IMG/VR virus record: IMGVR_UViG_3300020352_000002
Location: 1-42,156 of that record
DNA length: 42,156 nucleotides
Reading direction: 5' to 3' (one strand)
Source of the DNA: a virus
Taxonomy: Duplodnaviria > Caudoviricetes
The position numbers and the translations under genes are program-made. Below, piece after piece: positions 1 through 42,156 of this stretch. How positions within the stretch are numbered: position 1 is the stretch's first letter; every line of letters begins with the position of its first letter. The notes beneath the pieces are model-generated. The model saw nothing but the letters and a program-made list of their open reading frames with translations. It did no database searches and was not told the origin of the DNA.

Positions 1-77
1 AAGACTTGCTCGGAAAGTTGATACTTGAAGGTGTATGGTATGCCACCATAGACGGGAATAGCGCTAGATGCTGGTGT
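1..77. repeat. 77-bp terminal direct repeat (identical to 42080..42156); circular-assembly overlap
   Basis: Exact identity of the first and last 77 nt; it falls inside the tail tube B gene, whose frame is continuous across the join. Confidence 0.95.
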
Positions 78-2090
78 AGTTGCTGTTACCTGCTCACCTT
101 TAGAGTTGTAGTACACTAGGTTACTATCAGTGTAGTCCATCGAAGGCGTATTGCTTACAAACTTCTGCTGATGATCAAGGTGCATAGGGTAAGCATTAAG
201 TAACTGAGCATCTAAAGTTAAAGTTATGTTCTCAAATCGACCATCTTCAAAGATGATAAATATCTCTTCGTTGTTAAAAGTAACATGAGCAATGTTAGCA
301 TCAAACTTCCATTTAGACCAAGAGCTTTGTAAGCGTTCTGTTTCGTTCTCGTACCACTTGTAGACGTATAACTCTTTTGCATCTGTTGTGGTACGTGCTA
401 ACAAAAGGTTCTCGTTAGTGGAGGCTATCATCTGCTTCACACTACCTGCAAGATAGTTTGGAACGTGTGCAGTTATAAGGTTAGCATCTTTTACTTCTGT
501 ATCACCTGTCGTGTAATACTCTCGCATTCCTGAGAATGTACCGTTCTGTACTGCAAAGAATACACTGTTACCTGCACCTACTGGTTTCGTTGTTAGGTCA
601 CACTCAAAGTTTGTAGAGGTATCTATAGACACTTCTGCTGGTGTAAGTAACTGGTCAGCGGATAAGGTAAACTGGTTAATCTCAGAAAATAGTAGAAGCT
701 GCTCTTGGAATGGTACAGCAGCCTTTAGTATTGATACTTCATTTTGGCTGACTGCTACATCAATAGGAGCAGAGTCAAGGAGTGAGCGTACAGTTGTTCT
801 AAATAAGTTAAAGTAACCATTAGCTTCACTAAAGATTACATTCTCGTCTGATAGAAAACCTAAGCGGTTGCGGTGGAAAAATATATCGTTGATCTTTCCT
901 CCAACAAAACTTGGGAAAGGGTTAGTATCATCGTCACCTGCTTTCCTATCGTCCCACGTACCTATAGTAAAGCTAAAACTTTCATCAGCGTTTTGTAATA
1001 GAGTGTGAGGCATGGTGGAAGGAATAAAAGAATGGTAATGACTATCGTTAGGCCGTGAGGGTGCTTCACATTCTTTCCAAGCACCATTTGATTCATCCCC
1101 TGTATACTTTACATAAAAATCATCTTCTTTCTTTTGGTTATCACCACTGACTTGTATGATAAAATCTTCCGTACAGTATTTAGGAAGTTCTGTAAATGTT
1201 GCCACGCTGTCCTTGTGGGCAAATAAAGATGTACCACCTTCATCGTCAGACACTTGTAATCTAAAATTTGTAGTGCTGTTAGATACTGTAAAGAAAGGCG
1301 CTCGGTTAAAACCTCCTCTAACATACCCTGATGGAAATGTCATTGTACCACTATTTGCTGAAGGGTCATCGCTGGTATCTTTACCTGATATTACGTCCAT
1401 CATAATACCAGTCTTTAAAGACTTGTACTCAGTATCATTTGACCCGTCTGCTACTAGCGTTTCATAAAAGCCGCTAAACAAAACCGCACTGGTTGTGCTG
1501 TTTAAAACTTTACATCTATAAGTTCTACCGTAATCAGATTTCTTTAGATAAAAAATACCCTCAAAAGGTCTTACATTATTAGGAGAAGTTTCATCTCTAG
1601 CCACAACCTTTTCTTTATTCACATAGAACGTGTAGTCAGCCACAGAGGTTGCCGTGACTTGTTGGTTGTTGAGGCTTGTGCCAAAGTATGCGCTAAGTGT
1701 AGCTGTATCTGAGTTAGTAGCTATTTGAGTTGTTCCGTCAGCTTTCCAGCTTGCTACACCTGACTCGTACCGAAGTCTACCTTCAATGTCATAGACGTAG
1801 AGCTTAGGAGTTGCTGGTACAAGAATAACAGTAAACTGTTCTGTAGCACTTCTCTTGTACGTGTGGATGTGTGCTGTTGATAGCTCAGTAGCTGTTAAGT
1901 AAGTGTTGCTTGTAGGGCTACCTGTGTTTAACTTTCTTAAAAACTTTGTGGGTGGGCGTTTCTTTAAGCCGTCTACTATATCAGAGTAACCGTTTTCCTG
2001 TACTTCTCCTTGACTTGTTAAACGTAAACTAGGAGGCTGTTGAGAAATCCCGTTGATAAAGTTAGGAATGCTTTTAGAAACTAGAGCCAT
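1..2090 (-). CDS. Tail tubular protein B (T7 gp12-like nozzle), N-terminal part; continues across the circular join into 42079..41752
   Basis: Not in the ORF track. ATG at 2090 gives MALVSKSIPNFINGISQQPPSLR...GLKKRPPT, typical of gp12. 2090+328 nt = 806 codons in frame. Follows gp11. Confidence 0.92.
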   Translation of the reverse strand, partial: MALVSKSIPNFINGISQQPPSLRLTSQGEVQENGYSDIVDGLKKRPPTKFLRKLNTGSPTSNTYLTATELSTAHIHTYKRSATEQFTVILVPATPKLYVYDIEGRLRYESGVASWKADGTTQIATNSDTATLSAYFGTSLNNQQVTATSVADYTFYVNKEKVVARDETSPNNVRPFEGIFYLKKSDYGRTYRCKVLNSTTSAVLFSGFYETLVADGSNDTEYKSLKTGIMMDVISGKDTSDDPSANSGTMTFPSGYVRGGFNRAPFFTVSNSTTNFRLQVSDDEGGTSLFAHKDSVATFTELPKYCTEDFIIQVSGDNQKKEDDFYVKYTGDESNGAWKECEAPSRPNDSHYHSFIPSTMPHTLLQNADESFSFTIGTWDDRKAGDDDTNPFPSFVGGKINDIFFHRNRLGFLSDENVIFSEANGYFNLFRTTVRSLLDSAPIDVAVSQNEVSILKAAVPFQEQLLLFSEINQFTLSADQLLTPAEVSIDTSTNFECDLTTKPVGAGNSVFFAVQNGTFSGMREYYTTGDTEVKDANLITAHVPNYLAGSVKQMIASTNENLLLARTTTDAKELYVYKWYENETERLQSSWSKWKFDANIAHVTFNNEEIFIIFEDGRFENITLTLDAQLLNAYPMHLDHQQKFVSNTPSMDYTDSNLVYYNSKGEQVTATTPASSAIPVYGGIPYTFKYQLSEQV

Positions 2091-2697
2091 TTGAAATCAC
2101 CTTTGTGCCGATGTGACGGTCTAAGACACTTGCAGTGCCGTAGTCATCGAATATATTGTAGTCACTATTGTCACCTTCCATTTCTTGAAGGGCAAACCAT
2201 GCTTGTTGTTCATCGTTTCTATTCATTTGTGATAGTTCTGCACTTCCTACTACTCGCTCTTGAAAGATACGAGATGCCTTAATGGCAATATAGCGCCTTG
2301 CTATTTCAGGAAGTAAGTCAAAGGTTAATAAGACGACAACATCTAGCTTAAGAGCTTTACCTATGTTGTAAGTATGATTAACTTTATCATACATCTTATT
2401 ACCACGTTGTATGTATTCGTTCTTAGAGCTTCTGAACTTAGTCTCACTTTGCGCTAAGTCAGCTCTTACAATCTCCGTAGGGAGTATAACATTGCCGCTA
2501 GTGTCAGCCGCAACGGTGTAATCTGGTTCAGAGTTAAAGTTCCATCCATGTGATTGAACATCTCTGGAAACATTCTTGAGGATGGTCTCAGCAGTCTCAG
2601 CATCTACCAACCCAGATTCTAGGTTGTTTACTGGTGCTTCACCAATAGTAGAGAGCATAGTGTTTACTGCTTCTAGTTCTGTTGTGGGAGTTGTCAT
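2074..2697 (-). CDS. Tail tubular protein A (T7 gp11-like)
   Basis: TELEAVNTMLSTIGEAPV and GWNFN motifs; directly after capsid; likely start MTTPT at 2697 behind GAGG. Confidence 0.92.
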   Translation of the reverse strand: MTTPTTELEAVNTMLSTIGEAPVNNLESGLVDAETAETILKNVSRDVQSHGWNFNSEPDYTVAADTSGNVILPTEIVRADLAQSETKFRSSKNEYIQRGNKMYDKVNHTYNIGKALKLDVVVLLTFDLLPEIARRYIAIKASRIFQERVVGSAELSQMNRNDEQQAWFALQEMEGDNSDYNIFDDYGTASVLDRHIGTKVISNGSSF

Positions 2698-2710
2698 GTT
2701 TACCTCAATG

Positions 2711-2749
2711 AAAAAATAAAGAGAGAAGCACCCCCGAAGGGATGCTCTC
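2711..2749 (-). terminator. T-phi-like intrinsic terminator after major capsid gene
   Basis: Minus strand GAGAGCATCCC-TTCG-GGGGTGCTTCTC followed by a T-rich tail. Confidence 0.85.
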
Positions 2750-2760
2750 AATAGGATTGC

Positions 2761-3840
2761 TTAAGATACTAACGCAATAGCTGATTTACCACGGAGTCTG
2801 TTATGACCCATAGCGTACTTAGCTACCATTAAAGTACCTTGACGGTCGATCTGGTATTCAGATTCTACGCCCAAGTCCATTAACTTAACTGTTGCAGCCG
2901 CATCTTTAGTAAAGATAAGACCATGTAAGTTAGCGTTGAAAGTACCAGCACCACGATATTTACCAGCATTACCAGAACCAGCAGTGTTAGCTAGTGGATC
3001 AGGAGTGCTGTTATCAGCAGTTGGTAAGTGGTTAGACATTAATACTTTAACGCCACCAATAGTAGGAGCAGAAGCCATAGCAGCACTACCGTTACCACCG
3101 AAGTCTCGGTTCATAACAGCAAGAGCTGTATCAGAGCCGAACAACTTGTAGTAAGCTTGAGGAGTAACAACTAAGTATTTCTCACCACCTACGTCATGCT
3201 CGTCAAACTTTTGTAAAGCAGCAAACACACCGTCTACAAGGTTAGCAGCAGTGAAAGAACCGCCTTCATCAGCAGCACCAGCGATGTCTATTTTACCAGC
3301 TTCACCAGCCGCAGAACCAACGTCACCGTCAGTGTCAGACAAAGCAGCGAAGTCAGCATTAGACCAGTAACCAGATGCGTCACCGTTGGTAACAGCAGCA
3401 CCAGTTGCTGATTGAAAGACCATAGAAAAGATGTTGCGGTCAGCAGCATTTGCTAATGCATTGCCCATCTCTTTGCTGTAAGTAGATCGAACTTCGTAGT
3501 GGTTGATAGCTTCATCAATTTTAGGAATGAAAGCTGCACTCAATAAGAGGTCATCTACAGTTACAGTGATCTCACCGTGATCGGCTTTATCACCGAAGAC
3601 TTGTGTACCAGCAGTGTGGTAGTTAGCTCCGATAGTTCCGATGCTTGGGAACTGAGCTGAACGTCCGTTTTTAATTGTGCGAACTCTGTGAAGAGGCATC
3701 GCAATGTTTTTTTCTTCAAACGAGGTCAGAACCTCACCAGCGAACTGGCGAAGAAATAAGTCGTTTACGTTACCCGAAGAACCTGCTCGGCCTAGTCGGG
3801 AAGCACTGCCTGTTGCAGTGTTATTATCTGTCCATGCCAT
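2761..3840 (-). CDS. Major capsid protein (T7 gp10-like)
   Basis: LFLRQFAGEVLTSF, RTIKNGRSAQFP, VRSTYSKEMGNALA, KYAMGH motifs; synteny. Confidence 0.96.
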   Translation of the reverse strand: MAWTDNNTATGSASRLGRAGSSGNVNDLFLRQFAGEVLTSFEEKNIAMPLHRVRTIKNGRSAQFPSIGTIGANYHTAGTQVFGDKADHGEITVTVDDLLLSAAFIPKIDEAINHYEVRSTYSKEMGNALANAADRNIFSMVFQSATGAAVTNGDASGYWSNADFAALSDTDGDVGSAAGEAGKIDIAGAADEGGSFTAANLVDGVFAALQKFDEHDVGGEKYLVVTPQAYYKLFGSDTALAVMNRDFGGNGSAAMASAPTIGGVKVLMSNHLPTADNSTPDPLANTAGSGNAGKYRGAGTFNANLHGLIFTKDAAATVKLMDLGVESEYQIDRQGTLMVAKYAMGHNRLRGKSAIALVS

Positions 3841-3978
3841 GATAATTTTACCTTTTAGTTAAATGTTTAAATGAATGAATAATTCTACTCAGCCACTTAA
3901 CACTAATCCGTTCTCTGAGATTATCCTCCTCGGAGGGTCAAAGGTAATTGTACTTGTGTTGTCGTTTCTTTTGGAATT

Positions 3979-4000
3979 AAAAAAGCCTCCCGAAGGAGGC
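3979..4000 (-). terminator. Intrinsic terminator between scaffold and capsid genes
   Basis: GCCTCC-TTCG-GGAGGC-TTTTTT on minus strand. Confidence 0.75.
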
Positions 4001-4008
4001 CAAAGAGA

Positions 4009-4815
4009 CTATTGTATGTTACCGCTACGCCCTAATTTGTTTGTAACGGTCTGGCGATACGCTGGATCACTCTCGTATCTGGGATCACTCATATCACTTG
4101 TGACTTCCGCCCAAGAGTTATAAATACCGCCTGTCGAAGATGTAGCCTGTCCACCTATTAATGATGGATCAGAACCTTCAGCAGATTGATACATTGATCG
4201 TAATCCTGATATAGCCAGTTGTACCATATCAGAGTCTCCTGAATCTACAGCACGATCATAAGCAGCTATCTCTTGTGGAGACATATTGTCTGCTGCCCAT
4301 CCGATCATTTCGCTGTAAGCTTCTTGCCCGCCTACGCTATCGTAGACTGACTGTTGGTAGTTGTTGACGAGAGCTTCCTGCCCTTGTATCCAACTATCTA
4401 CCAAACTCTGTGGGAAACCTGCCTCTTGTAACGCACTGTATGCGTCATCGGACAAGCCTCCTAATTCGTTGTACTCTTGTTGAAAAACATCAAAGTCTAA
4501 CCCTGAGGCATCGAGTGCTGTCTCAACATCACCTGCATCAGTATTTTCGTCATACTCTACATCTTCATCAACAACTTCATCTTCGTATTCGTATTCTTGT
4601 TCTGGCTCATCACCTTGACCTAGTTTTTGTTCTAGGTTGGCGTAAGCTTCTGCCATATCTTCAGCAGAGTTAAACTTCTCAGGCAACCACTCAGGACGTT
4701 CTCCTTGGTTAGGGTCATTGTTAGCTTCGATTTGCTCACCCTTCTCAAGCATCTGGTCTACGTATTCTTGTGTTTCCCCGTCTTCTTGAAATGTATTAAT
4801 ATTCTCTGTGCTCAT
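4009..4815 (-). CDS. Capsid scaffolding protein (T7 gp9-like)
   Basis: Very acidic; RPEWLPEKF, VGGQEAYSEMIGWA, DPRYESDPAYR motifs; upstream of capsid. Confidence 0.92.
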   Translation of the reverse strand: MSTENINTFQEDGETQEYVDQMLEKGEQIEANNDPNQGERPEWLPEKFNSAEDMAEAYANLEQKLGQGDEPEQEYEYEDEVVDEDVEYDENTDAGDVETALDASGLDFDVFQQEYNELGGLSDDAYSALQEAGFPQSLVDSWIQGQEALVNNYQQSVYDSVGGQEAYSEMIGWAADNMSPQEIAAYDRAVDSGDSDMVQLAISGLRSMYQSAEGSDPSLIGGQATSSTGGIYNSWAEVTSDMSDPRYESDPAYRQTVTNKLGRSGNIQ

Positions 4816-4838
4816 ACTATAGTCTCTTTAGTTTAAAG

Positions 4839-5990
4839 TTAAGGTCGCTTACCAGTTTTGTTCCACTTGTTCATATACTGACGTAAGCTTAAGCCAGAAG
4901 CCTTCAACTGCTCTTTAGTTACATTAGCTAGTTTTTTGCCTTTGTGCTCAACTGTTTTACTACCACCTACACCAAATTTGCTTTTCTTATATTTTGGATT
5001 TATTGGTTTAGGTTTGGGTTTAGGTTTGGGTTTAGGTTTGGGCTTTGGTTTTATCTCATTAGCCGATACCTTTTTACTTGCTGGTTTAGGGTCAGGTTTC
5101 TTATTTGATAACTTAACCTTAGGCTTATTAAACTTATACTTTTCAATACTCTTAAGAGGCTTAAGTACTTTCTTGCTACCTGCTTCCCTTCTTGCCTTTT
5201 TTTCTTCCCTAGAAGACAATTTAAAATCCGTAGTGTCCCTATTGGTGCTTGCTGCAAAGGATAATGGTACACTTGCTGCCCCTGCTACGCCTTTAATAGT
5301 TAAACCTTTTAATCTGTTTCCAAATCTTTTAAGCCTACCTTTTAAACTGGTATCGCTTCTATCTATTACGACAGTTTTAGGATTGGGTTTAACTTTATTT
5401 TTGCTATCTTTAAACGTACCTTTAGGATCGTTAGTTTTTATTGTACCTGCGTTTCTCAACGCTGCTCTAGCTCTTAGCTTACCTTTAACAACTGCTCGTC
5501 TTTTGTTAGGAAAGTCTTTCTTCTCTTGAGCTGCCCTAGCTTCTTTAGCACGTTTTTCTTCAGCTATTTTTTCTCGCCTTCTACGCTCTTCAGTAGTTAG
5601 CATATTTTCGCTGAGAATTCTCTGACGTGCTCTAGCCTCTCTAGTGTCTTGAACTATCTTACTAGGACGTGGTTTAACTTTACCTTTATTACCTACAACA
5701 GGTTTTTTGCTTTCAAGTTTAGCGTTGGCTTTATTAGCCTTAGCAATACGCTCTTTCTCAGCTTTGCTTGCAACTGCATCATGAGCTTTAGTTTGCCCGA
5801 CAGCCTTAGGTTTTGTCTTAGGTCTTCCTCGGCCAGTAGGTTGTTTCTTTGCTGGCTCTTTCATCTTATGCTGTTCAGCTTTTTTCCTAATCTCTTCTCT
5901 TTTTTTAGCAGCTCTGTTTTTCTTTCGTGCTTCAGCTTTCTTTTCTGCTTCCGTCAATGGTTTCTTTGGTAATCTAGGAGCTTTAGCCAT
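4839..5990 (-). CDS. Highly basic Lys/Arg-rich hypothetical protein with (PK)n tract
   Basis: 383-aa ORF coupled to the portal stop (TAATG); tandem KP dipeptide run. Confidence 0.75.
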   Translation of the reverse strand: MAKAPRLPKKPLTEAEKKAEARKKNRAAKKREEIRKKAEQHKMKEPAKKQPTGRGRPKTKPKAVGQTKAHDAVASKAEKERIAKANKANAKLESKKPVVGNKGKVKPRPSKIVQDTREARARQRILSENMLTTEERRRREKIAEEKRAKEARAAQEKKDFPNKRRAVVKGKLRARAALRNAGTIKTNDPKGTFKDSKNKVKPNPKTVVIDRSDTSLKGRLKRFGNRLKGLTIKGVAGAASVPLSFAASTNRDTTDFKLSSREEKKARREAGSKKVLKPLKSIEKYKFNKPKVKLSNKKPDPKPASKKVSANEIKPKPKPKPKPKPKPKPINPKYKKSKFGVGGSKTVEHKGKKLANVTKEQLKASGLSLRQYMNKWNKTGKRP

Positions 5991-7558
5991 TATTCTTCCT
6001 CGCCTTGTTGCTGTTGCTGCATCATACCAGACTCGACCGCACCTTTAACGGCAGGGGCTACGCCCTTCTCGGCCAGTTGCATCATCTGTTGTTGCTGCAT
6101 CATCTGTTGTTGTTGCTGTTGTTGAGCTTGAATTTCTTCAGGTGTTTTTATCAAACCTAAAGTATCAATACCTAAGGAAGCACCTAAGCGATCAATGTAA
6201 TCATCTACATTTAACTGCTGTGCTATTACTTGTTGACCAAGTGGTTGTAAGTATTGGAGGAACGCTGACAACTTGTTTAAGTCTTGCCCACGACCAAGGG
6301 CTTCTAAGCCTGTTACTATCTGAGGCTTGAGAGTGTCCTTAGGGAACTTAGGCATCTTCTTCTCATCTTGTAGTTTAGCGAGTAGCAAGTTTACAAGGGG
6401 AAGTTGGAACTCTTGAGAGAGGACAGAGTAGATACCACCGAGAGCAGTCTCTAACTCTTGAGCCATGTAGCGCACTTCTTCTGCTGTCACTCGTTCAGCT
6501 TGTCGCTGGACTGAGCTGTTGAGTAAGAAGGCAAACGACAAACGCTCTGTAATTTTTTGCATAGTTTCTTGAGCAACACGGAAGTCATTAAACTTGTTAG
6601 CTTGTAGTGTTGTAACATCGTTAGCATCACCTGAGATGATACCACCGTTAGGGCTGTCGGCTATGTTGCGTATCTTGGTTGTACCGTTAGGTCTAACTAA
6701 GAATAATAATTTAGCACTGGCTGCACTGCCTTCCACGATTGCACGAGTTAAAGCTTCAAGAGATTTCAAGTCACCTATTATCTCTTCGCAATATGAACGA
6801 CCGTAGTCGCTACCATCGACAGCTATAAATCGTAGAGGCATCCATGGGAGTTTGTCTTCAGGGTAAGTGCCTTGAGACTTAGGTATCATAATACCTTTGA
6901 CTTCTTGGTGAATAGTAAACTTCTTACCATCACGCTTTACGCAAGTATATAAGTCACATTCTTTTTTATCTACTGTTTGCTGATATTCAGGGTTCTCTAA
7001 CAAAGCCTCTTGGACTTCTTTAGGAAGTGCATCATAAGCAATGGTTTCTTTAGTAATAATCTTAAGAAGGTTGCCCATTGTATCTCGGCTGACAACGTAA
7101 CGATCAAGCCTAAATACTTTCATGCCTCCATTCTTAGGCATATGCACAAGAGCATTACCTGAGACAATAAGCTGCTTAAGAGCCTCGAATGTTGGTACTC
7201 GTATCGCTTTTGTTTCTATAACCTGAGCAGCACTACGTTCAATCCTTCCCAAAGCTTCTTCAGCCTTACCACGTCCTTCCGCACCTAGCTCAATGAGATT
7301 GTAATCATCAATGGTTAATCGGAAGAAGGGGCTGTTGGGTGGGAGGAGTGTCATTAGCAGCTTGGAGGCAAGGTTGTTTACACCTCTTGCCCCTACTGCT
7401 TGATAAGGAGTGTCGTACTGGCTAGTCCCGTTATGCCCTTCAGGGGGCATTAGTGTTGGGATGGTTAATTCAGCACAAGCTCTCGCCCGTGTTAGAAACG
7501 CATCACGATCTGCCGCCATGTGTTCATAAGCTTTGGCTATACCTTGATCGTTATTCAT
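5990..7558 (-). CDS. Portal / head-tail connector (T7 gp8-like)
   Basis: GARGVNNLASKL, YGRSYCEE, AERVTAEEVR, TGLEALGRGQDL motifs. Confidence 0.97.
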   Translation of the reverse strand: MNNDQGIAKAYEHMAADRDAFLTRARACAELTIPTLMPPEGHNGTSQYDTPYQAVGARGVNNLASKLLMTLLPPNSPFFRLTIDDYNLIELGAEGRGKAEEALGRIERSAAQVIETKAIRVPTFEALKQLIVSGNALVHMPKNGGMKVFRLDRYVVSRDTMGNLLKIITKETIAYDALPKEVQEALLENPEYQQTVDKKECDLYTCVKRDGKKFTIHQEVKGIMIPKSQGTYPEDKLPWMPLRFIAVDGSDYGRSYCEEIIGDLKSLEALTRAIVEGSAASAKLLFLVRPNGTTKIRNIADSPNGGIISGDANDVTTLQANKFNDFRVAQETMQKITERLSFAFLLNSSVQRQAERVTAEEVRYMAQELETALGGIYSVLSQEFQLPLVNLLLAKLQDEKKMPKFPKDTLKPQIVTGLEALGRGQDLNKLSAFLQYLQPLGQQVIAQQLNVDDYIDRLGASLGIDTLGLIKTPEEIQAQQQQQQQMMQQQQMMQLAEKGVAPAVKGAVESGMMQQQQQGEEE

Positions 7559-7568
7559 AGGTTAATCC

Positions 7569-7793
7569 TTAGTATTTACTTGCTATGTTTAAGCCTGTAT
7601 TTATTTTCTTTTTTGTGGGCTTAGTTGCTTGAGCTGCTCCTAAGTCTCCAGCCTTTTTTGCCACACTGCCACCTAAAGGGGTGTTGCCAGACTTAATTGC
7701 GCTGCCTAGCGCACCATCTGATACTCTACTCGTGGCTTTTCTTTTTCTCATTTCATTTGCTGCTAATCCTACCATGCACATAATGTACCTCAC
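7569..7793 (-). CDS. Small basic virion protein (gp7.3-like position); likely start MC at 7781
   Basis: Synteny immediately upstream of portal; basic; C-terminal GLNI. Confidence 0.6.
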   Translation of the reverse strand: MRYIMCMVGLAANEMRKRKATSRVSDGALGSAIKSGNTPLGGSVAKKAGDLGAAQATKPTKKKINTGLNIASKY

Positions 7794-7996
7794 GCCACCT
7801 TATTAATTGTTAAACCTGAACCTGTAGATGCCACTTGTACACCTGCACCTCTTCGTAACTTTTTCTTACCTTGGCGTTTCTTTGCCATTTGATTAGCATT
7901 AGAGTCTACAGAGTTCTTAATTTGATCGGGGGCTTCTGCTGGAGGTGGTGGAGCTTTAGGTGGTGGCGGGGCTTTTGGGGTCTTAGGTAGACACAT
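7790..7996 (-). CDS. Small virion protein (gp6.7-like), MCLPKTPKAPPPP
   Basis: MC start, Pro-rich, basic C-terminus ending SGLTI; synteny. Confidence 0.65.
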   Translation of the reverse strand: MCLPKTPKAPPPPKAPPPPAEAPDQIKNSVDSNANQMAKKRQGKKKLRRGAGVQVASTGSGLTINKVA

Positions 7997-8174
7997 AATC
8001 ATTCTCGCTTGTCTGTGCGTCCTCGTACATAAACTCCATACGTTCGATGACGGATTGTTGACCCTGTAGATAGGCAATATGTTCGGGAGTTTGGCCTACT
8101 TTAGTGGGTAGTTTGTTGGGGTAAATCCCCTTAAAATGCTCTAATAATTCTTTAGATATATAGAATTTTTTCAT
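7983..8174 (-). CDS. Conserved small phage protein (gp6.5-like position)
   Basis: ISKELLEHF...YLQGQQSVI; ATG at 8174 just downstream of the phage promoter. Confidence 0.6.
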   Translation of the reverse strand: MKKFYISKELLEHFKGIYPNKLPTKVGQTPEHIAYLQGQQSVIERMEFMYEDAQTSENDYVST

Positions 8175-8185
8175 AGTTGTTTCTC

Positions 8186-8204
8186 TAATAGTGCACCTTT
8201 TTAA
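8186..8204 (-). promoter_or_regulatory. Putative phage-RNAP late promoter TTAAAAAGGTGCACTATTA
   Basis: One of three copies of AAAAAGGTGCACTAT; heads the structural genes; resembles SP6/T7 ...CACTATAG. Confidence 0.75.
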
Positions 8205-8216
8205 CTGTGCTAATAA

Positions 8217-8229
8217 AATCAAGGACTTA
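8217..8229 (+). promoter_or_regulatory. IHF-consensus box AATCAAGGACTTA
   Basis: Matches WATCAANNNNTTR; intergenic. Confidence 0.5.
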
Positions 8230-8252
8230 TAGGAAAGTGTAACCATGTGTTT

Positions 8253-8296
8253 GCGATGATATGGAGGCAGGTTATTACCTCCAATATCACTATCGC
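8253..8296 (-). other. Long bulged RNA hairpin after nrdJ (RNase III-site-like or terminator)
   Basis: GCGAT..GATATTGGAGG..CCTCCATATC.ATCGC inverted repeat, no U-tract. Confidence 0.5.
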
Positions 8297-8303
8297 TTGA
8301 GCC

Positions 8304-10220
8304 TTAGATTTCACACTGACCAGCTACACAAGCTAACTCCTGTGTCCCTGTCGTAGTGTCTTCCTTCTCGAACTCACCTAACCTGTCCCAATCTATCTCA
8401 GAGGGTAAAGCCAGTTTAAGTATCTTGTACATATCTTGATCAATAGCCTCGTAAGGGGCTTGCTGGTATACATGGTCAGTCCGTGGTAGGAAGCTGATAC
8501 CTGAGCAGCTATCCAGCCTGTCCCATAACCATTGACCTGCCGCTAAGAACTCAGCATCAGAATAGTAAATAGTTACACTTGGCTTATGCTCACACCAGTT
8601 GTCCTGATAGACTTCCCACAGATCAAGCTGAGTCTTAACGTCTAGCTCATCAACACTCGTAGCACCGTCAGGAGCTTTCACGGGGAACGAGAAGATGTAG
8701 TTCTCCTCATTCATTACGTCTGTCTCCCAAGGCACTCCAGCGTCTTTGAGGAAGTCTGTGATAGGGTCTTTCCCATCGGAGCGTACCCGTCTGATATAGT
8801 GTGGAGAGAACCGAGCGTGTATACCTGATGCACTATCCACTAACTGACTGACTGTACCTGATGGTTTCACACAAGTAATAGCTGTTGACTGATTAAGGCC
8901 TAGCTCGTTAGACCATCGTTTGTTAGTGTCGATGGCTACCTGCTTTAGCCTCAGCAATACGTCACTAAGGATAGGCTGATTAGGGTGATCAAACCATGTA
9001 CCGCTTGTCTGCTTCCCTGAGAGTACCGAGTGATCCATGATGCCTGTCATGCTCACACCAAGTAGGCACTCCTCTTCCGTGTTCTTCTTCCAGACAGAAC
9101 GCACGTAGCGGAAGTCAGTTAAGGATGACTGTAGTGTTCCTAGTATGGTAGCAATCTCAACCTTGCGTTTTAAATCATCAAAGCTATCTGTTGCTCGAAC
9201 TACTACCTCAGAAAGATTACATACCTGAGCTGATCTTAAGATTATCTCCGAACAGGGGTTTGTACCGAACGCATGATCTATATCTCTTCGTCCACTCTTC
9301 TCTGCTTGTTTCTTCGCTGCACTCCTAGAGAAGATACCACGCTCACCAGCCTTTGACTTATAGAGAGCAGTCCATTCTTCCAAGAAGGTTTCAAAGTCTG
9401 GTTTATCTGTGTAGACAGCACTGTTATTAGCAAGCGCCCTTTGTGTATCAGTCTCCCACCAATTACCAGACTTAGCATGACGCATCCGATCATCACTAAG
9501 GTTAGACAAACTAATAAGCGCACTCCTACGGACACCACCAACGACAACAATCTCTGCAACTTTACATACAATATCATGGCATTCTAAACTCGTAAGCTTC
9601 CGTCCGCAAGCAGCTTTAAAAGTGGCAACAGTGAAATGGAACAGAGCAACAAGAGGGTCAGCTCCACTACTACGTCCTCCGAAGGTTTTAAGCCTTTCAC
9701 CTTTTTTACGTAGACGGCTAACATCCCAAGAAGGTACTTGACCCGTATACAAAAGACTAACCAACTCACGGAAAGCTTTAGCCCAACCAATTTTAGAGTC
9801 TTGTACAATGATTGTCGTATCTGTTTCATGGAACTCTTCTGCCACCTCTGGTAGTTTGTTTACTGATTGACGCTCGACTGAGAAGCCTACACCTGTACCA
9901 CACATCAGTACGTATAGGATCTCATCGAACACTCTTACATTATCAACTGCAATATATGAGCAGTTAAAGCCAGCCATGTTATCTCTGTCTAGTGCCTTAC
10001 CTGCTGTCATCAAACAGCGCATAGATGGCATGACATCTTGATTGTAGATGGCTTTGTATAATCGCTCACTTGTATCGTAATCTATCTGACCTCTAGCAAC
10101 CCAAAAGTCTGTGTAACGTCTGACTGTTTCTGCCCAAGTCTCTCGTCTGTTATCTTCTTCTCTCCAACGGGCGTAACGTGACTTGTGTATGTACTGCTGA
10201 TATGAATCCATTTTACTCAT
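8304..10220 (-). CDS. nrdJ: Class II (adenosylcobalamin-dependent) ribonucleotide reductase, monomeric RTPR-like
   Basis: FNC, VGGVRRSA, GTNPCSEI, CNLSEV, TCVKPSGTVS, C-terminal CVAGQC; no beta subunit gene present. Confidence 0.92.
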   Translation of the reverse strand: MSKMDSYQQYIHKSRYARWREEDNRRETWAETVRRYTDFWVARGQIDYDTSERLYKAIYNQDVMPSMRCLMTAGKALDRDNMAGFNCSYIAVDNVRVFDEILYVLMCGTGVGFSVERQSVNKLPEVAEEFHETDTTIIVQDSKIGWAKAFRELVSLLYTGQVPSWDVSRLRKKGERLKTFGGRSSGADPLVALFHFTVATFKAACGRKLTSLECHDIVCKVAEIVVVGGVRRSALISLSNLSDDRMRHAKSGNWWETDTQRALANNSAVYTDKPDFETFLEEWTALYKSKAGERGIFSRSAAKKQAEKSGRRDIDHAFGTNPCSEIILRSAQVCNLSEVVVRATDSFDDLKRKVEIATILGTLQSSLTDFRYVRSVWKKNTEEECLLGVSMTGIMDHSVLSGKQTSGTWFDHPNQPILSDVLLRLKQVAIDTNKRWSNELGLNQSTAITCVKPSGTVSQLVDSASGIHARFSPHYIRRVRSDGKDPITDFLKDAGVPWETDVMNEENYIFSFPVKAPDGATSVDELDVKTQLDLWEVYQDNWCEHKPSVTIYYSDAEFLAAGQWLWDRLDSCSGISFLPRTDHVYQQAPYEAIDQDMYKILKLALPSEIDWDRLGEFEKEDTTTGTQELACVAGQCEI

Positions 10221-10570
10221 CGTTTATCACCTGACCCTTGTAGTGTTCCTCTTGCTTGACGAGTCATTAACTTATCAAGATTATTAAAAGCTACGTCACT
10301 TAAGTTTATACCTAGCCTATCTGCAAGTACTGCTAAGTACCAGAACACATCACCTATCTCTGCGGCCATGTCGTCTTTAAAGTTAGCTGGTTCACCATCT
10401 CTTATTTTCTTTTTTAATTTACCTGCTACCTCACCTGCCTCAGAGCATAGACCTAAAGCAAGATACTCTAGGGCTTGGTCTTCAGGGAAGATGGCAGTTA
10501 AGTTACACTTACTTTGGTAGTAGTCAAAACCCTCAAACATTCCATTCAAATAATCATAATTCATGTGCAT
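10217..10570 (-). CDS. mazG: MazG-like nucleotide pyrophosphohydrolase
   Basis: LGLCSEAGEVAGKLKK...EIGDVFWY...GSGDKR. Confidence 0.85.
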   Translation of the reverse strand: MHMNYDYLNGMFEGFDYYQSKCNLTAIFPEDQALEYLALGLCSEAGEVAGKLKKKIRDGEPANFKDDMAAEIGDVFWYLAVLADRLGINLSDVAFNNLDKLMTRQARGTLQGSGDKR

Positions 10571-10821
10571 TACCAGTTAACCCCTTCGGTTTTTTTCATT
10601 AACTCAATCATTTTGTTTAGATACCAGATAGCTTTCTCTGCATCCTGTATCGGTTTACCTTTTGCCCATATTCTTGAGCCTGTATATTTTATTACATTGC
10701 CGTGACAGTATGAGATAGCTTCCCACTCACCCAGAACATCTACAATGTAATCAATAGTCTCTATCGCACCTGTAGTGTAGTGGGCTGGACTGTTTACCAA
10801 GTCTTCTTCTACGCTGCCCAT
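10570..10821 (-). CDS. DUF3310 / T7 gp1.7-like nucleotide-kinase family protein
   Basis: VNSPAHY, IETID, GNVIKY, DAEKAIWYL motifs. Confidence 0.82.
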   Translation of the reverse strand: MGSVEEDLVNSPAHYTTGAIETIDYIVDVLGEWEAISYCHGNVIKYTGSRIWAKGKPIQDAEKAIWYLNKMIELMKKTEGVNW

Positions 10822-11537
10822 AACTTAACCTCTTTTGTATCAAAGTTGTACTCTCCGTTACGCAGGATACGTGCGAGCCTTGCGTTCTCGATAGCTACCT
10901 CTTCACTGAGGCCATGCTTTTCAAAAGCCTTAACAACAGTTTGCCATGTTGCTCCATGTTGGTCTAAGATACGATCAGCTTTTACCTTACCTACAGTGGG
11001 ACAACCTTTGTAGTTATCAACTGAGTCACCTATTAATGTTTGTGATAGGAAGTGATAGTCAGCTTCGTCCTCAAGCACCTCAACAACTTTACCGTCAAGT
11101 AAATGATAAGCTGGGATAGTGAGTAAGTCTTTATCAGCAGACCAGATAACCGTAGTTGCATCACCGCTTCCTAGAATTCCAAGAAGGTCGTCTGCTTCTA
11201 GCTTATCCTCAAAACGACCGTTGTACTTTTCCGTCAAATATTTTTTAGCAAAATTGAGAAGCATAGGTTTGCGTGTACCAGCCCTGTTCTTCTTGTAGTA
11301 CGGGGCTACATCTTTACGGTACAGCTTGTCACCTGATAAGCAGGTTATAACTTTAGTACAGCCTGACTGTTCAATGATCTTAGACATGAACTCTTCCATT
11401 GCACCAATGACATCTTTCTCATGGGCGTGTAGCGTCCACAATCCGTCACCCCAATCAATAGGAGTCTCAGCGATAGTAGCTGCCTTGTATGCAACGATGT
11501 CTCCATCAACTAACAGTGTTCTATCTATCATCATCAT
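10809..11537 (-). CDS. 5'-3' exonuclease (T7 gp6-like)
   Basis: LVDGD, YKKNR, LEADD, DKDL, GDSVDNYKGCP motifs. Confidence 0.93.
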   Translation of the reverse strand: MMMIDRTLLVDGDIVAYKAATIAETPIDWGDGLWTLHAHEKDVIGAMEEFMSKIIEQSGCTKVITCLSGDKLYRKDVAPYYKKNRAGTRKPMLLNFAKKYLTEKYNGRFEDKLEADDLLGILGSGDATTVIWSADKDLLTIPAYHLLDGKVVEVLEDEADYHFLSQTLIGDSVDNYKGCPTVGKVKADRILDQHGATWQTVVKAFEKHGLSEEVAIENARLARILRNGEYNFDTKEVKLWAA

Positions 11538-11703
11538 CTCCCATCATTTTTTTAAACTCTTTATCGTCCATACGTTCCATCATCAGGCCTAACTTCGCTA
11601 ACCTATATTCAATCATAGCTTGGCCTATCCATCTGATGCCCAGAGCTATACTTACAAAAGCAAAACTGACGACAAGAATAATATTAAGTATGTTGTATTC
11701 CAT
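11521..11703 (-). CDS. Small single-TM membrane protein
   Basis: N-terminal hydrophobic stretch; coupled to neighbours. Confidence 0.6.
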   Translation of the reverse strand: MEYNILNIILVVSFAFVSIALGIRWIGQAMIEYRLAKLGLMMERMDDKEFKKMMGDDDDR

Positions 11704-12098
11704 TAGTCACTCCTATGTTTTATGAGGCGTAGCTTACGTGTCTTGGGATTGAAACTGAGAAGCTGCACACCCATTCGTTTTTGTAGTGCAGAACGTCCTG
11801 TCTTAATTTCATAATCATCTCTGTCTGCACAGTATGTAAGAGTCTTGACATCAAATAAGTAAATCTCATCATCTTTGATGGCCACAATATCAACAGCACC
11901 TGATCCACCACTGTTACTAAAGACTTCAAAACCTTCGTCCCATAACCATGTGATTGCGTAGTGTTCTGCTATGTCTCCCATACGTGTTGTGCTAGTGAGT
12001 GTCCGCCCAACTACTTCCGACTTGGTATTCTGAGTCGAGAGGACATTTAAAATTGAACGCTCGCTCTGTTTCCTTAATGGCCGCTTTAGTGATTCCAC
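11703..12098 (-). CDS. PD-(D/E)XK nuclease, Hjc/Holliday-junction-resolvase-like (true start probably downstream, near 11981-12000)
   Basis: GDIAE...GFEVF...AVDIVAIK...LFDVKT pattern. Confidence 0.7.
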   Translation of the reverse strand: MESLKRPLRKQSERSILNVLSTQNTKSEVVGRTLTSTTRMGDIAEHYAITWLWDEGFEVFSNSGGSGAVDIVAIKDDEIYLFDVKTLTYCADRDDYEIKTGRSALQKRMGVQLLSFNPKTRKLRLIKHRSD

Positions 12099-13716
12099 CT
12101 ATCTCTTCCTCAAGCCCTCTTTTAACCAAGATTTGAACTTCATCGTGAACAAACGCCACTACCGATACTTCTTCGTTAGTGTAGCCTTTACTTCTTATCA
12201 TATTTTCTACAGTTGCGTACCACTTCTTACAAATGATAGCACCTGCTGATTGAAGTAATGTGTTTAGTGCTGCATGGGGGTGACGGATTGGAATTAATCT
12301 TCCGTCTAAACCGTTAATAAACTTATCACCATGCTGTTGTTCTAATCTATTGTTTAGAGCTTCTGTTAGTTTCTTTAACGCAGGAGTCTTAGCCAGAAAA
12401 CGCTTCTTAATCTGACCACCCTCCTTCGCACCTTTACCAATGATCTGTCCTATCTTCTCGTTACCTGCACCGTATAAAAAGCCATAGATAAACGTCTTCG
12501 CTTGTGGTCTAGTTTCAAGACCTGCCGCTTGTTGATTGGCAGTGTGTATATCACCTTCAAGTATCTCTTTACCATACCTACCACCATCATAACGATTCAT
12601 GTAGTGAGCTAGACACCGCAACTCAAGTCCACTCGCATCTGCTCCAAGCAGTGAGTAACCTTCGGGGGCGTGAAACAACTCCCTGCATTCCTTGCCAAAG
12701 GCAGCTCCTGTTGATGGTACTTGTGCCACGTTAGGGTCGCTATGTGTACAGCGAGAAGTGACAGCACCCATGTGATTAACACGCCCATGAATACGGCCTT
12801 TCTTTTCGAGTTTAAGCCATGCTTGTTTACCATTTCCTAATTGTCCTAACCTTTTGTTTAGCATTAAATACTCTGTCAGTAGACGAGCTTCGGGCATATC
12901 AATTCCTGCCAGAATTTTTTCGTCAATTTTCGGATCACCAGACGGAGTAAACTCAGTAGGCTTCCAACCTTTACGTTGTAGTCTGTCTGCTATCTGTTGC
13001 CGAGATGCAGGGTTGAATGGGATAACTTTTGTTTTCGTTTTCAACTCGACTATCGTTGGAGGGAGGCTATCTACTAACTCTGTTTCTATTTCTTGCTTTC
13101 GTGCTGATAGTTTCGTGTAAAGCTGTTGTGCCTTCTCTACATTAAAAGGAAACCCTGTGTGCTGCTGTTGGAGGAGAAGTCGGTTCATCTCGTGCTCTAA
13201 CTGCATTGGTTCTTCAGGGTAGTTCTTTTGCTTTATCATCTCATACAGCTTGACGTTCAACGCTACGTCTTGTACGCAATACTCAAGCATCTCTGGTGTG
13301 TATCGTTCCCACGCACCGTCATGCTCTCCGTAATCACCCTTGTTAAACTTTAAGCGTTGTCCCCAAGCCTTAAGAGAGTGCGAACCTATCATCTTATTTT
13401 CTACAGTACGTTTTAACATATCCTTCTCTTTAAGATTAGGCCATATCAAACGTGAGGCAACGAGTGTGTCGTAAACTTGTCCATAGTAGTCGAAGTCGTA
13501 CAACTTCTTTAACACTGGTAAGTCATAAGCCATGATGTTGTGACCACCAATAGCCCCACCATTAGACTCTTGTTCCTTTAACATATCTAATGCGACATCT
13601 AGTTGTGTAGGGTCGAACCTCCAGACATTACCTGAGTTAGTGTCCTGCATCACAATACAGTGAACAGTAGTGACATCATCAAGTAGGTTGTCTGCTTCTA
13701 AATCAAATATAATCAT
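11992..13716 (-). CDS. Family A DNA polymerase with 3'-5' exonuclease (T7 gp5-like)
   Basis: FDLE, GHNIMAYD, YCVQD, DASGLELR, KTFIYGFLYG, VHDE motifs. Confidence 0.97.
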   Translation of the reverse strand: MIIFDLEADNLLDDVTTVHCIVMQDTNSGNVWRFDPTQLDVALDMLKEQESNGGAIGGHNIMAYDLPVLKKLYDFDYYGQVYDTLVASRLIWPNLKEKDMLKRTVENKMIGSHSLKAWGQRLKFNKGDYGEHDGAWERYTPEMLEYCVQDVALNVKLYEMIKQKNYPEEPMQLEHEMNRLLLQQQHTGFPFNVEKAQQLYTKLSARKQEIETELVDSLPPTIVELKTKTKVIPFNPASRQQIADRLQRKGWKPTEFTPSGDPKIDEKILAGIDMPEARLLTEYLMLNKRLGQLGNGKQAWLKLEKKGRIHGRVNHMGAVTSRCTHSDPNVAQVPSTGAAFGKECRELFHAPEGYSLLGADASGLELRCLAHYMNRYDGGRYGKEILEGDIHTANQQAAGLETRPQAKTFIYGFLYGAGNEKIGQIIGKGAKEGGQIKKRFLAKTPALKKLTEALNNRLEQQHGDKFINGLDGRLIPIRHPHAALNTLLQSAGAIICKKWYATVENMIRSKGYTNEEVSVVAFVHDEVQILVKRGLEEEIGGITKAAIKETERAFNFKCPLDSEYQVGSSWADTH

Positions 13717-13743
13717 AATACCCTCTCGCTGGAGTGGAAATCC

Positions 13744-13756
13744 CCGAACCGTTCGG
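13744..13756. repeat. Palindrome CCGAACCGTTCGG, copy upstream of polA
   Basis: Direct reading; one of seven copies. Confidence 0.85.
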
Positions 13757-13759
13757 AGT

Positions 13760-13924
13760 TTAGTGTTTAGTTTCGGTTGCTGCTAGTTCTTCTTCATAAA
13801 TATCACAGAACTCTTGGTACGTTGGTATCTCTTCTGAGCCTATAGCTAGTAACATCTCTTTAAGTATCTTGTAAGCTGCCATAACTTTTAACTCGTTAAC
13901 TTCTTCATAATCTTCTAGTGACAT
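13760..13924 (-). CDS. Small acidic hypothetical protein (54 aa, MSLEDYEEVNELK...)
   Basis: Not in ORF track; fills the helicase-polA gap; GGGGAAG upstream. Confidence 0.65.
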   Translation of the reverse strand: MSLEDYEEVNELKVMAAYKILKEMLLAIGSEEIPTYQEFCDIYEEELAATETKH

Positions 13925-13933
13925 ATACTTCCC

Positions 13934-15520
13934 CTAAAATGGTACATCATAATCTTCAGCCATACGTCCAGTATCTTTGGAGTAGATAAGCTGACCTGCA
14001 ACACCTGTCTCACCTGACCACCTGTTCTTGAGTATACGTAGCGTGGTCTTATCGGAGTCCTCAGGGTCTTGCTGGTTACGCTCTAGTCCTATCACAATGT
14101 CTGACAACTGGCCGATAGATGCTGATCCACGGAGCTGTGAGAGTGATGTGACGATACCTTCTTCATGTCCCTTGTCACCGCTAGGTCTTCTTAGGTGTGA
14201 GACAACAATCATACCGATGTTCAACTCCTCAGTCAAAGACCTAAGCCTAGTCATTAAGTTATCAATAGTTCTACGCTCATCACCGCCATCCATACCCGAC
14301 ACAACAATCGAGATATGATCAAGTATGATGTACTGGCAACCACAACCACGAGCTAAGTAACGCATCTTGTTGAGTAAGTTATCTGACTCAGTAGAACCCC
14401 AGTGATCATACATAAACACTCGGCCTGTTCCAAGGGTAGCATCGAATGCTTCCTTCAGTTCATCCTTGCGTACATCCTCAAGATGCACGAGCTTGTTTAA
14501 GTGTAAGGACATCAATCCCTGAGCTGTGCGTTTACTGGATTCCTCCAACGCAACGTAGCCTATGGTAGCGCCCTCGTTCAGTAGATGATATGCGAACTCT
14601 CGTGTGAGCTGACTCTTACCTAATCCTGACCCTGCTGTTACAGTAACTATCTCACCTAACCTGCATCCACCTATCTTCTCGTTTAAAGCTGAGTATGGAT
14701 AAGGTACGGTGTGTACGTGTCTCTCTGTAGATACTTCTTCCCACAAGTCAGCACCGTTGATGATACCGTCAGGTTGGAAACTCTTAGCTGCCCAGAACGC
14801 ATCGACTAGCTCAGCAGTACGGCCTGCCATGATCATGTCGCTTGCATCCTTTAGGGGTAGCTTAGCTATCTTCGCCTTGCGTGGTGATAGCAGAGCAGCA
14901 CACTCAAGTGCCGCTTTCTGTCCTACATCATCGTTATCAAACATAAAGACAACAGAGTCAAACGCTTCGAGCCATTCAATAGCTTGTTTGATGTCACGCT
15001 TAGCACCACCAGCTCCTGTCTTAACGGAGACTACAGGCCACTTATGGTCGAAGGCTTGAGACATAGAGAGAGCATCTAGCTCTCCCTCGACTACTGTTAT
15101 TGACTTTCCTTTGTCACGCCAGAGCCATTGTCCGTAGAGACCTGCTTCTTTGAGGTCGCCTCGGACACTGAACTCTTTACCTGCTGTTCTAATCTTCTGA
15201 CCAACGATCTCACCGTTCGGGGTCTTGTGGTTTGCAATCTGCGCTGTGTTACCATTCACCTCTCCAACTACGTAGTCCCAGAACTGACAAGTTCTGTGTG
15301 TTAGTTTACGTTTCTCTAGTGATGCGTGAGAACCGCTTAGTAATCTAAACTTTTTATGGGGCTTCAACTCTACCACTTTAGCCTCCTCTTGGGATTGCCC
15401 GTAAGTTTCACACGCAAAGCAATAGGTGTGTCCGTCAGTATACAAGCTGTTTGCATCTGACGAACCACACTTATCACAAGGGGTGTGCATTAAGAATTCA
15501 CTCTCCTGAGAGCCACTCAT
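13934..15520 (-). CDS. Primase-helicase (T7 gp4-like)
   Basis: Zn finger CDKC...CFAC, TOPRIM EGELD/FDND, Walker A AGSGLGKS, LDHIS, LRGS, KNR. Confidence 0.97.
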   Translation of the reverse strand: MSGSQESEFLMHTPCDKCGSSDANSLYTDGHTYCFACETYGQSQEEAKVVELKPHKKFRLLSGSHASLEKRKLTHRTCQFWDYVVGEVNGNTAQIANHKTPNGEIVGQKIRTAGKEFSVRGDLKEAGLYGQWLWRDKGKSITVVEGELDALSMSQAFDHKWPVVSVKTGAGGAKRDIKQAIEWLEAFDSVVFMFDNDDVGQKAALECAALLSPRKAKIAKLPLKDASDMIMAGRTAELVDAFWAAKSFQPDGIINGADLWEEVSTERHVHTVPYPYSALNEKIGGCRLGEIVTVTAGSGLGKSQLTREFAYHLLNEGATIGYVALEESSKRTAQGLMSLHLNKLVHLEDVRKDELKEAFDATLGTGRVFMYDHWGSTESDNLLNKMRYLARGCGCQYIILDHISIVVSGMDGGDERRTIDNLMTRLRSLTEELNIGMIVVSHLRRPSGDKGHEEGIVTSLSQLRGSASIGQLSDIVIGLERNQQDPEDSDKTTLRILKNRWSGETGVAGQLIYSKDTGRMAEDYDVPF

Positions 15521-15875
15521 CTGGGATAATTTCCTCTGCATATATAAACCCGTGTCTTTCTGCCCATTCAGCACACGTCATTTTAGTGCCGTCTTTGCGT
15601 TTCTTTGCACCTTGCACAGTGCTCTTATTTTTTTGGAATAAAAATCGAATGTCCAAGTCAGGGTGTTGTTCCTTCATGCTTCTCATCTTACGTTGAGCAT
15701 CTTGTCGGAAGTAACCCTTCACCTCGATATACATATCACCTATCTTTAAATCAGGAATGTAATTACGTTCTACCACGTAGGGTAGCTTACAAGGTTCATA
15801 CTCATAAGCTACTCCACGGGCATTGAGGTTTTGTTGGACTCGTTCTTCTAGGGTCGATCTAGAAGTCTGAGGCAT
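15498..15875 (-). CDS. Endonuclease I (T7 gp3-like resolvase)
   Basis: RSTLE, YIPD, IEVKG, PDLDIRF, WAERHGF; likely start MPQT at 15875. Confidence 0.92.
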   Translation of the reverse strand: MPQTSRSTLEERVQQNLNARGVAYEYEPCKLPYVVERNYIPDLKIGDMYIEVKGYFRQDAQRKMRSMKEQHPDLDIRFLFQKNKSTVQGAKKRKDGTKMTCAEWAERHGFIYAEEIIPDEWLSGE

Positions 15876-16470
15876 CAAACGCAACCTCCTCTTTGACAGC
15901 TGCTGTTGCGGAGGGGGCAACATAACCGTCCTCTTCATCGAACACGGAGCTTGCGGAGTTACCATATTCAATAAGATCAATTACCTGAACTGCCTTCAGG
16001 CGTAATGAAACACCTGCCTTCTTCGTGCTAGGCATGACGTAAGCAATCGGTTCAAAGGCAACCTTAACCTTAGATCCGTTACCAATAAGGACACTCTTGT
16101 CCATTGGCTGAACCTTAGCATCAAACACAGCTGGCTCTTGCTCGTAGTATGTACCATCACGTTTTCTAACCTTGGCTTTGAGCTTGAACTTAAACTCAAC
16201 ATTACCAGTGTCATCACCTGTTTCCCTATCATAGACAGGTTGACAAACAGGTTGTGTGGTCAGCGTGTTCTTGAGGCGTGGGTCATTCTCCACTGCTTCT
16301 GCAAACTTCGCTTGAACTATTGATTCTAGTTTCTCACACATCTGAGCTGACTCAGCTTCAGGCATTTGTATGTTGATGGAATAATCACCATCTGGATTAA
16401 ACTTCGTATCAGGCTCAGTTACTTTTGCCCACATAGCTGTACCTGCAATCTTCATAATATTTTTAGACAT
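15859..16470 (-). CDS. Single-stranded DNA-binding protein (T7 gp2.5-like)
   Basis: PDTKF, IGNGS, GVSLRLKAVQV; acidic tail ending in Phe. Confidence 0.92.
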   Translation of the reverse strand: MSKNIMKIAGTAMWAKVTEPDTKFNPDGDYSINIQMPEAESAQMCEKLESIVQAKFAEAVENDPRLKNTLTTQPVCQPVYDRETGDDTGNVEFKFKLKAKVRKRDGTYYEQEPAVFDAKVQPMDKSVLIGNGSKVKVAFEPIAYVMPSTKKAGVSLRLKAVQVIDLIEYGNSASSVFDEEDGYVAPSATAAVKEEVAFDASDF

Positions 16471-16509
16471 ATTAAATATTCCTATATAGTTTAGTTGAAC
16501 GGGGGAGGG

Positions 16510-16526
16510 CTATAGTGCACCTTTTT
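16510..16526 (-). promoter_or_regulatory. Putative phage-RNAP middle promoter AAAAAGGTGCACTATAG
   Basis: Immediately after the RNAP stop and upstream of SSB, as for T7 class II promoters. Confidence 0.8.
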
Positions 16527-16528
16527 GA

Positions 16529-18193
16529 TTAGGCGAAAAAATAGTCACTCTGTAACACTTCATTTAAGTTAAGGTCTCCTTTCTCAGGTGGTGGTGGAAT
16601 AACCACATCACTCGGTAATGTAGTTACTGCGTCTTCGTAGATATTGAGAAGTACGTCATTGTCTTGATAGAGTCTGACAAAAGCTTCTCGTAACCTCTTG
16701 TTTAATAACGGCATATTGGTACTGTGTGTAGCGTAAGAGTCATGCACCATTGCAAAGTCAATTATACCATCCTTGAGACACTCATGTACAGTCAACGTCA
16801 AAGCTGCTGCATCGAGTGAGTGTACAAAGTTAGGGCTTGCTCCTGATAAAACCTTACGTCTGTCTATGGTGTCCATAATAGCCTCGTTGTAACTTAGCTG
16901 AATGATTGACCCACTGATATGAGACTTCACTCTCCTCTTCCTATTCTCTTTGTAGTCTTGCCTGACAACTAGGTTGGTTGGCGTAGTCCAAGAGAATATA
17001 AAACCATTCTCAACATACAGCTTAGCTATCTCCTTGATGTAATTCATGGCACTGAAAGCTGAGACAATAACTTCACCTATTGCTTGCCACACAAAACCTG
17101 ACAGATAACACGATGCCTCAAACAGGTCATCATACCATGGGTTATCACCCTTGCATTTATCTTCTAAGGCTTCCTTGATGTATTCTCGACAAGCGTGACG
17201 TGTACCACTGTACGGCACAATCATCACTGACCGCTTGGTGAGCTTTCGGCATATGCCTATGTCTAGTAACTGTTTAGCCATGACATCTGTCTGTTGCTCT
17301 AGCAGTTTGGTTGTCCTTGCTGCAACATCAGCATAAATATCCTGAGGCTCATTACTAGGCGTTAGGTTCACAGCTCGACCCCCTTCAGAGTCCCTGAGCA
17401 TCGCTGAGAGGTGTTGTAATCCGTTACAGCTGCCATCACTAGCACAAGGCAAACGTGTCTCAAACGGCTCTCCAAAGCCTCTCAGGCGTACATCGTTATA
17501 CTCTGCCCACTCAGCACACCATGCTAGTGCCTGCCAAGGTTTGTCTGCCTCTTGCCACCACTTACATTCATAAGGGTTATTATAAACATTGACAGCATTT
17601 TCTATATTCATGTACGCCCACATCTCACGCTCTTCTAGGCTAACCTTGTCCACTCCGAACACGTTAGCTCCGTGTATGGCCAGCCATTGTGCATCACCAT
17701 CGTGAAGTATGGTAGCTGGGCGAGAGAACTCTAGTAGTGCTTTAGAGTAATCAGCATTCTGTGGTGATAGGAACGACTCAACAGGGTACTTACGGCCTCT
17801 AAAGTCGCACTGCCATACGAACCAGAAGTTGTCCATAGTAGCGTATTCTTCTGCAAGCTGTAATGTACGCTCGACCTGAATACGCTTAGATAAGTTCTTG
17901 GCATTCTCAGTGTAGATAGCATTACGTAAAGTTTTAAATTCCTTAAACTCTTTGGTTTGTTCTTCATTAAGGTGACGAGGCTCGACACTAAAAGGATAGT
18001 TAGGTAATTCTTGGTTATCCCTTGAAGGTAAACCTTCCCACTTCTCACCGCTCTCCCAAGCAGTGCGTAGTGTTTCCAAAACAAACTTGTTCACTCTCCA
18101 TGGTGTACGTTGCAGTGCGTTAACACATTCGTACTCAAGGGAGTTATCACGATTGTTGTGATCATCGACAAATTGTTTTAAGTCTTCTCTCAT
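16529..18193 (-). CDS. T7-type RNA polymerase, catalytic portion (thumb/palm/fingers)
   Basis: DFRGR, motif A DGSCNGLQH, motif B RKLTKRSVMIVPY, PNFVHSLDA, motif C VHDS, C-terminal YFFA. Confidence 0.96.
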   Translation of the reverse strand: MREDLKQFVDDHNNRDNSLEYECVNALQRTPWRVNKFVLETLRTAWESGEKWEGLPSRDNQELPNYPFSVEPRHLNEEQTKEFKEFKTLRNAIYTENAKNLSKRIQVERTLQLAEEYATMDNFWFVWQCDFRGRKYPVESFLSPQNADYSKALLEFSRPATILHDGDAQWLAIHGANVFGVDKVSLEEREMWAYMNIENAVNVYNNPYECKWWQEADKPWQALAWCAEWAEYNDVRLRGFGEPFETRLPCASDGSCNGLQHLSAMLRDSEGGRAVNLTPSNEPQDIYADVAARTTKLLEQQTDVMAKQLLDIGICRKLTKRSVMIVPYSGTRHACREYIKEALEDKCKGDNPWYDDLFEASCYLSGFVWQAIGEVIVSAFSAMNYIKEIAKLYVENGFIFSWTTPTNLVVRQDYKENRKRRVKSHISGSIIQLSYNEAIMDTIDRRKVLSGASPNFVHSLDAAALTLTVHECLKDGIIDFAMVHDSYATHSTNMPLLNKRLREAFVRLYQDNDVLLNIYEDAVTTLPSDVVIPPPPEKGDLNLNEVLQSDYFFA

Positions 18194-18972
18194 AGTCCGT
18201 GTATCCTCATAAAAGGTTTCTTGTTGATATGTTCAGAGTAGTAACCACCACCATAAAAGGAATCCCAATCCTTAGGCTCGATAATACAAGGAGAATAACG
18301 TGGTAGATTATTCATGTTAGCGTTGTTAAATGCCTCAATCCAATCGAGAGTCTCAGCGGTTGGGTCGAGGTATGCTACTGACTTATTCCTATTAAATTTT
18401 TTCCTTATTTTAACGATACCTGTGTGCTCAATGATAAGGTTAATCATAAACAAACCAACCTTCATACGATCAGTCTTAGACCACTCGTCTATCTCAATGC
18501 CGTCTACTTTCATCTTATGGTTAAGACCATGACGCTTGTGATCAAAACCTTTATCCGATTTCTTATTAGCCAGCTTGATAACATTTCGTGCTACCTCAGG
18601 GTCTTCTACTATCCATTTGTCTAGCTTGTCTTGGGTCTCTATCTGTTTACCTACATAGAGAGCTACAGCAACTAACCTACTAACAGAGGCAACATGGTCT
18701 ACCACTGATAGTAAAGATAAGAAGCAAGCCGATGCTGGGTTAACTCCATTGATTAACTTATGCACCCTATCGTTCTTACCTCTTGGTTTCTTCAACGCTT
18801 CAATTAAAGCATCAGTCAAAGGTTCGCATACCCCTGATATTATCCTCCTACCGTGTTTAGTTTTAGACTCTAAGTTCTTAGCTTGTAAATCATCTTTCTG
18901 TTTTAGGTATCTATCCATACCTGACTGAACCATTCTATTTTCTAGCTCAATCTGTTCCTCTAGTGTAGCCAT
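18190..18972 (-). CDS. T7-type RNA polymerase, N-terminal domain portion
   Basis: QIELENRM..G..R start, WSKTDRMKVG, PCIIEPKDW...GGGY; ATGA overlap with the catalytic ORF. Confidence 0.9.
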   Translation of the reverse strand: MATLEEQIELENRMVQSGMDRYLKQKDDLQAKNLESKTKHGRRIISGVCEPLTDALIEALKKPRGKNDRVHKLINGVNPASACFLSLLSVVDHVASVSRLVAVALYVGKQIETQDKLDKWIVEDPEVARNVIKLANKKSDKGFDHKRHGLNHKMKVDGIEIDEWSKTDRMKVGLFMINLIIEHTGIVKIRKKFNRNKSVAYLDPTAETLDWIEAFNNANMNNLPRYSPCIIEPKDWDSFYGGGYYSEHINKKPFMRIHGL

Positions 18973-18974
18973 GT

Positions 18975-19163
18975 CTAACCCTCGTTTTGGGACATAAAAT
19001 ATTTCTCATACAAAGCATCCTCATCTAAATAATCAGGTATGCTCGATGGCCTATTTATCTGTATCTTAGCAAGAACATCAGCATACCTTCTGTTGTAATC
19101 GGCAATAGCCGCATCAGGTATAACTATCTTACTGCTCATCGTACCACTGCTCCTCTCTGGCAT
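18975..19163 (-). CDS. Early hypothetical protein
   Basis: ORF in the tightly packed early array. Confidence 0.55.
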   Translation of the reverse strand: MPERSSGTMSSKIVIPDAAIADYNRRYADVLAKIQINRPSSIPDYLDEDALYEKYFMSQNEG

Positions 19164-19314
19164 CGTCAGGGTCTTTCAAGTTAGTAAATGACATACCAGT
19201 GCAGTTGCCCTCAAGGTCAGCTAAGAATTCCAAAGCCTCTTGATAGTCACTGAAATCATTTTCATGGTAGCCGTTAGTGTTACTCCACGAGATTAGATAT
19301 CTATTCATCTTCAA
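19129..19314 (-). CDS. Early acidic hypothetical protein
   Basis: ORF overlapping neighbours. Confidence 0.6.
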   Translation of the reverse strand: MKMNRYLISWSNTNGYHENDFSDYQEALEFLADLEGNCTGMSFTNLKDPDDAREEQWYDEQ

Positions 19315-19597
19315 ATCTCTCCAGACTCAAGTAAGTTGTTTGTTCGTCAGCTAATAACTGACCATGTAAATTATGTGCTGCATCTATTGTACCAACCAAT
19401 GACTCGTAGTCACGCTCTGTACCATCGTCAAGCCTCTTGCCCCATCTAATCATAATCAAATGTTCAGACTCTTCAAACTTCTTGTACGGTTTATCATCAT
19501 ACGTAGAACCGTCAGGATTAACCCATAAACCATCACCAAGATACTTAGGCTCACCCTGCACACCTCCAACATTGTCATAGAACTCTGTATCACTCAT
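19301..19597 (-). CDS. Early hypothetical protein (MSDTEFY...)
   Basis: Likely ATG at 19597 after GGGGTG; overlaps upstream stop. Confidence 0.6.
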   Translation of the reverse strand: MSDTEFYDNVGGVQGEPKYLGDGLWVNPDGSTYDDKPYKKFEESEHLIMIRWGKRLDDGTERDYESLVGTIDAAHNLHGQLLADEQTTYLSLERFEDE

Positions 19598-19736
19598 CGT
19601 CATCACCCCAATACACGTCATTAAAATCACGCAGTGTCTTCAACACCTGAGCGTATGTAAAGCCCCTACTGATAGCATCAGCACCAAAGGCTATCTCAAA
19701 CACTTCCTCAATGAACTCCTCACTACTCATCTTCAT
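19590..19736 (-). CDS. Small acidic early protein (48 aa)
   Basis: Not in ORF track; MKMSSEEFIEEVFEIAFG...; overlaps both neighbours. Confidence 0.55.
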   Translation of the reverse strand: MKMSSEEFIEEVFEIAFGADAISRGFTYAQVLKTLRDFNDVYWGDDDE

Positions 19737-19866
19737 TGTCCTCATCAACCATTAAGATTATCTCAAAGCCACCATCAAGTCTTTCAAACTTCCACTGCCA
19801 ATCTTCGCCATAATGTTTACTCAATACATTATCTAGGTCATCTAAAAAAGTTAAGTCACCTTTCAT
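19723..19866 (-). CDS. Small acidic early protein (47 aa)
   Basis: Not in ORF track; MKGDLTFLDDLDNVL...; ATGA overlap with the upstream gene. Confidence 0.55.
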   Translation of the reverse strand: MKGDLTFLDDLDNVLSKHYGEDWQWKFERLDGGFEIILMVDEDNEDE

Positions 19867-20054
19867 CGCTTCCACCCCACTGTCTTACCTTCGCACTGAG
19901 CGAACCAAAAGTTAATATCATCAGCAATCTGCTGGGCTGTAGCGTCACCATCTACAATCTCAATGTCACTAGGCTTGACCTTAACAGACCAGTAGAACTC
20001 TTTGCTGTCCCTGTAGGTAGTGATGTCACCACCATCCATATAATACTGGAGCAT
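19863..20054 (-). CDS. Early hypothetical protein
   Basis: GGAGG SD; TAATG coupling. Confidence 0.65.
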   Translation of the reverse strand: MLQYYMDGGDITTYRDSKEFYWSVKVKPSDIEIVDGDATAQQIADDINFWFAQCEGKTVGWKR

Positions 20055-20200
20055 TATACAACCTCCACTTCATAAGGTAATTCATCATCCATCATCAGCT
20101 CTATCAGATGTTGATGTAAAGATAGTTTAAGCTCTACACCGTCTTCCATAAACTCGTCTTTATCAAATGGTATTCTAATTACTATTTCACCCTTTCCCAT
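20054..20200 (-). CDS. Small acidic early protein (48 aa)
   Basis: Not in ORF track; MGKGEIVIRIPFDK...; TAATG coupling at both ends, GGAG SD. Confidence 0.6.
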   Translation of the reverse strand: MGKGEIVIRIPFDKDEFMEDGVELKLSLHQHLIELMMDDELPYEVEVV

Positions 20201-20490
20201 TAGTTAAACTCCACGTTTTGTTCAAAGACATCATCGGTAGCATTGTAGTATGCGTGTTCGCCTGTAGCATGGTTGTACATATACAGGTACTCCTTGTCAG
20301 CCCATGTGAATGGTGTCTCTAAGCCACCGCAAGCTGGTCGCCATGCGTAGTCGTTAGTGTAGATGTTATGAATGTCCATAGTCGTCTCCGTATTAATTGG
20401 TTGAGCACCCTTCTGACAAAAGATGCGGTTATAGTTTGTATTGTACTTCTCGGCATTGGTTGGCCGCCTTGCGCTACCCTTGCCCATCAC
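20200..20490 (-). CDS. Early hypothetical protein (possible internal start MDIHN)
   Basis: AAGGAG SD; second GGAG-ATG inside. Confidence 0.6.
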   Translation of the reverse strand: MMGKGSARRPTNAEKYNTNYNRIFCQKGAQPINTETTMDIHNIYTNDYAWRPACGGLETPFTWADKEYLYMYNHATGEHAYYNATDDVFEQNVEFN

Positions 20491-20602
20491 GAATCTCCTT
20501 CTTAACCTGACCCCTAGCTTTCTGTCTATCCTTAGCTTTGAGTCTTTTCTTTAAGCGTTTCTCCCATGCACGACTAAGACAGTTTACTTTTTCCTTAGTC
20601 AT
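20474..20602 (-). CDS. Small basic early protein (42 aa)
   Basis: Not in ORF track; MTKEKVNCLSRAWEKRLKKR...; ATGA overlap, AAGGAGG SD. Confidence 0.55.
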   Translation of the reverse strand: MTKEKVNCLSRAWEKRLKKRLKAKDRQKARGQVKKEIRDGQG

Positions 20603-20823
20603 ATGCCCTCCTTAATACGCTTGAGACTAAAGATGTCTAGCTTGCCACCTGCAACAGGGTTGAGTGTATCAGCCTCAGGCTTTCCTTTAATGTTCATCTT
20701 AATCGGATAAACAGTAACGCACAGCTCGCCATGCTCATTAGGAAATATATTTAACTCATAATCAGTGTCGCCCATGTAAACAACAGACCACTCATCAAAC
20801 TCAAGCTCATGTAACTTATCCAT
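20599..20823 (-). CDS. Early hypothetical protein
   Basis: GGGGAG SD; overlaps neighbours. Confidence 0.65.
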   Translation of the reverse strand: MDKLHELEFDEWSVVYMGDTDYELNIFPNEHGELCVTVYPIKMNIKGKPEADTLNPVAGGKLDIFSLKRIKEGI

Positions 20824-21016
20824 CGACTTTCTCCCCAGCAGGTGCGTTCTCTAACAACCACTCCAAATTATAATGCTCTTCACCCACAGCAAACATAGGA
20901 TTACCAAGACTTGATACCCATATCTCATGTATCTTATGACCATTGATGGTATCACCCACACTAACATAGTTATTAAGTATGTGTTCTGAATCTTGAAACC
21001 TTTTTACTTCTCGCAT
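20816..21016 (-). CDS. Early hypothetical protein (MREVKRF...)
   Basis: GAGGA SD before ATG at 21016; the longer ORF-track version runs through a terminator. Confidence 0.65.
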   Translation of the reverse strand: MREVKRFQDSEHILNNYVSVGDTINGHKIHEIWVSSLGNPMFAVGEEHYNLEWLLENAPAGEKVDG

Positions 21017-21036
21017 GACAATATCCTCTAGTTTAG

Positions 21037-21065
21037 AAAAAGAGAGGGCAGGATAACCTACCCTC
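21037..21065 (-). terminator. Early intrinsic terminator
   Basis: GAGGGTAGG-TTAT-CCTGCCCTC-TCTTTTT. Confidence 0.65.
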
Positions 21066-21072
21066 GAATGCC

Positions 21073-21085
21073 CCGAACGGTTCGG
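21073..21085. repeat. Palindrome CCGAACGGTTCGG
   Basis: Direct reading; 4 nt after a stop codon. Confidence 0.85.
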
Positions 21086-21089
21086 AGAG

Positions 21090-21509
21090 TTACTTAGCAA
21101 CAACATCTCGGTTCTGAATGTCCCACATATAACGACCACCTACGTTCTCACGAGCGATAGTTAAGAACCCACGATGGTGTGAGGTGTAGGTAGTACCGTC
21201 AATGTTAGCATTGGGTCGACTAACAGCCTTGCGAGCCGTCACGATATACATATCGTTAAGGAACTGATACTTAGACTTACGCAAGCCAGACTTACGAGCA
21301 AGGAAGAAGCGATGGTTAAGCTTACCCACCCTACGATACACACCCTTACCAGTTACAGGGTTGACCTTGTAAGAGCCGTCAACATTACACAGACGAACCT
21401 TCTTAGTGTCATAGCGAACATCAAAGCCAAACATCGGTGCAACAGATGCGATTGAACGAACTAACGCCTTAGACATAAGACGTGACTTACCTATTGTTGA
21501 TAACAACAT
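21090..21509 (-). CDS. Basic early hypothetical protein
   Basis: 139-aa ORF with AGGAG SD. Confidence 0.7.
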   Translation of the reverse strand: MLLSTIGKSRLMSKALVRSIASVAPMFGFDVRYDTKKVRLCNVDGSYKVNPVTGKGVYRRVGKLNHRFFLARKSGLRKSKYQFLNDMYIVTARKAVSRPNANIDGTTYTSHHRGFLTIARENVGGRYMWDIQNRDVVAK

Positions 21510-21538
21510 AATACTTCTCCTGAAGTGTAGTTAGTACG

Positions 21539-22150
21539 TTAGTGTAGTAAATATGAGTAATGGACTTCGCTCACATGAGACCCATTATCCCATCGTTTGG
21601 ACTTTGTTGCAAGGTGGTCACACCAATCATCCCACAATTCCTCAGTACCGTACTCATGGCACACCCGAATGTAGTCACGGAGCTTGCGTAAGTTAGTTGC
21701 TTTTGCCTTGTCACCTTTAGGATTCTTAGCAAGTGTCAACGTCTTAGCGTCAAGACCCAACCGCCTGATGTTGTGTACGTCCATACACCCAACCAGACCA
21801 CCTATTAGCTGACAACAGAACCCTGCCTTTGGCAGACCGAGGCCATCAATGCGTAGAAATACCTGCATCAATGCCTCTGCCTTGTCGTCATCTAATCTAT
21901 CGCTGACAAGAATGTCCATAGTGTCAGCATAAATTTGTTCCATGTTATTTTCTAAATATGCGTAGAGCTTACCCTTACTGCCCCACAAGAACTTAGACTT
22001 AGCACCCTGAGCGACAACAGATGCCATCTGCTCACCTACTCCTAACCAGTTCTGCTGGATAGATAAGGATACCATGGTAATAACCAAGCCCATCTTGTAA
22101 GGGCTAGACTGTGCGAATTGCTGTACTTTTGTTGCATCACGTTGATACAT
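21539..22150 (-). CDS. HhH-GPD superfamily DNA glycosylase-like protein
   Basis: FLRIDGLGLPKAGF...VGCMDVHNIR matches a helix-hairpin-helix plus downstream Asp-x-His. Confidence 0.6.
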   Translation of the reverse strand: MYQRDATKVQQFAQSSPYKMGLVITMVSLSIQQNWLGVGEQMASVVAQGAKSKFLWGSKGKLYAYLENNMEQIYADTMDILVSDRLDDDKAEALMQVFLRIDGLGLPKAGFCCQLIGGLVGCMDVHNIRRLGLDAKTLTLAKNPKGDKAKATNLRKLRDYIRVCHEYGTEELWDDWCDHLATKSKRWDNGSHVSEVHYSYLLH

Positions 22151-22161
22151 AATAAACTCCC

Positions 22162-22174
22162 CCGAACGGTTCGG
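22162..22174. repeat. Palindrome CCGAACGGTTCGG abutting the SD
   Basis: Direct reading. Confidence 0.85.
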
Positions 22175-22180
22175 TGATAA

Positions 22181-22627
22181 TTAATAGTTGTACTTCTCTG
22201 CTAAATGGTCACGACTCGATGACTGATAGTCATTATATTGCTGTTTGGTTAGCTGTGTCCAGCGTTGGAAACCCTCGGCATATTCACGTTGCTTGTGCAT
22301 ATACTTAATAGCCGCCCACCCATTTTTAAACTTAAGGCTCTGCCATACCTCATGGTGATCGCAGTCCATCTCGTTTAACTCAAAGTAAACAGGAAAAGGA
22401 TTGTACTTAATCTTAGCTTCAAAGAACCAATCGTCTAAGTCCCACCACATACGCTGTAGCTTTGCCTTACTCATCAGACGATTACCAATATGTACAGTCC
22501 AGCCAATATTTCCTGAGCTGGTATGAACTTTAGTGTAGCCCATGTAACCGCCAAACAATTCGACATAATCCACGTTAGTAAATAGACGTGCCTTTAGGTA
22601 CTTAGTGTTTATGAATATCTTTTTCAT
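22181..22627 (-). CDS. Early hypothetical protein (MKKIFINT...)
   Basis: GAGGATTTCAAAAATG start context. Confidence 0.7.
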   Translation of the reverse strand: MKKIFINTKYLKARLFTNVDYVELFGGYMGYTKVHTSSGNIGWTVHIGNRLMSKAKLQRMWWDLDDWFFEAKIKYNPFPVYFELNEMDCDHHEVWQSLKFKNGWAAIKYMHKQREYAEGFQRWTQLTKQQYNDYQSSSRDHLAEKYNY

Positions 22628-22644
22628 TTTTGAAATCCTCAATG

Positions 22645-22821
22645 TTAGTCTAATCTTCTACCAATGATGTGCTGAATGATTGCTTTAGCAAAACGATATT
22701 CTTCACCCATCTCTTCATCATAAGCTTTAACTTCATCAAGATAAGCTTCTCTTTTTTTATCATATTGCAGTAAAGCGAATACGGTTTCAACTAAAGATGC
22801 CTCTAGTTTTTTACTTGCCAT
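22645..22821 (-). CDS. Small early protein (58 aa, MASKKLEASLVETVF...)
   Basis: Not in ORF track; GAGGATTTCAAAATG start context; first gene after promoter P2. Confidence 0.7.
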   Translation of the reverse strand: MASKKLEASLVETVFALLQYDKKREAYLDEVKAYDEEMGEEYRFAKAIIQHIIGRRLD

Positions 22822-22843
22822 TTTGAAATCCTCTTGAATGTCC

Positions 22844-22856
22844 CCGAACGGTTCGG
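22844..22856. repeat. Palindrome CCGAACGGTTCGG
   Basis: Direct reading; shares extended flanks with the 21073 copy. Confidence 0.85.
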
Positions 22857-22911
22857 AGAGTTGATAAAGTTGTTGGTCAGTACAAAGTATGTATTTCCCC
22901 CAACAGACTGA

Positions 22912-22940
22912 ATGATCTCATAGTCTAGCCCCTGAGTCAA
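22912..22940 (-). promoter_or_regulatory. Host sigma70-type early promoter P2
   Basis: TTGACT-17 nt-GATCAT with TGn extension. Confidence 0.6.
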
Positions 22941-23090
22941 GCCCCCCTGAAAACGGTTCGTACCGCCAGCCACTACAAAACCATGCCAGCCAACACAAGC
23001 CGCCAGCCACGACAAATACTATGGACATACTATGGACAAAACCCCCCGACCTGCCCGACCGACCGAGAGCAGCACTTCCCCCTCCCCTCC

Positions 23091-23103
23091 CCGAACCGTT
23101 CGG
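23091..23103. repeat. Palindrome CCGAACCGTTCGG
   Basis: Direct reading. Confidence 0.85.
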
Positions 23104-23121
23104 AGTACTTTTCTCTAGGCG

Positions 23122-23152
23122 AAAAAAAACCCCCGACCGAAGCCGAGGGTTT
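23122..23152 (-). terminator. Intrinsic terminator closing the first early operon
   Basis: CCCTCGGC-TTCG-GTCGGGGG followed by 8 T. Confidence 0.85.
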
Positions 23153-23168
23153 CTTGGGTGTTGCTGTT

Positions 23169-23354
23169 TTATTTTAAAACGTGCAATCCGTCTAATAGGT
23201 TCGCTTGCCTCTTAATAAAATGTCTTACTTGTTTCATTGTCCGACATTCAACAACCGAACCAGTAAGGTTTGGTGCATCGCTGGTGACATGGTAGACCAT
23301 ATTGATCACGTTGCCTTGTCGATCCCGTTTTGCAATATAAGTATATTTTTTCAT
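23169..23354 (-). CDS. Small basic early protein
   Basis: GGGAG SD; between the H1-like gene and the terminator. Confidence 0.7.
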   Translation of the reverse strand: MKKYTYIAKRDRQGNVINMVYHVTSDAPNLTGSVVECRTMKQVRHFIKRQANLLDGLHVLK

Positions 23355-23356
23355 TC

Positions 23357-24124
23357 TTACTTACTCCCTTTTTTAGTGGCTGTTTTCTTTTTAGCTGGAG
23401 CTTTTCGTTTAGCTGGAGCTTTTCGTTTAGCTGGAGCTTTTTTCTTAGCTGGAGCTTTTCGTTTAGCTGGAGCTGGAGTTGCTGGAGCGGTTAGCGTTTC
23501 CATAATCGCAAGCTTATTAGCTGGAGCATTTTGCAAAGCCCTTTCAGCGTTAGCGTTATCGATGGCGGTTTTCTTTGCCGCTTTCATTACCTTAACAACC
23601 GTTTTAAATAATGCCGAATCGCTTTGCTTTAAAGTTTCCAGCTCCTTAGTAATCGCATCGATCTCAGGATCAGCGCTTGCCGCTAATTTAATTTCCGAAA
23701 CCTTGCTAGCTTTTTTGGGGCTAGTGTTTGACCCTTTATTTATAGGGTTTTTTCTAGGCTTATATTTTAATCTCAATTCACTAGCCGATAATTTACAATC
23801 TTTGTTCAGCGCTTTCGCTTCAATATGTTTTTTAATTGGTGCGACCATGTTTTCTAATACTACATAGCGTTTATCGTTAAGCCCTCGCATCCCGTAAACG
23901 CTTTTCGTTTTCTTACCAGTAAGGTCTAGTACTAGCGCTTCAATCAATGCATCGAACTGTTTAACGGTCGTTATCTTATTATCAATACAAGCGCTTTTTA
24001 AAATAGAATAAACACTTTCTTCAACTGTTAAACCTTTCTTTGCAAAATTATCACTAGCCGTCTTGTAAGTGTTCAATTCTTTTTTAACGTCCTTAATGAT
24101 GCTATTTAAAATTGTCTTTTTCAT
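23357..24124 (-). CDS. Histone H1-like basic protein with PAK(R/K)KA repeats; probable first gene (255 aa)
   Basis: AAAGGA SD before ATG at 24124; C-terminal APAKRK/APAKKK repeats. Confidence 0.75.
   Translation of the reverse strand: MKKTILNSIIKDVKKELNTYKTASDNFAKKGLTVEESVYSILKSACIDNKITTVKQFDALIEALVLDLTGKKTKSVYGMRGLNDKRYVVLENMVAPIKKHIEAKALNKDCKLSASELRLKYKPRKNPINKGSNTSPKKASKVSEIKLAASADPEIDAITKELETLKQSDSALFKTVVKVMKAAKKTAIDNANAERALQNAPANKLAIMETLTAPATPAPAKRKAPAKKKAPAKRKAPAKRKAPAKKKTATKKGSK
23388..23473. repeat. 18-nt tandem repeat TTAGCTGGAGCTTTT(CGT/TTC), about 5 units
   Basis: Direct reading; encodes the H1-like tail. Confidence 0.85.
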
Positions 24125-24139
24125 TTTGAGATCCTTTGC

Positions 24140-24152
24140 CCGAACGGTTCGG
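24140..24152. repeat. Palindrome CCGAACGGTTCGG just upstream of the SD of the first gene
   Basis: Direct reading; extends to CCCGAACGGTTCGGG. Confidence 0.85.
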
Positions 24153-24231
24153 GTCATCTTTGGGGCTACTGTATAAATCCCCATACTGTATAAACGTACA
24201 GCTCGTCTGGTGGATTTTCCACCAATTGAAG

Positions 24232-24260
24232 ATGATACCACCGTTTACCCTTAAGGTCAA
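24232..24260 (-). promoter_or_regulatory. Strong host sigma70-type early promoter P1
   Basis: TTGACC-17 nt-TATCAT with TGn extended -10. Confidence 0.8.
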
Positions 24261-24269
24261 CAGTCTGCC

Positions 24270-24282
24270 CCGAACGGTTCGG
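24270..24282. repeat. Palindrome CCGAACGGTTCGG 9 nt upstream of the P1 -35 box
   Basis: Direct reading. Confidence 0.85.
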
Positions 24283-24319
24283 TGTCAAAAAACAGATAAG
24301 AACAAACAAACAAGCGAAC

Positions 24320-24730
24320 ACTAAAGAAAACCTAAGGCATGACCAACAGACTATTTATGTGCTGTCACGCCAACACTGTAGCACCCTAAGGATTCTGAAG
24401 TGTCCTAGGGTGTGGCCTTGTCCATCGTTTTACTGTATGTATGTACAGTATTCCTTGGGTGTGTATGGGGGAATGCCAGCCGCCACAACTACGTATAAGC
24501 ACCTCAGATTTTTCTGTCAAAATACGACCAAGATCCCTAAGAAGCTCTCTAGGAGACATCAGTGTTAAGGTAGCGTTGGGGGTCAACGAAACACTAAGGT
24601 CTCCCAGAGGAGCTTAGATCACCTCCTAGAAGGTATGGTGAAGGGGTGTGCTGCAAGGTGTGATCCTCAACAGGCTCATAAGACACCTTAGGAAACCTAA
24701 CAGGCTCATAAGATACCTTATATACTATAG
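24320..24730. other. Probable genome-terminus / concatemer-junction region
   Basis: Non-coding gap between last late and first early gene; many CCTAAG/CCTTAG/CCTAGG-like words recalling T7 end repeats. Confidence 0.6.
24669..24720. repeat. 22-bp direct repeat AACAGGCTCATAAGAYACCTTA x2, 30-nt period
   Basis: 24669..24690 and 24699..24720, one mismatch. Confidence 0.85.
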
Positions 24731-24747
24731 GTAACGGGGGGGGTCTT

Positions 24748-24768
24748 CCCTATAGTGCACCTTTTTAA
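24748..24768 (-). promoter_or_regulatory. Putative phage-RNAP promoter at the right end (phi-OR-like), TTAAAAAGGTGCACTATAGGG
   Basis: Third copy of the consensus, pointing into the terminus region with no gene downstream. Confidence 0.8.
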
Positions 24769-24779
24769 ACAGCACCTAC

Positions 24780-24792
24780 AATCAACAACTTA
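24780..24792 (+). promoter_or_regulatory. IHF-consensus box AATCAACAACTTA
   Basis: Matches WATCAANNNNTTR; intergenic. Confidence 0.55.
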
Positions 24793-24811
24793 CAACCCGT
24801 TAGGGTTGGTG

Positions 24812-25195
24812 TTAAAGTAGAGGGTTAGAGGGCTTATTCTTTATTTTCTCAAGTCTGCTCTCAAGACCTTTAAGTTCTTCTTGAATTGAGCTAACTTTTG
24901 TTTGAAGGACTCGTACATCTGATTTAATCTGCCCTGTACTTGGGATACGTATTGCTTCAACCTTGTCAGTTGTAGCTTTAACTTGTCCCCTAAGCTGTTC
25001 AATTTCTGTACTAATTGATCCAATGTCATTATCTTCTATCCTCACTTCTAGTTTAGTTAGTCTTGATTCAAGGTGTGTAGCATCTGTAGAAGCTTCTAGT
25101 GCAGACACCTTCTCTGTCAGAGTACCATACCCTACTGCTGCACCACCAATGGAGCTGGCTATGCCTATCCATAAGGCTACGTCTTGTGCATTCAT
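24812..25195 (-). CDS. N-terminally anchored coiled-coil protein
   Basis: Hydrophobic N-terminus then heptad-rich sequence. Confidence 0.7.
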   Translation of the reverse strand: MNAQDVALWIGIASSIGGAAVGYGTLTEKVSALEASTDATHLESRLTKLEVRIEDNDIGSISTEIEQLRGQVKATTDKVEAIRIPSTGQIKSDVRVLQTKVSSIQEELKGLESRLEKIKNKPSNPLL

Positions 25196-26001
25196 CGTAA
25201 TATCATCTCCATGTCTTGTTCTGGGTTGTTATTGTACAGTTGGTACATTACACTCTCTACACCTACGTTGTGCTGATTCCAGTCAAGGTTAAGCTGGCTG
25301 GGTATCAAGGCATCTATAGAGACTGAAGTGTTGGTAAAGAAGTCCATGACTGTGTTAGTGTTCATGAATGAGGCAGCTATTGTATCTATAACAAAGCTGT
25401 CTTGAGCGTAACCTTCGATCATATTCTTGGTCATACTTGCTTCTAGCATACCGTCAATGCTGGTGTTGAACTGCTGACGACTAGACTCTTTAATAGCCCG
25501 TAAATCATTCTCAGTTGCATAGGCCTCTGCATTGATTTTAGTCTGCTGGTCACCATCGACAAGCATCTCAGCTATCTCTGTGACTGCCGCTATCTCGCTC
25601 GCAGCTTCGATTAGAGAGTCTTTCTCTTCCTCATATGTACCTTGCTCTACGTCAATCATATCGTTCAGTAGAACGGCTGTGAGAGCCTCTGGAGTGCTGT
25701 TTGCTAAACCATCAGCATAAGCTGCATTAAAGACATCCATCTGTTCCGTAGTTAGTTCGTATTGTGTACCATCTTCGTTATTGTAGATAATGGTGTTACC
25801 ATCGAGCATAGACTGAGTAGTCCATTGGATGTAGTCCTGCATATTACTGTTTATTACAGTCGTTATGGTAGACGTGCTTTCGCTTAAGTGGGTCATATCG
25901 AAGTCGTTTTCCCCCGCACTCGCTGTCTTTGGTAACAATAACAGGAGCAACAGGGACAAACTCAGGGTGTTCCGTATAATATTTAAGTGCTTCATCTCCA
26001 A
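25192..26001 (-). CDS. Acidic putative secreted protein
   Basis: Signal-peptide-like LSLSLLLLLLLPKTASA; D/E-rich body. Confidence 0.65.
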   Translation of the reverse strand: MEMKHLNIIRNTLSLSLLLLLLLPKTASAGENDFDMTHLSESTSTITTVINSNMQDYIQWTTQSMLDGNTIIYNNEDGTQYELTTEQMDVFNAAYADGLANSTPEALTAVLLNDMIDVEQGTYEEEKDSLIEAASEIAAVTEIAEMLVDGDQQTKINAEAYATENDLRAIKESSRQQFNTSIDGMLEASMTKNMIEGYAQDSFVIDTIAASFMNTNTVMDFFTNTSVSIDALIPSQLNLDWNQHNVGVESVMYQLYNNNPEQDMEMILR

Positions 26002-26410
26002 TGAGTCCTTTTATGGGGCAAGGGGTCTGTGCATTACGCATAGCCCACCAAACCCGAGGGTCTTGACACATAACACTGGTAGCTGCCACCTTTAGCCCTA
26101 GACTAGAAAGCTGCCTGCTGAGCTTTAATCGCTCACAGTTTTCATCAACCTTCATCTTAGACGTACTAATCCCTATCTGTAGGGTCTGCACACCTGAGCC
26201 TGAAGTAACAATACAGGTATCTGTCTGGTATGTAGGGGTGGAAGGAGCTACAGCAGTAGTTACTGGCATACCTTCTTGGTTAACTGTCGTTTCGGTTGTA
26301 GTAGTAATAGTCTCTGCTTGCTGATTAGTCCCAAAGTCTCCTACAGTTGCCTCACTGCTCAGTGAAGGTGTAGCTACTAGAACTAAGCTCGCTATTAGTA
26401 GTCTCTTCAT
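25844..26410 (-). CDS. Cys-containing putative secreted protein
   Basis: Signal peptide MKRLLIASLVLVATPSLS; six Cys. Confidence 0.7.
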   Translation of the reverse strand: MKRLLIASLVLVATPSLSSEATVGDFGTNQQAETITTTTETTVNQEGMPVTTAVAPSTPTYQTDTCIVTSGSGVQTLQIGISTSKMKVDENCERLKLSRQLSSLGLKVAATSVMCQDPRVWWAMRNAQTPCPIKGLIGDEALKYYTEHPEFVPVAPVIVTKDSECGGKRLRYDPLKRKHVYHNDCNKQ

Positions 26411-26666
26411 TTACTTTTAACTCTTCTATTCTTAAAACCCATGATGCTGGGATGGCTATAAAAGCACCACCCTCTTGTAGTTCTTCTGCTACAATTCGAG
26501 AGCGCATGACAATAACTTTTTCTTGATCATTGTGTACTAACCAACCTACTTCCTGTGCTACAGCACATTCATGCTTTAATATATCATCAATATCTGTCCA
26601 ACATCCGTCAGAATCTTGAGCATCCTGCCACGTTAGCCTTACCATTGGTATATCTGTCATATCCAT
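26352..26666 (-). CDS. Conserved hypothetical phage protein (V.L.W.DA...VGWL)
   Basis: ORF overlapping the TerL stop. Confidence 0.7.
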   Translation of the reverse strand: MDMTDIPMVRLTWQDAQDSDGCWTDIDDILKHECAVAQEVGWLVHNDQEKVIVMRSRIVAEELQEGGAFIAIPASWVLRIEELKVNEETTNSELSSSSYTFTEQ

Positions 26667-28327
26667 GTGTTTGACCTTGGTTTTGAATTAACATTATAAC
26701 CATTAACGAACTTGTCTAAATCATCCATTAACAGTTGCTCTTTTCTATCTCGTATTTCTCTGTCAACGTCTGCTGCCATCTGTTCTACCCAATAAGCTAC
26801 GCCCATTGCTAGAGCATCTAGTCTATCGTCATGAGCTAGAGAACCTCTATAACGAGTAATACGAGACATCTGGTAAGTAAGCATATATCGCTGGGCTTTT
26901 TCAGGAGGATGATGTTGAACACTATCAAAGTCTTTTTGTATGACTTTTGGATCAATGATTAACTTGTGCTGGTTCATTACAGGCTCAAGTGTGTCAATGA
27001 TACGCTTCTCTTTCTGGATGCTGTGTCTAACTTCCTCCATTGTTACAGGATATATCTTTCTAAGGTACGGTTTTATTAGCTCACTAAACATACCATCACC
27101 AAAGTTACTCTCTATGAGTACCATGTTGACCTTATGTTGCTTCGCTAACGTAGCTAGTTTGTTTAATGTTTGATCTCCGTAGCCACCTGCCACACCTCCG
27201 CAGTCTGGTACGTATAAGAAACCATTGATCATTTTTACAACAGCATAAGCCGTCTCATCTTGACCACGACCAGAGGGGTCTATTACTAAGACTGATCCTG
27301 TGTAATCCACGTAGCCGCCTACAGTAGCTTCTGGGGCGTAATACTTATCACCCGCCAGACCTACATTAGGTATGTCCTTAACTTCCTTCATAACGCCATA
27401 CACGAGCTTCTCTGGGGCTTTGTCCCTATCTACAGACATTATCATTAAATCTGAAAGCTTCAGAGGGTAACGATCAGTGTCCGATAGGCTAGTGTCCAGC
27501 ATAAACTGGAGAGCAAAGCCCGATCTGCCATATGACAGTTCTCGCTCTAGTAGATCCTCGTCATCAAACCGCTTAGGATCAACTGGGAGGCCGTCTAAGG
27601 GATTCTTTGCGGAGGCTATAGCATCCCATAGCATAGGTGCTAAACGATTCCCATACGCCTTCTCAGCGTCTTCTACGGCAGGGTAACGAGCTGGCCATAT
27701 CCTCATTTGGTAGCCACGCTCTGTTAAGGTGTTGTACAGACTCATCTCACACTGAGGAGTACCTAAATAGAGTATTTTTCCATCAGGTTTGAGTACCGCA
27801 TCAAACTCTTTTACAGCTTCCCCTAGCTTCTCACGCATCATCTGGGTCATCGAGTTGTTAGGTACTTCGATGTCATCGGCAATGATAATGTCTGCACGAC
27901 TGCCCGTCAACTGGCCTGTGATACCGACTGATTTAACAGAGGGGCTACCACTAGCCAGTGCGGGTCTTACGTCAAACGCAATCTTACTCCACCGTTGCTC
28001 ACTTGTCGCTATGAGATGTTGGCACATTGGGAGTTCAAGAATTAAGCGTTGGGTGAATGTCGAGAAGTCATCAGCTCTCTGTTTAGAGGCTGAGACCACC
28101 ATGAACTTCTTCTGGGGGTCGAGAAGTAACTGGTGAACGACAAACGCTGCCGTGATGTAGGACTTACCTACGCCACGAAAGGCTTCGATGATGGCTCTTC
28201 GAGGACACGTTTGAATGTACTCAGCCATATCGTATTGTACTGGAGTTGGATCAGGGAGGTTAAGGTGCTTCCAGACTATATATAAGAAGTTACGGAAGTC
28301 CTTAAGCTGCTCTGGTACGTTATCCAT
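26657..28327 (-). CDS. terL: Terminase large subunit (T7 gp19-like)
   Basis: AFRGVGKS, GSRADIIIADD, LGTPQ, IDPSGRGQDE, HDDRLDA. Confidence 0.97.
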   Translation of the reverse strand: MDNVPEQLKDFRNFLYIVWKHLNLPDPTPVQYDMAEYIQTCPRRAIIEAFRGVGKSYITAAFVVHQLLLDPQKKFMVVSASKQRADDFSTFTQRLILELPMCQHLIATSEQRWSKIAFDVRPALASGSPSVKSVGITGQLTGSRADIIIADDIEVPNNSMTQMMREKLGEAVKEFDAVLKPDGKILYLGTPQCEMSLYNTLTERGYQMRIWPARYPAVEDAEKAYGNRLAPMLWDAIASAKNPLDGLPVDPKRFDDEDLLERELSYGRSGFALQFMLDTSLSDTDRYPLKLSDLMIMSVDRDKAPEKLVYGVMKEVKDIPNVGLAGDKYYAPEATVGGYVDYTGSVLVIDPSGRGQDETAYAVVKMINGFLYVPDCGGVAGGYGDQTLNKLATLAKQHKVNMVLIESNFGDGMFSELIKPYLRKIYPVTMEEVRHSIQKEKRIIDTLEPVMNQHKLIIDPKVIQKDFDSVQHHPPEKAQRYMLTYQMSRITRYRGSLAHDDRLDALAMGVAYWVEQMAADVDREIRDRKEQLLMDDLDKFVNGYNVNSKPRSNTWI

Positions 28328-28544
28328 TACGTCTCCTATTGCTCCTTACTGAAGAAATCCTAAGATTACTTGAGGAGTTATTGTGGGGGTTACGATCAGC
28401 ATGGTCAATATCTCTACCTGCTAACTGTGCTTTACCGTGTTTCTTTACCATCTTACGCCTAGCTTTCTTGCGAGCATCGTTACGCTTGCGTTGCTCAGGA
28501 GTACCTTGGTAGTTATCGTATTCTTTTCGGTAGTTTCTAGCCAT
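28320..28544 (-). CDS. Small basic HNH-like protein
   Basis: RNYRKEY...DIDH..NPHNN..SNLR....N. Confidence 0.7.
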   Translation of the reverse strand: MARNYRKEYDNYQGTPEQRKRNDARKKARRKMVKKHGKAQLAGRDIDHADRNPHNNSSSNLRISSVRSNRRRNG

Positions 28545-28545
28545 G

Positions 28546-28815
28546 TTAAGCCTTCTTGTTGTTTTTAGCAAAGTTACGTGCAGCTTCTACAGAACCAAAA
28601 CCCCATTTCTTTAATGCTAGTGCTTTACGGGTAGGGCTTCCATCAGGCTTCTTCATAGCACCTTTCATTCCTGCAAATCTTGCAGCAAAGGAAACTCTTC
28701 GAGAGTTCTTTCCAGAAGGTACAGGTTTTTTAAGGTTAGCACCTTCAGTTCTTTTATAGTATTTACGGCCAGCCTCTGTGAGACCGCCTGTTTTGCTTTT
28801 ATACTTTGCTTTCAT
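28546..28815 (-). CDS. Small highly basic hypothetical protein
   Basis: GGLTEAGR...SFAARF..M...ALKKW; coupled ORF. Confidence 0.7.
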   Translation of the reverse strand: MKAKYKSKTGGLTEAGRKYYKRTEGANLKKPVPSGKNSRRVSFAARFAGMKGAMKKPDGSPTRKALALKKWGFGSVEAARNFAKNNKKA

Positions 28816-29183
28816 TACACTTTCCTATACTTAGCTGTTTTAGACGCTATTTTCTTAGGCTGTGAACTAAACTGTTTACCAGCCGCAGTGTCTTCACGCT
28901 TTTTAGCATTAGTAGCTCTTTTCTCTGCTATTGTTAAAGACTGCCTTGCTTTCTTAGGTAAATACCTAGAGCCTTTCTTTCCAGTGTAGCCCCAATCTTG
29001 TTTAGACCATTTAGAAAGTTTATTACTAGATTTCTTAGAACCTGAGTAAGTACCACCAGAACCTTTGTAATATTTAACGGCAAGTTGCATAGCTCTTGCT
29101 GAATGTTTACCACCCATCTTGGCTTTTGCCCTAGATTTAGCTGCCGCCCATTTGGCAGGGTCACGTTTAGTAGCTGTAGACAT
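28815..29183 (-). CDS. Highly basic hypothetical protein
   Basis: HSARAMQLA...RYLPKKA; TAATG coupling. Confidence 0.7.
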   Translation of the reverse strand: MSTATKRDPAKWAAAKSRAKAKMGGKHSARAMQLAVKYYKGSGGTYSGSKKSSNKLSKWSKQDWGYTGKKGSRYLPKKARQSLTIAEKRATNAKKREDTAAGKQFSSQPKKIASKTAKYRKV

Positions 29184-29386
29184 TAGTGTTTCGCCTCCTC
29201 AAACGGTAGCTCTTTTAATAGGCTTGCCATAGGAGACTCAGCTGTAATTACGTCAGTGCTTGCTCCGTTATCTTTAAGAAACTTAACAGCAACTGACAGC
29301 TCTGCCGAAGTAGCTTCACCTGATCTTACTCTTGCGAGTAGTTCCTCGGTGACCACTTCGTGTAGTTCTTCTAGTTTGTTAGACAT
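29183..29386 (-). CDS. terS: Terminase small subunit (T7 gp18-like)
   Basis: LHE...GEAT...AVKFLKDN...LPF. Confidence 0.85.
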   Translation of the reverse strand: MSNKLEELHEVVTEELLARVRSGEATSAELSVAVKFLKDNGASTDVITAESPMASLLKELPFEEAKH

Positions 29387-29769
29387 TACTTATCCTTCTT
29401 CTTCTTTTTGTACTTCTCATCAATCTTCTTGTTCTGCTTGTTGATTTCGTTAGCAGCAATAGCTGTAGTACCTGCTAAAGCAGTTCCAGATATAATATTA
29501 TCTCTTTTAGCATTTGCTCTGTATTGTTTAGTACCGTTATTTAACCTACGCAAAGCGTTAAGACGTTCGTTATCATCTTTAATTGCGTGTGCTTTTTTAT
29601 AAGCGGCCTTTCTTTCAGGAGTGTTCTGAATATATTTTTTATAATCTTGCTTAGGACGAGCCTTAGCATTCTTTTTAGCAGTCTTAGCTGATCTTTTCTT
29701 TTGAGCTTTCTTTAACTTCTTATAACTTTTAGCAGCTCTAACACCGCCTTTAATTAGTAAACCTAACAT
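29386..29769 (-). CDS. Highly basic hypothetical protein
   Basis: K-rich; TAATG coupling. Confidence 0.7.
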   Translation of the reverse strand: MLGLLIKGGVRAAKSYKKLKKAQKKRSAKTAKKNAKARPKQDYKKYIQNTPERKAAYKKAHAIKDDNERLNALRRLNNGTKQYRANAKRDNIISGTALAGTTAIAANEINKQNKKIDEKYKKKKKDK

Positions 29770-30086
29770 TACTTCTTCCCCTTCTTTTTCTTATACTTAT
29801 TAACAGCAGTACCTGCACCAGCCTGTGCGGCAACACTACCAGCTAACGCTTCACCTGCTGATATTTTTGAACCCTTAACAGGTGTAAAAAAAGCTTTTGT
29901 TGTACCCTTTATATAATTTTTCTTAGAACCATATCTGTCCTTAAAAATTATCTTTGCACCTTCTTTTTCAGCTTTTTTATCCTCTTTCCTGAGCTTTCTT
30001 GCCTTTTTAAATCCTTTATAAGCCTTAGCTGCCCTAGCTGCTCTAGCTGCTGCAGCTGCTGCTGCTATTCCTAACTGAATTGCCAT
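29769..30086 (-). CDS. Highly basic Ala/Lys-rich hypothetical protein
   Basis: K/A-rich; TAATG coupling. Confidence 0.7.
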   Translation of the reverse strand: MAIQLGIAAAAAAARAARAAKAYKGFKKARKLRKEDKKAEKEGAKIIFKDRYGSKKNYIKGTTKAFFTPVKGSKISAGEALAGSVAAQAGAGTAVNKYKKKKGKK

Positions 30087-30087
30087 T

Positions 30088-30435
30088 CTAATAACTCCAG
30101 ATTACGGGGGTTGATTCTCTCACGTCCACATGAACGAAAGTCTTTGCAATACCGATGCCTGTAAATCCCATCGCTAGTGCATTTTGTACGATAGTGTAGC
30201 GATCAGCTCCGTGATGGATGCGAATGTCCGCTGCAATACCTAGAGTATGTTGACCACCTTTTGTTTTATGCCTTTCGACACTGTGCATTGGATCACGATA
30301 CCCTGAAGTAATGATAAAGGGAAACCCGCAAGCTTCTCTTAGTTCGTCTAGTTTATGGATAAAACCTTCACTCATATTGTTCTTGCCAGTCTCCTGACAG
30401 TTAAAGTCTTCGTACTTGAAATATTTAAAGTTCAC
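30088..30435 (-). CDS. Peptidase M15 family endolysin
   Basis: ITSGYR, H..GIAADI, FVHVD Zn-peptidase motifs. Confidence 0.9.
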   Translation of the reverse strand: MNFKYFKYEDFNCQETGKNNMSEGFIHKLDELREACGFPFIITSGYRDPMHSVERHKTKGGQHTLGIAADIRIHHGADRYTIVQNALAMGFTGIGIAKTFVHVDVRESTPVIWSY

Positions 30436-30803
30436 TTACCTACTCCTTTTACTCGTTCCATTGTTCTCATCCCACCAAGACCAAGCATACCCATTAGTAC
30501 AGGTAACATTGTGCTAGTATCTGCTTGCGGTACGATGACACCAAAGGGTGCTGCAAGTGGACTTATAAGAAAGTTTACAGTAAAGCCTGCAACACAAACC
30601 CACGCTGTTGCGGGTCGCCATGAAGATTGAAACCAGTTACCTTTGGCATCAAGTTTGTTCACCTCTATCTGAGCTTTAGCAATCTCGTGTACGTGCTTCT
30701 CAGACATGGTAGCAATTTCATGTGCTATTTTTTGTTTAGTATCTGCATCAGGGATAAACTTATCCAGTAAACCTGTTACAGGAGCTATTAGTTGTTCTAA
30801 CAT
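30432..30803 (-). CDS. Holin (3TM-holin-like)
   Basis: LLDKFIPD, WRPA..WVC, GMLGLGGMRT.E. Confidence 0.8.
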   Translation of the reverse strand: MLEQLIAPVTGLLDKFIPDADTKQKIAHEIATMSEKHVHEIAKAQIEVNKLDAKGNWFQSSWRPATAWVCVAGFTVNFLISPLAAPFGVIVPQADTSTMLPVLMGMLGLGGMRTMERVKGVGK

Positions 30804-31024
30804 TATACACCTATCAATTTAAGAAACTGACCAAGCCCCATAGCTTGACCCCAATAGACAACTGCGCCACCTACTACGAGCCACTTAATCTGGGCTAGAG
30901 ACTTATTGATACAGTCTAGCTGCCTCTTTAGCTCTATGGCATTGTCCTGAAGAGACTTAAGCTGCTCTTCATGCAAGTCTACACGCCACTCAAGGCGGTC
31001 TACTTGTTGTTTTAAGTCGTCCAT
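30803..31024 (-). CDS. Coiled-coil plus C-terminal TM protein (XhlA-like lysis accessory)
   Basis: Heptads then hydrophobic C-terminus; next to the holin. Confidence 0.6.
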   Translation of the reverse strand: MDDLKQQVDRLEWRVDLHEEQLKSLQDNAIELKRQLDCINKSLAQIKWLVVGGAVVYWGQAMGLGQFLKLIGV

Positions 31025-31034
31025 GTTTTATCCT

Positions 31035-31700
31035 TTAGTCGCTAATTTTAATGATAGATAACCCACCAAAACTTGTGTCTGTATCACCGTTTGTTCTAAT
31101 CAAGTTATTAGTTCCACTAACTGTAAATTTTAATTTATGTGTGGACGTATTTGTACAAGTAAAATGAGCTTGTAGATTTGTGTTGGCATAATAACCACCA
31201 TAAGCAAAATTCTCTGTGTTTCTGGCTATCCTATCCCAAGTGCCTGTGCCGCCATCAGCAGCAGTTGCATTAGTAGTTGCATAAATCTCCCAACCAACTG
31301 AAGCATCTGCACCAGCAAATTGAGAGCCATAGCTATTAGCAGCTACATCCCATAATATTAAATATTTACCAGTTGCGCTTAAAGTAAAAACACCTGTATC
31401 TATTGTGGGTGCTGTTCCTATTCTTGTATAAGTAGGATCGTCTGCTTCTTCCCAGTTTGTAAAAGGGTCTTGATCGTTATTTACGTTAGCATTGAGCCTA
31501 AATTGACTCATTTGTGATATACCAGTATCGGTAGTACCATTAATAAAACCAGAGCTTAAGCCTGTTCCTCCATTAGCTATAGGTAAAGTTCCTGAAAGAC
31601 TACCTACAGGTAGTGACCCTGTAACTTGCGTGGCTAAGTTTATACTTCCTGTTAATACTCCTGTTGCGTCAAAATCTGCTAAGCTTCTAGCTTTAGTCAT
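31035..31700 (-). CDS. Putative secondary tail fibre / adhesin
   Basis: MTKARSLAD start, GTLPIANGGTG motif, beta-rich C-terminus. Confidence 0.6.
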   Translation of the reverse strand: MTKARSLADFDATGVLTGSINLATQVTGSLPVGSLSGTLPIANGGTGLSSGFINGTTDTGISQMSQFRLNANVNNDQDPFTNWEEADDPTYTRIGTAPTIDTGVFTLSATGKYLILWDVAANSYGSQFAGADASVGWEIYATTNATAADGGTGTWDRIARNTENFAYGGYYANTNLQAHFTCTNTSTHKLKFTVSGTNNLIRTNGDTDTSFGGLSIIKISD

Positions 31701-31715
31701 AATGAGTTACCTTTG

Positions 31716-32201
31716 TTATATAATTGAATGTTTGGTCACATGATATGTAACCCCGTCTTCTGCAACCTCTTCGTCTCTAACAACTTCTCCAATTATCACT
31801 TCAGTCTGGGGTTGCATTGTGTCTCTGTAGCCATCTATTGACGAGCCTTCTACTGGGTTAAAAACAACCTCGGTATATTGAGTAGCAAGTGTAGTGTTTA
31901 TAGCAGACAAGAAGTCTGAAGAATGTAAGTAACTTTTACTACCGTTAGCGTTATTACCAAACAGGGCAAAGGTCATCTTAAATGTTGTACCTTCAACTGC
32001 TCCTGCAAAGAAATAAATCATGTAACCGTCTTTATAAACAGCACCTCGTTGATTCATTTTAGTTACTCGAAACTTCTGCCTTTCCCTTACAACGTCTTGG
32101 CTATCACCACCAAACTGCTCTGACATTTTAGGCCACGAGTCATTGAATACCCTGTCAAACTCTTCTTCGGTATAGCTAGGGTTTAATACACAGGTATACA
32201 T
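31716..32201 (-). CDS. Hypothetical protein in the tail-fibre module
   Basis: 161-aa ORF coupled to upstream gene. Confidence 0.65.
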   Translation of the reverse strand: MYTCVLNPSYTEEEFDRVFNDSWPKMSEQFGGDSQDVVRERQKFRVTKMNQRGAVYKDGYMIYFFAGAVEGTTFKMTFALFGNNANGSKSYLHSSDFLSAINTTLATQYTEVVFNPVEGSSIDGYRDTMQPQTEVIIGEVVRDEEVAEDGVTYHVTKHSII

Positions 32202-32815
32202 TAGTCGCTCCTTAGTTGAAATGTTATGCTATCGTTTTGTGCTATTCCTATTGTCCCTGTACTTACAGTCGAATCACCTAGAAACTGAGTTCTTGAGTCT
32301 GAACCTCCTAAAGCGTCAGGAACAACGGTTTGATTTGTAAAGTAGCTTCTTTGTAAAGTATGTTCTGTGTTTTGTGTGTGGTTAATAAATTTAACAGACT
32401 TAAAGTAATTAGCATCGTTAATTGTAGCTGGGGCTGATTGACCAGAAAAGAACAAAGTAACATTCACTGTATGATTACCAGATTGAGGATCATATTCATT
32501 AAAATTACTACCAGCAAAGCTCGAACCAGCACCACCCGTTGCTGTTAAACTCGCTGTAGCACCTGACCCTATTGCTAGTGTTGTGGCTGTAGTGCTGCCG
32601 ATGTTGTAAGCTGCACTTAAGCCCGACTTTGTGAAACCCCTAGTAAAGTTTTTACCGTCAAAAGAAACTTCTCCAGCAGTAAAAGTAAACTCACTAATTA
32701 AGCCAGCGTCAACAGCGGAACTAGCGGCAATAACACCGCTAATTAAAGGTGAAGTTGTAGAAGGAATAAGACCTGATATTAGGTGTTTTGCAATATCTCC
32801 TGTACTAAAAGACAT
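32201..32815 (-). CDS. Ser/Thr/Gly-rich putative virion/adhesin protein
   Basis: Composition and position; AGGAGG SD. Confidence 0.6.
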   Translation of the reverse strand: MSFSTGDIAKHLISGLIPSTTSPLISGVIAASSAVDAGLISEFTFTAGEVSFDGKNFTRGFTKSGLSAAYNIGSTTATTLAIGSGATASLTATGGAGSSFAGSNFNEYDPQSGNHTVNVTLFFSGQSAPATINDANYFKSVKFINHTQNTEHTLQRSYFTNQTVVPDALGGSDSRTQFLGDSTVSTGTIGIAQNDSITFQLRSD

Positions 32816-32823
32816 ATTACCTC

Positions 32824-33108
32824 CTATCGAGTTTCGTCAATTAAGACCTTAGAGTTAGCGACTGCACCTGTAGGAACAGCGGTTAGATGGTCGTCTTCTT
32901 GACTGCTATAAGCCATGTAAGGGCATAAGACTACTTCTTCAATTGTTGAAGCATCGTAGTGTTTGATCTTAATGTACTCTACACCGTTGACGCTTCCGTA
33001 GAGAGTTAAGTCCTCTCCTCCAGAAGTTGGAATGTATACGTGAACCACACCACGAGACCCATCGCCCATCTTAGGATTGTATGCAGTACCTACTGTTAGT
33101 TGTGCCAT
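32824..33108 (-). CDS. Hypothetical protein downstream of tail fibre
   Basis: AAGGA SD. Confidence 0.65.
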   Translation of the reverse strand: MAQLTVGTAYNPKMGDGSRGVVHVYIPTSGGEDLTLYGSVNGVEYIKIKHYDASTIEEVVLCPYMAYSSQEDDHLTAVPTGAVANSKVLIDETR

Positions 33109-33130
33109 TTTGTTTTTCCTTTTGTTTAGA

Positions 33131-35509
33131 TTAAGATACGGCTACGATTAAGCCATCTTTGATTGTTAAAGTTGCTGATGCTGATGCAGAGCCTGTGAAT
33201 CCAGCTGTGCCATCAGATGACTTGTAGCCGCCTGAAGGAGTTACAGTGCCTGTTACGTCTATACCATCTGGCTTGACTTGCATTCTTGTTGCTATAGTTC
33301 CGTTATCGGCAACTTTAAAATCTAAAATACCATCGTGTGTGCCATCTGTTACGTCATTTGACAAACATAGAATACGGCCAAAGTTTTCAGTTGCACCACT
33401 TATTGCGTCACCTGCAACATTGAGAGTATTACCGCCAAAGTGAAGCGAACCAAGAATATTGTTATCAACTATTTCACTTACATTGGTATACAAATTACGC
33501 AGAACAATATCTGGTGCTCCATCTAATCCGCTTCCAGTGTTTGTGTTAGTAAGTAAAAGTTGATCGCCAGTATTCGTACTTGTAATGGTAAATGTTCCTG
33601 AACCTATATCAAAGTCAACATTACCGTTGCTGGTATTTACATCAACAGCACCATCAATGTCTAAGGCATCAGCAGTTACAGTGCCGTTTACATTCACATT
33701 ACCACTGCTATCAGCGACAACCATTGAAGCATTGCCAGTAACAGGTACAGTTATTTCATAATTGCCAGCCCAATTATCACTTGCGGGTTTAAAAGTTACT
33801 TTATGCTCACCTGCATTATCGTAGTCAGCTTCTCTTAAAGTTAATTGACCACCTTGACTAGAAGTACCTTCAACTGCTATTCCTGCTGAAACTGTCTGCA
33901 TTCTTCGTTCGCCATCACCAAACAACTGCAAGCTGGATAAACCAACAATTAAGTTTTGATTACTTGCGTTTTTAACTACGAAGTTTTCGCCTTTAATAGT
34001 TAAAGAACCATTACCAGTTTCAGTTATTGAAGAATCAGTACCATTAGATTTTATTTCTAGGTTGCCGTTAAATGTAGCGGCTTCGTTATCGCCTAGCGTT
34101 AATCCATCAGCAGTTACAGTGCCTGTTACATTTACACCAGTGCTTGTAGTTTCAAACTTATGATTAGCATAGTTAGTTTCATTGCCGTAATACAGTTTTA
34201 CGTTACCTGTTGCACCAGCACTTGCGTTAAGCCTTTGCACATCGAAACTTGCACCATCGGATGAACTATCATTTGTAAATATACTAACACTAGCACCTTC
34301 AAGTCTTAAGCCTCCACTGCCTACTTCTGATATGTAAGCGTAAGGGACGTTGCTAAAAGTTCTATGTGCAATTTGAAAGGTATCAGAAAATTGTAACTTA
34401 GAGTTTTCAGGTAGTTTAATTGCTTCTAAAGGCGAGGTGTTAATACCTGTAGTGTTGCCAGAGAAGTCTAAACTATCAGCAGTTACAGTGCCCTTTACAT
34501 CTATACCTGTAGCTGTAGTAGCTATTTTATAGTCGCTACTACTTGAAGGCTGTCCATAAAAAAGTTTGGCCTTATTGGTTGTGCCAGTACCGTCAAGAAC
34601 AATTTGATATTCATTTATGCCAGAGTCGTTATTAATCTCAATAGCTCTACCAGCTATCCTTAAATTACCGCCACCTGTTTCTAAAATATCTGTTGTTTGT
34701 GAACCATCATTGCGATGGACAATCTCTAAGTCATTATTAGCGCCAACGTAAATACTTTGACCATCACCTAAAGAAAGACCTCCAGCAGTTACAGTGCCTG
34801 TAAAAGTACCATTAGTTGCATTAGGAAACGTCACAACCTCTACAACACCAGAGGACACCGCAGTATTCAAAGTAACCTGTGTGGATGATGTAGTGTAATC
34901 TCCAGCACTCCCAGCACCTTTAACAAGTAAGACTCCGTTTAGGAAGACTAGCGTATTATCATCAACAGGAGTTGACGGTGCAAAGGTTGTAGTGCTTGTA
35001 GAGATAGCAAAGGTTTGTTTAGTGCCTCTGTTATTTACAGACTCAAAAGCACTGCCAGTATATACCTGTAATATTCCTGTAGAAGTATTAAAGAATAAGT
35101 CACCCGCTGTAGCTGATGAAGGTGTGCTAGTACCTGAAGTGTAGAATGTTTGAGCACCAAAGTCTGTACTCGCTGCTTGGTCAAGAGCTTCCTGAGACAT
35201 CATGAAAGACTGATCACCGTCAGTGTTAAGCTGACTTGAGGTCAGTATGGTGTTCTCAGAGTAAGTGTTGATACGAGCATTCTGGCTTGTTGAGCGAGTG
35301 ATGCGTATCTTTGCACCATCTGTAGGAAGACTACCAGACGCAAAGGTGATGTTAGTGCCAGTTAAAGTATAAGCACTGCTTGCCTGTGTTACACCACCGA
35401 CTGTCACTGAGATGTCTGTAGCACCCCTGCCTGTTATGTAGCTAGGCGTAACAAACTGGGTCGAGGTAGTGACCGAGCTTGCAGTGTATTCTGTGTATGA
35501 ATTTGCCAT
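33131..35509 (-). CDS. Tail fibre (T7 gp17-like N-terminal anchor, repeated modules)
   Basis: gp17-like N-terminus (IRITRST...LN...QEA); repeated GTVTAD junctions. Confidence 0.88.
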   Translation of the reverse strand: MANSYTEYTASSVTTSTQFVTPSYITGRGATDISVTVGGVTQASSAYTLTGTNITFASGSLPTDGAKIRITRSTSQNARINTYSENTILTSSQLNTDGDQSFMMSQEALDQAASTDFGAQTFYTSGTSTPSSATAGDLFFNTSTGILQVYTGSAFESVNNRGTKQTFAISTSTTTFAPSTPVDDNTLVFLNGVLLVKGAGSAGDYTTSSTQVTLNTAVSSGVVEVVTFPNATNGTFTGTVTAGGLSLGDGQSIYVGANNDLEIVHRNDGSQTTDILETGGGNLRIAGRAIEINNDSGINEYQIVLDGTGTTNKAKLFYGQPSSSSDYKIATTATGIDVKGTVTADSLDFSGNTTGINTSPLEAIKLPENSKLQFSDTFQIAHRTFSNVPYAYISEVGSGGLRLEGASVSIFTNDSSSDGASFDVQRLNASAGATGNVKLYYGNETNYANHKFETTSTGVNVTGTVTADGLTLGDNEAATFNGNLEIKSNGTDSSITETGNGSLTIKGENFVVKNASNQNLIVGLSSLQLFGDGERRMQTVSAGIAVEGTSSQGGQLTLREADYDNAGEHKVTFKPASDNWAGNYEITVPVTGNASMVVADSSGNVNVNGTVTADALDIDGAVDVNTSNGNVDFDIGSGTFTITSTNTGDQLLLTNTNTGSGLDGAPDIVLRNLYTNVSEIVDNNILGSLHFGGNTLNVAGDAISGATENFGRILCLSNDVTDGTHDGILDFKVADNGTIATRMQVKPDGIDVTGTVTPSGGYKSSDGTAGFTGSASASATLTIKDGLIVAVS

Positions 35510-35518
35510 TTGTTTTTC

Positions 35519-38500
35519 CTAGTTAAATAGTTTTTGCTTATCAGTTCGGTTTGCGTGATGCTGTAATATTGCTCGAAACTTTGGATTATCTACTAAAGCA
35601 AAAGAAACTTCTGTTGCAGCAGCAGCTCGGTATTCATTAATAATACGTTTTATTTCCGAAGCTCTGGTTTTTTTATCGTTCCATTGTTTAGCGAATACAG
35701 GGTCACGAAGCTCTGCGTACATAGGACTATTAATAAAGTCATCAATACGCTCGTTTAGCGTCATCTTAGTGTTTCCTATAGGAATCTCTATTGTACCTAC
35801 ACGTTCTTGATAAACATCATACCAGCTTCTTCCTTTACGAAAAGGCATACCAAATATTTCAATGCCGTCATTATATTCAAGGCGTTTAATATCTACACTA
35901 CCCCATGCGCTGTGTTTAGACACAGGAGGTGTAAGGCTCATACCTAATCTTCGCATTTCATCAACATTAGTTTGATACAAAAGCTCGTTTGCTTCTTCAC
36001 GCTTAACTTCTTTTTTAGTCAAACCTGAGTAATTTACTAAGTAAGGATTTTTAGCAATAGGGCGACCATCGAGAGGACTTCTACGTTGATCAGTGTTAGC
36101 TAAATACTTTGTATTATCCCAATTTAGAAGATGCGGTTTACCTTTTAGAATGCCTTCAATATCTCGAAGCTCGTTTTGAAATAACTCGTTGCCTTCAGCA
36201 AAATGTACTTCTTCTACGAAACGATAATAAGGCATAAAACCTTGTACGTGTCTAGCTATACCTTTTGCAGCTTGCTTTGTTTTACTTTCACCTTCGTTTT
36301 TACCACCAGTTCCAGTTGCAAACTCTATAATACCTTTAAGACTTTGTAGTGTTGGTATTTCTAACATTGTTTTTGCACCAGCAAATACGTAAGAAGCAAA
36401 AGATTCAAGAACATTTTGCTCTGTACCGTACATGATCTGATCACTAATGTTACCTGCAACCATTGCAAAACGAGCAGCAGGGTCTAAACGTCTTATACCT
36501 ACACCGTTAATACTGTAAGGTAGGAATTGATCTGACATATTTTCTACATTAGCTCTGTTACGATCTGTAGTGCCTTGGCCTGTAATCATACCTGATCCAG
36601 CCATCATAAAAACACCTGCCCACATCATCGTGCCTAAAGCCATAGCAGCTTCTGCTTCAGCAGCAACTTGGGGGTTAGGTGAATTTAACCTTTCCCTTAA
36701 GCTCTTAGAAGTCATCTGTAGTGCTGGTGTGCGATCACCTATAAATGTTAAAAGGTTACTTGGTGTCCGTATAAAGGGTAAAAGCTGTGTAAATATAGGT
36801 GCTTTATTACGCAGTGTTGTACCTGCTCTACCTAAATCACCAAACACATCCTTAGCCATAGCATTTTGGAATGTAACAACATTAGCTTCTTCTAAAGCTT
36901 CAGCAGCAATAGAACCTTGAACAGGTTGTATGTTGTTTGCCATATCATCAATATGCTTATCAATAATGTTTTTTGATTGTACATTTGCTTTTTGTAAGGC
37001 TTCTGTAAAAGATGAACCTTCGTCTAAGTAACGCTCTATTAGTTTTTTACTGACAGTAGTTCTAAAAGCTTGCTGCTTCATAAACTCATCGGTACTAATC
37101 ATTAACCGTCTACCTAATAGACGATTGAGGTTACCAAAGACATTCGCACCGTACATACCAAGGCTTTCGCCTTTTTGTTTTCCTAAAGTGCCGATAGACA
37201 TATCACGGTCACCTACAATTACGCCATTACCTGCTTTACCGTCAAAGGCATCAAAAGCAGTACGGTAAGGCGATATAGAACCACGTGAGGTGTTTAAGGC
37301 GTGTAAGAAATAACCTGCCGACTCATGTATATGTTTAATTTGTAAAGCTTGCTCAACCATAGCTGAACGTACAGCTTTTGCATCGCCTGTTAATACTCCA
37401 CCAACGCCTCGTTGCATTATACGATACTGGTGGTGTGCTAAGGATGATGCGGTGTTTACGGCAATCGTAGACCATGCACCTAAGATGTTATGTACAAACA
37501 CATCGTTGGCAACAGCAACAGCTTTACTAGCTCGGCCGACTTTAACGTCTTGCATATTTTTAATAACAGCTTTAGCTGCGTCAACATCGGAAGTGTTTGC
37601 TATCTTTTGTATAAGGTTTGCTCTTTCAAATACACCTAGTTTCTGAGAAGCTAGTTCAGGGTCTAAACGACCTTGAGTAGCTTTAAGTACCTTAGCTGCA
37701 TCAGAGCCTAAGAATTCTATTTTAGTTGTTAGTTTTTCAAGATCGCTATAGCGAGCCATGAAGTTCTCTGGATCAGCTTCAGCTTTCTTAAAGTTTTGCC
37801 ACGCTACAGTTTCAGCAGTTTTAAGAAACTGAACGTAGTTATCTGGACGTACATCTGCAGGTATTGTAGTAGAATCTGCCATTTTATTAACAAAGCGTTC
37901 CACAGTTAGTGGTTGCACAGTACCATCTGTTTTTACGTCCCCTAAATCCCATGTGCTAGTCATTTTCTTAAAGTCTTTTTCCATAAGAGTCTGAGAGCTT
38001 TTAGGAGTCTTGTTTAACTGTACTGCTAAATTACCTGTGACTTGTTGTTTAAACGCATCTAAGCCAGCCTGACGAGATGCTTCATTAGCTCTACGATCAG
38101 TACCATCACTAGCTACACGAGCAGCAATACGTTCCCCTAAAGCTTCTACGTTTTGTGCAGCTTGCTCAGGTGTCGTAACACCAGCTTCTGTTCTAGCTTT
38201 ATCTGCTGGTGGCTTATCCACTATAACAGTGTTTTCACCCATTACAGGTTCAACTTTACTTCCTGCTTTCTTTGCGGCTGCGCCTTTTACTGCACCCGCT
38301 GCTCCACCTGCTGCACCTCCAAAGAGTGTACCAGCAACAGAACCTATACCTGCTGATTTAAGAACGTGTTCTACTGATGAACCGTCACCAATACCAATTT
38401 GTCCTCGTGTATCAGCATCGAAATGACCATAAGCAGCGCCTTGAGCAGCGCCTTCTATAGCGCCCCATTTAGCACCTTTACCAGCATAGGCAGCAACCGC

Positions 38501-39061
38501 CTTACGGATACCTAACTGAGCTACTTGCTTGGCTGCTTGACCCTGAAGAGTCCCATAACCACCTGTCAATAAACCCATCCATGTTGCAGGGTCACGAACT
38601 ATAGCTTCACCGTAGTCAAAAACTGCATCCCACTTGCTTACACTGTCTTTGTAAAAAGGGACTGTGTTATCCCATACGTTATACATCATACCAACAGCTT
38701 GGCGCTCTTCTTCGTTGAACTGATCACCAGCTAACTGACGACCTAGTTTAAATACGCTCCCAGTGTTTACTGTTAAAAAACGCATATGGTCGTAGTATTC
38801 GTCTAAAGTTTTCTTATCATCTCCAATTAAATCTTCACGTACTTTACCTGCTTTGTTATTAGCAAAAGTTCGATAAGCGTTTAGGAGTTCTGGATTTTCT
38901 AAATTATCTTTGTACGATGTTTCTTCTTGCTTAATAGCTTCATCGTTTAACAGTCCTGCTTCATGGTAATCTGCAACTAGGCTCGCCTGTTGCTCTGGGT
39001 TTAGACGGTTGGGCGTTCTGTACGTCCTACCTCCAAACTCATATGTATATAACTTTGCCAT
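35519..39061 (-). CDS. Internal virion/ejection protein (gp16-like)
   Basis: 1180 aa; DEFMK and LPFIRTPSN motifs; position before the fibre. Confidence 0.8.
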   Translation of the reverse strand: MAKLYTYEFGGRTYRTPNRLNPEQQASLVADYHEAGLLNDEAIKQEETSYKDNLENPELLNAYRTFANNKAGKVREDLIGDDKKTLDEYYDHMRFLTVNTGSVFKLGRQLAGDQFNEEERQAVGMMYNVWDNTVPFYKDSVSKWDAVFDYGEAIVRDPATWMGLLTGGYGTLQGQAAKQVAQLGIRKAVAAYAGKGAKWGAIEGAAQGAAYGHFDADTRGQIGIGDGSSVEHVLKSAGIGSVAGTLFGGAAGGAAGAVKGAAAKKAGSKVEPVMGENTVIVDKPPADKARTEAGVTTPEQAAQNVEALGERIAARVASDGTDRRANEASRQAGLDAFKQQVTGNLAVQLNKTPKSSQTLMEKDFKKMTSTWDLGDVKTDGTVQPLTVERFVNKMADSTTIPADVRPDNYVQFLKTAETVAWQNFKKAEADPENFMARYSDLEKLTTKIEFLGSDAAKVLKATQGRLDPELASQKLGVFERANLIQKIANTSDVDAAKAVIKNMQDVKVGRASKAVAVANDVFVHNILGAWSTIAVNTASSLAHHQYRIMQRGVGGVLTGDAKAVRSAMVEQALQIKHIHESAGYFLHALNTSRGSISPYRTAFDAFDGKAGNGVIVGDRDMSIGTLGKQKGESLGMYGANVFGNLNRLLGRRLMISTDEFMKQQAFRTTVSKKLIERYLDEGSSFTEALQKANVQSKNIIDKHIDDMANNIQPVQGSIAAEALEEANVVTFQNAMAKDVFGDLGRAGTTLRNKAPIFTQLLPFIRTPSNLLTFIGDRTPALQMTSKSLRERLNSPNPQVAAEAEAAMALGTMMWAGVFMMAGSGMITGQGTTDRNRANVENMSDQFLPYSINGVGIRRLDPAARFAMVAGNISDQIMYGTEQNVLESFASYVFAGAKTMLEIPTLQSLKGIIEFATGTGGKNEGESKTKQAAKGIARHVQGFMPYYRFVEEVHFAEGNELFQNELRDIEGILKGKPHLLNWDNTKYLANTDQRRSPLDGRPIAKNPYLVNYSGLTKKEVKREEANELLYQTNVDEMRRLGMSLTPPVSKHSAWGSVDIKRLEYNDGIEIFGMPFRKGRSWYDVYQERVGTIEIPIGNTKMTLNERIDDFINSPMYAELRDPVFAKQWNDKKTRASEIKRIINEYRAAAATEVSFALVDNPKFRAILQHHANRTDKQKLFN

Positions 39062-39069
39062 GTGGTTAC

Positions 39070-40776
39070 CTATTGGTTTGCTTCTTCACTTGTTTCTGTG
39101 ATTGTAATAGAAAGGTTGGGAAACTGATCACTCGTGACAACAGTATTTCCGTCTTCTGTTATTTCAATATTTTCTATGAATTCTCTATTTAAGTTTCTTG
39201 GTTTTGTTCGATTAACAGCTTGCTCTGTTACAGTAGTTAATGAGCCTATTTGAAAAAAGGCTTTTTTAGTGCTTTCTGATTTAAATTTCCTTGTTTCAAA
39301 CCATTTATCAGACATCTCTATTAACTGTTCAGGTGTGGCATTTTGAGGGAGATTTTTACGCCAAAATTCTTCTATTTCGGCTACCTTTTGTGCCATGTCT
39401 ACATCCTTACCGCTTGCTTCACCAACAACACCTACATTAAAATATTCTTCAAATTCTTTGATTATGGCTTTTTGTGTTTCTACAATCTGCTCGCTGTTGT
39501 CGTAGTATCTTCCCATTGCAATATCAATAGTCTTTTCAAACATTTCTCTGCCTTGGTAAGTTTTAATCTCATTAAGCTTTTTTTGGCGTTCATTATTAAA
39601 CTCTGTATTATCCTTATCTTTGTTTTCTGTTAACCAATCAGAATATTCTTTAAAAGCTCTGTTGCTAGTTTCAGCTCTAACATTTGTTTGATCAAATGCT
39701 GCGTCAATCTCAGATTCTAAAATGTTTTTCTCATGTTCAGAAAAATTATCCTCACCTCTAACCTCTATTAAATTAGCTACGGCTGCATCATAAGCGGCTT
39801 TAGGATTATCGTGTTCTCTAACAGCTTTCATAACAAAACCTTTTTGCTCGCTCTGTAGACGAGATTCTCTGGTTTCAACTGCTGCCTGATTAAACGCTAT
39901 GGCTGCTTGTCGTTTCTCACGTAATTTATCCCAACTGGTACTACCTATGATTAAAGTTGGTTTACCTTTACCCTGTTTTAATGTAAGCAGTGCGGCTGCA
40001 TCGTAAAGGCTAGTGTCTATTTCACCTGTTTCTCCATCAGCAACCATACTTCTTTCAACAGCAGTTAAAAGAGCTTGTTGTATTTCTGCTGGTGAATAAC
40101 CTTCTGTTTTTAACTGTTCTCTGAGAGCAGTCCAAGATTCTTGTGTAAGGCCATCTACAGCTTCGGCTTCAATATCAGCAACTACTCGTGTTTGTCTTGC
40201 TGCTGCTTCGTAGACTTGGCCTTGCCGTTTTACTGCCTCACCTTGTTGTGTCAAATAGGGTTGTACTTTTTCTTCAAACTTTGGGGCAAAACCAAGACCA
40301 TCGTAAATAGTATCGTAGCCACTGCTTTCTAACCAAGCAGCTCTTTGTTCTTTTTCCCATTTGTAGTATGCTGCGGGATCGGTTAGTTGGTCTATACCTG
40401 ACTTTACTGACTCTGCCTGTAAGTGTCCTTTATATTCGCCCTGTGCTTTTGTTGCCATAGCGATGTTGTACTCTCGCTCTACAGCTCCTTTGCTGGTAAA
40501 TATACTAAGATTAGGATTAGCCTCATCAAACTTTTTAACCTCTCCTGATCTGTATGCTGCATCTACTGCTCTAGCTTTATCTAACTCGGTAGAGGCATCT
40601 CCTAGTTTTTCAGTAGCGCCTACAACCTGATTAAGAGCATCAGACAACTGTTTTGCTTGTGTAGCTTTTTCTTGTCCTTGACCACTAACAAAGGTATCTA
40701 CAGCTCTGTTGGTAACCTTTGGTGTTTGACCAAAGAGGTTTTTAGTCTTTACTGTTTGACTAATAGACTTTGCCAT
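39070..40776 (-). CDS. Internal virion/ejection protein (gp15-like)
   Basis: Helical composition; synteny. Confidence 0.7.
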   Translation of the reverse strand: MAKSISQTVKTKNLFGQTPKVTNRAVDTFVSGQGQEKATQAKQLSDALNQVVGATEKLGDASTELDKARAVDAAYRSGEVKKFDEANPNLSIFTSKGAVEREYNIAMATKAQGEYKGHLQAESVKSGIDQLTDPAAYYKWEKEQRAAWLESSGYDTIYDGLGFAPKFEEKVQPYLTQQGEAVKRQGQVYEAAARQTRVVADIEAEAVDGLTQESWTALREQLKTEGYSPAEIQQALLTAVERSMVADGETGEIDTSLYDAAALLTLKQGKGKPTLIIGSTSWDKLREKRQAAIAFNQAAVETRESRLQSEQKGFVMKAVREHDNPKAAYDAAVANLIEVRGEDNFSEHEKNILESEIDAAFDQTNVRAETSNRAFKEYSDWLTENKDKDNTEFNNERQKKLNEIKTYQGREMFEKTIDIAMGRYYDNSEQIVETQKAIIKEFEEYFNVGVVGEASGKDVDMAQKVAEIEEFWRKNLPQNATPEQLIEMSDKWFETRKFKSESTKKAFFQIGSLTTVTEQAVNRTKPRNLNREFIENIEITEDGNTVVTSDQFPNLSITITETSEEANQ

Positions 40777-40779
40777 TTG

Positions 40780-41295
40780 TTATCCCTTTTTCTTTTCATT
40801 TGCTTTTGCTGTTTTATAGCTCGCTGCACCGCTTGCAGCTTGAGCACCTGCTTGTAGAAGTGTACCTGCTACACTAGGACGAGCTACAGAGTTAATACGG
40901 GATTGTGCTCTGCTTGTTGATGCTACTTGATCCCAATGTAACTGTCTTGACTCACGCCCAAGGTTTTGTGTAACCCCTTGGTTAGCTTCAAGACCTTGTC
41001 GCACGATGTCACCTACGACACCGCCAGTGTTATCACTAGCACCAGACTCACCCATAGCGACTCTAGCTCTAGCTGCTGTTTCCATTGTTCTGCGGTTATT
41101 GCTTATCTTTTCTTGAGCTGCATCTTGCTGCTTCTGTGCAAACACCTCAGCGTTCTGTTGATCTTCCTGCATCTTAGCTAGGTTAGCAGCTTCAGCATTT
41201 GCTGTGTATGCTTTGCCCTGTTCATTAGCAGCGTGTAGCGTACCTGCTACAGACATAGCAGATGAAATAGCCAGCAATGTAGTTATTTCACACAT
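40780..41295 (-). CDS. Internal virion protein (gp14-like)
   Basis: MC start, Ala/Gln-rich, A.GESG motif; synteny. Confidence 0.75.
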   Translation of the reverse strand: MCEITTLLAISSAMSVAGTLHAANEQGKAYTANAEAANLAKMQEDQQNAEVFAQKQQDAAQEKISNNRRTMETAARARVAMGESGASDNTGGVVGDIVRQGLEANQGVTQNLGRESRQLHWDQVASTSRAQSRINSVARPSVAGTLLQAGAQAASGAASYKTAKANEKKKG

Positions 41296-41750
41296 TTTTT
41301 AATCCTCACAAATTGGTAGAAGGGTTGTTTCCCTACTCCGTATTCTTCTTCTAGTTTTATAAATTCAAACCCTAATGATTTAAGCCACTTCTTCGATACT
41401 GTATTATCTACGTGAACGAAATTAAGCAAGAGAGGGTAGATAGAATTCATCTCCTCTACCCATGTCTTTGCTTGAGGGATAAATTCATTCCTTGTTTCTA
41501 TAATCTTATCTGTACCTAGTAACCAAGGGCTACCAAAAATACCATTACCAGCTACACCAAACATTCCTACAACACTGCCATCCTCGTGTATGATTGAGTT
41601 ACACACCTCAGAGAGCCTGTAAGACTCTTGGAGCGCTCTTAAAGGAGCTAACCCATTACTATAGGTTATCTCCGTAACGTCCTGAGAACGCATGAGAGGG
41701 GCTATCTCACGACAGTCCAAGAACTCAGCCTTTCTATAATGATGTCCCAT
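41283..41750 (-). CDS. T7 gp13-like protein (GNAT-fold-like)
   Basis: MRSQDVTE, PWLLGT, N.VHVDN..SKKWLKSLGF; follows gp12. Confidence 0.82.
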   Translation of the reverse strand: MGHHYRKAEFLDCREIAPLMRSQDVTEITYSNGLAPLRALQESYRLSEVCNSIIHEDGSVVGMFGVAGNGIFGSPWLLGTDKIIETRNEFIPQAKTWVEEMNSIYPLLLNFVHVDNTVSKKWLKSLGFEFIKLEEEYGVGKQPFYQFVRIKKCVK

Positions 41751-41751
41751 G

Positions 41752-42156
41752 CTATATCCTTGTTGATCTAAGTTTTACAAAGCCTTCCCACTCTGCCCTC
41801 TGAAATACTGAAGGAAGCGGTGAGGCGTTTGTGATCTCTATTTTAGCTTCTTTGGCTTGTGATTGAACACCTACCTTAAAGTTACCTGAAGTGTCTACCG
41901 CTGATTGATCAAGTACGTTATCTGAATGGCCTAATAATCGACCAGTAAAGACTGCTGATGTAGCATCACGACTCCCATTGGTTTGAGTTACTGTAAAAGT
42001 CCCAGTGTCGTTGTAGGTAAATGACATATTTCTAAGCTGAAACCTTGCTATATCCGAAGCATCACCTTCGGCTGGTTTAAAGACTTGCTCGGAAAGTTGA
42101 TACTTGAAGGTGTATGGTATGCCACCATAGACGGGAATAGCGCTAGATGCTGGTGT
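41752..42156 (-). CDS. Tail tubular protein B, C-terminal part (continues from 1..2090)
   Basis: Ends SPLPSVFQRAEWEG, typical gp12 C-terminus. Confidence 0.9.
   Translation of the reverse strand, partial: TPASSAIPVYGGIPYTFKYQLSEQVFKPAEGDASDIARFQLRNMSFTYNDTGTFTVTQTNGSRDATSAVFTGRLLGHSDNVLDQSAVDTSGNFKVGVQSQAKEAKIEITNASPLPSVFQRAEWEGFVKLRSTRI
42080..42156. repeat. 77-bp terminal direct repeat (identical to 1..77)
   Basis: Exact match. Confidence 0.95.

What the first reader, a model, noticed from the sequence alone, without database searches (positions are those of the whole stretch)
16529..18972. T7-type RNA polymerase encoded as two genes (260 + 554 aa)
Seen: the N-terminal domain ends ...GGGYYSEHINKKPFMRIHGL-stop. 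The catalytic part starts MREDLK in the -1 frame through an ATGA overlap (18190..18193), with GAGGA about 10 nt upstream. ATGA coupling is used at several other junctions in this genome. All catalytic motifs are intact, phage promoters are present, and no sequence seems lost (814 aa total). Known: T7/SP6 RNAPs are single chains, while N4 RNAPII is a heterodimeric relative. Here DxxGR and motifs A-C all sit in the large ORF. By eye FMRIHGL aligns with T7 LVRTHSK near residue 300; from memory this is a seam tolerated in engineered split T7 RNAP, which needs verifying. Inference: a natural two-subunit enzyme whose promoter-binding N-domain is a separate, sigma-like part. Alternatives are a programmed -1 frameshift or a 1-nt assembly error.
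Basis: partly seen in the sequence, partly recalled or inferred. Interest (0 to 1): 0.85.

Follow-up and report, generated by a model that had tools for sequence, protein, structure and literature searches.

The report
Naturally two-piece T7-type RNA polymerase
This uncultured marine phage and all the close relatives examined encode their T7-type RNA polymerase as two separate, conserved genes, cut where engineered T7 polymerase is known to tolerate a cut; the two proteins are predicted to assemble into one working enzyme, a variant of a split already noted briefly in print for other ocean phages.

Summary
Confirmed. The phage's only RNA polymerase is two minus-strand genes (260 aa, 554 aa) joined by an ATGA overlap. 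It is not an assembly error: contigs from four other studies cross the junction without an indel, and 0 of 168 redundant loci holding both halves are fused (45 clusters at 90% identity). Frameshifting is unlikely: relatives separate the halves by 8, 19 or 307 nt, and the Arg codon inside the second gene's ribosome-binding site is AGG in 38 of 41 clusters. Both halves are under purifying selection (dN/dS 0.04-0.07). The cut maps to T7 residues ~300-302, a seam shown to tolerate engineered splitting (PMC4299498 supplement). A complex model supports binding, partly by likeness to T7. 'Sigma-like' is not supported: the specificity loop is in the large subunit. Two-part polymerases are in print for N4 RNAPII and group III pelagiphages (PMC6811365); those cut elsewhere and are probably separate events. 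This scan has reported similar splits on other DNA. Joint activity is untested. New variant of a known kind.

The parts
18190..18972 (-). Small subunit gene, 260 aa: T7-type N-terminal domain (T7 ~30-302); beta-hairpin at residues 187-204; conserved C-terminal latch at 224-260
   Evidence: PF14700; aligns to T7 35-299; model and fold match; interface
16529..18193 (-). Large subunit gene, 554 aa: thumb, palm, fingers, DxxGR, motifs A-C, specificity loop, C-terminal FFA
   Evidence: PF00940; aligns to T7 317-883; motifs
18190..18193 (-). ATGA stop/start overlap (likely translational coupling)
   Evidence: sequence; same 4-nt overlap in 155 of 168 loci
18204..18208 (-). GAGGA Shine-Dalgarno-like site of the large subunit gene, overlapping the Arg256 codon of the small gene
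   Evidence: sequence; AGG at this Arg in 38 of 41 clusters against 7-34% at four other conserved Arg
18979..18983 (-). GAGGG Shine-Dalgarno-like site of the small subunit gene
   Evidence: sequence; similar purine runs upstream in most relatives, read by eye
16510..16526 (-). Predicted phage promoter directly after the large subunit stop, facing the SSB/replication genes
   Evidence: three copies in the genome; a related element at the same place in relatives
8188..8202 (-). Predicted phage promoter ahead of the small genes that precede the head-tail connector
   Evidence: exact 15-mer copy; gene order
24750..24766 (-). Predicted phage promoter in the non-coding stretch after the terminase region (like T7's end promoter; comparison recalled)
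   Evidence: exact copy; context

Best explanation
The phage encodes its T7-type RNA polymerase as two genes under purifying selection, and the two separately translated proteins likely assemble into one stable enzyme that is predicted to transcribe from the phage's own AAAAAGGTGCACTAT promoters. Shown: two ORFs with nothing lost, the same seam across the clade, intact motifs, three promoter-like copies. Inferred: ribosomes finishing the small gene restart at the overlapping ATG, helped by a conserved Shine-Dalgarno site, which would give about equal amounts of both chains. Predicted: the last ~40 residues of the small chain, low-confidence when folded alone, pack against residues 1-32 and 109-142 of the large chain and replace the covalent link. 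By analogy with T7, the large chain reads the promoter's specific bases and catalyses, while the small chain helps bind upstream DNA and open the promoter and stays on during elongation. The split most likely arose once in this clade's ancestor, at a surface loop where cutting costs little.
For: No indel at the junction in contigs X5, X7, X14 and X18 (four studies other than the possible source studies). 0 of 168 loci with both halves are fused (88 distinct junction sequences, 45 clusters). The best 120 of 3226 homologs of the large ORF (53-87% identity; lengths 304-970 searched) are all 429-559 aa, 116 of them 552-559 aa. 80 of 84 small-ORF homologs end in the same R/K-x-H/W/N tail. The halves are separated by +8 nt with an in-frame stop right before an AGGAGG-preceded ATG (L172), by +19 nt (L012, L046, L111) or by 307 nt holding two small ORFs (L015). 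The large ORF starts with ATG in 166 and GTG in 2 of 168 loci; the SD-overlapping Arg codon is AGG in 38 of 41 clusters against 125 of 549 other Arg codons (clusters are related, so not independent). dN/dS is 0.038-0.041 (small) and 0.036-0.072 (large). The T7 seam 301-302 gives active split enzyme (PMC4299498 supplement). Complex prediction scored 0.84 against best control 0.03; this mark was reached by 116 of 157 solved complexes and 2 of 215 mismatched pairs; runs agree in at least 83% of contacts, partner pLDDT at least 63. Halves of a split gene tend to pass by likeness to solved T7 structures, so this shows likeness rather than binding.
Against: No protein, ribosome or activity data. The two RNA runs do not cover the junction. 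No cultured member and no host found. The complex score may come from memory of T7. 161 of 168 loci keep the -1 frame overlap geometry (-4 or -1), so a frameshift at some rate is not excluded for those loci. A fused singleton (P0208) nests among split proteins on long branches (95/90), so re-fusion or misplacement occurs.
Confidence: 0.88

Rival explanations
1. Programmed -1 ribosomal frameshift: ribosomes slip near the end of the small ORF and make one full-length chain.
For: The large ORF is in the -1 frame in the window and in 164 of 168 loci (gaps -4, -1, +8); the -1 frame is open for 13 codons before the ATG in the window. T7-like phages use -1 frameshifting in capsid genes (recalled).
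Against: No X-XXY-YYZ slippery heptamer in the window; one was found in only 3 of 43 cluster representatives with -1 geometry. L172 has a stop directly before the ATG and its own AGGAGG; L015 and L012/L046/L111 are in the +1 frame with inserted ORFs. The start codon and SD site are conserved, including ATG-to-GTG swaps.
Confidence: 0.05
2. The small subunit is a dissociable, sigma-like initiation factor that is released after promoter escape or swapped to change specificity.
For: It is a separate polypeptide holding the T7 N-terminal promoter-binding domain with its beta-hairpin; it diverges faster than the large subunit (e.g. 60% against 77% identity in L005).
Against: The specificity loop is in the large subunit. 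The predicted interface is large (159-181 contacts) and sits on the palm beside the DxxGR motif. The model's best fold matches are T7 elongation complexes, and T7's N-terminal domain refolds and stays during elongation (recalled). Each locus examined has one small-subunit gene beside the large one; I did not search whole relative genomes for extra copies.
Confidence: 0.05
3. Assembly error or a dead, broken gene.
For: Single-base errors are common in metagenome assemblies; the window is an uncultured contig.
Against: The same junction without indel in four other studies, 0 of 168 loci fused, strong purifying selection on both halves, and no other RNA polymerase gene in a complete genome.
Confidence: 0.01

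Closest known systems
Fragmented RNA polymerase genes of HTVC019Pvirus group III pelagiphages and uv-Fonsiphage-EPL (Chen et al. 2019, PMC6811365; passages read)
   Same: T7-like phages whose RNA polymerase gene is in two parts near the end of the N-terminal domain; confirmed here in HTVC041P, HTVC025P, Eyrgjafa, S30-C28 and KM23-C739; HTVC025P also has two small genes between the halves, like L015.
   Different: Different cut: there the large chain starts MHYN(L/F)IK, so the strand matching T7 LALVRTH goes with the large subunit; here it ends the small subunit. Large chains are 38% identical and fall in separate clades. A joint origin is rejected with p-AU 2e-5, or 0.03 when the three nearest fused proteins are allowed inside. 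The paper gives no seam position or mechanism in the passages seen.
Coliphage N4 RNAPII, gp15 (269 aa) + gp16 (404 aa) (Lenneman and Rothman-Denes review, PMC4496689; passages read)
   Same: A T7-family RNA polymerase built from two genes, shown biochemically to be a heterodimer.
   Different: N4 is cut after the thumb and DX2GR (both in gp15), has a truncated N-terminal domain, needs gp2 and occurs with a virion RNA polymerase. Here DxxGR is in the large chain, the N-terminal domain is full size, dsDNA T7-type promoters are present and no second polymerase is found.
Single-chain RNA polymerases of Autographiviridae (T7 RNAP; PF14700 + PF00940; PHROG 414)
   Same: Same domains, motifs, genome position before SSB/endonuclease/primase/DNA polymerase, and T7/SP6-type promoters.
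   Different: One chain of ~800-880 aa; 144 of the best 150 distant representatives are over 600 aa, the nearest fused ones 51-52% identical.
Engineered split T7 RNAP, seam 301-302 (Segall-Shapiro et al. 2014, PMC4299498; passages and supplement hits read)
   Same: The same cut site within about two residues; co-expressed halves are active.
   Different: Engineered by transposon; its 'sigma fragment' is the C-terminal 601-883 piece with the specificity loop, not the N-terminal domain.
Marine Autographiviridae group AG-7 (Du et al. 2025, PMC12361551; passages, section 14 and supplement hits read)
   Same: Relative L004 (80%/84% identical) is listed as AG-7, a group of 102 uncultured genomes.
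   Different: The word 'split' occurs 0 times in the main text and in the searched supplements (one scanned file not searchable). Only 1 of 5 relatives that I looked up was in the table, so how much of AG-7 is split is not established.

Membership tests
T7-type (single-subunit family) RNA polymerase | PF00940 catalytic domain with DxxGR and motifs A, B, C intact | tested here: met
   these residues are invariant or nearly so in 52 large-chain sequences
T7-type (single-subunit family) RNA polymerase | N-terminal promoter-binding domain (PF14700) with beta-hairpin | tested here: met
T7-type (single-subunit family) RNA polymerase | Encoded as one polypeptide | tested here: not met
   two ORFs; 0 of 168 loci fused
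T7-type (single-subunit family) RNA polymerase | Transcribes from its own ~20-bp dsDNA promoters without cofactors | not testable with these tools
   three promoter-like copies are present; activity untested
N4 RNAPII-type heterodimer (Schitoviridae) | Cut after thumb and DX2GR, truncated N-terminal domain | tested here: not met
   DFRGR at residues 130-134 of the large chain; small chain spans T7 35-299
N4 RNAPII-type heterodimer (Schitoviridae) | Occurs with a virion RNA polymerase in an N4-like genome | tested here: not met
   42-kb T7-like gene set; longest ORF 1180 aa; one PF00940 gene
Group III pelagiphage split RNAP (Chen 2019) | Gene in two parts near the N-terminal domain boundary | tested here: met
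Group III pelagiphage split RNAP (Chen 2019) | Same seam (large chain starts MHYN) and same clade | tested here: not met
   different seam; separate clades, p-AU 2e-5 and 0.03
Autographiviridae group AG-7 (Du 2025) | Placement in the seven-core-gene phylogeny | not tested
   inferred only from relative L004 being listed as AG-7
Sigma-like dissociable initiation factor | Carries the main promoter-specificity determinant | tested here: not met
   specificity loop aligns to the large chain
Sigma-like dissociable initiation factor | Released after initiation | not testable with these tools
   needs biochemistry

The most novel reading that the evidence does not exclude
A whole uncultured marine phage clade uses a self-sufficient two-subunit T7-type polymerase whose small subunit is exchangeable: it could leave after initiation, set activity by its amount, or be swapped between co-infecting relatives. 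That would make this a natural two-input switch, arisen by convergence at the seam that engineers found.
Probability: 0.1. Interest if true: 0.8.

Novelty: new variant of a known kind. Interest (0 to 1): 0.5.

Why it matters
It shows that the textbook single-chain T7 polymerase has been split naturally at least at two or three sites and kept that way across a widespread marine clade, here at the seam found by transposon mapping of T7. N4 reviewers call the origin and advantage of heterodimeric versus single-chain enzymes unclear (PMC4496689); this clade, with near fused relatives and apparent re-fusions, makes that question testable. It also offers dozens of evolved split polymerases with varied promoter sequences as candidate orthogonal AND gates without added zippers. 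Practically, length filters and gene callers will miscount these genes as broken.

Tried and rejected
RNA runs X19 and X20 hold small shares and no contig across the junction: no evidence on expression. Search for longer homologs of the small ORF: 0 of 1236 candidates passed, which the tool calls weak evidence; the exhaustive search did find fused relatives at 51-52%. Scan of prokaryote genome contigs for a prophage host: 49 pattern hits, none confirmed. A 'Porticoccaceae bacterium' label on one large-chain fragment (P0193) and AG-7 host predictions (Chloroflexota, Roseobacter with low scores) do not identify the host. The 12-mer promoter search with two mismatches was at chance level (4 against 3.7 expected); only the exact 15-mer count is used. 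Sigma-70 scan of 15800-25500: 20 sites against 19.6 expected, nothing usable. An earlier scan note's idea of a reversed phage promoter on the small gene's start codon: no copy within 7 mismatches of the 23-mer on the plus strand, and start regions do not follow the promoter variants by eye; not supported here. Loop-versus-promoter covariation was only listed and read by eye: relatives with like loops have like promoters, but relatedness explains that too. dN/dS for the small ORF against L004 was saturated. Literature searches found only PMC6811365 noting fragmented genes and none describing this clade's split or any test of activity; subscription papers are not covered, and Chen 2019's figshare supplement was not seen.

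Full report
Observation. The window is a complete 42,156-bp T7-like phage genome with direct terminal repeats and the usual gene set: SSB, endonuclease I, primase-helicase, DNA polymerase A, exonuclease, portal, scaffold, capsid, tail tube, terminase. Its only RNA polymerase is two minus-strand ORFs, 18190..18972 (260 aa) and 16529..18193 (554 aa), overlapping by ATGA, with GAGGA 10 nt upstream of the second start. The first matches PF14700, the second PF00940. Together they cover PHROG 414 at 2-266 and 271-816 of 816. All catalytic motifs are in the large ORF. The small ORF aligns to T7 35-299, ending at T7's LALVRT, so its last residues correspond to T7 ~300-302.

Not an error. Contigs of runs X5, X7, X14 and X18, from four studies other than the two that may be the source, cross the junction with substitutions but no indel. 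These are contigs, not raw reads. I fetched 170 viral and metagenome loci (the last two kept the best 80 of 118 and 80 of 135). With the window that is 171; three were dropped (no small half, no large-half hit, truncated). Of the 168 left, none is fused. They are redundant: 88 distinct junction sequences, 45 clusters at 90% amino-acid identity, spanning 41-100% identity in the small chain. The best 120 of 3226 large-chain homologs, searched over 304-970 residues, are all 429-559 aa. Both genes are under purifying selection: dN/dS 0.038-0.041 and 0.036-0.072.

Two proteins rather than a frameshift. The gap between stop and start is -4 in 155 loci, -1 in 6, +8 in 3, +19 in 3 and +307 in 1. In L172 the small gene stops, AGGAGG follows, and a stop codon stands directly before the large gene's ATG. 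In L012, L046 and L111 a short duplication repeats the ribosome-binding context and puts the large gene in the +1 frame. In L015 two small ORFs of unknown family lie between the halves. No frameshift can bridge these. The large gene starts ATG in 166 and GTG in 2 loci. The Arg codon of the small chain's terminal R-x-H, which overlaps the Shine-Dalgarno site, is AGG in 38 of 41 clusters, against 7-34% at four other conserved Arg and 125 of 549 overall; relatedness inflates the formal p value. A slippery heptamer is absent from the window and present in 3 of 43 cluster representatives with -1 geometry. Some frameshifting in overlap-type loci is not excluded.

Assembly. Folded alone, the small chain has a confident core with a beta-hairpin at 187-204, while residues 218-260 are below pLDDT 50; its best fold matches are T7 RNA polymerase complexes. 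In the complex prediction, residues 224-260 make the tightest contacts with residues 21-28 and 123-128 of the large chain. Score 0.84, best control 0.03; the mark was reached by 116 of 157 solved complexes and 2 of 215 mismatched pairs; contact agreement at least 83%, partner pLDDT at least 63. Split-gene halves tend to pass by likeness to solved T7 structures, so this is weak support. Stronger is that engineered T7 polymerase cut at 301-302 is active: this is one of five seams in the bisection map (PMC4299498, main-text passages and supplement Fig S3 legend and source table). Nine residues of the latch are invariant in 47 aligned sequences.

Promoters. AAAAAGGTGCACTAT occurs three times on the coding strand: right after the large gene, ahead of the structural region, and in the non-coding stretch after the terminase region. 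A related element follows the large gene in nearly all clusters listed, with a fairly constant CTATAG/TTAAG core and varying upstream bases (read by eye). This fits a working phage polymerase but is not a test of it. The specificity loop (T7 740-768, PMC11880802 passages) aligns to residues ~415-440 of the large chain, so the small chain is not the sigma-like part.

Origin. Among the best 150 representatives at 50% clustering, 144 are over 600 aa; the nearest fused are P0206 (52%) and P0208 (51%). Trees of the catalytic part (114 rows quick, 40 rows careful) put all window-type loci in one group with stand-alone 553-559-aa proteins, P0206 outside it and P0208 inside on a long branch. One split with occasional re-fusion fits best, but support is moderate and the root is not fixed. 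Five other public genomes (three cultured pelagiphages, two uncultured) are also split, about one beta-strand earlier, and form a separate clade. A joint origin is rejected at p-AU 2e-5, falling to 0.03 when three fused proteins are allowed inside; both tests were set after seeing the first tree.

What is known. Chen et al. [quoted passage not shown] I reached this paper through earlier scan notes and checked it. N4 RNAPII is a proven heterodimer cut after DX2GR (PMC4496689, passages). Du et al. 2025 list relative L004 in group AG-7 and do not use the word 'split' in the text or searchable supplements. The bioRxiv pelagiphage paper 10.1101/410191 (passages) does not mention a split. My searches found no description of this clade's seam and no activity test. 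The scan has reported similar splits on other genomes; none matched this sequence.

Verdict. Real, old and clade-wide. Most likely a translationally coupled, stable two-subunit T7-type polymerase (0.88). The kind is in print; the seam, the clade and the evidence for separate initiation appear new within the literature I could search. New variant of a known kind, interest 0.5.

Noticed in passing
window 13744, 21073, 22162, 22844, 23091, 24140, 24270 (13 nt each): Seven exact copies of the near-palindrome CCGAAC(C/G)GTTCGG, mostly between early genes; 0.03 matches expected by chance. Found in only 4 of 176 loci, all close relatives. Possibly a protein-binding site or processing hairpin.
   Followed up: partly
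window 23357..24241 (-): Early ORF ending in Lys/Ala/Pro repeats (KRKAPAKKKAPAK...), like a histone H1 tail; no Pfam or PHROG hit.
   Followed up: no
L017 (HTVC011P) RNA polymerase junction: The 'unsplit' gene keeps the group III large-chain start (MHYNLVK) in another frame and is one base shorter there than HTVC041P: a recent re-fusion or a sequencing indel.
   Followed up: partly
L015 1640-2732 and L176 1992-2080: tRNA-Leu(TAA) just upstream of the small gene in both, and a tyrosine integrase in L015: deeper-branching members look temperate. The window has no tRNA, and no integrase hit among the ORFs scanned.
   Followed up: partly
L015 3693-3997; L018 3173-3573: Two small unknown ORFs lie between the polymerase halves in both lineages: once split, the seam accepts gene insertions.
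   Followed up: partly
L012, L046, L111 junction: A 23-nt duplication creates an 8-codon mini-ORF coupled by ATGA at both ends between the halves.
   Followed up: partly
P0225, P0349: Stand-alone 538- and 559-aa catalytic parts outside both split clades in the tree: further independent splits or contig-edge fragments; DNA not seen.
   Followed up: no
window 8304..10220 (-): Class II (B12-dependent) ribonucleotide reductase-like gene.
   Followed up: no
window ~18995-19110: Near-identical strains diverge just upstream of the small gene (loose ends at 18994; L006) while the 25 nt before its ATG stay conserved: a variable small-gene slot.
   Followed up: no
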